Assembly: GCA_965240325.2 (NCBI GenBank)
Contig: OZ251228.1
Location: forward strand, 1,364,001-1,428,000
From: Rebecca billardiae RCC1528
Lineage: Eukaryota; Protista; Haptophyta
Length of the DNA stretch: 64,000 nt
Direction of reading: 5' to 3'
Shown: positions 1 through 64,000 of the stretch, in pieces
How positions within the stretch are numbered: the stretch's first letter is position 1
Layout: each line of letters begins with the position of its first letter
Notes under the pieces: generated by a model
Seen by the model: the letters and a program-made list of their open reading frames with translations, nothing else
The model's database searches: none
Told to the model about the DNA's origin: nothing
Program-made: the position numbers and the translations under genes

Positions 1-3000
1 CCGCGCTTCTACTTCGTCTCGCCCGCCGACCTGGTGGACATCCTGTCGAAGGGGCGGAACCCGCCGCTCATCCAGGAGCACTTCTCCAAGTTCACCGACA
101 ACACCGCCAAGATCGACTGGGCCGTCGACGAGGAGACCGGCGCGCAGCTCCCGGTCGCGCGCGGCATGTTCTCGGGCGAGGGCGAGCACGTGCCGTACAC
201 GGAGGAGTACCGGTGCGAGGGGCAGGTGGAGGAGTGGCTGACGGGGCTGATGAACCACTCGCAGCACGAGATCAAGCAGGCGCTCGTCGAGTCGGTCAAC
301 GCCTTCGTCGAGCTGCCGCGCAACGAGTGGCTCTTCAAGTACAGCGCGCAGCTCTCGATCACCACCTCGCAGATCTGGTGGACGCTCGAGGTCTACTCTG
401 CGTTCGACCGGCTCGAGACCGGCAACGAGAACGCGCTCAAGGACTACCTGGGCGTGGCGATCGCCGGGCTGGCGACGCTGACGCAGCTCGTGGCGACCAA
501 GCTCTCCCGCGGCGACCGCGTCAAGATGATCACGATGATCACCATCGAGGTGCACGCGCGCGACATCGTGCAGCGGCTCATCACCAACCGCATCGACTCG
601 TCGTCCGAGTTTGCGTGGCAGTCGCAGCTCAAGTACCGCTGGGACGAGGAGCGCAAGGACTGCATGATCAACATCGCGGACGCGGAGATGAGCTACTCGT
701 ACGAGTACACGGGCAACACCGGCCGCCTCGTCATCACCGCGCTCACCGACCGCTGCTACATCACGCTCACGCAGGCGCTGCGGCTCATCCTCGGCGGCGC
801 GCCCGCCGGCCCGGCCGGCACGGGCAAGACGGAGACGACCAAGGACCTCGGCCGCGGGCTGGCGATCTGGGTGATCGTGCAGAACTGCTCGGACCAGATG
901 AACAACAAGGTGATGGCCAACTTCTTCTCCGGCCTCGCGCAGACCGGCGCGTGGGGCTGCTTCGACGAGTTCAACCGGATCGCGGTCGAGGTGCTCTCGG
1001 TCGTCGCCGGCCAGTACATGTCAATCCTCGAGGCGATCCGCTCCAACAAGCGGCAGTTCCTCTTCGAGGAGGACGAGATCGCGCTCAACCCGACGGTGGG
1101 CGCGTTCATCACGATGAACCCCGGCTACGCCGGCCGCACCGAGCTGCCCGAGAACCTCAAGGCCCTCTTCCGCCCGTGCGCGATGGTCGTGCCCGACTTT
1201 GGGAACATCGCCGAGATCTCGCTCGCCGCCGAGGGCTTTCTCGAGGCCAAGCCGCTCGCGCACAAGTTCGTCACGCTGTTCGCGCTGTGCAAGGAGCTGC
1301 TCTCGAAGCAGGACCACTACGACTGGGGGCTGCGCGCGATGAAGGGCATCCTGCGCATCGCCGGCGACATGAAGCGCACCGAGCCGACCAAGACCGAGTT
1401 TCAGATCCTGATGCGCGCGCTGCGCGACACCAACCTGCCCAAGTTTGTGCTCGCCGACTTCGGCATCTTCCTCGGGCTGATCAACGACCTGTTCCCGCGC
1501 GTGGAGGAGGCGGCGAAGACGGACCCGCGGCTGATGCAGGCGTGCAAGGAGGTGATCGCGAAGCCCGACTCGGCGCTCCAGCCCGAGGAGCTCTTCATCA
1601 CCAAGATCTGCAACCTGGCGGAGATGCTCGGCGTGCGCCACTGCTGCTTTGTGCTCGGCGCGGCCGGCGCGGCCAAGACCAAGCTGTGGGAGACGCTCGC
1701 GGCGGCGCAGACGCACCTGCAGCTCGGCGGGGCGGCGACGATGTACCAGGCGCTCAACCCCAAGGCGGTCACCACCAACGAGCTCTACGGCTACGTCCAC
1801 CCCGTCACCAAGGAGCCGTACGACGGCATCATCTCCAAAATGATGCGCGACTACTCGCGCATGGAGAACGACGTGCCCAAGTGGATCATCCTCGACGGCG
1901 ACATCGACGCGGAGTGGATCGAGTCGATGAACACGGTGATGGACGACAACAAGGTGCTCACGCTCGTCTCGAACGAGCGCATCCCGCTCACCGCGTCGAT
2001 GCGCCTCATCTTCGAGATCTCGCACCTGCGCAACGCCTCGCCCGCGACCGTCTCGCGAGCGGGCGTGATCTTCCTCAACGAGTCCGACATCGGCTGGCGG
2101 CCGTACGTGACGACGTGGGTGGAGACGATGGGCGACCAGAAGGTGGCGACGACGCTCGAGCAGCTGTTCGACCAGTACGTCGCGCCCACCCTCGACCACA
2201 TCCGGCGCGAGAAGTGGCAGCACGTGACGCCGCTGATGGACTTTGCGATGGTGCAGACGCTGTGCACGCTCCTTGAGGGGCTGCTCACGCGCGAGAACGC
2301 GCCGCCCGGCTCGGACAAGGAGGTGTACGAGGCGTACTTCCAGTACGCGGCGATCTGGGCGCTCGGCGGCGGCTTCAACGTCGAGAAGGGCTCGGACATG
2401 CGCAAGGTCTTCTCCGAGTACTGGCGCTCCGAGTTTGCAAAGTCGATCAAGTTCCCGGACGAGGGCACGTCGGTGTTTGACTACTACATCGACGCCGACA
2501 CCAAGAAGTGGGCGCACTGGAACGAGCAGATCCCCGAGTACACGCACTCGACGGAGACGGCGTTCTCGGAGATCCTCGTGCCCACGCTCGACACCACGCG
2601 CCTCGGCTTCCTCTGCGAGATGCTCACGCTCGGGCTGGGCAAGCCGGTGATGCTGGTCGGCGGCGCGGGCACCGCCAAGACGTCGCTGCTCTCAAAGCTG
2701 CTGCGCGAGATGCCCGAGGAGAAGTCGATGTACTTCAACATCAACTTCAACTCGTACACGGGCGCCGAGTCGCTGCAGCCGATGATCGAGCAGCCGCTCG
2801 AGAAGAAGACGGGCTCGAGCTTCGGCCCGCCCGGCACCAAGAAGCTGATGTACTTCATCGACGACTTCAACATGCCCGCGCCCGACAAGTACGGCACGCA
2901 GTCGGCGATCGAGCTCGCGCGGCAGCACATCGACTACGGCGGCTTCTACGACCTGAAGAAGCTGACGTTCAAGACGATCGTGAACACGATGTACGTGGGC

Positions 3001-6000
3001 GCGATGAACCCGACGTCGGGCTCCTTCTCCATCATCGACCGCATGCAGCGCCACTTCGCCACGTTCGCGTGCCCGTTCCCCGAGCCGGACGTGTGCCGCA
3101 TGATCTACGGCAAGATCCTCGACGGCCACCTCGAGGGCTTCCCATCGTCGGTGCAGGCGGCGGGGCCGGTGGTGACGGACGCGGCGATCACGCTGCACAC
3201 CGCGGTGTCGGACCACTTCCTGCCCAACGCGATCAAGTTCCACTACCAGTGGAACCTGCGCGAGCTCTCCAACATCTTCCAGGGGCTGCTGCAGATCACG
3301 CCCGCCGTGATCGGCTCCGACCCCAAGCTGCTCGCGCGGCTGTGGGTGCACGAGGCGTACCGCGTGTACAACGACCGGCTGATCTCGGAGGCGGACTGCG
3401 AGATCTTCGCGTCCGACATCGCCAAGACCGTCGGCGCCAAGCTCGGCCCGATCGGCAAGGAGGAGGTGCTCCTCGCCCAGCCGCTCATCTTCGCGTCGTT
3501 TGCGGGCGACGCGGACGACAAGATTGTCGGCCCGATCGACTCGGGCGACGAGCTCAGCACGATCCTCAACCGCAAGCTGCACGAATACAACGACAACTTC
3601 GCGCGGATGGACCTGGTCCTCTTCGACGACGCGATGTCGCACGTCTGCCGCATCTCGCGCATCATCGACCGGCCGCGCGGCAACGCGCTGCTGATCGGCG
3701 TCGGCGGCTCGGGCAAGCAGTCGCTCACGCGGCTCGCCGCGTTCATCTCGCAGTACGACGTGTTCCAGATCAAGCTGACGCCGACGTACTCGATGACGGA
3801 CTTCAAGGAGGACCTGCACCAGCTGTACTTCAAGGTGGGGCTCAAGTCGGCGCAGTTCACCTTCATCTTCACCGACCAGCACATCTTCGACGAGCGGCTG
3901 CTCGTCTACTTCAACAACCTGCTCTCGACCGGGGTGATCCCCGACCTGCACTCGGACGAGGACAAGGACGCGATCGTGAACGGGATCCGCTCGGAGGTGA
4001 AGGCGGCGGGGCTGCTCGACTCGCGGGACAACTGCTGGGACTTCTTCATCAACAAGGTGCGCGACAACCTGCACGTCGTGCTGTGCATGTCGCCCGTCGG
4101 CGACGCGTTCCGCGTGCGGTGCCGCAAGTTCCCCGCGCTGTGCGGCTGCACGGCGATCAACTACTTCCACCCGTGGCCGAGGGACGCGCTCGTGTCGGTG
4201 GCGGACAAGTTCCTCGCCGACGTGGAGATGGAGGACCCGGAGGTGCGCGCGGCGTGCTCGCAGCACATGGCCTTCGTGCACACCTCCGTCGGCGAGACCG
4301 CGCACCGGTACAAGGCCGCCGAGCGGCGCAACGTGTACACGACGCCAAAGTCGTTCCTCGAGCTGATCGCGCTGTACAAGTCGCTGCTCGAGCAGAACCG
4401 CGCGACGCTGGACATGCTGCAGAACCGGCTCGAGTCGGGGCTGGTGAAGCTGAAGGAGTCGTCCACGCAGGTCGCGGACATGCAGGTGCAGCTGCAGGAG
4501 GAGTCGCAGGTCGTCGAGACCAAGAAGGAGCAGGTGGAGGCGCTGCTCGTCGAGGTCGGGCAGGAGTCCAACATCGCCGAGGAGGAGTCGGCCAAGGCGG
4601 CGATCGAGGCGGAGAAGGTGGCGGAGATCCAGACGGAGGTGTCCGAGTTCAAGGCGCAGTGCGAGCAGGACCTGCAGGCCGCCGAGCCCGCGCTCGCCGC
4701 CGCCGCCGAGGCGCTCAACCTGCTCAACAAGTCGGCGCTCACCGAGCTCAAGTCGCTCACGACGCCGCCGGCCGAGGTGCTCAACGTGACCGCCGCGGTC
4801 GCGTACATGCTCGCGCCCAGGGGCGCCAACCTGAAGAAGGTGGACGTGACGTGGAACGGCGCGAAGAAGATGATGGCCTCGGTCGAGAACTTCCTGCAGG
4901 CGCTGCTCAACTTCGACAAGGACAACTTCGACCTGACCGCGAAGGAGTACGTGCGCAAGTACACGGGGCCGGCCGACGCGCCCGACCCGACCTTCAACTA
5001 CGACACGATGAAGTCCAAGTCGTTCGCCGCGGCGGGGCTGTGCGCGTGGGTGGTGAACATCTGCATCTACCACGACATCTTCCTCGACGTCGAGCCCAAG
5101 CGCGTCAAGCTCGCCGAGGCCGAGGCCAAGCTCTCCGAGGCGGACACCAAGCTGCAGGAGGTGCAGCGCAAGGTGCAGGAGCTGAACGACAAGTGCGCTG
5201 AGCTGCAGCGGCAGCTCTCCGACGCGACCGACGAGAAGAACGGGCTGGTCGAGAAGGCGGAGCGCACGGCGAAGCGGCTCAACCTAGCCGAGCGGCTGGT
5301 GAACGGGCTGAAGGACGAGGGCGTGCGCTGGGGCGAGGGCGTCGAGTCGCTCAAGGAGCAGAAGCTGCTGCTGATCGGCGACATCCTCGTGTCCGCCTCG
5401 TTCATCGCCTACATCGGCCCGTTCAACATGGACTACCGGCGCGACCTGATCCACGAGCAGTGGCTGCCCGACGTGGTCGCGCGGCAGATCCCGATGTCCC
5501 CCGAGCTCAACCCGCAGAAGAAGCTCTCCGACGAGGCCACCGTCGCGCAGTGGAACTCGGAGGGGCTGCCGGCGGACGCGCTCTCGGTCGAGAACGGCAC
5601 GATCATCACGACGTGCTCGCGCTGGCCGCTCATCATCGACCCGCAGCTGCAGGGCGTGACGTGGATCAAGCGGCGCGAGGAGAAGGCAGGGCTGGTGGCG
5701 CTGCAGCTCACGCAGAAGGGGTACATGGACAAGCTCGTGCGCGGGCTCGAGGAGGGCTCGCCGATCCTGATCGAGAACATCTCGGAGACGATCGACGCGG
5801 TGCTCGAGCCCGTGATCTCGCGCGGCTTCATCTCCAAGGGGCGCCGGCTGATCCTCAAGCTGGGCGACAAGGAGGTGGACGTGGCGTGCGCGAAGGACGA
5901 CGAGGGCAACCCGACCGACGCGCCGCTCTTCAAGCTGTACATCCAGACCAAGCTGCCCAACCCCAACTACATCCCCGAGATCCAGGCGCAGACGACGCTC

Positions 6001-8995
6001 GTCAACTTCACCGTGACCGAGTCGGGCCTCGAGGAGCAGCTGCTCGCCGTCGTGGTGAAGAAGGAGCGGCCGGACCTGGAGGAGCAGCGGCTCGCGCTGG
6101 TGGAGCAGCAGAACCAGTTCACCATCAAGCTCAAGGAGCTCGAGGACGACCTGCTCCACCGGCTCGCGACCGCGGAGGGCGACATTCTCGGGGACGAGGA
6201 TCTGATCCTCTCGCTCGAGAACACCAAGATCACAGTGACCGAGATCAACGCCAAGGTGACCGAGGCGAAGGCGACGTCGATCGAGATCGGGCTGGCGCGC
6301 GAGGCGTACCGCGAGACGGCGAAGCGCGGCTCGCTCATCTACTTCCTGATCAACCTGCTCAACGTGATCGACCACATGTACCAGTTCTCCCTCGGCGCGT
6401 TCAACTATGTCTTCTCAAAGGCGCTCGACAAGGCCTCGGCCGCAGAGTCGCTGCCCGAGCGGTGCACCGCGCTGCTCGACTCGGTGACGTACACGTGCTT
6501 CTCGTACGTGACGCGCGGCCTCTTCGAGAAGCACCGGCTCATCTTCTCCACGATGCTCGCGATCAAGATCCTGCAGGCGCGCAACGAGCTCTCCTCCGAG
6601 GACGTGGACTATCTGATCAAGACGCCAAAGGCCTTCGACAAGGAGAACCCGCTGTCCGCGTGGCTCGCCGACTCGGCGTGGCAGTCGGTGCTGGCGCTCT
6701 CGCAGCTCGAGGCGTTCGCCAACCTGCCGCAGGACATGGAGGGCTCGTGGAAGCGCTGGAAGGAGTGGTGCGAGCAGGAGCAGCCCGAGACGGCGCCGCT
6801 GCCGCAGGAGTGGAAGCGACTGCCGGGGTTCCAGATCCTGCAGGTGGTGCGCGTGCTGCGGCCCGACCGCACGAGCCAGGCGGTGTCGGTGTGGGTGCGG
6901 AACACGCTCGGCGCCAAGTTCGTCGACGCGATCCCGTTCAACCTCGAGGTCTCCTTCGAGGACTCGGGCCCCGCCGTGCCCATCTTCTTCCTGCTCTCGC
7001 CCGGCGTCGACCCGGTCGTCGCCGTGAAGGCGCTCGGCGCGCGGCTCGGCAAGACAGAGGAGGAGGGCCAGTTCGTCGGCGTCTCGCTCGGCCAGGGGCA
7101 GGAGCCGGTGGCGGAGAAGGCGCTCGACCGGATGTACATCGACGGCGGCTGGGTCATGCTGCAGAACATCGAGCTCGTCGCGCGCTGGCTCCCCAAGCTC
7201 GAGAAGAAGCTCGAGGCGCTCGCCGAGGGCGCGCACCCCGACTTCCGAGTCTTCCTCTCCGCGCTGCCGCAGAAGGTCGTGCCCGTGCCCATCCTGCAGA
7301 ACTCGATCAAGCTGACCAACGAGCCGCCGTCGGGGCTCAAGGCGAACATGCTACGCGCGTACATGCTCTTCGACAACTCGGTGTGGGAGAACTCCTCGAA
7401 GCAGTCCGAGCTCAAGTCGATGATCTTTGCTCTCTGCTTCTTCCACTCGGTCGTGTGCGAGCGGCGCAAGTTCGGCCCGATCGGCTGGAACCGCGCGTAC
7501 CCGTTCAACGAGGGCGACCTGACGGTGTGCATCAAGGTGGCGTACAACTACCTCGAGGCGAACGCCAAGGTGCCGTGGGACGACGTGCGCTACATCTTCG
7601 GCGAGATCATGTACGGCGGGCACATCACCGACAACTGGGACCGGCGGCTGTGCATGACGTACTTGACCGTGTACCTCAAGGAGGAGCTGCTGGAGGGACT
7701 CACGCTCTTCCCCGGGTTCGCCACGCCGTCGTCGATGTCGCACAAGCAGTACATGGAGTACGTGGAGGAGGCGCTCGAGCGCGAGGTGCCCGTCGCGTAC
7801 GGGCTGCACCCCAACTCGGAGATCAACTTCATGACGAAGCAGGCGGACGACCTGTGCCGCGCGATCTCGGAGCTGCAGCCGCGCGGTGCGGGCGGCGCGG
7901 GCGGCATGACGATGCAGGAGAAGGTGAAGCGGCTGCTCGACGACGTGATGGAGCGGCTGCCCGAGCAGTTCAACCTGCTCGAGCTCGAGGAGCGTGTCGA
8001 CGAGCGCACGCCGTACACCAACGTCTTCCTCCAGGAGGTCGACCGGATGAGCCGGCTGCTGTACGAGATGCGCCGCTCGCTCGTCGAGCTTGACATGGGG
8101 CTGCGCGGCGACCTCTCCATGTCCGAGGCGATGGAGACGCTGATGGACGCGCTCTTCGACGACAAGGTGCCGAGCAGGTGGGACGCGCTCGCGTGGCCCT
8201 CGCTCCGGCCGCTCCACTCGTGGCTGCTCAACATGCTCGACCGGTACAACCAGCTCGCCGCGTGGACGGGCGACATGAACACTCCCAAGGTGCGCCGCGC
8301 CGCGCGCCGCCGCGCGCTTGCCCCTCGCGCCTCGGCGCGTGCGTGCGCACGCGCGCACTCGCTCACGGCCGCGCCTGCGCGTGCCCCTGTGCCCGCGCCG
8401 CCGCTCCCTCCGCGCGTGCCGCGCGCAGGTCACGTGGATCTCGGGCCTGTTCAACCCCCAGGCCTTCCTGACCGCGGTGATGCAGGTGACGGCGCGCAAG
8501 AACGAGTGGCCGCTCGACAAGCTCGCCATCGTCGCCGACGTGACTAAGAAGGCGCCGGACGAGATCGAGGGCGCGACGCGCGAGGGTGCCTACGTGCACG
8601 GTGCGCGCCGCGGCCGCGCGCGCTCCCGCGCGCGCCGAGCCGCCGCGGCCTCGCGCGGCGAGTTGCTCACCGGCGCGCGCGCCCGCTGCGCCGCCATCGG
8701 CCCCATCCCCGCGGGCACACGCGCAGGTCTCTACATCGAGGGCGCGCGATGGGACATGACGGCGAGCGTGCTCGAGGAGTCCTTCATGAAGGACCTCTAC
8801 CCGCTCCTGCCCGTCGTGCTCATCCGCGCTGCGACGCAGGATAAGCTGGACGGGCGGGAAATATACGCGTGCCCGGTGTACAAGACGGCGTCGAGGGGGC
8901 CGACGTACGTGTTCACAGCGGGCCTGCGCACAAAGGCGCCGCCGTCCAAGTGGATCCTGGCCGGTGTCGCGCTGCTGATGGACGTCGTCACATAG
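1..8995 (+). CDS. Axonemal outer-arm dynein heavy chain (beta/alpha-like class), 5' end outside window; introns 8290-8428 and 8601-8726
   Basis: AAA1 P-loop GPAGTGKTETTKDL, CFDEFNRI, MNPGYAGRTELPENLK, AAA4 GVGGSGKQSL, coiled-coil stalk, RWPLIIDPQLQG and C-terminal CPVYKT..RGPTYVF. Two GT-AG introns restore VTWISGLFNPQAFLT and GLYIEGARWD; stop at 8993-8995. Confidence 0.96.
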
Positions 8996-9257
8996 TGCTT
9001 CTGACGCACGTACGTCGTGTATCGTGCTGTATCTCTATGCTGCATATATGTAGTATACCAGAATATATACATGCACTGACAGTAGCCGAGCGTGCTGCTC
9101 GTCAATCATCGCGCCGAGTCCGTCAGGGCGTCAGGATCCGCTGTCGACGCGATGACGGAAATGCTGCTGCTATATAAATAATTAGGATTATTCGTCATAA
9201 TACTGCTGCGCGCTGCTGCTTCTACAATAAAATGGCCCGAGCATCGGATCATGAGCG

Positions 9258-9917
9258 ATGGCGGCCGACGAGCGAGGCGGCCGGCAGCGCTTCCGCAACC
9301 TCTTCGGCCCACCCGTTGTGCGTCCACCCGGGCATGATGTGGGGCCTCAACCAGCTCCGCCGTCTGTCGACCGGCATGCCGTCAGGAATGTCATCCGGCA
9401 CGTGCAGACGCACAACCGAGTCGTCGAGGTCAACCGCATGTGGCGCGTGCAGTCGCGCGTGAACGCCGACGGGCAGGTCGAGGGCAAGGCAGGCGCGGAC
9501 ACGACGGGCGCGCAGCATCCGGCGCCGACGTGCACGAGGGTGCCACCCAATCTGGAGCAGGCTCGAGCGATCGAGGCGGCGCGCCGCGAGCAGGCACGTC
9601 GAGAGCTCGGTGAGTGCGACTGGACAGTGCCAGCATCCGAGCCGAGCGTGGCTTTACGACAAGTCGGGAGCGCCTCGCCGCCGAACCATGCGAGCGAAAG
9701 CGCTCTCGATGCCAGCACGCGCGCACCTGGGCACGCGCTCGACCCCTCCGCCGCGACTGCGCTCGAAGACGAAGCGCTCAGGCGGCGGAAACGCACGCGA
9801 CGCGGCAGCAGTGAAGACGATGAGGGCTCGTCGCCCCCGCGCAGCAAGGCGCGGCACAAGAAGGGGCGGAGGAAGGAGCGGAGGAAGGAGCGACGACGCC
9901 ACGCGGAGGCGCGATGA
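9258..9917 (+). CDS. Hypothetical protein with Lys/Arg-rich C-terminus, probably nuclear
   Basis: ATG-started 219-aa ORF between AT-rich spacers. Contains VRNVIRHVQTHNR and an RS/K-rich tail; no firm family. Confidence 0.55.
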   Translation: MAADERGGRQRFRNLFGPPVVRPPGHDVGPQPAPPSVDRHAVRNVIRHVQTHNRVVEVNRMWRVQSRVNADGQVEGKAGADTTGAQHPAPTCTRVPPNLEQARAIEAARREQARRELGECDWTVPASEPSVALRQVGSASPPNHASESALDASTRAPGHALDPSAATALEDEALRRRKRTRRGSSEDDEGSSPPRSKARHKKGRRKERRKERRRHAEAR

Positions 9918-10440
9918 CACGCCGGGTTTGCACTCATCCGCCTCTCCGGACTCTCCTCCCTCACACGGCCATCGCTGTCTCTTGGCCTCTGTCTCAGTCT
10001 GTCTCGGCGGCTCCCATCGTCAGCGCGGACTCAGGACTGCGCGGAGTCCCCGACGGCCCGCTCGCACTTCACAGCAGGCACAGCCACCGGCGGGCGCCTG
10101 TCACAGTCCGTGTTGCTAGGTGGTGACGGCGGTAGGTGCATCACGCTGCGTGCTTCGCCGGACGCCGGAGCTGTGAATCATGAGCGATACTCAAATACCG
10201 CGACTTCACTCGCAGCGTGAGCGTCAGCCGTCAATCAATTATCAAATCAGCGTCAGAAAGTCCGGGTGGGCGGCCGCCGGGCTGACGGAATCTTCCGGAA
10301 GGTGCGTCCACGCACGCGAGCCGCCGCCGGGCACGACCCGTCACCGTCGTGGCGAAGGCTCCTTGCCGAGTGCATCATCATCGACGCCGCTCGGCCTCGC
10401 TCATCCCCCATCCGCATCCCCCTCGCTCACTCCGGAAATC

Positions 10441-11190
10441 ATGGGTGGTGGCCGTAAGATGATCGTTGGTGGCAACTGGAAGTGCAACCTGGATGTGGCG
10501 AAGGCGACGGCCCTCGTGGAGAGCCTCAATGGGATGGAGGTCGGCTCGACGGAGGTGGTCGTTTCGCCCGTGTTCGTGCACATCCCGATGGTGATGAACA
10601 CGCTCAAGAAGGAGATCATGGTGTCGGCGCAGAACTGCTCGTTCACGGGCATGGGCGCGTACACGGGCGACATCTCGGCCGACCACCTCGTCGACATGAA
10701 CATCCCGTGGGTCATCCTTGGCCACTCGGAGCGCCGCCAGTACTTCAAGGAGGATGACGAGTTCCTCGCCAAGAAGCTCGCGTACGCGCTCGAGAAGGGC
10801 CTCAAGGTGATCTACTGCATCGGCGAGCTCAAGGAGCAGCGCGAGAACGGCACGACGATGGACGTCTGCAAGAAGCAGCTCGAGCAGGTCGTCAAGATGC
10901 TCGACCCGGAGAAGGTGGTGATCGCGTACGAGCCGGTCTGGGCGATCGGCACGGGCCTCGTCGCCACGCCGGAGCAGGCGCAGGAGACGCAGAAGCAGAT
11001 CCGCGAGTACATCGCGACGGCGGCGTCGGCCGATGTGGCCGCTAAGATTCGCATCCAGTACGGCGGCTCCGTCAGCGCCAAGAACTGCAACGAGCTCGCT
11101 GGCCTCCCGGACGTCGACGGCTTCCTCGTCGGCGGCGCGTCGCTCAAGCCGGAGTTTGCCGACATCATCAAGGCGTGCGCGGGCAAGTAA
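10441..11190 (+). CDS. TPI: Triosephosphate isomerase
   Basis: VGGNWKCN, ILGHSERR, AYEPVWAIGTG, YGGSV, GFLVGGASLK; ATG at 10441, intronless. Confidence 0.97.
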   Translation: MGGGRKMIVGGNWKCNLDVAKATALVESLNGMEVGSTEVVVSPVFVHIPMVMNTLKKEIMVSAQNCSFTGMGAYTGDISADHLVDMNIPWVILGHSERRQYFKEDDEFLAKKLAYALEKGLKVIYCIGELKEQRENGTTMDVCKKQLEQVVKMLDPEKVVIAYEPVWAIGTGLVATPEQAQETQKQIREYIATAASADVAAKIRIQYGGSVSAKNCNELAGLPDVDGFLVGGASLKPEFADIIKACAGK

Positions 11191-11859
11191 GCGCCCACAC
11201 GCGGAGCTGCACCGCGAGGCGACGCTGCTCCCGACCTGCGCGTAGCGGCTTTGCGCGGCACGTTTGGGAGGGGAGGGCGCTCTCTGATCTCTGTGTTTCA
11301 TGCACGCAACCACGTGTGCTGTGTGACTGCTGCCACCTGTCGCTGACGCCGTGAAGACCTGACCGATCTGCACCGGGCACCCGGCGATCATCGCGTATCA
11401 TGCTGCGTGATGATGGATGCTGCCAGCTCGCCAGCTTTGCGCGCAGCCACCAGCGTCAGTCTTATAATGATCGATGCCTGCCTCATATCAGCAAGCAGTG
11501 TATTATATTATATATATGAATAAAAATAAACTTGTAGCGCAGACGGGATTGTAAGCTACCAGCGACAGCGTCCACGGTCCAGGACCAGGGTCAAGTTCGA
11601 CAGTCATTAGTCAATGTTCGTCTACGGTGATTATGCCATGGGCTTATAGTTATGATATATATATATACAGTTTATTATTTGTTTTTTAAACGTGCGTAAG
11701 GCTCACGGTGGCAGGTTGCCGCGCCATCCTTCATCGCACGCTCTCCGAAGAGAGACCTGGAAACTTCAAACTGGTTTAGAACCCATGACCTCAGTATTGC
11801 TGGCGGATTTGGGCCGCAGCATTGCACCTGTCACCTGACGCGCGCGCCTTTCGATCGGC

Positions 11860-13360
11860 TCAGTGCTGGGGCGCGCTCCCGCCCTTCTCCGCCTTGGACG
11901 CGTGGAACCAGTTGTGCAGGATGGAATGCGCCGCGTCGAGTGCCGGCAGCTCCTTGATGGTGGTCGACTGCATCGACGAGAGGTGCACTGCGCGCCCAGC
12001 CGCCTTGGCAGCGGCGATGGCAGCGCTCGTGTCAATCACGGCGTCCGAGCGGCCGCGGAAGAGGAAGGGCAGGCCGATGCGCTCCCCGCTCGGCGGCGCG
12101 CACACGCGGTGCGGCGTCGCCGCAAAGTAGCCGGCAGTGGTGCGCGCCAGCGTGTCCCCGACCATGACCGCCGCGACCACGCAGCTCTGCTCATCCGCGC
12201 GCAGCTCGGCCTCCACGTCCAGCCACGCGCCGTCGGCGCGGCGGCGGACCTGGAGTCCGGGGCGGCGCGCGTGGGCGTCGATGGTGATGAAGCCCACGTC
12301 CGTGTGGTCGTCGCACAGGATGTTGCTGCCGCCGACGCCCTCGACGCCCGCCACGTAGCGGCACACCCGCACGAGCGAGTGGTGCAGCGAGGGCGGGCCA
12401 GCCGCGCCGTTCGCGCGCGCGGCCGTGCTCGCGGCCATCGGCGCGTCACGCGGTGGGTCGAGGAGGTTGTGGAACCAGTCGACGTCCACGCCGACCTCGT
12501 GCGCGATGTGCCGCATGAGCGAGCGCCCGTGCGCGTCGAGCACGCTCAGCGCGTCCTCGAGCCCGCGCGCGAAGCCCTCCACCTTTGCCGGCGCGGGCAG
12601 CACGCCACCGGCCGTCTGCAGCCGTACCTGCGGCCGCCCGAGGCGGGGGGGGGGGGGGGGGGGGCAGGCCGCTCGCGCGGGCGTGAGCGCGCGCCGGGGG
12701 CGTGGGGTCTGCGCCCTCCCGCGCGCGTGCGCGCGCGCGCACCTCCAGCTGCTCGCGGTACCGACCCTGCCGGTACCCCGTGAACTTGCGGTCGACGTGG
12801 CCGTACTCGGAGCAGTCGTCCTCCTTCAGATCGGGCTCGAGAGCGTACCACGCGCCGCTCAGCTCCTCGAGGCGGCGGAGCACGCGGGCGGTCTCGGCGG
12901 GCAGCACGACATGCACGTAGCCCTCCACTCGCAGCGCACGGCAGAACCGCGCGCCGATCTCCGAGCCTGGCTCGGCCGCGAGTAGCTCGGAGAGATCGAG
13001 GGTGGTTCCGGTCTGCGCATGCTGTGCCGGCGCAGCGAGCGGCTGGGGCAGGAGCAACTTGTCGTCTTCGAGGAGCTCGCGGGCCTTGAAGTGCTCCAGC
13101 ACCATCTCGAGCGCCTCCGCGAGTGAGCCGCTCGCGCGGTCACACCTTTCGCCCAGGGACACGCCCGTGCGCACAGCGAGCGCGACTGCGCCGACGCCCC
13201 GGAAGGCCAGCACGCAATGCTGGACATCCGAGTCGACGCCGTGGCGCACGAGCTTGGCTCCGATGAGACGCAGGCCCTTGCGCTCTATGGCCCCCAGCGC
13301 GTCGCCCACGGCCGGTGGGGCCACCATGAGCGCGCCAACCTCTTGCTGAGCGCTCGCCAT
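11860..13360 (-). CDS. 2OG-Fe(II) dioxygenase (IPNS-like) with a degenerate NDK-like N-terminal domain; intron 12628-12742
   Basis: HTD-VGFITI, GLQV, VMVGDTL..ATPHRV..R-x-x-LPF facial-triad motifs. Splicing joins REQLE to VRLQTAGG. Confidence 0.85.
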
Positions 13361-13524
13361 GCTTCGAGCGTCGCGGCCACACACGCCCCGCGCCAGCACG
13401 CGGTCTTCGCCGTAAGTCGTTCGACCGGTGGCGAGCGGGTGGAGTCCGGATTACTCCGGAGTCCGGAAGCAGCAGCGCTTTTGACTTTTCCCTTTGTGCA
13501 CCGGGCAAGCCCTCGGTTGGCACG

Positions 13525-14922
13525 ATGGCCGCGCATCACGACAACTCGACCGAGAAGGTGAACATCCTTGGCCTCCCGTACCCCGACGAAAGTGACGAAG
13601 GATCTGAAGAAGACCAAGACAGTGGCGAGCGATCCGATCTCGGTGACGACCGCTCTGACGACCTGCGCCCAACCGTCCACGAGGAGAGCGCCATTCTCCA
13701 TGACAGCGCCGTCGACGCGTACCCGGACACGGACGCGCAGTTCGACGGCGGCGCCGTCGACGCGTACCCGGACACGGACGCGCAGTTCGACGGCGGCGCC
13801 GTCGACGCGTACCCGGACACGGACGCGCAGTTCGACGGCGGCGCCGTCGACGCGTACCCGGACACGGACGCGCAGTTTGACGGCGGCGGCGCGACAAGTG
13901 CGCATGCTGCGACAGCTGCCGGCGCGCAACAAGCCGCGCCCACATCCGCGAGTGCGGACCCGGCTGCATCTGCTGCGCCGCCCGTGGCGCAAGGCTGGCA
14001 GCCACCCGCCTGGTCGCACCCTCCAATCATGCTCCCTGCCGCCGCCGTGGAGGAGTGGGTGGGCGGTGTGTTCGCGCGCTCGATGCCGCTCGCCGAGCGA
14101 AAGGCGCTCGTGCTCGGCCGGCACGGGGGCATGGCCGACGTGGTCGTCGCCGACCCGTCCGTCTCGCGCGCGCACGCCGCTGTCATCTGCACCGCCGAAG
14201 CCGTCTTCGCGCACGACTTGGCCTCGGCGCACGGCTCGATGGTCGAGCGCGCCGGCAGCGCGCCGCTGCGCCTTGAGCCCAGCTCGGCGCCACAGCAGCT
14301 GCGCGAGGGAGACGTGCTGCGCGTCGGGCAGAGCTCGCACGCGTTCCGCGTCGTCGGCCTCAGCCCGCGCGAGGTCGAGCGCTTCCAGGTGCCCGCGTGG
14401 GCCTCCCTCCCGCGCGGGCAGCCTTCACTCGAGGTGCTGGAAACTTCCAAGAAGGCCAACCCGTACTTGGAGCACCTCGGCGGCTCGGCAGGCGTGGCGG
14501 AGGTGATCCCGATCCACGACAAGCGGTGCTACGTGCTCGGGCGCAACGCGCATTTCTGCGACATCGTCGTGCGCCACGAGTCCGTGTCCCGGCAGCATGC
14601 GGCGATCGTGCACGACGACGACTGCACGTACGTCATTGACTGTGGCTCGGCGACCGGCACGTTCCTCAACAACGAGGACTGCCGGCCACACAAGGCTGAG
14701 AGGATGACGGATGGGATGATGCTCTCGCTCGGTGGCGCGCCGATCACTTACACGCTGCGGCGGGGAGCTCCAGCGGCATCGGGTGCTGGTAAGCGCACCA
14801 CAGCGACCACGCCCGCGCAGGGTGGAGCAGGAGCTGAGGGCGAGGCGGCCCACCCGCCGACCTCTGCGCGGCCGGATCCCAGCGGCGTCGATCCACCCAA
14901 GCGGCGGCGGATGCTAGCCTAA
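13525..14922 (+). CDS. Tandem FHA-domain protein (NIPP1/kanadaptin-like)
   Basis: Two FHA signatures (LGR...SVSRAHA...DLASAHGS and LGR...SVSRQHA...DCGSATGTFLN), each preceded by a P-P/A-W motif; acidic N-terminus; C-terminal NLS-like PPKRRR. Confidence 0.85.
   Translation: MAAHHDNSTEKVNILGLPYPDESDEGSEEDQDSGERSDLGDDRSDDLRPTVHEESAILHDSAVDAYPDTDAQFDGGAVDAYPDTDAQFDGGAVDAYPDTDAQFDGGAVDAYPDTDAQFDGGGATSAHAATAAGAQQAAPTSASADPAASAAPPVAQGWQPPAWSHPPIMLPAAAVEEWVGGVFARSMPLAERKALVLGRHGGMADVVVADPSVSRAHAAVICTAEAVFAHDLASAHGSMVERAGSAPLRLEPSSAPQQLREGDVLRVGQSSHAFRVVGLSPREVERFQVPAWASLPRGQPSLEVLETSKKANPYLEHLGGSAGVAEVIPIHDKRCYVLGRNAHFCDIVVRHESVSRQHAAIVHDDDCTYVIDCGSATGTFLNNEDCRPHKAERMTDGMMLSLGGAPITYTLRRGAPAASGAGKRTTATTPAQGGAGAEGEAAHPPTSARPDPSGVDPPKRRRMLA
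13708..13887 (+). repeat. Coding minisatellite, 4 x 45 bp (AVDAYPDTDAQFDGG)
   Basis: Four near-perfect copies; the only visible difference is TTC to TTT in copy 4. Confidence 0.95.
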
Positions 14923-15150
14923 GCAGTCATAGTCGGCTGCTCAGCTACCATCATACTAGCTGCAAGCCTGCAACGCAATTCATCAGTGGCGACGGTGCAT
15001 GCTGTGATGGCCCGCGGTGCAGGGCGGAGCGCGCAGCGTGGAGCCCACAGCGCAGGCACGAACCACGCTGTAGGTAGTTTATTCTGGGGCGGTAAAAACT
15101 AAAAAAGACGGCGCGGGACGATCTGGGGCGTCGTCCAGGCAGCCTGAACG

Positions 15151-16317
15151 ATGGCGTCCTCGCGCATGCTGATCGCCAGTGTAAGCGCCATCTTCATATT
15201 GGTGTCGCTCACTCTGCTAAGGGCCTTACGGTGCACGTCGGAGCGCAGCCCACTTGAGACGCCGATCGCGGTGATCTCGAGCGGCGGTCAGACCCTGGAC
15301 GGCGCTACCGTCGCGGGGGTGCTGCCCGAAGGGAGGGCGCACGCTGGGGCACGTGCCGCCAACACCACCGACTGCGTGCGCTGCCCGGTCTGCTTGCGCA
15401 AGCCTAGCCGCGGCGCGGCTGCATGCCTGAGTGCGAGTGCGCACCGCATCGGTCCGCACCCGGATATCACGGGCGAGTGGGGCGTCCCCGCGCGCGAGGT
15501 GTGGCACTGCCCCGAGTCTGACGCCTACTTCACGCACCCGACACTCAGCGCCGCTGAGCTGGACACGCTATACACACACCACTACGCGGATCAGAACCCG
15601 AGCACGAAGCCCCGCTCCGTGGCGCAGGCGGCGTACATCGAGGGCCTCGCGATCGGCGAGCGTAAAGCCCACCGGCTCCCCAGCCCTGCGACCATCGTCG
15701 AGATGGGCTGCTCGACCGGCCGGCTGCTCGCGTCGTTTGCCGCGCCCGGCCGGACGCTTGTCTGCTTCGAGCCGAGCGAGAAGCACGCGACGGAGGCGCG
15801 GGAGCGGCTCTCTGCGACGGACGCGAGCGCCGCGCATGTGGTGCGCGGCCTCTTTGACCCAGACTCGCCGCTGCTGCGCGCCGGCATCGACCTGTTCCTC
15901 TCCTCGCACGTGCTCGAGCACGTGCCAGACGTGTGCGCCTTCCTGCAGACGCTGTACGCCAAGGTGCGGCCGGGCGGGCTGGTGTTCACGGAGGTGCCCA
16001 ACCACGTGGACGGCGCGGTGCGGCACGATTTCAAGGGGCTGTACCACGTCAGCCTGCCCACGCCGACGAGCCTGCACGCGTACATGCAGGCCGCCGGCTT
16101 CCGGCTGATCGACATGCAGCTGGTCGGCAAGGACGAGCGGCCGCGCGGCCACGGCTTTCACTTGCGATCGCTGTACCTCCGCCCACGTGGCGAGCTGGGC
16201 CAGGATCTGCGCCCATGGCAGCGAGGGCAGAAGCTGATCGACGGCTCCTTCGACCGAGGTCGCGCGCCAGCGCGATCACTACCACCGTTGCGGAGTCGTA
16301 GTCTGCAATCTGCATGA
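15151..16317 (+). CDS. Class I SAM-dependent methyltransferase with N-terminal membrane anchor
   Basis: IVEMGCSTGRLL (motif I), FEPS, SHVLEHVPD, PGGLVFTEVPN; CPVC...C Zn-ribbon-like region; hydrophobic N-terminus. Confidence 0.85.
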   Translation: MASSRMLIASVSAIFILVSLTLLRALRCTSERSPLETPIAVISSGGQTLDGATVAGVLPEGRAHAGARAANTTDCVRCPVCLRKPSRGAAACLSASAHRIGPHPDITGEWGVPAREVWHCPESDAYFTHPTLSAAELDTLYTHHYADQNPSTKPRSVAQAAYIEGLAIGERKAHRLPSPATIVEMGCSTGRLLASFAAPGRTLVCFEPSEKHATEARERLSATDASAAHVVRGLFDPDSPLLRAGIDLFLSSHVLEHVPDVCAFLQTLYAKVRPGGLVFTEVPNHVDGAVRHDFKGLYHVSLPTPTSLHAYMQAAGFRLIDMQLVGKDERPRGHGFHLRSLYLRPRGELGQDLRPWQRGQKLIDGSFDRGRAPARSLPPLRSRSLQSA

Positions 16318-16712
16318 GATGATGACTCATCGTCATTGATGATAGCTAGCTAGTTCAACGGTCTCACAGTCTGTCTTCGTCTGGACTTCTGAAGTTCATC
16401 ATCATAATGTTATATATTCATCAGATCATAGATACGCGCGTCTGTACCTGTGCACGGTGCTGATGATACTATAGCGGCTAGCCGGTTGATAGTCGTAAGT
16501 AGTTTACTAGTTATTAGTAGTAAATCATATACGCTAGTTACCCGATGGCGACGATGCCGTAGTTTCCGCCTTCGTCATCTCTTGTCCGATGAGATCGACA
16601 TGCATGCATAATATAAGTCTGGTCGGACGACGTGACTCAGGGATGACGACTACGTGACAACGTGTCATCTGCGCTTCGCTCATCGCTGCCGGTGCAGGTG
16701 CTAGCGGCCCGC

Positions 16713-17240
16713 GGCTCTGGCTCCGGTTGACCCCTGCCAGTCCGGTCATAGAAACCGGGCGTACAGTACCGAAACTGATCATCGCATTGCTGCGGCCGAA
16801 TGAACGCCCGAAGTGTCCCACAGGGCCCCAAGTGGGGTTGCCGTATGGATGGCCAATAAGTGCCCAGGGTGTGAAAATCAGTTTGTGACTACTTCAGACT
16901 AGCTGCTATTTTCATAGCTACTTACCCAGTCCGGTGACATATTTCCAATAGCTACGAGTGCATCCGGATCGCTCCCGGACCGTGTTATTCTGACCAGAGT
17001 ACGTCTGAATTTGAAATGGGTTACAAATATACACACATATATATATATAGTAAAATAGACTACTGTCTGAACTATACAGGAAGTGCTTGTCAATACTCAA
17101 TGGTTCGGTCGGCCCATCAATATCGCCCTGACGTCATCATCTAGGTATCCATTGAGGTCCTCCTGTGCAGTTTTCACGAGTGACTTCATGAAGGAGCTCA
17201 CAGTGCCCGTCTCTGGCAGGGGTCAACCGAAGCCAGAGCC
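16713..17240. mobile_element. MITE-like element, 28-bp TIRs, 4-bp TSD CCGC
   Basis: GGCTCTGGCTCCGGTTGACCCCTGCCAG (16713-16740) matches the inverted copy at 17213-17240 with 1 mismatch. CCGC flanks both sides; the interior is AT-rich and non-coding. Confidence 0.8.
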
Positions 17241-17285
17241 CCGCACTCCATCCCTCACCCTGTGACCTGTCGTGACTACTCCCGC

Positions 17286-18587
17286 CTAAGACTTGCCCTT
17301 GCTGCCCTCTTTCCGAATCGCATAGACGCCGGCGATGTCGCCGTGCTTCGTGAAGCCCGCGTACACCACCGGGTACGCCTCGAGCACCGCGTCGGCGTCC
17401 GACTCGGCGTCGGCGCCGCTGAAGAAGAAGCTGTCGGCCAGGCTGGTGTGGAAGAGGGCGGCGATCCGCACGTCCTGCGCATGGCGCGGCCTGGCGTCAG
17501 GCGTCGCGCAGAGCATGCGCTCGCGGTGCGCGTCGTCCACGGGCAGCCTCGTCGCGCGCGCGCGCGCGTGCGCCGGCAGCCGCAGCCGCTGCTGCAGGAA
17601 GCTCGCCACATCTTCGAGTGAGCGGCTGCGCAGCTCGCCCTCGTGCACATATGCGCTGAACGCTGTGAGCTCGCTGTCCACGGCGGAGCGCTCGATGTGC
17701 TCGGCCATCGAGGCGAGCGTGGTGAGCTGGATCGCGATCGTCTGCATGAGCTTCACGCGCGCGTTGTCGTGCCCCTCGTGCTTCACCCCGTCGGGCCAGT
17801 GCCCGCAGTTCCACCGCTGGAGCGCAAAGTGGTCCGGCCCTCCGTCGGCGCTCGCCCAGTGCAGGTAGAGAGGCGTGCGCGTGTCGTCGGCGTTGACGCG
17901 CTCGGTGTTCTTCCACGCGCGGCACTCGGCGCCTGGCGGGCGCGACTCGAGCGCAAACACCTCGCCCGTCTCGACCCCTTCCGCCTCCGCCGCCGCCGCC
18001 GCTGGAGCCTCGGCCGCGGGTGGCGGCTGCAGCTCAATCAGCGTGAGCCGAGTGCGGAATGCGGAGCACAGCTCAAAGTCGGCGCTCATCGAGGCGGCGA
18101 TGTCGCTCGCGCGCACGCCCTGCGCGTTCGTCTTGAGCCGCTCGCGATTGGACATCTCGAGCACCTCGGTCAGGACGTACTCGACCACCGCCGTGGCCAT
18201 CGCCGCGCACGGCAGGTCGCACTCGCGCCCAAAGTCCAGTACGCGCTGCCGCGTCATCGGCACGCTCATCACGAGGCGTGCGGCGGTCGTGACCATGCTG
18301 TCGTTCAGAGCCTCCTCGGGTATGCGGTCCAGGCTCGCCGCTGCCCGGCGCATCTCGCCCAGTGCGTGCGCGCCGAGCTTGCCCGGGAGGAGGTCACCTG
18401 TGACTGACTGCAGTCCCCCGCGGGTGACGGGCGCCTCCGGCGGAGCGCACTCGGCGAGCTCGCGGACGACCACCACGCCAATCTCGCACAGAATCTTCAT
18501 TGCTGCGACCGACAGCCCAGCCTGGTCGGACGCCAGCTGCGTCCACACCTTGTAGATGTCACGGTCGAGCGTCGCGACCTCGGCCAT
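17286..18587 (-). CDS. Fused H2B-H2A doublet histone-fold protein with uncharacterised C-terminal domain
   Basis: H2B-like DIYKVWTQL..GLSVAAMKIL...LQSVTGDLLPGKLGAHALGE followed by H2A-like ARLVMSV...AVVEYVLTEVLEMS...VRASDIAASMSADFEL; 433 aa, intronless. Confidence 0.75.
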   Translation of the reverse strand: MAEVATLDRDIYKVWTQLASDQAGLSVAAMKILCEIGVVVVRELAECAPPEAPVTRGGLQSVTGDLLPGKLGAHALGEMRRAAASLDRIPEEALNDSMVTTAARLVMSVPMTRQRVLDFGRECDLPCAAMATAVVEYVLTEVLEMSNRERLKTNAQGVRASDIAASMSADFELCSAFRTRLTLIELQPPPAAEAPAAAAAEAEGVETGEVFALESRPPGAECRAWKNTERVNADDTRTPLYLHWASADGGPDHFALQRWNCGHWPDGVKHEGHDNARVKLMQTIAIQLTTLASMAEHIERSAVDSELTAFSAYVHEGELRSRSLEDVASFLQQRLRLPAHARARATRLPVDDAHRERMLCATPDARPRHAQDVRIAALFHTSLADSFFFSGADAESDADAVLEAYPVVYAGFTKHGDIAGVYAIRKEGSKGKS

Positions 18588-18828
18588 GGCTCGCGGGCGC
18601 GATCAGGAATCGCGTGGCCGCAATTACGAGATTCCAGGTTCGTTGTCGTCTGTCATCGTTGGGCACTGGGCAGCCATCGTGCACGCGATTCGACGCAGCA
18701 GAGGAGCAGAGCCGTGGCACTGTGGTGAGCAGCCGCAAGGGACCGCCTTGACGTGCGTGGTGCGTCGGCTGTCGCGAGCGAGCGCGCTCGGCGTCAGCGC
18801 GCTGCTCTGTGGGGAGCGGGGCGGGCAC

Positions 18829-20118
18829 ATGGCCGTTGGCTTCAGCGCATACCCCAGCCAGACCCGATGGCAGCGCGCCGTGCAGTGGCTCCGGGCCAAC
18901 CGCGCGTGCGTCGTGTGCGCGCTGCTGGGCGCAGCAGTCGGCGTCTTCTTCGAGCGCTCGAGCACGCCCCTGTGCCCGCCCGACGCGGCGTGCATCTTCG
19001 GCCCGCCCGGGGCCGAGCCCTACGTCGAGTTTGCCGAGGTGCCCGGCACGTGGGCCGTGTACGACGTGCAGCGCAAGCTGCATGAGACGCAGAGCGCGTA
19101 CCAGACCATCGCGGTGTACGACACCTACTTCCATGGCCGCATCCTCACCATCGACGGCGCGCTGATGATCACGGAGCGGGACGAGCGCAACTACCACGAG
19201 ATGCTGGCGCACGTGCCGCTCAACTACCTCCCGGCCGCGAAGCGCGTGCTCGTCATCGGCGGCGGCGACGGCGGCACGGTCACGCAGGTGGTGCGCCACT
19301 CGAACCTGGCGAGCGTGAGCTGGGTCGAGATCGACGAGCAGGTGGTGAAGACTTCGCGCAAGTACTTCACGCGGGTGAGCGCCGGTCTGGACGACCCGCG
19401 CGTCAAGCTCGTCGTGCGCAACGCCGCGCACTGGGTCGCCGAGCAGCGCTACACCGCCACGCGCGACGCGCCGGCCGGCGGCGCGTCCGCCGCGGGCGGC
19501 GAGGACGACGAGATTCGATACGACGTCGTCCTGATCGACTCGACCGACTTCAACCAGGCGGAGCCGCTGTTCACGCCGGACTTCTACGCGGGCGTGAAGG
19601 CGCTCATGCGGCCCACCTCGATCCTCTGCTTCAACCTCGACTCGCCACAGTGGGGCCAGGTCCGGCTCGTGCAGTTTGCAGACCGGCTCTCAGCGCTCTT
19701 TACCCACGTCTATGTGTACCAGGTGTTCCAGCCCACGTACTCGTCCGGGCACTACGCGTTCCTCTTCGCGTCGGACAGCGTGCATCCGACGCAGACGGCG
19801 GTGGACTGGGGCGCGTGGCTCTCGAAGAACATCGAGACGCGGTACTACACGCCCGACGTGCACTACGCGGCGTTCATGCTGCCGGCGCAGGTGAGGGGCG
19901 TGCTCCGCAGCGCGCCGCTCGCGCTCGCCGACGTGGCGCCTCGCGGCAGCCAGGGCTTTGCGCCCGCGCAGGGCGAGGAGGACGGTGCACCCGTGCGGAC
20001 CGCGGGGGGCGCGGCTGGCGTCGACGGCTCTGCTCGGGCGGAGACGACGCAGCGGGCGGCAGGCGCTCCGGCGGGCACGGTGTCGCCGTCCTCCTCCTCA
20101 GAGCTGCGCCGTGTATGA
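18829..20118 (+). CDS. Spermidine synthase-family aminopropyltransferase with N-terminal hydrophobic segment
   Basis: SAYQTI, ILTIDG..ITERDE..YHEMLAH, VLVIGGGDGGT, VEID, LIDSTD, YYTPDVHYAAF; ATG at 18829 preferred. Confidence 0.92.
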   Translation: MAVGFSAYPSQTRWQRAVQWLRANRACVVCALLGAAVGVFFERSSTPLCPPDAACIFGPPGAEPYVEFAEVPGTWAVYDVQRKLHETQSAYQTIAVYDTYFHGRILTIDGALMITERDERNYHEMLAHVPLNYLPAAKRVLVIGGGDGGTVTQVVRHSNLASVSWVEIDEQVVKTSRKYFTRVSAGLDDPRVKLVVRNAAHWVAEQRYTATRDAPAGGASAAGGEDDEIRYDVVLIDSTDFNQAEPLFTPDFYAGVKALMRPTSILCFNLDSPQWGQVRLVQFADRLSALFTHVYVYQVFQPTYSSGHYAFLFASDSVHPTQTAVDWGAWLSKNIETRYYTPDVHYAAFMLPAQVRGVLRSAPLALADVAPRGSQGFAPAQGEEDGAPVRTAGGAAGVDGSARAETTQRAAGAPAGTVSPSSSSELRRV

Positions 20119-20831
20119 GCACGGGGCGTCTTCGACGATGACTCTCGGCTCTCCGTGTCGCGTGACGCCGGACTGCGGCTGTGTTGATTGACTGCGGTAA
20201 CGACTAACGTTCCTGGGACTGACTCCCGAGTCGCTGCAAAGTAGTAAAAGTTTACTACTAGTTTACAATGATGTTCTAATCATCTAGCGAATTAATATTA
20301 AAATAGCTTATATAATATTACTGTTATAATAATGTTACCGGCCCTGCTCGGTACGAGCCACTCGGCGCCGTGGCTGACCGTGCCCGAATCCGATGAGTGG
20401 CGATGACTGATGCACGGTCGTGCCCGCGCTCAACTTCGAGCGGCTGATACCAACGCATCGTCATCGACGACGTCGCGTGTCATAACAGTGATTAACACGT
20501 AACCACACCGCTGACCGCACCCCAGCCGGCCCCTACATCAAGGCTCCCTGGTATTGAAGAATACCCGCCGCAGCTATTCGTTGCCAGCCGCCCATTTAAC
20601 ATAGTCACTCAGCTCAAAACCTGCCGTCGGCAGGTTTTGAGCCCGCTGAGCCAGTAGACCTGATCACCCGGAGCCCGTTATAAAAGGGAATTTATTGAGC
20701 CGAAGACGGGCTCAGCCGCTCAGGCAGCTCAGGGGCTTTCTGGGACGGTGCGGGTATGATATAGCCGGTATACAGTCGTAGTACAGTACAAGCGTTTACT
20801 TACTTGATCGAATAATAAACTAAAGTTCCTA

Positions 20832-22060
20832 CAGTTTACTAAGAATAAGAGACGCACACAGCTCAGGCAGGCGCTGCGCGAGATTGACGCCCGCCAACTG
20901 TCACCGCCCATGAACATACTATACGTATGTATACCCCCATACTGTCTTGTAGTTGTGCTAAGTACTAGCAACCGACCCATCCGACCTCAAAGGTAATAAA
21001 TTCCCCTTTATAACGGGCTCCGGGTGATCAGACTGGCGGCCGAAGCCTCCACTCTCCAGCCCTACCCTGGCCAGCCCCCAACCAACCCGACCACCCTCAC
21101 CCAACCTCAAACCACTGACCGAGACACCTAGCGCCTTGACACCACTCCACTGTGGACAGCCCGCCTCCAGAGGGGGCGGGACTGGGAGTATGCCATTGCC
21201 AACAGCATACAAGCCCAACACTGTGGGGTGGTCCCAGGTACACGCAGTGCACTGCCTTGCAATTCGAGATCATCGAGTGTGAGCCGAGTCGGCAGACGGG
21301 GCACCCCCTAGGGTGCCCCAGTGTGGGCAGAGGGCCAGCCACTAGCCGATCCCTGTGCGGGGAAGGGGACGGAGGGGACTGTCAGCGAGCCCAGTAGCTG
21401 GGCAGGGGTCTGAGCCACTGGCCCTGGCTGTGAGGCGCCTGTATTTCACTCGTGCGGCTATGGAGGCAGAGGGGGTCATGTCAGACATGATGTGTGCGAC
21501 ATCGGGCATCAAGTCAGTCAGGGCGTGGGCCGCTGTAAAGTAGGACGCAGGTATTTCTACTAACTTGTTACGACGAAATCGATCAAGTCATCAAGTAATA
21601 TACTGTGTTCGGACGACGACGTTTTGTGGACGACGGTGGGGCGAGGACGACGGCGCTGGCGCGCCGCGAGGCGGCCGCAGCCCTCATCCAGGCCTCGCAG
21701 GCGGACGGCTGAACGAATTTTTCCGGCGGCGCTACCATCGGCGACGGCTTCATGGGCGGTGACACAAGGGCGTTCCCGGGATCCTGCCACACGCTCCCGA
21801 AAGCAATGCCCCCCCCTGGGGGGGGGCATTGCTACCGGACTGGCGCGGGCCGTAATCAAATGTACCCGCTTGAAATAGAGGAAGCCAATTTCAATAGGAA
21901 CGCGGTTCGATTTGGCGTTTGACCAGTGCGGGGGCTTCGGCCGCCAGTCTGATCACCCGGAGCCCGTTATAAAGGGGAATTTAAAAAGGGGAACGCCCCT
22001 GTTGGCGGGCGTCAATCTCGCCTGCCTGAGCTGTGTGCGTCTCTTATTCTTAGTAAACTG
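20832..22060. mobile_element. Non-autonomous Tc1/mariner-type element (TA|CAGTTTACT...AGTAAACTG|TA) with a nested insert
   Basis: About 60-bp inverted repeats (20832-20898 and 22001-22060) with CAGT termini and flanking TA on both sides; no transposase ORF. Confidence 0.8.
20997..21983. mobile_element. Inner element bounded by perfect ~51-bp inverted repeats (second repeat family)
   Basis: TAAATTCCCCTTTATAACGGGCTCCGGGTGATCAGACTGGCGGCCGAAGCC at 20997-21047 and its reverse complement at 21933-21983. Further copies at 20660-20694 and 38693-38768. Confidence 0.7.
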
Positions 22061-22095
22061 TATGGCGGCCGTCAATTCGACGACCTGACGGGGCG

Positions 22096-24867
22096 ATGCG
22101 CGCAGTCAGTCGGTGGGGATGCTGCGTCGCCGTGTTGGCTGCGGTGCTCGGCGCGCCTAGCAACGCGCGCGTCAGGAGCAATGGTCCTCCAGCGAAACGG
22201 TACCAGCGGGTGAGTCGGTACCAGTGGGTGAGTTGCCGCGCCGACGACAACGCCACCGCAGCAGACCCGGCGGCGGCATCAGTGCGTGCGGCGCTCGCAG
22301 ACGTGGACCTGAGCACCGGGCTGCTGCGCGCGTGGCCGGTGCGCGATACGGACCGCGCCGCGGTGGTGATCATTGCCGAGAGCGACGCGAGCGTGCACGC
22401 AGCCGAGCTCGTCGAGCACTATATCGAGGAGGGGTTTGACCGCGTGTTCTTCCTCGCCAACGACGCGTATGACAGAGAGGGGCTGTGGCTGCGAGAGGCT
22501 CTCGCCGGCATCGACGCGCGGATGTGGGAGGTCACGCCGCTGAGGCACGCGTGCGGCAGCCAAGGCGCCGGGCAGTCTGCCGCCGACGTTGCCGGGCAGG
22601 AGGACCCCATGGCGCATGGCGAGCTCATGAAGTGGTCCAAGTGGCACCTCGCGCAAGAGTCTGCCACCACGTGCTTCCTGCGCAGGCTTCAGGCGGAGGG
22701 CAGCTGGGGCTGGATCGCGCAGGTGGACTCGGACGAGTACCTCCACTCGCGCGCGTGCCCTGCGCGCTCGGTCGTCTCCCTGCTCCGCGAGGAACTCCGC
22801 TCGTGCGCCGTGGTCCATGCGCCATGGCTTTTCTACTCATTCGGCGATCAAGTCGACGAGCCGTGCGGCCGGCAGCGCGCCGCGCTCGGCTGGCGCTGGA
22901 GAGTGGACTCGCGGGCCGTGAACAAGCACAACACGCCGAACGGCTCGCTCCTCGTGCCCAAGTTCGAATCGTCGAGCAACTACGGCAAGTACGTGGCGCG
23001 TGTGAGCTCGACCTCGAGCCTCGGCGTACACTCGCCCGGTGCGGACGGGCTGCGCTGCATGCCGTCGCCAAAGGGCTCCAGAGTGGGTCCCGGGCGGCCG
23101 TTGGGCATCGCTCTCGAGCGGACCCACGCGCGCGGTCAGCCGAGCGCGAGAGCGAGCGCGGACGGCTCCCTCGTTCGCGTCACCGCCAACCCAGTCAACT
23201 GGAAGTGGCCACACGCGCTGGGCCTCCGGCGCGAGGAGCAGGTGGGGTCTCTGCTGATGGCTGTGGCGCACTACCGCCTGAGCAGCCTGGCGCGCTGGCG
23301 CGCGAAGCGCTCGAACGAGTATCCCCTCGCCAAGCGGTACTTCAGTCACTTCGAGAATATCCCGCTGCTGCGCGTGCGCGACGAAACCGCCGAGCTCGCG
23401 CGCGCCAACCGGCGCGAGGTGCGAGACGACTTCATGCAGTCCGTGCGCGCGCCGCTCGCTGCGGCGCGACGGCCGCCCATGGCCGTGCGACGCGCGCCGG
23501 TGCGCGACTCGCGGCTCGTCGTGGGCGAGGATGAGGCGGCAGACGTGGTCATCGGCGCGCACGCCTTCGACAAGCCCCCCGCGCGCTGTGCCGACGCATT
23601 CAGCAGCGGCCTCTTCCCACCATCCGCGTTGGCGGCCGCAGCCGCAAACGTCAGCGTCCGACCACCGGCAGAGTCCGGTGGCTCGCTGCTGCGGCTCGTG
23701 GTCGCGTCGACCGGTTTCGACCGTGACGGCACGATCAGGGCGGCGGTGCAGATGCTGTGCGCTCGCGGCGTGAAGACCGTCGGCCTGGGCGTGCGCTGCC
23801 ACGTGAGCGTCACCACGTACGCTGTGCACAAGCACGTGCTGCGCTCTTGGGCAGCCCTCGTCCGCATGGCATCGCCACGTGCCGAAGGGCCAGCGGCGCG
23901 GCGCGCCATCGCGCAGATCAGGCAGGCCGTGCTGGCGCTCGCGCGTTCAGGCGTGCACGCCGTCGTGGGCCCGCCGTACGGCCAGCTGATGCTCGAGCTC
24001 GCGAGGCAAGCCCCACGCGCCGTCCTCGTTCACGTCGCGCAGCGGCCCAAGCGCTGGGCCGAGCAGCAGCTTCTCGCCGCCCCCGCCTTCCCGCCCAACT
24101 ACAAGCAGGCGGCCACCGTCGTGCTGCGCTGCACGCCCGCCAAGTTGTCGCCGCTCGTGCTGCTTCAGCACGACACGGGGGAGACGCCTGTTCTCGGGCC
24201 GGTGTGCACCACGCTGCAGAACTTCACGGCGGGCGATCTGCTCGCTGCGGGACGCGAGTACGCGGCGCTCAACGCAGCGATGCGCGCTGCACTGCTCAGC
24301 GAGCGGGCGGGCAGCAGCCTCCGCAGCGGCATGTACGTGGCTGCGTGCGTGTCGGTGCGCAGTGCCACGTGGAGGCACGGCGGCACCTGGTCCTGGACGC
24401 GCGCGACAGCTCTTCGTGAGCGCAGTCCTACAGGGAGGCACGGCAGCACCCGGACGAGCGCGACAGCTCTTCGCCTGACAAGGGCGATGGCGAGCGACGT
24501 GGGAAGGCACAGCTTCCTCTGCAACCTCCTCGTCAGCAAAGTCCTGGTGGCCGCGTGCGCGATGGCCATGGAGAGGGAAGTCGAGGCGGTGACGAGAGTC
24601 ACAGCAGCAAGCGAGGCTGAGGCTGCGCGGAGGGCGCGGAGGGGGGTGACGCCGCCGTCACAGCGACGCCTTGGGACGACGAGCACAACCGATGCGCAGC
24701 GACTGTTGCCCGAGCTGCGATGGGCGAGGGTGCTGGAGACCATCGCGAGCGCTGTGGTCGCGCCCAGCTTCATGTGTAACGAGCTGATGCATGACGGCGG
24801 CCCGACGCAGCGATCGCGCGAGCGCAGGCTGCGGAGATCGACTCAGAAGCGCGTCACGGGTGGATGA
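22096..24867 (+). CDS. Secreted/Golgi GT-A glycosyltransferase (GT92/GT2-like) with a degenerate sulfotransferase-like domain
   Basis: Signal peptide; VEHYIEEGFDRVFFLAND, WIAQVDSDEYL (DxD), GKYVAR, VAHYRLSS; then VVASTGFDRDGT and HAVVGPPY..L.LELA..P.A..VHV.QRPKRW. The 3' end or hidden introns are uncertain. Confidence 0.65.
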   Translation: MRAVSRWGCCVAVLAAVLGAPSNARVRSNGPPAKRYQRVSRYQWVSCRADDNATAADPAAASVRAALADVDLSTGLLRAWPVRDTDRAAVVIIAESDASVHAAELVEHYIEEGFDRVFFLANDAYDREGLWLREALAGIDARMWEVTPLRHACGSQGAGQSAADVAGQEDPMAHGELMKWSKWHLAQESATTCFLRRLQAEGSWGWIAQVDSDEYLHSRACPARSVVSLLREELRSCAVVHAPWLFYSFGDQVDEPCGRQRAALGWRWRVDSRAVNKHNTPNGSLLVPKFESSSNYGKYVARVSSTSSLGVHSPGADGLRCMPSPKGSRVGPGRPLGIALERTHARGQPSARASADGSLVRVTANPVNWKWPHALGLRREEQVGSLLMAVAHYRLSSLARWRAKRSNEYPLAKRYFSHFENIPLLRVRDETAELARANRREVRDDFMQSVRAPLAAARRPPMAVRRAPVRDSRLVVGEDEAADVVIGAHAFDKPPARCADAFSSGLFPPSALAAAAANVSVRPPAESGGSLLRLVVASTGFDRDGTIRAAVQMLCARGVKTVGLGVRCHVSVTTYAVHKHVLRSWAALVRMASPRAEGPAARRAIAQIRQAVLALARSGVHAVVGPPYGQLMLELARQAPRAVLVHVAQRPKRWAEQQLLAAPAFPPNYKQAATVVLRCTPAKLSPLVLLQHDTGETPVLGPVCTTLQNFTAGDLLAAGREYAALNAAMRAALLSERAGSSLRSGMYVAACVSVRSATWRHGGTWSWTRATALRERSPTGRHGSTRTSATALRLTRAMASDVGRHSFLCNLLVSKVLVAACAMAMEREVEAVTRVTAASEAEAARRARRGVTPPSQRRLGTTSTTDAQRLLPELRWARVLETIASAVVAPSFMCNELMHDGGPTQRSRERRLRRSTQKRVTGG

Positions 24868-25109
24868 GCAGCCTTGAGGCGGTGATCCCGCGTTATATTA
24901 TTACGCTACTAGGCGCCTGTCGAAGGTACCGCGCGGGCCCGACGAACTGCTGCGTACTGTAGTAGCAGTACGCGTAGTAGTAGTTATTGGTTCATATACG
25001 CGCCCGATGGCGCGGAAAAATAAACAGGATATGACCGCGGAACGCGTCAGCGGTGACATTATATGAGCATCAGCAAATGAATCATCGATGATGATGTACG
25101 TCATCACTG

Positions 25110-28100
25110 TCAGCTGTTGAGCCACACAAGCCCGTCGCTCGCTTGGACGCGCGTGCCAAGGATGCTGATGCCGGACTGCACCGCCTCGAGAGCCTGTGCG
25201 CGCTCATTGGTTCCGAGCTCCGGGCCGAGCGTCCCCGCCAGCTGGTGCACGGATAGCGGCGCCGCCGCGCGCTCGAGCTCGCGCACGATCGCCTGCAGCC
25301 GGGGCGCGACGGCGTGCAAGCAACCCGGCGGTCCGTCGCGTGAGTGGCGCCGAGTGCGGCGCGGGCGGCGCGGGTGCTCACTCCTCGGCGCAACGGCGGG
25401 CGCGGCGTTGCAACGCACCTGCCCGAGTGCCTGCCCCTGCAGCCGCGGCGTGGCCGCATCCGGCTCCGCCGCGCCCGGTGCGCCCCGGGGCACAGCCACC
25501 CCGCTCGCGCGGGGTGACGGGAGCGCAGCGCCCGCGGCCGCGGCGCCCGGCGCGGCCGGCTTGAGCTTCTTGACGAGCGGCACGTCCTCGTCCTCGTCCG
25601 AGGCCGAGGCGGCGGCGCCGTCAGCGCCGCCCGCGGCCGCGCCGCTCGCGCTCTTGCTCTGCCGGGCCGGCCCCTTGGGCTTGCGGATGCAGCGCTGCTT
25701 GAGTGCGCCGGTGCCTCCAAACTTGGGCTTGTCGAGACAGGCGGCACACACGCCACAGTCCTGGAAGCGCCCGCCCTCGGCGCCGCCGTCCGCCGCGGCG
25801 GGCTTGGCGGAGGCGCCGGCGCCGCCCACGCCCATGAGGACGCGCTTCTTGGCGCCGCGGCCTCGTCCGCGCCCGCGCCCGCCGCCGCTCCCGCGCCCGC
25901 CCTCCGCCGCCGCTCCCGCGGCGTCCGCAGCTTCGGCCGCTGACCCTGCCGCGCGCGCAGCAGACGTGCCCGCTGCACCCGCGGTGCTCGCGCCGCCCGC
26001 GCCCACCAGCCCGCGCTTCTTCAGCGGCGGCCCAGCGAGCGGCGACTGCGCCGCCGCGCTCGTGAGCGCGCCGCCACGCGCCGCCGCGGCCGAGCCGGCG
26101 GCGGGCACGACGCCCTTGCGCTTCAGCCCGGCCGCCGGGCCGGGCAGCTTGGCGGCTGGCGGGCGCGCACGCGCGCTCGGCGGAGGCAGCCCCGACGCGG
26201 CTGGCTGCCGCCCGCCGCCCGCCGCGCTCGGCGGCCTGGCGGCGGCCGCACCCGCGCTCGGCTGCGCGCCTCCGCCCTTCGAGTCCGCCGGCGGCGCGCC
26301 GCCCTTCTTCTTCGTGCGCTCGCCCTCGAGCCACTGCAGAAACTGCCCGAGGTTGCGAGCGAGCTTGGCGGCGCCGGCCGGAGCCTTGCCGCCCGCCGCC
26401 GAAGCCGAAGCCTTGCTCGCGCATGTCTTGAGCTCGCGCGAGGCGAGTCTGAACTGCTCGGCCGAGTTGATCAGCTCGGCCCGGCCAAGCGCCGCCGGCA
26501 CCGCGCGGCTCGCCTCGGTGTGCACAAAGTTGCACGGCACCTGCGCGCGCGCGGCGGCGCGGGGGCGGCGTGCACAGCGCGTGAGCTCAGCGCCGCGCGC
26601 GGCCACGCCGCGTCGCTATCGTCGCGCCGGCACGCGAGGCGCCGCACCTTCGCGTCATAGTTGTGCAGCTGCTTCACGATCTCCACCGCCGCGACCAGCG
26701 CGCAGTCTTCCGCCGCCTGCGCGCGCCTCTGCGCCGCGGCGGGCTGGCCGAGCTCCAGCACCGTGCCCGCCGCCGAGCGCACGAAGACCTGAGGCTTGGC
26801 GCCCGACTTTGCGACTCGGCCGCGCGGCACGCCGCCGGCGAGATATGGCGCATAGTCGACCGAGATGCGCTGCACGTTGGGCACACTCGCGCGCACACGC
26901 ACACGCAGCGGCGCGCCGCCAGGCACGCTCAGCCCGAGCACGAGCTCCGCGGAGATCGACACCGTGAGCGGCTTGGGCGGCGGCGCGGCCGCCGCGCCGC
27001 CGCCGCCGGCTGCGGCGCCCGTGGCCTTCTGTGACGCCGACGCCTCGCGCACCGCCTTGAAGACGCCCATCGTGCGCCCGCTGCCCGCGGCGGAGGACAC
27101 GGAGACGCAGAAGTGGTCGAGCACCCAGTGCGCGCCGGGCGGCTCGCGCGCGCCCAGCTCCAGCTCGCGCTCGGTGAGGGCAACGACGGTGCCTGCATCT
27201 GCCGAGCCCGCGGCGGCAGCCGGTGCCGCGGCGGCCGCCGCTCCGCTCGCCGCGCCCGCGCGCGCACCCGGTTGCTCCGTGCTCCCCGGTACGCAGAAGT
27301 GCTCGGCGTAGCCCTCCGACGGCCCGCCCAGCGCGAAGAGGCCGCTGGCAGTCTGGACGCACATCAGCGGCTGCACCGGCCTGGGTGGGGCCGACTGCTC
27401 GGCGGCGCCGGCGGCCGGGCGCTCGGCCGTGTCACGAGATGCGATCTCGGGGCGAGATGCGATCTCGGGGCGAGATGCGATCTCGGGCGAGGCCGATGCG
27501 ATCAGCAGTGCGGACGAGAGCGCGCACAGCCGGACCCACACGCCGCCCGTGGGCATGCCGTCCTCCGCCATCGCGCCCGCCTCGGCCTCCGCCGCCACCG
27601 CCGCCGAGGCCTGCTGCTGCTGCTGCGGCGGCTGCGGCTGCGGCTCCGCCCCGCGCCTCGGCTGCTCTGCGGGCGCAAGCGGCATCAGGCCAACTACCGA
27701 GTAACCCTGGGCGCTGCCCGCCTTGCTCGCGCCCCACAGCTCGGCGAGCGGCGCCAGCGAGCCGTCAGGCGCGCGCACCGATACCTGCCGCAGCCAGCGG
27801 CACTTGCCCAGCTGCACCGCGCTGGGCGGCGCCGCGCCGTCCTTGGCGCGCGTGCCGAGCACTACGAGGTACGCGCGGCGCGTCGCAGGCACCGCGCCCG
27901 AGCGCGCCAGCGCGCCTTCGTCGAGCGGCACGCTGGGCGACGCGCCTGGCGCGACGACGAGCGCGCGCGCGAACGAGTCGCGCGGCGCGCACGCGTCGTA
28001 CCACCCCGCCGCCGTGCGCACGCGCAGCGCGAGCGGCTGCAGCGAGAGCAGCACGCTCTCGCGCACGGCTGTCGTGCGCACCGTGGCCGCGGCGCGCTGA

Positions 28101-29548
28101 CCTGACGACTCGAGCAGCTGGCCTCGCAGCGTGAGCCCGCGCGCCTCGAGCTCGGGCGGCGGGTTGGCGCGCGCGTGGAGCAGCTCGGCCGCGCGCGGCG
28201 GCGCCCCCGCCGCGTCCACGATCTCGTAATCCACCACCCGCCAGCGCGAGAGGCCGCCCACCAGTCCGGACACAAAGTCCGGAGCGGCCGCGCTCAGCGC
28301 CGCCTCGTCCAGCTGGCGCTCGGCGCCCGGCGCCGGCGGCGCGCCGGCGGCGGCGGACGCGGCGAGGAGCTCGGCGGCGGCGGCGGCGTCGGCGGAGGGC
28401 GCGCCCGCCAGCTTCTCGCGCAGCTTCGCGCGCGACGCGGCGATGCGCTCCTGCAGGGCGCGCATGCCCTCCTCGCCGCCACCAGCGTCGGCGCCGCCCG
28501 CGGCGCCGCCCGAGGCGCCGCGCTGCCGCTGCCGATCCTGCGCCGCCGCCAGCTTCTCCTGCATCGTCGCGAGCGCGGCGGCCTCGTCCGCCGCGCTCTT
28601 CGGCCCGCGCACGCGCCCCTCCACCTTCACGCGCTCGCGGTACAGCCTGTCCTTGATCGCCTTGGCCGCCTTCTCCACCGTGGTGTAACCGCCGTAACCG
28701 CCAGCCGGCTGGCGCACTCCGAGCCGCTGGATGATCACGCGGAGCGAGTGCAGCTTGAGCTGCTTGAGCTCGCCCTCGGTGAAGGCGCGGAGGTCGGCCG
28801 CGCTCATCTGCCGCACCGCGCGCGCCTCGTCGTCGTCATCCACCTCGTCCGCGTCAGGCGGCGCGGCGGCGGGCGGCGCGGCGGCGGGCGCGTGCGAGGC
28901 GGCGGCGGCAGCGGTGAAAGCCGCCGCTGTGGCGCCGCCGCCGCCCTGGCCGCTCGCGCCGTCCGGGCTGGCCGCGGCGGCGTGGACGGGCTTGGGCGGG
29001 TGGACGGCCTCGACGCCATCCTTCGCCTGCGCCCGCGCCGCCCCCGGCGAAACCGCCGCCTCGACGACCGCCGTGCCCGTCCGCGCCTCGAGCAGCGTGC
29101 CGAGGCCGAGGCCGAGGGCCTCAGCAGGCAGAACTGCGCGCACGCGCGCGCGCACGCGACCGCCGGCGATCGTCATCAGCCCGAGGCGGACGTGAGGGAG
29201 CACTGCGAACGAACCATCGTCGTCCGCATCGTCCGCGTCCTCATCCTCCTCGTCTGCGGCGGGGGCCCGCGCATGCTCCTCGTCCGTCGCTGGGGCCGAC
29301 GCCGCGGGCGCGTGCTCGGCCGTCCGATCTGGGGCCTCGTCATCGCTGTCGTCGACGTCGACGATGGCGGCGCGCTTTTTGGCCGCCCCGAACGCCTCGG
29401 TGAAGCGCACGCTCTGCACGCGCCGGCGCTGGGAGCGCCGGCCGCCGTCGCGCGCGTGCTCGCCCTCGTCGTGCGCCTCGTCGCACCGCTCCTGCAGCCT
29501 CGCCTGGAGATGCGCGACGCGCGCGCGGAGCTCAGCAAGCTCGACCAT
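25110..29548 (-). CDS. Large chromatin-type protein: three RFTS/RFD-like repeats plus a CXXC zinc finger; introns 26541-26647 and 25293-25418
   Basis: CXXC motif CGVCAACLDKPKFGGTGALKQRC and repeated W-x-L...D.G...V.TA.G.Y/F...P units. Splicing joins YDAK to VPCNF and ALGQ to AIVREL. Start could alternatively be 29740. Confidence 0.7.
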
Positions 29549-29829
29549 CGCGACGTGGGAGGCGGATGCGCGCGCGTCGCGTGCGCCGTGTGCCCACCGT
29601 GCGCTGCTCGGCGCGAGCGCACAGGGTGCGCGCGGGCCTTCAAGCCGCACGTCGCGCTGTGGCGCGCGTCGAGATCTCAGATCGTCGTTGCTCTCGTCCG
29701 GCGCGCGCGTGAGCAAGCGCAGGCGTTGGTCAACATCCATCCCTTACCCGGCAAGCCGTATCGACCAATCACAGGCCTTGCAAGTGTTCGGCACACGGCG
29801 CCGATCGCGGGCGAAAGGGCGTTGGCACC

Positions 29830-30900
29830 ATGCTGGGCCGCCTCGTGAAGCGCGCGGCGCTGCCGGCCTTCCGGCCACAGGCACGAGTCTTCCGCACGTC
29901 GGCGGTGGCGCGCGCTGGGCAGGGGTCGCACATTGTACGCGCGCGCTTCCTCCCCCCCGGCGCGCGCGTCGGCGCCGCCGAGGCCGCGCGCGCGTCGGCC
30001 GAGCGCTTGAGACGTGCACGCCCGGCGTGCGCGCGCAGCACCGAGATGAGCCAGGGAACACGGAGGACACACACTTCGAGTTCACGCCCGAGTCGGAGGC
30101 CAAGCTGCAGATGTACCTCTCGCGCTACCCCGACACGCCGCAGGGCAGGATGAGCGTCATCATGCCCGCGCTGTGGGTCGTGCAGCAGCAGCTCGATGAG
30201 GCGAACAAGACGCTCAAGCCGGTGCCTGCCAAGGAAGGCATCCACATGTTCGACGAGCCGCAGGGCTCGGGGGGCTGGGTGCCGCTCGCGGCGATGAACC
30301 AGATCGCCGATCGTCTCGGCTGCTCGCGCATGGCGGTGTACGAGGTCGCCACCTTCTTCACCATGTACAACCGCCAGAAGCGAGGCAAGTTCCACATCCA
30401 GCTGTGCGCGACCACGCCGTGCATGGTCTGCGGGGCGTACGACGTGATGCACGCGATCGAGCAGCACCTGGGGATTAAGAACGGCGAGACGAGCGCGGAC
30501 GGCATGTTCACGCTGACGGAGGTCGAGTGCCTCGGCGCATGCGTCAACGCGCCCATGGTGCAGGTGCGCGCTCCCGCGTTCGCGCGGCCGCGCCGGGGCG
30601 GCTGGCGGCGCGCCGCGCCGGACAGGGCGCGCGTCCGTCGCTCACGAGTCGCGACGCACCACGCACGACGCCCACGCGCGTCCTGCGCGCGCGCCCGCGC
30701 AGATCAACGACCACTTCTACGAGGACCTGACCCCGGAGAACACCATCAAGCTGCTGGACGACCTCAAGGCAGGAAACCCGGTCAAGATCGGCCCGCAGAA
30801 CGAGCGGTACAACTCGCTCGGTCCGCAGGGGCGCACCAGCCTGTTCGGCGAGCCCCAAGGGCCGTACTGCCGCGACCTGTCTGAGATCCCCGAGCCATGA
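29830..30900 (+). CDS. NDUFV2: Complex I 24-kDa subunit; introns 29935-30038 and 30564-30702
   Basis: Mitochondrial presequence, HRDEPGN, YEVATFFTMYNR, CATTPCMVCG, VECLGACVNAPMVQ|IND.FYEDLT. Confidence 0.96.
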
Positions 30901-31426
30901 GCGCCGGCTCGACTGCTCGCCACACGCGCGCGTGCCAGCGGGCGCGCTGAGCTGCGAAGCCTCGGGCTGACCTCCGAAGGGACAGCTGACCGCCAGGGTC
31001 GCCAGCGAGCGGAGTGGCCGATGACGGACGTCATGATCGCTCACAGCTCGGACGCAACGGGGACAATATGGCCGAGGCGACATGTTTTCACCATGCATGA
31101 CGGTCGCGGTCTTTGCGCGCCCTGGGCCCAGCGGCGAGTGCTGCGGACCCGGCACTGGCGCAGGCTCCGTGGCCGCTGGGCGGTCAGCACTCACTGACTC
31201 AGCTGAGCGTCGACGAGCGAGCTCAGCCGTCAGCGCTGTCATACGGCGGGCGAGGCCGCCTGACACTCAATGACGTAGTCGGCTGTTGCCTGCCGGTCTC
31301 CTCGAGTCCTCGACCTCGCGGCCACTAGCGAGTCACTGAGACTGTCTAGCGACTGTGCCTTACTGCCTAATGTCCCGCATCCTGCTATTGCTAAGACTAA
31401 TAAGTAAGCTGTAAGAATCATCGGCA

Positions 31427-31546
<120 letters not shown>

Positions 31547-32500
31547 GTTATTTCAGTTAAGACAGACTCCGGGTCGGTCTTAACTCTTATCACTTATGTC
31601 GAGTTATGATCTCCGCCCGACGTCATCACTCCGGAGTGAGTGACCGGACCCCGGACTGGCCCGGGACCGGTACTAGTAGTAGTAGTATGATGAGTCGACC
31701 GACGCGGTAGTACTCTGTCATAGTTAGTGTGACCGGGCCACTGCCTGCCGCCCCCGCCGGGCCGAGACGACTACGACGACTGCTACTCTGAAGTCGGAGA
31801 CGGAGTGCCGTGAGTTAGTCATGCCGGCTTGCCGCCCCTGCGCCCCGTCTGATTCGTGATTCGTCAACTCCGCGTCCGAACGCGCGGCTCAACGCCCGAT
31901 CGCGGATGATCGGCGCCGAGAACGTATGCGGGCGTGCATCGGACGCCCGTCGCCCGGGCCCGACGGGGTCTCGCCGTGAGACCTCGTCTGCCTGCACCGC
32001 TCCACTTTTTACCTGTTTCGTCGCAGCCGCCCTCGCAGAATAATGAATTTGATAGTAGTTAGATGACTACTCTTCTGCGGGTACCCGCGGGTGCGCGACC
32101 AGAGCGCCTGAAGCAGCCATGCTGCTGCCCCCCGGACCCGGGCATTCGGCAAGTCTGAATGAAGTCATCGGGGCGAGCACCGAGCACCTCGCTTCGTCTC
32201 CGGCTTCTCGAGCCGCGAGCTGGGTGTTGGCACTGGCAGGCGCACAACCAGTGCGCACGCCAGATACCTCTCGCCTCGTCCTTCAACCAGAGGATGCCCA
32301 CCATCAACTCGTCTCAGCAAGACCCTCGGCTGCGCATGGCCGCACGCGCACCATGCAGCAGCGCTGAAACGACCAGCAGCTATTTTTAAAACTACAATAA
32401 ATGCCTCGTCAGGACGACCGCAAAATCAGTCCACAATTAGTACCCGCCTACATCGCATGCACTAGCCAGCGAAGTCATCCATCAAGCAGCTACCTTTCAT

Positions 32501-32553
32501 GGCGTCAATCTCGCCTGCCTGAGCTGTGTGCGTCTCTTATTCTTAGTAAACTG
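32501..32553. mobile_element. Solo Tc1/mariner-type TIR (same family as 20832-22060)
   Basis: GGCGTCAATCTCGCCTGCCTGAGCTGTGTGCGTCTCTTATTCTTAGTAAACTG|TA, identical to the right end at about 22008-22060. Confidence 0.8.
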
Positions 32554-32613
32554 TACGCATCCCGAGGTCGACGTCGAATCAGTCGTCATCAGATTGAGTT
32601 ATCATTCTCCTCG

Positions 32614-33732
32614 TCATCGGAGCAAAAGTATATGATCGCCGATGTCGGGAAGCGGAAGCAACAAGCAAGCCGCCACCGCCAGCTTGTTCCCGCGCTCGAC
32701 CGCGTTCGGCAACACATTCTCCAACCACAGCTGCTGCATAGCGCCTGCGCACACGCCGCCAAACCGCTCTTCCTTGGCCAGTTCGTACCCCAGCAGCAAT
32801 AGCTCCACAGCGCGGGCGCGCGCGGGCGGAGGGAAGAGATGGTGGGTCTTTGGGCTCCACGGGCCGGCCGCCGCCACCACGGCCGCCGCCGCGCCATGGT
32901 GTGGGTCGGTTGCGAGCGTGGCGCGGGCTAGATCGAGGGGCGACGAGTTGCCTTCGGCGCTGAGGGCGTAGGGGTCGGTGAGCGCACGCAGCTGTGCCAC
33001 CGCCTCCGCCTCGGTCAGCAGCTCGACGTGGTGCAGGGCTGTGTGCCAGCGCGATGTGCGCGCGAGCCATCCAGAGAACTTGCGTGCGCCCGAGTGCCAG
33101 CACTGCCTGGCCGTCATACGCGCCATAACTCGGCAAGTGAGATCGGACGAGCGCAGCCCGCGCAGCGCTTGTGCCTTGCATAGCAGCTGAACCACCTGCA
33201 GAAGCTCATCAGCGGGCTTGTCGTCGGTGCGGCCCTGGGCCTGTGTGGTCGTCGCCAGTAACAGCAGGTCCCCATAGGGGTCATGATCAAGAGCAATGTC
33301 GATGTCTGCACGTGCGTCGAGGAGCAGCCGCACGCACGGCACGCTCAGATTCCGCACGGCGAGGCCGAGGGGCGTAGGGTGGTCTTCACCGCCAACGTGG
33401 CTGATGTCGTTCGAGAAGGCATCCACGTCAGCGCCCGCCTCCAGGAGGAGCCGTGCGCACACCGCCTGGTTGCGGGCACATGCTACATGGAGGGCGGTCA
33501 GACCGCGGTTAGGCATCGTGTCCTTGATCTTGATCTGCGAGTCAGCGCCCGCCTCGAGAAGCAGCCGCACAAGCTCAGCTTGTCCGTCGGCGCATGCGCA
33601 TATGAGGGCGGTCAGACCGCTTGCAGTGTGGCGGTCGAGATCGACGCCCAGTGCCAGCAGGGCACGTACTTGGTCCGCATCACCGAGCGTGGACGCGTTG
33701 GCCAGCTCGTCGATCGATTTCTCGCTCGTCAT
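32614..33732 (-). CDS. Ankyrin-repeat protein with conserved family-specific C-terminal domain
   Basis: GLTALICAC, GLTALHVAC, TPLGLAV ankyrin repeats; C-terminal ALHHVELL...PWSPKTHHLFP..ARARAVELLLLGYEL shared with 62288-63442. Confidence 0.85.
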   Translation of the reverse strand: MTSEKSIDELANASTLGDADQVRALLALGVDLDRHTASGLTALICACADGQAELVRLLLEAGADSQIKIKDTMPNRGLTALHVACARNQAVCARLLLEAGADVDAFSNDISHVGGEDHPTPLGLAVRNLSVPCVRLLLDARADIDIALDHDPYGDLLLLATTTQAQGRTDDKPADELLQVVQLLCKAQALRGLRSSDLTCRVMARMTARQCWHSGARKFSGWLARTSRWHTALHHVELLTEAEAVAQLRALTDPYALSAEGNSSPLDLARATLATDPHHGAAAAVVAAAGPWSPKTHHLFPPPARARAVELLLLGYELAKEERFGGVCAGAMQQLWLENVLPNAVERGNKLAVAACLLLPLPDIGDHILLLR

Positions 33733-33931
33733 TGCCTCGGGGAGCAGCGCTGCTCGACACGCGTTGCGGGAGCGCTCCAGGGCCTTCCGCCAATCCGCCA
33801 CGCTTTTGGCGGGCGGAAGCTTTGCGGTCCTTGGCGCCTTCGGGCGCGCGGCGGCCCCCGAGAACCGGACTGCAGTGGTACAGTAAGGCACTGAAGAACT
33901 CTGGTTCACTGCGAGCTGTGGCGCCGGGCTA

Positions 33932-34000
33932 CAGTTTACTAAGAATACTGAGTAAGACGCACACAGCTCAGCCTCAGGCAGGCGAGATCGACGCCCGCCA
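33932..34000. mobile_element. Diverged solo Tc1/mariner-type TIR
   Basis: TA|CAGTTTACTAAGAATA...GACGCACACAGCTCAG..CAGGCAGGCGAGATCGACGCCCGCCA. Confidence 0.7.
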
Positions 34001-34531
34001 CGCGACCCGCCCTTGTGATGTAGTAGTAACATACTAAACTACTGCTAGCTAAATTATGCTACTATATATATAGTGCCTTCCCGGACCGCCCGCCCGGCCC
34101 GGACCGCTGCTGTGCCGCCCTCTGCTTGAGTCTTAGGACGCAGTATTGATACTGACGTAGCCGTAAGGCGTAAGCCGTCGTAGGTGGTGCTCAGTAGCCA
34201 CACGCGGCACACGCGACACACGGGCACGGTGTCTCACGCCTCACGGTCAGCCGCCCGCCGCGGCCGTCGCCGTCGGCTGGGCCCGGGACGGTCCGGCGGG
34301 ACGAGCCGACACTCGACAGCACTGCCGGCAACCCCTGCAGGACGCTGCCACCACGGATGGGCACCGGCTCAGACGCCATGGGGTAGCGGCCAGAGAGCCT
34401 GAGTGTGCGCGGGGGGGAAGCAACCCGCACGCGGCCCGCGCGCCAGCGGCTGCCTGCGGCCGATCACTCGAGCCTCTCGTGATGCAGCACAACGGCAACG
34501 CGCGCGCCGAGGTCCGCGCTTGAGAACACCT

Positions 34532-35688
34532 TCACAAGCCCAGCCCCTTCTCGAATGCGACGATCTGCTCGATGATCAGCCACGTCAGCGTGATCATAGG
34601 CGCGATACGCGTGGTGTACGTCGGGAGGCCTGCCATCGCAGCGAGACGCGTGACCAGCAGCACCCGGCGGGCGAGGATGGCATCAGCTCGCCGGCTCGAC
34701 GCGGCGCGGGCAAGCGCGCGGGCACATCGGCACGCGAGTGAGCGCGCACCAACATAGAAGCGCGTGGGGCCGTGCTCTCGCATCGTCTTGGTGATGACGT
34801 CCCACGGTCCCTTGTACGGCATCTTGCCGGTCACCGGATCGGGCTTCATGCGCTGGATCTGCGTCTTCACGTAGTCCAGGGGAAGCGAGAACACCGAGCC
34901 CACGATGCCTGCGGCGACGCGGCGCGCGCCCGGCGTCAGACGGTGGTACGGCCACCTCCCAGCGCGCGACGCGCGCGGTGGGAGCGGGGGTGCGAGGTTG
35001 TGCTCAGGCACGGAGGAGGGGCAGGCGCACCTGAGACGAAGCTACCCACGGCGATGCCCGTGCGCGAGTTGGGCGTGCCCACCACCGTGTCCACCGCCTC
35101 CTTGCACTGGTCGTACGAGGCGAGCGAGCCCACGTTGAGCGCCATCGCGCGGATCACGGTCGGGTACGAACCCGTCCACAGGGCGCCGATGCCCTCGGTG
35201 CGGACGACGCGGTAGAGCGCATCGCCGACGCCGTTGTAGTTCCTCCGCTGGTCGGCCGGCAACATCATGTCCGACTGCATGCGGATGATGGCCAGCTCTG
35301 CCGGGCAGCCAATGTATGCGCCGATCGCGCCGGCGGAGAGCCCGGCAAACGCCTTCCCCAGGAGCGGCACGGGCTTACCCTCCGTGCGCTGCTGCATCCA
35401 GTCGACGATGGAGCGGTACGCGCCCAGCCGAGCCGTCTGATACGTCCACGCGCGCAGGTAGTGCGCGGACAAGCCCGCGTAGAGCGAGCTGATCCCCTCG
35501 GTCCGCACGATGGTAGCGGCGTAGGTGAAAGGGTTTCCGCCGCCGGCGATCTGCAGCCGCGTCTTCAGCACGTCGATTGGGCTGAAGAGGGTGATGCCGA
35601 TCGTCGCCGCTGAGCCGGCGTTGACGAATGGCTTTGCCGCGAGCCACGTCGCGGAGTGTTGCGGCGCGGAGCCGCCGCCGTCCACCAT
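34532..35688 (-). CDS. Mitochondrial 2-oxoglutarate/malate or dicarboxylate carrier (SLC25); introns 34909-35030 and 34630-34749
   Basis: Three PX[DE]XX[KR]X[RQ] signatures (PIDVLKTR, PAELAIIRMQ, PLDYVKTQ), TYQTARLG, RRNYNGVGDAL. Confidence 0.93.
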
Positions 35689-36071
35689 GGTTGGCACGTG
35701 CGTGTCAGCGCCAAAAAGCCGACTCCGCCACTCCGGCGTCTGAGACTGCGCCCTGCGCTGCTTCCGGTCGTCGTCGTCGTCGGATCAACTCGCGCAACAG
35801 TCTTTCGTCGTCGTCCGGCTGGCTCAGCCTGCCTCGGTCGGTCGCGTGCGTCCGGTCGGCCAACGGTGCGCACGCTTTTATTCGAGGCTTCAGCGGCGGC
35901 GGCGGGTGACACGTGCTGCTGAAGGAATCGCATCTCCGTGGCCGGCCAGTGGCACATCGGGTGGACTTGGCAGCACAGCCCCAAGGGTGTGTGAGCAACG
36001 GGCAGCGAGCGCCGCGGGGGCTTCGGCAGAGTACTGGTGGTGAGCGCGCGCAGACCGACCGAGCAGCAGCG

Positions 36072-36999
36072 ATGGGACGCAAGGAGAAGGCCGCCAAGGC
36101 GGCCGAGGCGGCGATGAACGCCGAGCTCAACGCAGAGACCGCGCCGGAGCTCGCAGACGCGGCGGCCAAGGACATGCGGCCGGCCGCGATGGGGCAGGGT
36201 GAGGAGAAGCTGTTCGAGAAGAAGCTGACGAAGGAGGAGAGGAAGGCCCTCGCCGCGCAGAAGAAGGCGGAGCGCGACGCGAAGAAGAAGGGCCTGGACG
36301 GCGACGAGGGCGGCTCGGGCGCGGAGAACGGGGATGCGAACGGCTCGCCCGCCGCGGCCAACGGCAAGGGCAAGGGCAAGGGCAAGGGCAAGGACGGCGA
36401 GGCGAACGGGAATGGCGCGGCCGGTTCGACCATCAAGGGCCCCGGCGCGCTCGAGTCCTCCGTCGTCACCGGCGTCCTCACCTCGCGGCCCGACTCGCGC
36501 GACGTGAAGATTGAGCAGTTCTCGATCTCGGTGCACGGCAAGCAGCTCTTCGACGACTGCACGTTCGAGCTGAACTACGGCCGGCGGTACGGGCTGATCG
36601 GGCTGAACGGCTCGGGCAAGTCGACGCTGCTCTCGGTGCTCGCGGCGCGCATGGTCGACATCCCCGAGCACGTGGACATCTGGCACCTGCACACGGAGGC
36701 GCAGCCGTCGGAGCGCACCGCGCTCGAGGCGGTGATCGACGTCGTGCGCGACGAGCAGAAGCGGCTCGAGGCGCTGGAGGAGAAGGTGCTCGAGGAGGAG
36801 GGCGGCGACTCGCCCCAGCTCGAGTCGATCTACGAGCGCCTCGAGAAGCTCGACCCGGCCACCTTCGAGAAGCGCGCGGGCGAGCTGCTGCACGGGCTCG
36901 GCTTCACGCTGCCGCAGATGCACAAGATGACTAAGGACATGTCTGGCGGGTGGCGGATGCGCGTGGCGCTGGCGCAGGCGCTGTTCGTCTCGCCGGCGC

Positions 37000-37038
<39 letters not shown>

Positions 37039-38472
37039 GTGCGTGCGTCTGGCTCGAGAACTACCTCTCCACGTACCCGCGCTGCCTGCTGGTGATCTCG
37101 CACTCGCAGGATTTTCTGAACGGCGTCTGCACCAACATCATGCACCTGACGAACCAGGGCAAGCTGATGTACTACGGCGGGAACTACGACACGTTCGTGC
37201 GCACGCGGCAGGAGAACGAGGTCAACCAGATGAAGCGGTACGAGAAGGAGCAGGCCGACATCAAGCACATCAAGGAGTTCATCGCGTCATGCGGCACCTA
37301 TGCGAACATGCGCAAGCAGGTGCGCGCGCGGAGCGGCGCGCGCAGAGCGGCGCGCGCGGCCGAGGGCCCGAGGGCGAGCGGGCGCTGAGCGGCGAGCGCG
37401 CCCGCGCCGCCGGTGCGCGCGCGCGCCCGTCCGCAGGCCGAGTCGAAGCAGAAGATCATCGACAAGATGGTCGAGGCCGGCCTCGTGCAGAAGGTGCTGG
37501 CAGACCCTGTGTACCGCTTCAAGTTCCCGGCGTGCGACACGCTGCCGCCGCCCGTGCTCGGCTTCAAAGAGGTCTCGTTCTCCTACTCGGGGAAGAAGGA
37601 GGACTACCTGTACCAGAACCTCAACTTCGGCGTGGACCTGGACTCGCGCATCGCGCTCGTCGGGCCCAACGGCGCGGGCAAGTCGACGCTGCTCAAGCTG
37701 ATGCTCGGCTGGATCTCCCCGTGCGAGGGCGACATTGCGCGGAACGGTCACCTGCGCATCGGCCAGTACAACCAGCACTCCGAGGACCAGCTCGACCTGC
37801 AGAAGTCGCCGTACGAGTTCCTGCGCGGGCTGTACCCGGATGGCGTGGTCACGGAGAAGGGCGTCGAGAAGTGGGATCTCGAGCAGTGGCGGCAGCGACT
37901 GGGCCAGTTCGGTGCGCACGCGCCGCGCGCTCGCGCGCTCGCGCGCCGCGGGCTCTGCGCTTTGGCGGTCGGCGGCGCCCGCGGTCCGCTCAACGGCGCG
38001 GTGCGTGCGCACCTCCCCGCTCGGGCGCAGGCATCACGGGCGACCGGCAGCTGGACCCGATGTACAAGATGTCGCACGGCTTCCTCACGCGCGTCGTCTT
38101 CTGCCTCATCTCGCTGCGCAACCCGCACATCCTGCTGCTGGACGAGCCGACCAACCACTTGGACATGACGTGCATCGACTCGCTCGCCGAGGCGATCAAC
38201 GCGTTCCCCGGTGGGCTGGTCCTCGTCTCGCACGACTTCAGATTGATCTCGCAGGTGGCTAAGGAGATCTGGGTGTGCGACAACAAGAGTGTCGGCCCGT
38301 GGAAGGTGCGCGCGCGCCCTCGGGCCCACACGCTCGCCGCGGCCGCGGCTCGCCGCTCGCCTCCGCGCGCCTGGGCCGCTCACGCTTGGCCGTGCGCGCC
38401 CGCACCCGCCTCGGCACGCAGGGCGACATCCAGTCGTACAAGAAGCACCTGCGCAAGCAGATGGGCCTGTAA
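36072..38472 (+). CDS. ABCF2: ABC-F translation factor; introns 37320-37436, 37912-38030, 38306-38421
   Basis: Two NBDs (GLNGSGKS, MSGGWRMR, LDEPTNHLD; GPNGAGKS, LDEPTNHLD), no TM domains; linker HIKEFIASCGTYANMRKQAESKQKIIDKM. Confidence 0.93.
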
Positions 38473-38692
38473 GCCACGCGGCGTGCCTGCTGGCGCCTAA
38501 GACGACGGGCTGCTGTGGACTGACGGGCGGTGCCAGGCTCCGCCCGACCCGCGTTCGGGCCCACCTGGGCAGCGGCAGCCGGGCCGGGTTGGTCAAAAAC
38601 CTCATCATCAAAATGAAAGCGCGCTCGCGCCTGACGCCGCCGAGAGCCCTTCAGGACTGCTTCAGCTCTGGTTCATCAGACCGGCAGACTCC

Positions 38693-38768
38693 GGCTGGCC
38701 AGGGTAGGGCTGGAGGCTTCGGCCGCCAGTCTGATCACCCGGAGCCCGTTATAATAAAGGGGAATTTA
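38693..38768. repeat. Dispersed copy of the inner-element terminal repeat
   Basis: GGCTGGCCAGGGTAGGGCTGGA..GGCTTCGGCCGCCAGTCTGATCACCCGGAGCCCGTTATA..GGGAATTTA matches the reverse complement of 20997-21075. Confidence 0.8.
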
Positions 38769-38944
38769 CACTCCGATGAGATTGAGAGTGCCACAGGCCG
38801 TTCGTGGATCGGATCAATGAGCTCGTGCAGTATTTGATCCTATCAAAAGCGGGTATACAGTCGAGATTTCTTAGCCCCCACGACCTTCATGCTGCCTCGA
38901 AAGTCCGGTGGCTGGGCCTCGGAGCTCGCGTGGTCCGCCGAGGG

Positions 38945-39507
38945 ATGGCAGCAGCGTGGCAGCCCAGTCCAGAGGGCCTCGCCCAGCTTCTGGGCCTATT
39001 CAGAAGCTCGACGAGCGCGACGAATGACCAGCATCGGCAGATACAACAGGTGCGTACCGCCCCCCTTCCCCGCTCGGCGTGCCCCCACTCCGCACGCCGC
39101 GCGCGCCGCGGCGCTGATGGGCCGCCGTTGGTCTGCTCTTGTGCGCGGATACCCTTGGCGTGCAGCAACTGGTGAGCTTCAACTCGATCCCGGACTACAA
39201 CAACTACCTGGTGTACATTGTCAACCACCTGCGGGAAGAGGACCCCAACGTGCGGCAGATGGCGGGGTTGGTACGCGCAGGCCGGCTGCGGCGTGCACTC
39301 ACGCCGCCGCACGAATCGCACGCGATCCTGCCGCGGGCAACGTGGGTCTGACCGCGCGCGCGCGCGGCGGCGCAGGTGCTGAAAAACAACGTGAAAGACC
39401 ACTGGCTCAAGCTCCCGCCCGAGGTCCACGCCTACGTCAAGGTGCGGCCGCGCGCGCGCGCGCGCTAGCACGCAGCGCGGCCGCAGCGCCACTCGCACTC
39501 GCTCGCT

Positions 39508-39559
<52 letters not shown>

Positions 39560-42536
39560 AGCCCACGCTCACGGCGCGAGCGCGCGGCACCTGCCCGCCC
39601 GGCGGCGTCCCCGCGCGCCGCGCCTCGCGCGCAGGAGAACCTGATCGGCAGCGTCGGCGACCCGTCGCCCTTCATCCGCTCGACCGTCGGCTCGTGCGTG
39701 ACGACTGTCGTGACGGCGGGCGCGGGCGCGGGCGGGCTCGAGGCGTGGCCAGAGCTGATCCCGATGCTGTACCAGCTGCTCGACTCGCCCGACGCGAACC
39801 AGGTGGAGGGCGCGTACGGCGCGCTGCACAAGATCTGCGAGGACTCCGCCGACGCGCTCGCGCTGCAGCCCGGCCAGCCCGCACTCAACACGCTCATCCC
39901 GAAGTTCCTCGCGTCGTTTGCGTCGCCGTCAGAGTACGTGCGCAAGATGGCGCTGGGCTGCGTGAACCAGTTCGTGCAGGTGATGGCGGAGGCGCTGGCG
40001 AGCAACCTGGACACGTACCTCAAGGGCCTCTTCGCGCTCGCCGCCGACCCCTCGCCCGAGGTGCGCAAGCGAGTGTGCCAGGCGCTCGTGATGCTGCTGG
40101 ACGTGCACCTCGACTGCCTGCTGCCGCACATGAAGCAGGTGATCGAGTACATGCTCATCTCGACCAAGGACGCGGACGAGCTGGTCGCGCTCGAGGCGTG
40201 CGAGTTCTGGTCGGCGATCTGCGAGACCCGCGTCGCGAAGGAATACCTCGCCGAGTATCTCCCGCGCCTCGTCCCCGTGCTGCTCGACGGGATGGTGTAC
40301 ACCGAGTTTGACCTGATGATGCTCGGTGTCGACGAGGACGACGACGAGCACGTCGCCGACCGCCCCGAGGACATCAAGCCCAAGTTCCACCGCGCGAAGG
40401 TGGCGGGTGGCGGCGGCGGCGGCGGCGAGGGCGGCGGCGGCTCCGCCGAGGCCGGCGCCGCCGGCGCCGTCGAGGCCGGCGCGCACGAGGACGACGACGA
40501 GGACGAGGACGACGAGGACGAGGACGTGCTCGAGTGGAACCTGCGCAAGTGCAGCGCGTCCGGACTCGACATCCTGTCCGGACTCTTCGGGCGCGACGTG
40601 CTGCCGACGCTGCTGCCGACGCTGCAGGCCAAGCTGAGCGCGGAGAAGTGGGAGGTGCGCGAGTCCGCCATCCTCGCGCTCGGCGCCATCGCCGAGGGCT
40701 GCATGGAGCACATGACTGACTACCTCCCCCAGCTCGTGCCGTGGCTGATCTCGACCCTCTCCGACACGAAGCCGCTCATCCGCTCGATGACGTGCTGGAC
40801 GCTCTCGCGGTACGCCAAGTGGATCGTGCACACGCAGCCGCACGAGGCGTACTACCAGCCGCTGCTGCAGGAGCTGCTCAAGCGCGTGCTCGACACGAAT
40901 AAGAAGGTGCAGGAGGCGGCGTGCTCGGCGTTTGCCACGGTCGAGGAGGAGGCGGCCGCGCTGCTGGTGCCCTACCTCGGCCCCATCCTGCAGAACCTGA
41001 TGTTTGCCTTCTCCAAGTACCAGGCAAAGAACCTGCTGATTCTGTACGACGCGATCGGCACGCTCGCGGACGCGGTGGGCTCGGCGCTATGCAAGCCCGA
41101 GCTCGTGCAGATGCTGATGCCGCCGCTGATCGCCAAATGGAACGAGCTCGCCGACGAGGACCGCGGCCTCTTCCCGCTGCTCGAGTGCCTCACCTCGATC
41201 GCGCAGGCGCTGGGGATCGGCTTCTACGACTACACCGAGCCGGTGTTCGCGCGGTGCCTGAGGCTGATCGAGAAGAATCTTAAGCCCTCCGACCCGAACG
41301 CGCCCGAGGGCGAGGGGCCCGACGGCGAGTTCGTCGTGTGCGCGCTCGACCTCACGTCGGGCCTCGCCGAGGCGATCGGCGCGTCGCTCGAGCCGCTCGT
41401 CGCAAACTCGACGCTCATCCCGCTGCTGTACGAGAGCATGCGCGCCGAGCAGGCGGACATCCGCCAGTCCGCGTACGCGCTCGTCGGCGACCTCGCAAAG
41501 GCGTGCCCCAACGCGCTCAAGCCCGTGGTCAAGGACTTCATGCCGCTGCTGCTCGCGCAGCTCAACCAGGAGCTCGTGTCTGTGTGCAACAACGCCGCGT
41601 GGGCGATTGGAGAGATCGCCGTCAAGGCGCGCGCGCGGCGCGTGCGCGTGCGCGTGCGCGTGCGGGCCGCCGCCTGGCGCGCGTCCGCCCGCGCGCGCGG
41701 CGCCGCGCCGCTCACCACGTGCCGCCCGCGCGCGCGCCCGGTGCGTGCGCTTGCGAACGTGCGTGCATGGTGCGTGCATGGTGCGTGCGTGCGTGCGTGC
41801 GTGCGCAGGTGGGCAGTGACGTGCGGCCATGGGTGAACGACCTGATCGCCCAGCTCGTGCCCATCATGACGCGCCCCAACCTCAACAAGAGCCTGCTGGA
41901 GAACACGGCCATCACCATCGGCCGGCTAGGTGCGGCTCGCGCGCGCGCGGACGGCGCGGCGCGCACCGCCGATCACACCACCGCCACCGCCCACCGCACG
42001 GCCGCGGTGGACTGACTCCTGTGGCGCTCGCGGCCGCGCGCCGCCCCTCGCGCCCGCCGTGCCCCCAGGACTCGTGGCGCCAGACTTGGTGGCGCCGCTG
42101 CTCGATCAGTTCGTGCAGCCGTGGTGCAGCTCGCTGCGGAACATCCGCGACGACATCGAAAAGGTGCGCGGCTGCGCTGCCTACGGCAGCGGCAGCGGCG
42201 GTGCCGTGCGGCTGCGCGCGCGGGACGGCCGTGGCGGTAGCGGCGCGCGAGCTCACGCGCGCCCCTCCCCTCGGCACGCACGCGCCACCGCAGGAGCACG
42301 CGTTCACCGGCCTGTGCGAGATGATCAAGCTCAACCCGCGCGGGGTCATCAACCAGTTCGCACACCTCTGCGACGCGATCGCCAGCTGGCAAAACCCGCC
42401 AGCCGAGCTCAACGAAATGTTCCGGCAGATTCTCGTCGGATACAAGTCGTCCGTCGCGGCGGACGCGTGGGTGCAGTACTACGGGACATTCCCGGAATAC
42501 ATGCGCACGCGATTAACCGAGCGCTACCAGATCTGA
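38945..42536 (+). CDS. TNPO1: Transportin-1 (karyopherin beta2); introns 39050-39165, 39271-39375, 39442-39634, 41627-41808 (GC-AG), 41930-42068, 42164-42293
   Basis: WQPSPEGL, AGL|VLKNN, VALEACEFW, acidic H8 loop with DIKPKFH, WNLRKCSA, VQEAACSAFA, NNAAWAIGEI, ENTAITIGRLG. Confidence 0.95.
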
Positions 42537-42943
42537 GCGGTGGTCGTGCGCGCGCTCCACTCACCAGGCGACCCGGGCACAGGCTCGATCATCACATGGG
42601 CGTCAGGCGGAACGCGCGGCACGCTGCGCGGCAGTGTGGGTTGCCGCAGTGGCCTGTGCTGTGCGCCGGCTGCCGAGCCGCCGGGGCCTTGTCCTTGATC
42701 ATGCTGGATGCACCACCTCGTCGTCAGCCTTGGTGCTCGTCGTCGTTACATTGATCTGTACAATATATATAGTAGTAACTATCTGTAGCATGTCACGGCT
42801 GAGCGCTGCGTGTCGATCGGTTATTAAGACTTTATAAATCATTGAATCTTACTAATAACTGTAATTACTATATGCGCGCATTCATATGCATGCAATTGTT
42901 TCAATGACGATGACGACACGGCATCATCAATAATAATGTCGTC

Positions 42944-45900
42944 TGTCAGGGAACGCGTCTCGAGGCTTGACGGTCGCGAGGTCGGTCGACGGCTTCGGCT
43001 CTTATTTGCGGTGGAGAGCACAGCTAGTTCGTGGTGCTCGGCTCATGTTTCCGCGTTCATTCAGAATCATCTGGAATACTTCGAGATGCCGCCGCCAGCC
43101 ATGCTGTCCTGCTGTATTTTAGGATGAGGTTCAGGTTGATTTTGGAGGATTCTGTGCGAGCGCCGCCGCAGCGGTCGCGCCGCCACTGTGTGACTGCGAG
43201 TAAAATGTTGGATTGGAAATTGGAAATCACTGTAGATTGGCGATTCCTTTGACACCCCCCCTCAATCCAATATGCGCTCGTCTGTGAGGACTAAGCTTGG
43301 ATTATGAGTGATTTTGGGCTTGGTATTGTTTGTGCATCTGTGTGCATGAGTGAATTGGAGTCAGTAATGGTTGCCAATGCCAGGATACGGGTCATGTGCT
43401 GGGACTTCCGTGTGACGGTTTTGAGTAACCCGAGTCAGTCCTGGGCTTATTTGCACCATATGTTCACTCTTTGGCCTTGATTTTGGACCTTGTTATTGGG
43501 TCATGCCCTGCCTTGATAGTTAATCATAGGCATCCGGAGCAGGAATATCCAGGAAATGGATACGCTCCTTGGGGAATTTGTTGGCTCCCTTGTTTTTGCC
43601 TTTGTTGTAATTGTTGGCCTTGGGGCGTAGCTCTGGGTGGAGCTTCCAACACTGCTGGGCAGTATGGTTCTTGAGACCACAGTGAGTGCACCGTTTGCCG
43701 GTGTCCGAGTTATTCGGCCCGCTCTCGCCATTGGCTGGAGCCTTTTGGGCCTGAGCGGCGAAGACTTCGGCGCCCTCAAAGTCACCGCGTCGCCGCGTGC
43801 CTTGCTGATAATCAGCATTTTGGCGTATCTTGGAATAATTTTCGGTCTCTCTCCCCTTGGTATTGTTCTGATGGAGTAGCTTCATTGAGCCGTGCCGTTT
43901 GTAGGCATCTTCCATCTGGGCCATTATCTGGTCAGTGTTATCCACACATTGCTCGGGCGTGAGCGCTCCGAAGTGCGAGATAACTGACTCGTAGACTTGG
44001 GGATGGTCGTGCATGCTGTTATACAGCTTGAAGACCAACATCGTAGCATCGTCCAGATTCCCATATCGAGATGAGCGGACTTGCTCGACGGATTTCTTGA
44101 TAATGTCCGATGCGCCAATGGGCGACACCTTTGTCGGGTATAACTTCAGGAATTCATCCCTGAGTTCGGACATAGTTGTGATCTTGAGCTCGCGCTCAAA
44201 TATCTGTAGCAGCAGCGCCAGATCCAAGTAGTTCTTGGTCGGATCGCTGATGTGCAGCTTCGATTCCAGATAGGCGAATAACTGAGGCTCAATAGAGTCC
44301 TTCAGCTGCTTGAATATCGCTGCCGCAGATCGATCGTAGACCGATCCGATCTTGTTGGCGTCAGCGTTGTCAGCCTTGTATGGATCGATTTTGGCTGCGT
44401 CTTTCACCCATTTGTCTTTGGCAATGAGTTGAAAGCCGGATAGCTTGCTATCCTTGGGCTCCATTATGTCAGGTGTGACATCTGAGGATTTGCCCTTGTA
44501 GTAGGTGCTCACTTCTGCGAGTGCATCCCGTATCGCGCTGTGTACCGCGCGCTTGGATTTCAGAGCCGACTGTGTCAGCTTGTGTGTGGCGGGTGTATCC
44601 ACTCCTGCCGAAGATTCGCGTGCCATGAACACACGTTCCTTCTTGGTTGGATTAGAGTCTGTGACTCCTCCTTCGATGACTATCCAGTCACGTTTCTTCG
44701 ACTCAAGTGCATTGGTCGATGTGTCGCGCGCGCTCTGTGGCGATTCGCGCTCTACCTTCGAGCGAGGAGTGACCCTCGTCGAGGCTGTGGTGCCTTCTTT
44801 GGGCTTCTTCACGCTCGTTCTGTCCAGCGGTGATGCATGTGCATCCGCGGCAGCTTCGGCGGAATACTCTTCCTTGCAAGAGTGTGGCGTTGTGATGGCT
44901 GACGCAGCTGATGCATGCGCACGCGCGTCGCGCTCGCCAACTTGGTTTTGCTGCGGCTTTGCCGTCAAGCAGGTGTATGATGCCCCCCCTGCATCGCATG
45001 CGCTTCCTACGTTCGACGCGAGTCGATACGTGCCAGACGAGGACTCTGCCGTCTCTGCGGCGGTCATCTCGCGGCTGCTTGTGTCGCTCGTGGCGAGCAG
45101 CTCGGCTTCGGAAGCCATCGTGAGTCTGGTAATTTTGGGGTAAACGTATTTGTTTGGGTCAGGCGCATCAACAATAAATGCGGCCGCTGACTTAATGCTT
45201 GAGTTCGCTGTGACAGAGTCACGCGTCGTCGCATCTTGGAGCATAGTTTGCTCTGCCAGACCATACAGGTCGTTTGAGTCGCACTCATCGGTGCTAACAA
45301 GGTCATCGTTCGATCGGTCAGACTCAGACACAGAGTCGTGCGAGCGAGGCTGCAGACTGACTGCGGTCACGACCGCGCTGTCATTGGCGGCGGCCAGAAG
45401 GCCAGCACGCCGAGCAGCGTTGGCAGGCTCGAGGGCCTCGACGGTCGGAGCGGCATCAGCGGCAGCAGCGTCGAGCGCTACATCTGCCCCGGAACGCTCG
45501 GTGACCTCGTTCGATGACTCGGAGGCCGCAAGGCACTCCTTGAGCTGCGGGCTCTCAGCCGCGCGCTCTTGAACCGCGCTCGCGGGCGCAGAGTCCCGGG
45601 CGGTAGTTGTTGAGATCCCCTGCGCAACGACGTGCGTGCGGATGGAGTGGCGCGATGGCGGGGGATGCGAGCGGCAACGCTCCTCCTCACCGCGCTGTGC
45701 GCGAACCTCCTCCTCAAGGTGATCCTTGATGTCGGCTCGAGGCCTTGCGTGCGATGCAGCATTGCGCGCATACGACACGATGCTGCCTGAGTTCAGGTCA
45801 GCGATGTTGCCAGGCCCGGAGGCGCTGGAGATGGGCTTGCGGAGAAGCGTGAGCTTCTCGCCTTGCCGGTTCTTCTCAGCCTGCATGCCCCTCAGGGCAG

Positions 45901-46400
45901 CCGCGAGGTAGTCTGGCGTGCGCTTGCGCGCAACCGCCGATGAGCCGCGCGGCATTGCCGCGCGCTCGGCCACGCCTGGCTTCAACCCAATGAGGGGAGC
46001 AACTGGGGCGGGCTGACGGCCGTTCACGTCCTTGCCGCTGTTCTCGTCGTCTCCATCCTTGCCCAAGTTCTCCCAGCACCGAGCTAGCATGTCAGGGAAC
46101 GCGTCTCGAGGCTTGACGGTCGCGAGGTCGGTCGACGGCTTCGGCTCTTATTTGCGGTGGAGAGCACAGCTAGTTCGTGGTGCTCGGCTCATGTTTCCGC
46201 GTTCATTCAGAATCATCTGGAATACTTCGAGATGCCGCCGCCAGCCATGCTGTCCTGCTGTATTTTAGGATGAGGTTCAGGTTGATTTTGGAGGATTCTG
46301 TGCGAGCGCCGCCGCAGCGGTCGCGCCGCCACTGTGTGACTGCGAGTAAAATGTTGGATTGGAAATTGGAAATCACTGTAGATTGGCGATTCCTTTGACA
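42944..46400 (-). mobile_element. Non-autonomous gag-only LTR retrotransposon (copia-like)
   Basis: 311-bp TG...CA LTRs at 42944-43254 and 46090-46400, apparently identical; 5-bp TSD TCGTC; PPT TTGAGGGGGGG next to the 3' LTR on the minus strand. Confidence 0.93.
43520..46090 (-). CDS. Gag-like protein with CCHC zinc knuckle, no pol
   Basis: 856-aa ORF with CTHCGLKNHTAQQCWKLHPELRP; no RT, RNase H or integrase motifs. The true start is uncertain. Confidence 0.8.
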   Translation of the reverse strand: MLARCWENLGKDGDDENSGKDVNGRQPAPVAPLIGLKPGVAERAAMPRGSSAVARKRTPDYLAAALRGMQAEKNRQGEKLTLLRKPISSASGPGNIADLNSGSIVSYARNAASHARPRADIKDHLEEEVRAQRGEEERCRSHPPPSRHSIRTHVVAQGISTTTARDSAPASAVQERAAESPQLKECLAASESSNEVTERSGADVALDAAAADAAPTVEALEPANAARRAGLLAAANDSAVVTAVSLQPRSHDSVSESDRSNDDLVSTDECDSNDLYGLAEQTMLQDATTRDSVTANSSIKSAAAFIVDAPDPNKYVYPKITRLTMASEAELLATSDTSSREMTAAETAESSSGTYRLASNVGSACDAGGASYTCLTAKPQQNQVGERDARAHASAASAITTPHSCKEEYSAEAAADAHASPLDRTSVKKPKEGTTASTRVTPRSKVERESPQSARDTSTNALESKKRDWIVIEGGVTDSNPTKKERVFMARESSAGVDTPATHKLTQSALKSKRAVHSAIRDALAEVSTYYKGKSSDVTPDIMEPKDSKLSGFQLIAKDKWVKDAAKIDPYKADNADANKIGSVYDRSAAAIFKQLKDSIEPQLFAYLESKLHISDPTKNYLDLALLLQIFERELKITTMSELRDEFLKLYPTKVSPIGASDIIKKSVEQVRSSRYGNLDDATMLVFKLYNSMHDHPQVYESVISHFGALTPEQCVDNTDQIMAQMEDAYKRHGSMKLLHQNNTKGRETENYSKIRQNADYQQGTRRRGDFEGAEVFAAQAQKAPANGESGPNNSDTGKRCTHCGLKNHTAQQCWKLHPELRPKANNYNKGKNKGANKFPKERIHFLDIPAPDAYD

Positions 46401-46896
46401 TCGTCTTATAAAAAATGATGACGCCGTGCGGATGGCGTGATTTCGTCATAAGAACCAGAGTCGTCAATCAGCTGTAGTAGTCGTTTAATCATGCTGACAG
46501 CTGACTCGGAGCTGATTATCCGACTAGATGACGGCTGCGCTTATTAATAATAATAGTAATATTAATATAACTATAATAAGTTGATCTAGATCTAGCAGTA
46601 TAGTGTCAGGCTGCAGCGCACTCCGATACGCATCAAGCCCGCGCAGCCCGCCGGCGCCTGGCCGGCCGCCGCCCAGCCGCGGGCCCGCGCCAGGCCCCGG
46701 GGCTGATGATCCGCGGGGATGACCCATGACGGTCGTGAACCGCCAGACGCCAGCCACCAGGCTTCGCCTTCGCGAGTCTGGCGAGACACGAGTCCGGGCC
46801 AGCCACGGCACCCTGCTGCCATCGTGCCGCCGAGCCGCGATCGTCTTTGACGGAGACGACCTGCGACCAAGCCTTGCGACGGACCCAGTCAACCGG

Positions 46897-48051
46897 TCAA
46901 GCTTTGAGCGCATTGCGGAACTCGCCAAACGCGCCGACGACCGCGGCGGTCTGCACCTTCTCGTTGGTGCCGACTGCGAGGCGCTCCTCGGACGAGGCGA
47001 GGGAGATGATCATCTGCACCTGCACGGTTTTGTCTGGCACGTCCAGCTTGAGCACATACTGGTGCAGCTCGGTCACGATGTCCACGAGCGCCAGACCCCG
47101 CTCGGCAGAGATCTCGCGCACGCGAGCGAACGCGTGTGCAAAGTCGTCACTGAGAAGGCTCTTGAGGATAGCCTCGATGTCCTCGGGCTGTGGCTTGCCC
47201 GTGCACTGGTACACACTCGTCTTGTCCACCACAGGGGCCTGCGCGCCGGGCGGCCGATCGCACGGCGGTGGTGGAGGAGCGATCGCACGGTGGTGGAGGA
47301 GCGATCGCACCGTGAGCTGTGGAGGAGCGATCGCACGCGCGCGCGTCGCACGGGCGCGCGAGCGCGCGCGCACCGACATGGCGGTCGACTGCAAGATGTT
47401 GAGGCAGCGGCGCATGTCACCCGTCCCCAAGCTGACGCATGCGTCGATGCCGTCGGCGGTGTACGACACCCCCTCGGCGTCCGCGATTTCTGTCGTGCGC
47501 GCCGTCGCCTGCTCGGTGCTGAGCGGCGCAAACCGGAAGCGCGTGCAGCGCGACTGGAGCGCCGGGATGATCTTGTTGCTGTAGTTGCAGATCATGCAGA
47601 AGCGCGCGTTGCGGATGAACTTCTCCATCACGCGGCGCAGCGCCATCTGCGCTGCGTTCGTCATCGCGTCCGCCTCGTCGAGGATGATGAGCTTGGGCGC
47701 GGAGCTGAACATGTTCTTCGTGCCCGCGAAGCTCTTGATCGTGTCGCGCACGACGTCGATGCCTCTGTCGTCGGAGGCATTCAGCTCGAGCACCATCTTG
47801 CCGTAGTTCTGCTTGTACAGCTGGTGCGCGCACGCGATAATCGTCGACGTCTTGCCCGTGCCGGGCGGGCCGTAGAAGAGCAGGTTTGGCAGCTTGTTGG
47901 CCGCGATCAGCGAGTTGATCGTGCTGATGATCTCCTCGTGCGCGACGAGCTGATCCATCGACTTTGGGCGGTACTTCTCCACCCAAGGCAGGTTGTCATC
48001 GCTCGCCTTCGCCAGCTGCGCGTCCAGCGCCGAGCCCGCCCCATCCGACAT
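46897..48051 (-). CDS. RFC5: Replication factor C small subunit (human RFC5/yeast Rfc3 type); in-frame intron 47239-47373
   Basis: LPWVEKYRP, GPPGTGKT, ELNASDDRGIDVVR, DEADAMT, ALQSRCTRFRF. Confidence 0.92.
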   Translation of the reverse strand: MSDGAGSALDAQLAKASDDNLPWVEKYRPKSMDQLVAHEEIISTINSLIAANKLPNLLFYGPPGTGKTSTIIACAHQLYKQNYGKMVLELNASDDRGIDVVRDTIKSFAGTKNMFSSAPKLIILDEADAMTNAAQMALRRVMEKFIRNARFCMICNYSNKIIPALQSRCTRFRFAPLSTEQATARTTEIADAEGVSYTADGIDACVSLGTGDMRRCLNILQSTAMSVRARSRARATRARAIAPPQLTVRSLLHHRAIAPPPPPCDRPPGAQAPVVDKTSVYQCTGKPQPEDIEAILKSLLSDDFAHAFARVREISAERGLALVDIVTELHQYVLKLDVPDKTVQVQMIISLASSEERLAVGTNEKVQTAAVVGAFGEFRNALKA

Positions 48052-48191
48052 GGCGCCTCACCGCGCGTGCCCGCCTTCGCGATGAGCCAACGGTGGACAG
48101 CGTGCGCGCTCCCGGCGCTCGCCAGCGGCAGCCTCTGCGCTCGCGATAGCTCTACTCAAACCCGGACTCGGAGTCCGGGCCGGAGGGGACA

Positions 48192-48953
48192 ATGGCACCT
48201 AAGCGTAAGCGAGCTTCCGCCGTCGCCGACGCGGGGCCGAAGGCGCCGCGCGATGCGCAGCGCGTGCAGCAGCTGCTCGAGGCGATGGGCGTGCGCAGCT
48301 ACGAGCCGATCGTCACACAGCAGCTGCTGGAGTTCATGCACAGTACGTCGCCGCACTCTGCACGCGCGCGCGCGCGCGTGCGCGCACGGGCACGACTCAC
48401 ACATCGCGCGCGCGCGCCGCGCGTGCGCGCAGGATATATTGCGGAGGTCTTTGACGACGCGCTAGACTACACGGAGCATGCAGGCCGAAGCGAGATCAGC
48501 GTGGAGGACACGCGGCTCGCGATCTCCATCGCGGCGCTGACGGGCGACATCAGGCGACGCCCGCTCCCAGGGATGCTCGCGGACATGGCGGCGGTGTGCA
48601 ACCGCAAGAAGCTCCCTGAGACGTCCAGGCAGCGCCAGCTCCCGGGTCCGCGCGACAGCTTCGTGCACGACGGGCACACGCGCAACTGGCAAGTGGTTGT
48701 CCCTGCGCGCCAGCAGGCGCGCGCAGTGCCTGAGTTCACAGCGCTGCCCGGTGCGGCCGAGGCCGACCAACGACAGCGGCAGTCGGCCAAGCGCATCGAG
48801 GTGCGCCTTGCACCTCCGGGCGTCGCGCCCGCGGAGCGCGCGCAGCCGCCGCCCGTGAATCTGCAGGACATCCTCGCGAAGAGGGCGGCCGCGCAGCCCA
48901 ACACGGACTATGACGACGACGACGACATGTGGGACGACGAGAGGGAAGCGTGA
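48192..48953 (+). CDS. TAF9: TFIID/SAGA subunit TAF9; intron 48343-48432
   Basis: PRDAQ..LL.AMGV..YEP.V..QLLEFMH|RY...DA..Y.EHAG..I...D.RLAI histone fold. Confidence 0.88.
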   Translation: MAPKRKRASAVADAGPKAPRDAQRVQQLLEAMGVRSYEPIVTQQLLEFMHSTSPHSARARARVRARARLTHRARAPRVRAGYIAEVFDDALDYTEHAGRSEISVEDTRLAISIAALTGDIRRRPLPGMLADMAAVCNRKKLPETSRQRQLPGPRDSFVHDGHTRNWQVVVPARQQARAVPEFTALPGAAEADQRQRQSAKRIEVRLAPPGVAPAERAQPPPVNLQDILAKRAAAQPNTDYDDDDDMWDDEREA

Positions 48954-49454
48954 TGCGATCGATCCGCGCAGCCTGTCTGAGACTGCGCGTTGCATGACCC
49001 AGGGTTGCGCACGCGGATGCACGCGTGCCTGCAAGTCTGGGCCACATGGCGTGCACTTTCGAAGCCCGGAGGGCGAGCTGTGCCCCCGCGCAGCCTACCT
49101 GGCAATCCGCGAGGCCGCGACGGCTGTCTGCTTAGCCAGCATGGTCACGCTCAGTGATCCCGTCGTCGTCCTTTTCAGACGGCTTGGAAATTCTGAAAAT
49201 AATGCGCCGCGCGCGACGAAAAACAATGTTCAAGCAGTGTCTCCGGCTACTTAAACACGTTAAAACAAATAAACTGTACCGCGCCGCCATCCTGGAACCC
49301 TCCCCGCCGCGGTACAACGCGGCGGCGCTTTGACGCGGGCGCACGGGCCTAGGGCGAGATCACGGCTGACAGCGAGCGCGCGCCTCGGCGCTTTGCCCGC
49401 GCCGTCGTCGCAAGTGTCGCCCTTGCGATCGCTGTCGCGCTCGCGTGCAATGCG

Positions 49455-50624
49455 GTGGGCCTGACCGCCGCGCTGCGCGCTGGGGCGGCGCATGCGTGGC
49501 CGACGGCCGACGCAACGCCACGCGACGAGTGCGCGACGACCGGCGCGATGGTGGCGGCGGCACCGGTCCCCGACTTCAGCGACGGGTCGTCTGGCCCGCC
49601 CGCACACCTGAGCGACGCCGAGCTCGCCTCGGCGCTCGCCCGGCCGCGCTCCGGCCACTGCTACGTCGCGGCCAACCAGTCGACGCTACCGCCGTACTAC
49701 CGCTCCAACATCTACCACCAGTCCGAGTTCGTGTGGCCGATGGTCGAGACGGCGATGGCGTCGCTCGCGCCCCCGTCGCACGTGCTCTGGACATCGCGCA
49801 TGATGGAGTGGAGCGCGTCTGTCTTCAGCCTGCTGCTGCCAAACACGACGCTCGTGGCGCCGCGCGCCGCGATCACGGCGATGCGGTGCAGGCAGGAGCT
49901 CTGCCCGCACGGGCGGCGCGTGCGCTTCCGAGCGGTGGGGCCGACCGGCGGGAAGCGCGGGTACTTTGCGAGCCCGAGCACGCCGCCGCGCGTGCGCGCC
50001 CTCGTCATGCGCGCGTGCGGGCTGCCCCAGCCCACGGTGGGCCCGAGGCTGCGTGTGGTGCACCTGGTACGGTACGTTGCGGCCGGTCGGAACACGTCTG
50101 CGCGCGCCGGCCGGCGGCAGATGATCGACGAGGAGGAGGTGCACGCGACGATCCGCGCGCTCGCGCCCGACGCCGAGCTCGTCGTGCGCACCTCGCCGGC
50201 CGGCGGCTCGGTGTGCGAGCAGGTGCGCTGGCTCGACGGCGTGGGCGTCGTGCTCACAGCGCACGGCTCGCAGCTGAACAATCTCGTCTTTGCGCCGCCA
50301 GGGCTGCTGCTGCTCGAGGTGCTGCCGTGGGGCCTCGCGGGGTACCCGGGGCACCGCGCGATGCTGAGGTACTCGGGCATCCGCCACGTGCAGCTCGGCT
50401 CGATGCGACCCCCGGCGCACGAGAGCGGCCCGTTCGCCAACGTCAGTCGGGAGCGGGACTGCACGCCGCAGAGCGGCTGCCTCGGCTGGCATCGTGACCG
50501 TGCCAACATCTACGTCAACGCGAGCGAGCTCGGAGCGGTGCTGGAGCGTGAGCTGCCTGCGGTGCGCGCGGCGGCGCGCGGCGCGACGGACGGACACGGG
50601 TCCGCGGGGGCGGCCCGGCGGTGA
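49455..50624 (+). CDS. Glycosyltransferase family 61 (DUF563)-like protein; start uncertain (first ATG 49548)
   Basis: NIYH, RQMIDEEEV, EQVRW...VVLTAHGSQLNNLVFAPPG..LLEVLP. Confidence 0.75.
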   Translation: MGLTAALRAGAAHAWPTADATPRDECATTGAMVAAAPVPDFSDGSSGPPAHLSDAELASALARPRSGHCYVAANQSTLPPYYRSNIYHQSEFVWPMVETAMASLAPPSHVLWTSRMMEWSASVFSLLLPNTTLVAPRAAITAMRCRQELCPHGRRVRFRAVGPTGGKRGYFASPSTPPRVRALVMRACGLPQPTVGPRLRVVHLVRYVAAGRNTSARAGRRQMIDEEEVHATIRALAPDAELVVRTSPAGGSVCEQVRWLDGVGVVLTAHGSQLNNLVFAPPGLLLLEVLPWGLAGYPGHRAMLRYSGIRHVQLGSMRPPAHESGPFANVSRERDCTPQSGCLGWHRDRANIYVNASELGAVLERELPAVRAAARGATDGHGSAGAARR

Positions 50625-50732
50625 CATCGACGACGGTTGACGTTGTAGCAAGGCCCTTGATCTGCCGACAATCTGCTTCAAGTCTGCTCTAAATTCGGCT
50701 GTGCTATCATACATGCATCAGTTTAGTTATGA

Positions 50733-53313
50733 TAGTCGTGTGCTTCGGCGAGGACGCCTGGTGGTCTTGCGCGCGGAGTTTCAAGTTAGGCGTCGTCATC
50801 ATCATGAGTACAATTTCGTGTTTGACGTAAGGCTCAAGAGTAGCCTATGATATAATTCGCGAACTGGGTCTGAGAGCTGATTGACCCCGTCTTTAGTGTA
50901 CGAACTTCGGGGTTTTTGAGACGAATTCTCATTCTCGTTCCAGATTGGCTACATTTTACCCGGTTTCACCCATTCCCCAGGAGCTCATACCGGTAATGGT
51001 GCCAGATCGTGCGCGAAACGGTATTTTCACGGTTCAGATAGTATGCAAAACACATCGAAAAACCGATTGATGGCGCTTCATGTCAATATTACGACATAGT
51101 GGTTTGCGCTGTTGGGGCAATATGATGCATCGTGATCACATATGTGCTGCACAATAGCAGTCGTAGATCACAATTCAGAATGTGGAATCAAGGCACACAC
51201 CGTCAATACTGAAATTGTCGTGAGGATGTGCGCAACATCGAATCAACGCGCACGCTTTCAATATACCGAGAGTGTCATGAGGATGCACGTAAACGCACGA
51301 ACGTCGATGCCCAGTGCTGCCAGAGGCCGCTCGAGCGACTTCGTGTCTGGCGAGGCAGATCGCGCCAGTGCGTGGCCGGAGGCAGACGCTCGCCTGCCTC
51401 GCCGCTTGGCGAGGCAGCTAAGCTAGTAAAGCCGCGGCGGAACTTTACGAAAACCAAGCCCGTCTTTACCCCGTCCGTTTAGTGTACGAACTTCGGGGTT
51501 TTTGCCCGTACACAGACACGTGAGGTGGATTCAGAACGGGTGTCTCGAGGTCACGCCGTCACCGATCGTAGCCACATAAGCCATTGCATGGAAGAGCTGC
51601 GCTCACGGAGATCGCGCACGTGTCATCAGCGCGCTACTAGACCATCACCATCGAGTGCAGTTTAGTTATAATGATACAGGTCGCTGCTTCAACTTTCGGA
51701 CCCGATTGCTGTTCACTTTTTGTGCACGATGGCGGCGGCGCCCCCGGGGGTCTGCGGCGCTCGAGATCGCGTCTGGCGGCACCCCCAGGGTGTGCCTGAG
51801 GTACAACCCAGCGGCTATGTACCATTTAGACGACTTTGTTCCACTACCATGTGCCCCACGGACGCCACGAGGTCCACGACGGGGCCGCCGACGGCATGCT
51901 TCAACTTTCGGACCCGCGGGCTCTCAGCGCGCGCGCCGAGTCAGAGCCGCTGCCTGGTGAGCCGTGTGAGTCGGGCTAACGGCATCATGCATTCTAGACA
52001 TAACATACATGCAGTAGACCACCTCAGGAACGGACGAACATGCTCACTCAGCTTCCGCGCTAGCCGCCCAGACGGCAGCTGCGGCTGCGCCGCCGCGGGC
52101 ACCGTCGACCACTTTCGGACCGCATGCTCTCAGCATGCACGCGGAGTCTGCTAGCAGCTGCGGCCTGGTAGGCCATTTGCGTCGGGCTGACGGCATCATA
52201 CATTCCAGACATCACGTGCGTGTAGCATCCAACCCCAGGGGCAGGTAAGCATGCTCACCAGGCGACTGTCGATGTCAGCTCCAGACCCTGCGCCGCGGGC
52301 ACCGTCCGGCGTTCGCCGTCGACGTCGACCTGGTGAACTTTCGGACCGCCGGCCAGCACGCGCACGCGCCGCCTCCGCCTCCTTCTGCGCAGTTCGCGCG
52401 GCCTTCTTCTGGTTGAATTCCCGCAACGACCACGAGTCATTCTGGCCATCATTGAGCCGCATGTTGTCCGGCTTCGGCGCGGCGACCTCTACGGCGGGCA
52501 CAGGAAGGATACCGAGCTGGTCGGCGAGCTCAGCCGCGTCGAACCTCACCGCCTCAGCCTAGCGCACGTCATCAAGTTCGGCCTCGTGCTGCTCACGAAG
52601 GCGCGCGAGCTTGGCGGCCTGGCGTGCCGACTACTGCTTGGGAAGCTCAACGTTGGCGCGGAAGGCTGGAGCAGTCTTCCAGCGCATCCCCGCCGGCGTG
52701 GCTGTGAACACACTCAACTTCGATGATGAGAGCGTGCCAGAGGGCTCGTTGTCGTCGGCTGAGCACGCAGCCGCGCGCCCCAACACCACCGCATGGCAGC
52801 CGCCTTCTGGGCAACTACCGCGCGCTATATCTTGTAGATCTCCGCTTTCGCGCCTCAACCGAGTACGGCTTGACGCCCTTAGCCGCCTTCATCGAGGCGC
52901 TTGCGCTGGGCCCGGCCGGCGCGCACAGCGTAAGCGCGGGCGTACCGATCAGCGCAGCGCCTGAGCTGTGAGCGGCCGAGGACGATGCCAGCAGGCACCG
53001 CGACCCGACTGGTAACGTATAGTGACGGGCACGTCACCCCACGCGCCGACAGGCTGCTCAGCCCTGCCGCGGCGCGCCCGCCACGCACCCGCCGATGAGC
53101 GAGCCACTGTCGCCATCGCCCGGGTCCGAAAAACGAAGCAGTCCGAAAAACGAAGCAGCGACCTGTAGTCGTGTGCTTCGGCGAGGACGCCTGGTGGTCT
53201 TGCGCGCGGAGTTTCAAGTTAGGCGTCATCATCATGAGTACAATTTCGTGTTTGACGTAAGGCTCAAGAGTAGCCTATGATATAATTCGCGAACTGGGTC
53301 TGAGAGCTGATTG
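50733..53313. mobile_element. Degraded TE-like segment bounded by ~150-bp direct repeats (50733-50883 and 53166-53313)
   Basis: The repeats differ by a 3-bp indel. The interior has repeated ACTTTCGGACC motifs, a duplicated TTTAGTGTACGAACTTCGGGGTTTTTG and interrupted ORF fragments. Confidence 0.5.
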
Positions 53314-53431
53314 GCCCGCCACTGAGAGCCACCTATTGGTTGTGTACCCCCGGCGCCCGAGTAGTGCTCGCCAGCCTGCGCTACTTTGCAGTTGGCCAGC
53401 TCCGGCGACCGGCGCTCCCTGCGGGAGAGCG

Positions 53432-56400
53432 ATGACACCACTCGCCCGCGTGGCGCTCGTGCTGCTGGCGCCGCTCGCCGTGCCCCTAGGCGCTCGCGGC
53501 GCGTCCGTCCCGCCGTGCTCGGGGTCGGAGGTCGAGCTCGACATCGAGGCGAGCAACGAGCAGGAGGACAACATCGAGGCAAACGGCGTGGGCAGCATCA
53601 CGCTTGCGCAGATCGGTGCGGACGGGGGGGGCAATGATGTGACGCTCGTGATCACCACGGTGGGCGCGTACACCCGGCCGGCCGGAGAAGATGCCGGCAA
53701 GCTCGATGTTCTCGTGGCCCCCAACCCGACATTGAACTACGTCATCATCCCGCAGCAGATCGGCACGCAGGTCCGGCTGCGGCTGGAGTTCTTCGACCAG
53801 TTTTCAGGCGCGCCAGTGGTGCTGTCCGGCTTCTCGTTCTCGGCCGTAGACATCGATGGCGACACGGTCTCAGGCGACGAGGTGTACGACTACATGTGCG
53901 TGCACGACTTGGCGAGCAACGGCGGCGCATACGCGCTGTCAGGCGCAGGCACAGACCTCGAGGCAATCGAGGTGACTGGCGGCACCGGTGGCCGAGCAGG
54001 GGGGTTATGCGCCGCAGGTGACACGTACATCGGCGCGCAGACCGCCTCCAACCATAACTCCGACTTCGGCACCTACCCGCCCGCCGGCGTTGACGACATG
54101 AAGTATGCAGCCAGGCTGACCTACTCCTCGCCTCCCACGTCGTCGGTGGAGATCACGCTAGGCTCAACGTGCGAGCCGAATTGCGACAACACCGGCGGAG
54201 GGAATCGCGCTCCTGTCTTGACAGGCTTCCTCTTGGTCGAGGGGGCCTGCCCGCCGCCATCGCCGCCCGCCCCGCCGTCGTTGTGTGATCTCAACGAGAT
54301 CGCAGATGGCGTGCCGCTTCCGCCAGGCGTTCTGTCTTTCGCCGGCCCGCATGCCAACATCACGCTCGCGTGCGACAACGGCGCGGGCAACTTCACGTGC
54401 TCGAACGACGACGATGGCAACTTCGAGGCGTGTGTGCCGCACGGCGGTGGTGACGGGGCGTTCGTGCAGGCTGGCGTTGTGTGCACCTCCTGGTGCGTGG
54501 ACAGCCCCGAGACCCAGATGCAGCTGTATCCGCCGACCACTGTCACGGTGGATGACTGCGGGACGCCTGGCAATCCAACCTTCACGTTGAACCCCGCATC
54601 AGGTGAAGCCTTCCCGTGCGCGCCGTACCCACCGTCCCCGCCGCCCTCCCCGCCGCCCTCCCCGCCGCCCTCGCCACCTCCGTCGCCACCGCCGAGCCCG
54701 CCTCCGTCGCCGACTCCGTCGCCACCGCCATCGCCACCGCCGCCTCCGTCGCCACCGCCGAGCCCGCCACCCTCGCCGCCTCCGTTGCCACCGCCACCGC
54801 CGCCTCCGCCTCCGTCGCCACCGCCGAGCCCGCCGCCCTCGCCGCCTCCGCCGCCCTCGCCGCCGCCCTCGCCGCCTCCGCCGCCAGCGCCGCCACCGTC
54901 ACCACCGCCGAGCCCGCCGCCCTTGCCGCCTCCGTCGCCACCGCCATCGCCACCGCCGCCTCCGTCGCCACCGCCGAGCCCGCCGCCCTCGCCGCCTCCG
55001 TCGCCACCGCCATCGCCACCGCCGCCTCCGTCGCCACCGCCGAGCCCGCCGCCCTCACCGCCTCCGTCGCCACCGCCGAGCCCGCCACCCTCGCCGCCTC
55101 CGCCGCCACCGCCATCGCCCTCGCCACCTCCGTTGCCACCGTCGCCACCGCCGAGCCCGCCGCCCTCGCCACCTCCGTCGCCACCGTCGCCACCGCCGAG
55201 CCCGCCGCCCTTGCCGCCTCCGTCGCCACCGCCATCGCCACCGCCGCCTCCGTCGCCACCACCGAGCCCGCCGCCCTCACCGCCTCCGTCGCCACCGCCA
55301 TCGCCACCGCCGCCCTCGCCGCCGCCGCCCTTGCCGCCGCCCTCGCCACCTCCGTCGCCACCGCCATCGCCACTGCCGTCGCCACCGCCCTCGCCACCGC
55401 CACCGCCGAGCCCACCGCCCTCGCCGCCTCCATCGCCACCGCCGTTGCCACCGCCGCCTCCGTCGCCACCGCCGAGCCCGCCGCCCTCGCCGCCTCCGTC
55501 GCCACCGCCATCGCCACCGCCGGCTCCATCGCCACCGCCGAGCCCGCCGCCCTCGCCGCCTCCGTCGCCACCGCCGCCGCCCTCGCCGCCTCCGTCGCCG
55601 CCGCCACCCGCGCCGCCTCCGCCACCGCCGCCCTCGCCGCCGCCCTCGCCGCCACCGCCAGCGCCTCCTCCACTGCCGCCTCCGTCGCCACCGCCGAGCC
55701 CGCCGCCCTCGCCGCCTCCGTCGTCACCGCCACCCACGCCGCCTCCGCCACCGCCGCCCTCGCCGCCGCCCTCGCCGCCGCCGCCAGCGCCTCCTCCGCC
55801 GCCACCTCCCTCACCACCGCCGAGCCCGCCGCCTTTGGCGCCTCCGCCACCCTTGCCGCCCTCGACGCCCTCGCCGCCACCGCCACAGCCGAGCCCGCCG
55901 CCCTCGCCGCCTCCGTCGCTGCCGCCGCCGCCCTCGCCGCCTTCGTCGCCGCCGCCGCCATCGCCGTCGCCGCCGCCACCTCCCTCGCCACCGCCGCCGC
56001 CGCCATCGCCGCCACCGCAGGCAATCTGTGGTGCCACTTGCTTCTTTGTGGTACGCGCCACTCTGCCCGCACGGCCGCGTCGCAGTGCTTCCGCCTGGTA
56101 CCGCCTGCGCGCTCTCACCCGCGCCGTGCGATCGCGGCCATGGGCTGTGGCGGGCGTTATCACGCGCTCGGCCTACAGCCATACCAACAACAGTCAACAC
56201 ACCCGCGCCCATCATCCACTTCGCGCCCCGCTGACTGCGATGCCACTACTGTCTGCCTGCCTGCCTGTGCCCTGCTGCTGCGGCGCGCGCTGCCGTGCGC
56301 CTCGCCACCAGGCTGTCTTCTCGGGGCGCCGGCTGATCAAGCACGCGCTGTGCAGACTGCACGGCGGTTGCGCGGACCAGCCATCGTCGCTCCTCGGCAG

Positions 56401-56593
56401 CCGACAGCTCGCCGCGTCGGCGATGGGCGACGATGACGACGTGGAGGGCGCGATGGCGACGGCTGCTGCGGCGGCTGCCGCGGCGGCTTGGATCGCGCTG
56501 ACGGCGGCAGCGGTCGTGTCCGCCGTCGTCATTGCGAGGCGGAGGTGGAGCCGCCAGCGCAATCCAGCACCCGCTGCTCCTCTGGCAGCTTAG
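53432..56593 (+). CDS. Extensin/pherophorin-like type I membrane protein with a long Ser-Pro stalk; probable in-frame intron 56051-56311
   Basis: Signal peptide, Cys-containing globular region, about 460 aa of SPPP repeats, Cys motif, hydrophobic TM segment followed by RRRW. Confidence 0.8.
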   Translation: MTPLARVALVLLAPLAVPLGARGASVPPCSGSEVELDIEASNEQEDNIEANGVGSITLAQIGADGGGNDVTLVITTVGAYTRPAGEDAGKLDVLVAPNPTLNYVIIPQQIGTQVRLRLEFFDQFSGAPVVLSGFSFSAVDIDGDTVSGDEVYDYMCVHDLASNGGAYALSGAGTDLEAIEVTGGTGGRAGGLCAAGDTYIGAQTASNHNSDFGTYPPAGVDDMKYAARLTYSSPPTSSVEITLGSTCEPNCDNTGGGNRAPVLTGFLLVEGACPPPSPPAPPSLCDLNEIADGVPLPPGVLSFAGPHANITLACDNGAGNFTCSNDDDGNFEACVPHGGGDGAFVQAGVVCTSWCVDSPETQMQLYPPTTVTVDDCGTPGNPTFTLNPASGEAFPCAPYPPSPPPSPPPSPPPSPPPSPPPSPPPSPTPSPPPSPPPPPSPPPSPPPSPPPLPPPPPPPPPSPPPSPPPSPPPPPSPPPSPPPPPAPPPSPPPSPPPLPPPSPPPSPPPPPSPPPSPPPSPPPSPPPSPPPPPSPPPSPPPSPPPSPPPSPPPSPPPPPPPSPSPPPLPPSPPPSPPPSPPPSPPSPPPSPPPLPPPSPPPSPPPPPSPPPSPPPSPPPSPPPSPPPPSPPPPLPPPSPPPSPPPSPLPSPPPSPPPPPSPPPSPPPSPPPLPPPPPSPPPSPPPSPPPSPPPSPPPAPSPPPSPPPSPPPSPPPPPSPPPSPPPPAPPPPPPPSPPPSPPPPAPPPLPPPSPPPSPPPSPPPSSPPPTPPPPPPPSPPPSPPPPAPPPPPPPSPPPSPPPLAPPPPLPPSTPSPPPPQPSPPPSPPPSLPPPPSPPSSPPPPSPSPPPPPSPPPPPPSPPPQAICGATCFFVVRATLPARPRRSASAWYRLRALTRAVRSRPWAVAGVITRSAYSHTNNSQHTRAHHPLRAPLTAMPLLSACLPVPCCCGARCRAPRHQAVFSGRRLIKHALCRLHGGCADQPSSLLGSRQLAASAMGDDDDVEGAMATAAAAAAAAAWIALTAAAVVSAVVIARRRWSRQRNPAPAAPLAA
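54630..56017 (+). repeat. Coding (CCG/TCG)-rich Ser-Pro repeat array
   Basis: Continuous SPPP/PPPS codons. Confidence 0.95.
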
Positions 56594-56775
56594 GACCGTA
56601 GGAGCAAAGGACTTGATGGTCCTTTGGTAGGAGCGCCGGACAGTCAGATGGGTCGTCCGCCAGACCGCCCCGTCCCGACGCAGCCAGGTGACCAGCATCA
56701 TATCAACTGTCACTCAATCTGCTAGCTGATGGCGCTGCTTAGAAATAAGTCATGTCGTCAGCTAAGTATTAGCAT

Positions 56776-56782
<7 letters not shown>

Positions 56783-56837
<55 letters not shown>

Positions 56838-56861
56838 CGACGTGGTATGCAACGGGCAGGC

Positions 56862-56925
<64 letters not shown>

Positions 56926-57003
56926 TCAGTAAGAATAGAGAGCGCTAGAGAGACAGTCGAGAGAGAGAGAGAGAGACTCAGAGAGTCTCAGAGAGAGAGA
57001 GAC
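56783..57003. repeat. Two (TA)n tracts followed by GA-rich repeats
   Basis: TA runs at about 56783-56833 and 56863-56923. Confidence 0.95.
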
Positions 57004-57298
57004 GACGCGAGAGAAATGAGCAGTATAGATGCGATACTCCGTAGACGAGTACGATGAAACTTATAGCAGTAGTACAATAAGTACTTGACGTAGTACTCGT
57101 CTGTGACGAATAACTGCGACGATACGACTAAGCTATAGGAGAAGCAGTAGTAACAGCGCAGCAGTATAGCGTGCGGCGAGAGAGCTCAGAGAGCAGACGA
57201 GAGACAGAGCGAGGTCGAGATCGAGAGACAGAGACGAGAGAGAGAAGGAATGACACTGGCGAGCGGCGGACGCGGGCTGCGCAGATGATTGTCATCCA

Positions 57299-59320
57299 TC
57301 AGGCCGCCGAGGCGGACGAGACGCGCTGGCGTTTGGCATCGCGCTCCGCCCGCCGCCCCGCCGCTGCACAGCCAGGCTGCGCGTCGTCGGCGAAATCCAC
57401 TGCCACCGCCTGCATGAGAGTGCATGCCTCGAACGGCTCCTCGCACATGAACGCTTTCCAGCGCGGCTGGCTCACGATGCTCTTGACGTTCGCCTTCACC
57501 ATGCGCCGCGCGGTCTCAGCGATCCGAGAGCCAGCGCCCGCCGCGCGCGCGTGCCGCAGGATGTCCAGGCAGTTGTCCGCGTCCAGCATGCCCAGCACCG
57601 CCTCCTCACACCGGCTGACCACGCGGCGCACGAGATCGCGTCCAGCTACCGCGGCCCCGGGCCCCGCGCCGTGCGTGCCAAGCTCAGCAGCAGCGCTGCC
57701 CCCACCCGACACAGTCGGGCTGGGTGGCTCGAGCTTGCACCCCAGCCGCAGCAGCTCGAGCAGCACGGACGGGTCGGCCGGCAGCGGCGCTCGCCCGCCA
57801 GCGTGCAGCTGACGCAGCAGCGCCTCGTGCGCCGCGGAGCTAAAGTCCGGGTCGGCGTCGACCACGCGCCGGCTGCCCTCGGCCAGCCCGCCGCCCAGCT
57901 GCCGCGCAAAGTAGGTCGAGCCGTGCATCAGCAGCGCGCGGCTGCCGCCCAGCTGCGTGCCGTCCGCGCAGCGGAACACGACGTCGTGCCGCGCGGCTGC
58001 CGGCTCGCTCACCAGCGCCGACTGCGACAGCAGCTGCTGGTGCGACGCGCGCAGCTCGCCGACCTCCTGCGTGAGGCTGTCGTACTGCGAGCACGCCGAG
58101 GCCAGAGCGTGCTCACAGAACTCGGGGTCGAGCATCACCGCTCTCGCGTCGAGAATCAGCGCTTGCAGCAGGTACTGTTGGTCGGCGGCGTCATGGCCCT
58201 TGGGTGCAGGGCCGAGGCGCGCCAGCCGCAGCAGCGCGCCCACCGCGTGCGTGTTGCTCGCCAATGCCATCAGCCTGGCCTTCGAGGAGGTGAGTAGCTG
58301 AATGGCGGTGCACGCATACGTGCTGACCGCGGGGTCGCCCGAGTCGGCCAGGAGCGCGAGCGGAGGGATGGCGCCAGCCGCGATGATCCGCGCGCAGAGC
58401 GCGTCAGACATGGCGAGCTTGCCCAGGGCGCGCGCGGCCTTCTGCCGGACCACGGCCTCGACGTCGGAGCGCAGCAGCGCAACGAGGCGGGGTATAGCAT
58501 CCGTCTCGGCGATCGCCCCCCGGAGCGTGGGGCTCTTGGCGAGGTTGCCGAGCGCGCGCGCCACATGGCCCGGCAGCACAGCATCTTTGGTCTCACGCAG
58601 CAGCGCAACGAGCGGCGGGACGGCGCCCGCCTTGGCGATGGGCGCCCGCAGCTTCGCGCTCGTTGCGAAGTTGCCGAGCGCGCACGCCGCGCAGCTCGAA
58701 ACGAAAGCGTCGCTCCGAGGCTGCAGCAGCGCAAGGAGTGGCGGGATGGCGCCAGCCTCGGTAATGAGTACGTGGAGGGCAGCGTTGGCTGACAGGTTGC
58801 CGAGCGCGCGTGCCGCTTGCCGCCGGGTCATCGGCTCGATCGTCGGCCCCAACAGCGTGACCAGTGGTGCGATGGCGCCTTGCTCCGCAATCTGGGCGCG
58901 AAGAGCGGGCACCTGGGCGAGGGACGCCACGGCGCGAGCCGCGGCGCAATGCATCCCGGAAGCGCCGGGCTGCTGCAGCAGGCCGATCAGAGGCCGTACG
59001 GCGCCAGCCCGTGCCACTGCGTCCGGCAGATGCGCGGCGACGCCCCCGAGCGCCGTCGCCGCGGCGAGGCAGACAATCGCCACCTGCGAGGACAGCAGCA
59101 CCTGCACGAGCGCTCCGAGTGGATCGCCGTGCGCGATGGCGTCAGCGTCGACCCTCCTGCCCCGCGCGCCGCAGAACGGCGTGAGTGCGCGCAAAATCTC
59201 GTCATCGTCGCGCGGCGTGGCCTCGAGCGCGTGCACGAGAGCAACGAGCGAGTTGGCGTCTATGACGGCCGACGTGAGCGACGCGGCGCTTGCCACGGCC
59301 TCCTCCGCGATGGACTGCAT
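57299..59320 (-). CDS. Armadillo-repeat plus BTB/POZ protein
   Basis: About six GA[IV]PPL[VI]ALL...AARALGNL ARM repeats; BTB DVVFRC.DG....SRALL..GSTYF, then LDADNCLDIL. Confidence 0.85.
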   Translation of the reverse strand: MQSIAEEAVASAASLTSAVIDANSLVALVHALEATPRDDDEILRALTPFCGARGRRVDADAIAHGDPLGALVQVLLSSQVAIVCLAAATALGGVAAHLPDAVARAGAVRPLIGLLQQPGASGMHCAAARAVASLAQVPALRAQIAEQGAIAPLVTLLGPTIEPMTRRQAARALGNLSANAALHVLITEAGAIPPLLALLQPRSDAFVSSCAACALGNFATSAKLRAPIAKAGAVPPLVALLRETKDAVLPGHVARALGNLAKSPTLRGAIAETDAIPRLVALLRSDVEAVVRQKAARALGKLAMSDALCARIIAAGAIPPLALLADSGDPAVSTYACTAIQLLTSSKARLMALASNTHAVGALLRLARLGPAPKGHDAADQQYLLQALILDARAVMLDPEFCEHALASACSQYDSLTQEVGELRASHQQLLSQSALVSEPAAARHDVVFRCADGTQLGGSRALLMHGSTYFARQLGGGLAEGSRRVVDADPDFSSAAHEALLRQLHAGGRAPLPADPSVLLELLRLGCKLEPPSPTVSGGGSAAAELGTHGAGPGAAVAGRDLVRRVVSRCEEAVLGMLDADNCLDILRHARAAGAGSRIAETARRMVKANVKSIVSQPRWKAFMCEEPFEACTLMQAVAVDFADDAQPGCAAAGRRAERDAKRQRVSSASAA

Positions 59321-60365
59321 CGCCGAGGCGCTCCGATCTAACGGCAGACGAGGTTCGGGGAGGCGGACTCCAGGTCCCAGGAGCGCTCGCGTTTGCTGTG
59401 CTTCGCGAGTTTGCGACGCGTGTCTAAGCCGGGAGGTCCGGGGTGGTTCAAGCAAGGCCCCGGTTCAATCGTTGTAAGTGCAGCGCACTTTCTGAGCTTG
59501 GTTCAAGGTTCTCTCTATGAAAGATCTGGTCAAAGCACGTGAGATTTTCAAGCTCGCGGCCAGCAGATTGAATCTGGATGGATATTTTGATATTTTCTTC
59601 AGCTTTGATTCTCGGGGTTAACGGGTTTAGGCCTTATTTAGGGAATGATGCGCTCACCGCCCATCACGATGGCGCCGGTCACGCTGCCCGCCGTAGCGTG
59701 GCGTATGCCAACCAAACCCAAGCACCTGCGACTCCAGAGACGTTTAGCTCTGAGCGGCTGCGCTGACACATGCGCGATGAAGCTTCGAGATCGGCGAGCC
59801 CGCGTGGGTGCACACTCTGCATGGCGCCAGCCTCGTCCACCGCGTGGTGCCGGCGCCCGAGCTGCGCAGAGCGGCCGCCGCATGCTGGTCGCAGCTTCTG
59901 CTCCTTTGAGCGAGCATGTCCGTGAGAAAGACCTGCGTGCTCTCAACGTCTTGGCAATGCCTGACCGACCTCGATAACATCAAGCTCCACGTTCCTGACC
60001 TACGCTTGGTCGGTTCCGGACGGGTGTGGCGGCGTGCATCTGATCTTTGTCAGCGCGGACCGGTCGAGCAGCCCTCGCTCCACGCGGGGTGCCGCGGAGC
60101 GGACAGGACAGTGGCAAGCCGGCGAATTTGCCCCTGCCAAGGGACTCCTTTGGCCCTGCGCCCCTCACGCGCGCTCCGGCGCGCGCCTGGCTAGTTATTG
60201 GCGCTCCCCCACCCGCCAATCGTCCGACACACGTCTTGCGGCGCGGCGGGTGAGCATCTCGCCGGCCGTCTCGAGCAGATTACGCCTGCAGGATTCCGGA
60301 GCCACCTCAGTCCGGGTTCGGGGGCATTCGCTGGCTCAGCGAAGCGGCGAGCGCGCTCGTCGACG

Positions 60366-61988
60366 ATGCCTCGTGCGCTGGCCGGCGGCTGCCTACTAGC
60401 CGCCCTCGCCGCGTATGGCGTCCCCGGCTGTGTGGCGCACACCGTCGCTCGGACGCCGACCGTGCGCTCGCACCTCTTGGCGTACGGGGCTCGCGTGGCG
60501 CACGCTTCCCACTCGCGCGCACGCGGAGTCGCCGCGACGGCTACGGTGTTCGACTGGGCCGAGCCCACGGTGAACTTCGTCTCGATCGCGGTGGACCAGT
60601 CGACGGGTGTACGCGGCTTGCGCACGACCCGTGCCTGCAAGCTCGGCGACGTGGTCCTCGAGGTTCGCGCTGCGCGTGCGCTCTCAGATGCGAGTGCGGA
60701 CGCGCCTAGTAGCCTGCCGGGCACCCCGGAGCGGTGGGCGTGGTCGCTCCCGCCGCAGGTGCAGCTCGCGCTCGCCCTCATCGCCGAGCAGCGGCGTGGC
60801 TCCGGCTCCGCCTGGGCGCCGTACCTCGCCTCGCTGCCCGACCCACCGCCGCTGCTCCCGAAGGACCTGCAGCCCGAGCAGCTCGCCGCCGCGCAGGACG
60901 AGCGCTTCGAGGCCGACGCCGACGCGGCCTTCTGCGCCATCCACATGCTCTGCGACGACGCGCTCGAGGCGTGGGGCGAGGCTGCCGACGTCGGCGCCGA
61001 GCGCACGCCGCCGTGCACGCACGCCGAGTTCCAGCGCGCGATGACGCTCGTGTGGACGCGCTGCCTGCGCCTCGATCTCGGCGCCGATCTCGGCGTGCGC
61101 CGGCTGATGGTGCCGTGCGTTGACATGGCCAACCACGCGCCGGTGCCATCGGCATTCTTCGCCTCGGGCGCCGCCGCCGCGGACGGGGCGCCCACGGTCC
61201 GCCTCGTCGCGGCGCGCGACCTCGGGGTGGGCGAGGAGCTCACCCTCTCGTACGCGGAGGAGTCGAGCGCGCACTTCGCCGCGCACTACGGCTTCGTGCC
61301 GGCGGACAATCCTTATGACGCGCTCGACGTGGACGCGCGCGAGCTCGCGCCGCTCCGGGCCGCGCACGCCGCGGGCTGGCCCGCCGACGAGCCGTTCGCG
61401 CTGCCGCGCACGGGTGTGGACTGCGAGCTCTTCGGCGCGCTGCGCTACGCGCTCGCGGCCGAGACGGCCAGCGCCGCCGCCGCGCTCCGCGGCGCGCCGA
61501 GCGCAGCGGCGGCGCGCGAGGCGTACGCCGCCGAGCCGCTCGCTCCGGAGCTTGAGGCGCGGGTGGCGGAGTGTGTCGCGGACGCGTGCGAGCGCCGCGC
61601 GCGCGCCGCGCCGACCACGCTCGCGGAGGACAGGGCGCTCAGCGACGGTCCCGGCGGCGCGGAGCTCGACGACGCGACACGCCTCCTGCTCGCGCTGCGC
61701 ACCTCCCGCAAGGAGCTGCTCGATCACGTGGCGCGGAGCATGCGCGAGTACGCGCGCGCGCAGCGCGAGGCGGCCGCAAGACGCGGCGCCGGCACCGACC
61801 CCGCGGCGCTGGGGGACGCGGATGAGGCGGGCGTGCGAGCGTGGCGCGAGCTGGTAGGGCGCGTGGAGCAGCTCTCCACGTTCCCACAGCTGGACAAGCT
61901 CGGCATCGACGTGTTGCAGTCCATGATCGCGTCGGCAACGGCGCCCGCGCTCCTCTACGCTTTCTGGACGTCCTCCTCGTCCACCTGA
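60366..61988 (+). CDS. SET-domain lysine methyltransferase (Rubisco LSMT/SETD3-like), possibly plastid-targeted
   Basis: GVRGLRTT, SAWAPYLASLP, MVPCVDMANH, GEELTLSY, YGFVP..NPYD, TTLAEDRAL; signal plus transit-like N-terminus. Confidence 0.88.
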   Translation: MPRALAGGCLLAALAAYGVPGCVAHTVARTPTVRSHLLAYGARVAHASHSRARGVAATATVFDWAEPTVNFVSIAVDQSTGVRGLRTTRACKLGDVVLEVRAARALSDASADAPSSLPGTPERWAWSLPPQVQLALALIAEQRRGSGSAWAPYLASLPDPPPLLPKDLQPEQLAAAQDERFEADADAAFCAIHMLCDDALEAWGEAADVGAERTPPCTHAEFQRAMTLVWTRCLRLDLGADLGVRRLMVPCVDMANHAPVPSAFFASGAAAADGAPTVRLVAARDLGVGEELTLSYAEESSAHFAAHYGFVPADNPYDALDVDARELAPLRAAHAAGWPADEPFALPRTGVDCELFGALRYALAAETASAAAALRGAPSAAAAREAYAAEPLAPELEARVAECVADACERRARAAPTTLAEDRALSDGPGGAELDDATRLLLALRTSRKELLDHVARSMREYARAQREAAARRGAGTDPAALGDADEAGVRAWRELVGRVEQLSTFPQLDKLGIDVLQSMIASATAPALLYAFWTSSSST

Positions 61989-62287
61989 CAATTACTGTAG
62001 CGAAATGAATCATCGATGAGCATCATGTTTAATGCTCAGGGATTCTGACGATGTCGTCAACGCGTCATCAGCATAATAATGATGATCGATCACCATTCCA
62101 GAGATGATTCCATTCTCGCCCCCCGGGCGGGGAACGACACATCCGCCTGTAGAAGAGCGTAGTCGCGACGCGCCGCTCGCTGCTGCTGCGTGAAATCTGC
62201 CAGTCGATTCGTCAGTTGTAGTGGCAGTCGCAAAGGGTGAGATTCATCGTCATGTCACCGCGCGCAAGTGCGCTTCCAGTGCGCGTG

Positions 62288-63442
62288 CTAGCGCTCGACG
62301 GCGTTGGGCAGCACGTGCCCGACCCACACATCCTGCAGCGCCGCCTCCTCGCCTACAAAGACACCCTCGTCCGACAGCTCGTACCCCAGCATCAGCAGCT
62401 CCACGGCGCGCGCGCGCGCGAGGTGGGAGAAGAGGCGGTGCGTCTGTGGTGACCACGGGCGGCTTGCTGCCACGACCGCGCTTGCGGCTCCGTGCCACGG
62501 GTCGTGCAGGAGCGCATCTGAGGCGAGTGACAAGGGCGTGGGCACGCCGGCGTAGAGATCGGCGCCCGCGCGGAGCTCCTCCACCGCCTCCGCCTCGCTG
62601 AGCAGCTCGACGTGGTGCAGCCGCGTCGTCCAGAGCGCGGCGCGCGCCAGCCAGTCAGACACGGCGTTGGCGCCGCGCTCCTCCCGCAGCTGTGCGGCGA
62701 GTGACCAGCGGCTGGTGGGGTGGCGGGGTGGGAGGCCGATCGAAGCGCCGCGCACGCACAGGAGCTGCACCACAGCCAGCTTCTCCTCCTCGTCCGTGTA
62801 GTCATCCGACTGCACCGCAGCCTGAAGCGGAGACACCTTCCTGCGGAGGGGCCGGAGGGGCGTCGATGCGCCCACGTCTGCGCCAGCGGCGATCAGCAGC
62901 TGTGCGCACACGGCCTGGCCGAGCAGGCACGCGGCGTGGAGTGCGGTGCACCCGTCGTGCAGGACGGCCTCGAGTCGCGCTCCCGCCTCGATCATCAGCT
63001 GCACACACGCCGCGTGGCCTCGGAAGCACGCCAAGTGAAGCGCGGTGATACCGAGCTGTGTCGCTGCGTCCACGTCCGCGCCCTCGGCAATCAGCAGCTG
63101 CACGCATGCGACGTGGCCCGTCTGGCACGCCAGCTGGAGCGCGGTGTATCCGCCGGGCGTGACGACATCCACGCCCGCACCCGCCGCGATGAGCGCCTCC
63201 GCGCACGCGGCGTGGCCGAGAAAACACGCGATGTGGAGCGCGGAGCGACCGTCATGCGCCTTGAAGTCGACGCCGACACCTGCGTCGACGAGGGGCTGGA
63301 CACACGCGGCTTGGCCCGCCTCAGCGGCGGAGCGGAGAGCGGCGCCGAGCGTGCCGGCCCCGTACGCCCCCACCTCGATCAGCTCCTTGGCGCGTTCAGC
63401 GTCTCCGTCTGCGCACGCGGCGGCAAGTTCGGCTCCGGCCAT
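62288..63442 (-). CDS. Ankyrin-repeat protein, paralog of 32614-33732
   Basis: About six ankyrin repeats (GRSALHIAC, GYTALQLAC, GITALHLAC, GCTALHAAC) plus the shared C-terminal domain. Confidence 0.88.
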   Translation of the reverse strand: MAGAELAAACADGDAERAKELIEVGAYGAGTLGAALRSAAEAGQAACVQPLVDAGVGVDFKAHDGRSALHIACFLGHAACAEALIAAGAGVDVVTPGGYTALQLACQTGHVACVQLLIAEGADVDAATQLGITALHLACFRGHAACVQLMIEAGARLEAVLHDGCTALHAACLLGQAVCAQLLIAAGADVGASTPLRPLRRKVSPLQAAVQSDDYTDEEEKLAVVQLLCVRGASIGLPPRHPTSRWSLAAQLREERGANAVSDWLARAALWTTRLHHVELLSEAEAVEELRAGADLYAGVPTPLSLASDALLHDPWHGAASAVVAASRPWSPQTHRLFSHLARARAVELLMLGYELSDEGVFVGEEAALQDVWVGHVLPNAVER

Positions 63443-63621
63443 GGCCTCTCCAATCTGCCCGACTGCCGTTCACCCTTTTATTAGGGATGTGCATCCAATG
63501 CTAATAAAAAGCTTGGGAGCTTGGCCCAGCTGGCCAACCGTCACTCCGCGGAACACAGACGATGTCAAAACGTCGTCGTCGACGCTCGAGCAGCCGCTGG
63601 AAAATCGAAAATCGTCTGGCG

Positions 63622-64000
63622 ATGGCGGTGCATCTCGGTGAGGGCGCGAGGGCGTGCGTGGCGGCCGCCCTGCTGGCGGCTGCGGTCGGGGCGTACGGGC
63701 CCCAGTCGGACCCGAAGGACGCCACGCACAAGGGCTGGATGGGCACGATGCGCGACGTGAAGAAGTGGGACCCGCCGCCGCACGAGCTCGAGGCGTGGCG
63801 CGCACAGCATGGTCGGGTGAAGGCGGAGGAGGAGCGGCGCGCGCGCCTTCGGGCAGCGAACGAGGAGCGCGCGCGCGTGGCACCGCCCGGCGTGCGGCGA
63901 CGTCTGGGGGTGTGCATCACGGGCCAGGCGGAGCGCCTGGAGCTGCGCAGCAAGCTGCAGCGCCTCGTCCTGCCCAACCGTGATGCGTTCGACATCGACC
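63622..64000 (+). CDS. 5' part of a secreted or membrane-anchored protein (possibly glycosyltransferase-like), runs off the window
   Basis: Open frame from ATG 63622: MAVHLGEGARACVAAALLAAAVG...RLGVCITGQAERLELRSK; absent from the ORF track because it has no stop. Confidence 0.6.
   Translation, partial: MAVHLGEGARACVAAALLAAAVGAYGPQSDPKDATHKGWMGTMRDVKKWDPPPHELEAWRAQHGRVKAEEERRARLRAANEERARVAPPGVRRRLGVCITGQAERLELRSKLQRLVLPNRDAFDID

Follow-up and report, generated by a model that had tools for sequence, protein, structure and literature searches.

NuiA of Nostoc/Anabaena sp. PCC 7120 (PF07924; 2O3B chain B, 1J57) is a bacterial protein that binds the catalytic Mg of the nuclease NucA through its C-terminal Thr (PMC5587815, PMC2790893). 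This Thr ended 103 of the 106 NuiA ORFs that we collected, many of which are closely related. A second signature residue, E24, which we take to enter the nuclease active site, was kept in 105 of 107 rows, and S23 next to it in 106 of 107. A eukaryotic NuiA fold is also known in NuiA_2 (PF23151, largely fungal). In the literature that we surveyed, Drosophila EndoGI stood alone among eukaryotic proteins in inhibiting nucleases of the EndoG/NucA class; it is mostly nuclear but has a helical fold unrelated to that of NuiA and no histone domain (PMC2790893).

Histones fused into one chain have been described in cells and in viruses. The SOS histone domain (1Q9C) and the ABTB2-type proteins carry an N-terminal H2B-then-H2A pseudodimer in a eukaryotic multidomain protein, joined to a Ras GEF and to ankyrin/BTB domains, respectively. 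Both have low identity to histones, and the DNA-binding charge has been lost in SOS. The Marseilleviridae doublet (Melbournevirus, 7N8N chain B) has the same order of folds, and viral doublets wrap DNA together with an H4-H3 doublet. The excerpted text of a 2026 review counts few families of cellular fused pairs, mostly animal or opisthokont (SOS, ABTB2, SPT3, HSIH), and its table of cellular double histone folds, as excerpted, holds neither a NuiA fusion nor a protist family like the one described below (PMC13088155). A 2022 review treats fused doublets as unconfirmed among eukaryotic histones (PMC9145170), and PMC11222145 covers viral histone repeats. Literature searches linking NuiA with histones, or naming the gene ids of the Chromera relative, found nothing relevant; those on haptophyte H2B-H2A doublets returned a virus review alone, those on acidic-patch histone-mimic nuclease decoys nothing, and those on a fungal nuclease A inhibitor PR-1 papers only. 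The gene reported here joins the two known folds in a conserved architecture that is real and apparently undescribed.

The gene lies in a GC-rich 64-kb stretch of Rebecca billardiae DNA (64,000 nucleotides, the window) and consists of a single ORF (Table 1). Its start codon has a GCC-ATG-G context. GC3 is 0.76–1.00 across all 18 blocks of the ORF (≤25 codons each), so the whole frame has the look of coding sequence, with no intron required. An intron within the GC-repeat stretch (aa 335–372) or near the 3′ end was considered and rejected, as GC3 there is 0.92–0.96 and, for the GC-repeat stretch, relatives align across it. Splicing that would regain a terminal Thr was also rejected, as there is no GT or GC donor between R425 and G428. 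An identical 433-aa protein is encoded on a Logan contig, which possibly derives from the same reads. The two segments quoted in the initial annotation are both real and fall within this frame, LASMAEHIERSAVDSELTAF at aa 291–310 and AYPVVYAGFTKHGDIAGVYAIRKE at aa 404–427. The protein does not, as had been thought, end at the hairpin motif: GSKGKS comes after AYPVVYAGFTKHGDIAGVYAIRKE.

Table 1. Features of the histone doublet–NuiA-fold gene (positions in the window).
Feature	Position	Strand	Basis or content
Whole gene, single ORF, 433 aa	17286..18587	-	H2B-H2A doublet, linker, Cys/His cap and NuiA-fold domain
H2B-like histone fold, aa ~8-88, without N-terminal tail	18324..18566	-	phmmer and fused-protein profile
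H2A-like histone fold, aa ~100-183	18039..18290	-	phmmer, profile and structure comparison
Pro/Ala/Glu flexible linker, aa ~184-219	17931..18038	-	pLDDT <50 over aa 189-215; sequence not conserved
Conserved cap, aa ~220-276 (~55 aa)	17760..17930	-	C222, C261, H270, H273
NuiA-fold domain, aa 277-428	17304..17759	-	VIA and Foldseek on the predicted model
S-A-V-D-S-E-L, aa 301-307	17667..17687	-	Counterpart of NuiA S23-E24-S25-E26; Ala302 at the E24 position
Gly428 at the NuiA Thr135 position, 5-residue tail and stop codon	17286..17306	-	Alignments, VIA

The flanking genes encode a methyltransferase, a spermidine synthase, a double-FHA protein, a dynein heavy chain, a triosephosphate isomerase, an RFC subunit and a TAF9-like protein, all ordinary eukaryotic types. 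The doublet gene and the spermidine synthase gene stand head to head (18587–18829) with ~240 bases between their likely start codons, and they possibly share a promoter. The N-terminal part of the double-FHA protein (13525–14922, plus strand) contains a 14-aa acidic repeat, present four times. A nuclease gene lies within the 1.5-kb flanks of 74 of the 106 bacterial NuiA loci, whereas none is near this gene: no NucA-like nuclease was found among 1141 frames of the window (best E=0.12). Within the 64 kb, neither a paralogue nor the organism's own EndoG was found, and none of 24 window frames scanned encodes an H3-H4 doublet. Elsewhere in the window, an 856-aa ORF (43520–46090, minus strand) in a low-GC block (0.57–0.59 over 42–46 kb) has no Pfam match, carries a C-x2-C-x4-H-x4-C knuckle close to its end and looks like a retrotransposon gag. 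Two ankyrin-repeat proteins (32614–34032 and 62288–63442, both minus strand) form a paralogous family with a similar ~120-aa C-terminal region that has no Pfam match. A long Ser-Pro-Pro-Pro repeat ORF (53432–56593, plus strand) has a signal-like start, a strong GC skew of -0.36 at 54–56 kb and no Pfam match within its first 423 aa.

The C-terminal part of the protein is predicted to have the alpha/beta fold of NuiA. We modelled aa 213–433 with AlphaFold from an 11-row alignment (pLDDT 70.6, pTM 0.73, with the first 54 residues below 50). In a Foldseek comparison of this model with the PDB, the top match was NuiA in its complex with NucA (2o3b_B, E=1e-5, prob 1.00). It was the sole match at E≤0.001, and free NuiA came second. 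VIA aligned model residues 65–216 (aa 277–428) with residues 1–135 of 2o3b_B, and so over the whole NuiA chain (Z 10.5, rmsd 3.4, 125 aligned); the next unrelated fold among the 1000 chains aligned reached Z 3.5. The initial annotation had likened a region of ~220 aa to NuiA, and this stands for aa 277–428, while aa 220–276 form a separate Cys/His cap. Atlas features also rank NuiA-containing clusters first (0.80, a lead only). Independently, the homologue P0013 scored 0.92 by features to a cluster in which 40% of members are NuiA and 21% NuiA_2, and had a TM of 0.63–0.65 to a NuiA cluster. The former cluster is the nearest to P0013 in the Atlas by features, and its representative, at 155 aa, leaves no room for a histone doublet.

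Sequence alone did not link the family to NuiA. Identity between the domain and NuiA is 12–14%. The Pfam profiles NuiA and NuiA_2 (PF07924, PF23151) matched none of the 11 aligned family members, and neither Pfam searches with the protein and its pieces nor a PDB sequence search with the C-terminal part gave a match. Our own NuiA HMM gave E=1.4 for this domain, with a best E of 0.033 within a 12-sequence search. Profile–profile comparison with NuiA (hhalign: probability 5%, P=0.008, score 21.1) was not above chance, as five or more of 100 block-shuffled controls outscored it. Proof of kinship with NuiA by sequence alone therefore failed, no profile method having reached significance. The terminal hairpin does resemble NuiA 114–127, as first noticed, but this motif by itself does not exceed chance. 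Thus, we consider the resemblance to NuiA real because of the structure comparisons by Foldseek and VIA, and not because of the hairpin. The domain is predicted to have a NuiA fold that lies, by profile, outside PF07924 and PF23151; a fold in common with NuiA shows no function.

The N-terminal part carries two histone folds in one chain, H2B-like and then H2A-like. A phmmer search of PDB sequences found 7n8n_B, the Melbournevirus doublet and best single-sequence match (E=4.9e-4), and 4m6b_A (E=8.2e-4). A profile of four fused proteins matched H2B chains over positions 11–88, single-chain H2B-H2A with a best E of 6.8e-20, and the SOS histone domain with E=4.6e-7, and residues ~8–183 are colinear with H2B and then H2A. 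The full-length model (pLDDT 70.9, pTM 0.51) matched H2B-H2A chains, SOS (1q9c) and NuiA, with TM by target of about 0.7 for single-chain H2B-H2A and 0.67 for NuiA. The low pTM together with the disordered linker suggests two loosely tethered modules. The fusion is real and not an artefact of a gene model, as it lies in one open frame and recurs in three other clusters.

The doublets of the four fused proteins have net charges of -5, -12, -8 and -6 and no tails, and the basic DNA-binding surface and tails of nucleosomal H2A/H2B or of viral doublets are absent in all four. By our by-eye reading of the alignment, most basic residues in the loops H2B L2 and H2A L1/L2 have been substituted. Being acidic and tailless, the doublet is therefore unlikely to wrap DNA, unlike the viral doublets, from which it also differs in being nuclear-encoded. 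Residues at positions that we presume to be those of the acidic patch (human numbering, mapped by eye onto the alignments) are retained in the H2A-like fold (E136, E141, E144, D170 and E172). Asp or Glu fills 29 of 32 cells (8 positions in four fused proteins) even though the doublets are only 15–30% identical to one another, an uncontrolled count that includes some residues with a structural role as well. Of the eight positions, two carry no acid in this copy, which has K70 and F171 there.

The cap between linker and NuiA-fold domain has no counterpart in NuiA and was modelled with low confidence. Its Cys and His residues are conserved: C261, H270 and H273 in all eight rows that have a residue there, and C222 in six of six. 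Our guess is that they form a candidate metal site.

The fusion also occurs in distant protists. A phmmer search of 1.84 billion representatives gave nine at E≤0.001, and a profile search added two, to make 11 clusters. Three of these share the doublet fusion: Chromera velia Cvel_3729, which also has a transcriptome record; a protein of Abeoforma whisleri, truncated before the end of the domain; and a Logan protein. Two others, P0004 and P0011, start with Met and have the cap and NuiA fold without a histone doublet, and the remaining six are short sequences, possibly fragments. In a tree of ten domains, from which P0010 and P0017 were omitted as too short, the four fused proteins formed one group (support 91/95, slightly under the tool's starred threshold; 1 of 500 shuffles was as low). 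Neither an unrelated fold nor a lack of homologues with the terminal motif was thus encountered.

The word-index protein searches were lossy (the profile search above recovered 3 of 11 input rows besides the two new sequences; two others returned the query only), so their blanks show little. Lossy DNA scans gave 43 and 6 candidate stretches in viral contigs and 88 and 126 in metagenome contigs, none of them confirmed as a relative, and a further lossy scan, run without a positive control, found none in 301 cyanobacterial genomes. The viral structure library gave no match at E≤0.001. The idea of a host–virus conflict module thus gained nothing, as neither the viral contigs nor the viral structure library, within what these lossy scans cover, held a relative. 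Among cyanobacterial sequences, we observed five frames of 290–450 aa with a divergent NuiA-like domain and a second NuiA-like stretch, and these tandem proteins end in Thr, Ser or Gly.

The relatives keep the two signature positions of NuiA, and this copy does not. All ten homologue clusters with a complete end (11 rows, two of them from one cluster) stop exactly 8 residues past the last conserved Gly, at the same place as NuiA, and end in Thr in nine cases and Ser in one. The E24 column, in a register taken from a forced joint alignment, holds Asp or Glu in eight of the nine homologues that cover it, within an S-[DE]-x-[DE] loop like that of NuiA. P0011 has Gly in this column and the terminal Ser. 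In the protein described here, a free C-terminal Thr able to bridge the metal is absent, Gly428 being followed by SKGKS, and Ala302 replaces the acid at the S23-E24 position. S301, D304, E306, E427 (at the position of NuiA E134) and the terminal hairpin are kept. With its terminal Thr lost, this copy is likely a disarmed binder and not a full inhibitor. The original suggestion of a nuclease inhibitor that protects chromatin is accordingly weaker for this copy, which has neither a terminal Thr nor an acidic residue at the Glu24 position and whose doublet is tailless and net acidic.

What might such a protein do? Our best explanation as a whole, held tentatively and at a little under an even chance, is a family of NuiA-fold inhibitors tethered to histone pairs, of which this copy has been disarmed. 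Intact relatives would, if only just on the probable side, use the carboxylate of their terminal Thr to block the metal site of an EndoG/NucA-type nuclease. The doublet is likely to act as a nucleosome-like bait or address. It might, though this is somewhat less than an even prospect, bind proteins through the retained acidic-patch surface, without wrapping DNA, and so bring the inhibitor to them. Candidate partners would be histone chaperones and nucleosome-docking enzymes, including those of an invader or a death nuclease. In this copy the canonical metal bridge has very probably been lost. Most of the inhibition has probably gone with it, as this copy drifted towards a role with weak blocking or none.

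A more specific version, 'bait and block', is possible but doubtful. Here, protists of distant supergroups would have in common a protein whose fake H2A-H2B dimer shows the acidic patch of the nucleosome and lures chromatin-docking nucleases to the tethered, bacterial-type NuiA plug, with the cap as a metal-binding Cys/His sensor and with an EndoG-like death nuclease or an invader's enzyme as the targets.

It is unlikely that this copy has retained inhibition, either because the rest of a NuiA-type interface suffices or because the target has altered along with the end of the protein. The fold, the hairpin and the acids and Ser listed above are kept, the core is 44% identical to that of Chromera, and NuiA competes with DNA across a broad site (PMC5758888). 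However, both signature positions, conserved in ten of ten and eight of nine relatives, are altered here, and the last 150 residues, with a net charge of -3, are the least acidic among the nine family members scored (NuiA, -12).

We regard as distinctly unlikely that the NuiA fold is a general protein-binding module for a non-nuclease target (for example, another metalloenzyme), with the doublet serving autoinhibition or as a scaffold, as in SOS. The low identity to NuiA, the family-specific Cys/His cap and the lack of a nuclease neighbour would fit such a role. The SOS H2B-H2A pair, which is among our structural matches as 1q9c, works without binding nucleic acid (PMC13088155). Against this, the relatives share with NuiA both the S-[DE]-x-[DE] motif and the exact register of the terminal Thr, which would be difficult to account for if no comparable metal-capping contact were made.

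A true chromatin component, comparable to macroH2A, would join host H3-H4 in nucleosomes and keep the inhibitor at the chromatin, to protect DNA against EndoG-type nucleases, which we think improbable. Both histone folds are complete, in the order found in nucleosome-forming viral doublets (PMC9145170), the H2A alpha-C segment is retained, and no signal peptide is evident in the 433-aa sequence. Nevertheless, all four doublets are net negative and tailless, the basic loop residues are mostly replaced, and the doublets are mutually only 15–30% identical, far under the level that working histones keep.

Finally, decay of this copy into a relic under relaxed selection would fit its long branch (1.08, compared to 0.2 for Chromera), the lowest doublet identities of the four (15–25%) and the loss of both signature residues, but is very improbable given the intact 433-codon frame, its uniformly high GC3 and the retention of all four cap Cys and His residues and the hairpin.

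To return to the reading of a family of tethered inhibitors with one disarmed member, its interest lies in the combination. A histone doublet that has been conserved in four organisms, among them an alveolate and an ichthyosporean, is joined to a fold known to block NucA-type nucleases. The family is thus a directly testable candidate for the restraint of EndoG/NucA-type nucleases in protists, and it offers a natural control, in that intact copies with the terminal Thr can be set against this copy without it. Should 'bait and block' prove true, the family would provide the first case of chromatin mimicry linked to a NuiA-type nuclease inhibitor, with the present gene as a naturally disarmed variant.
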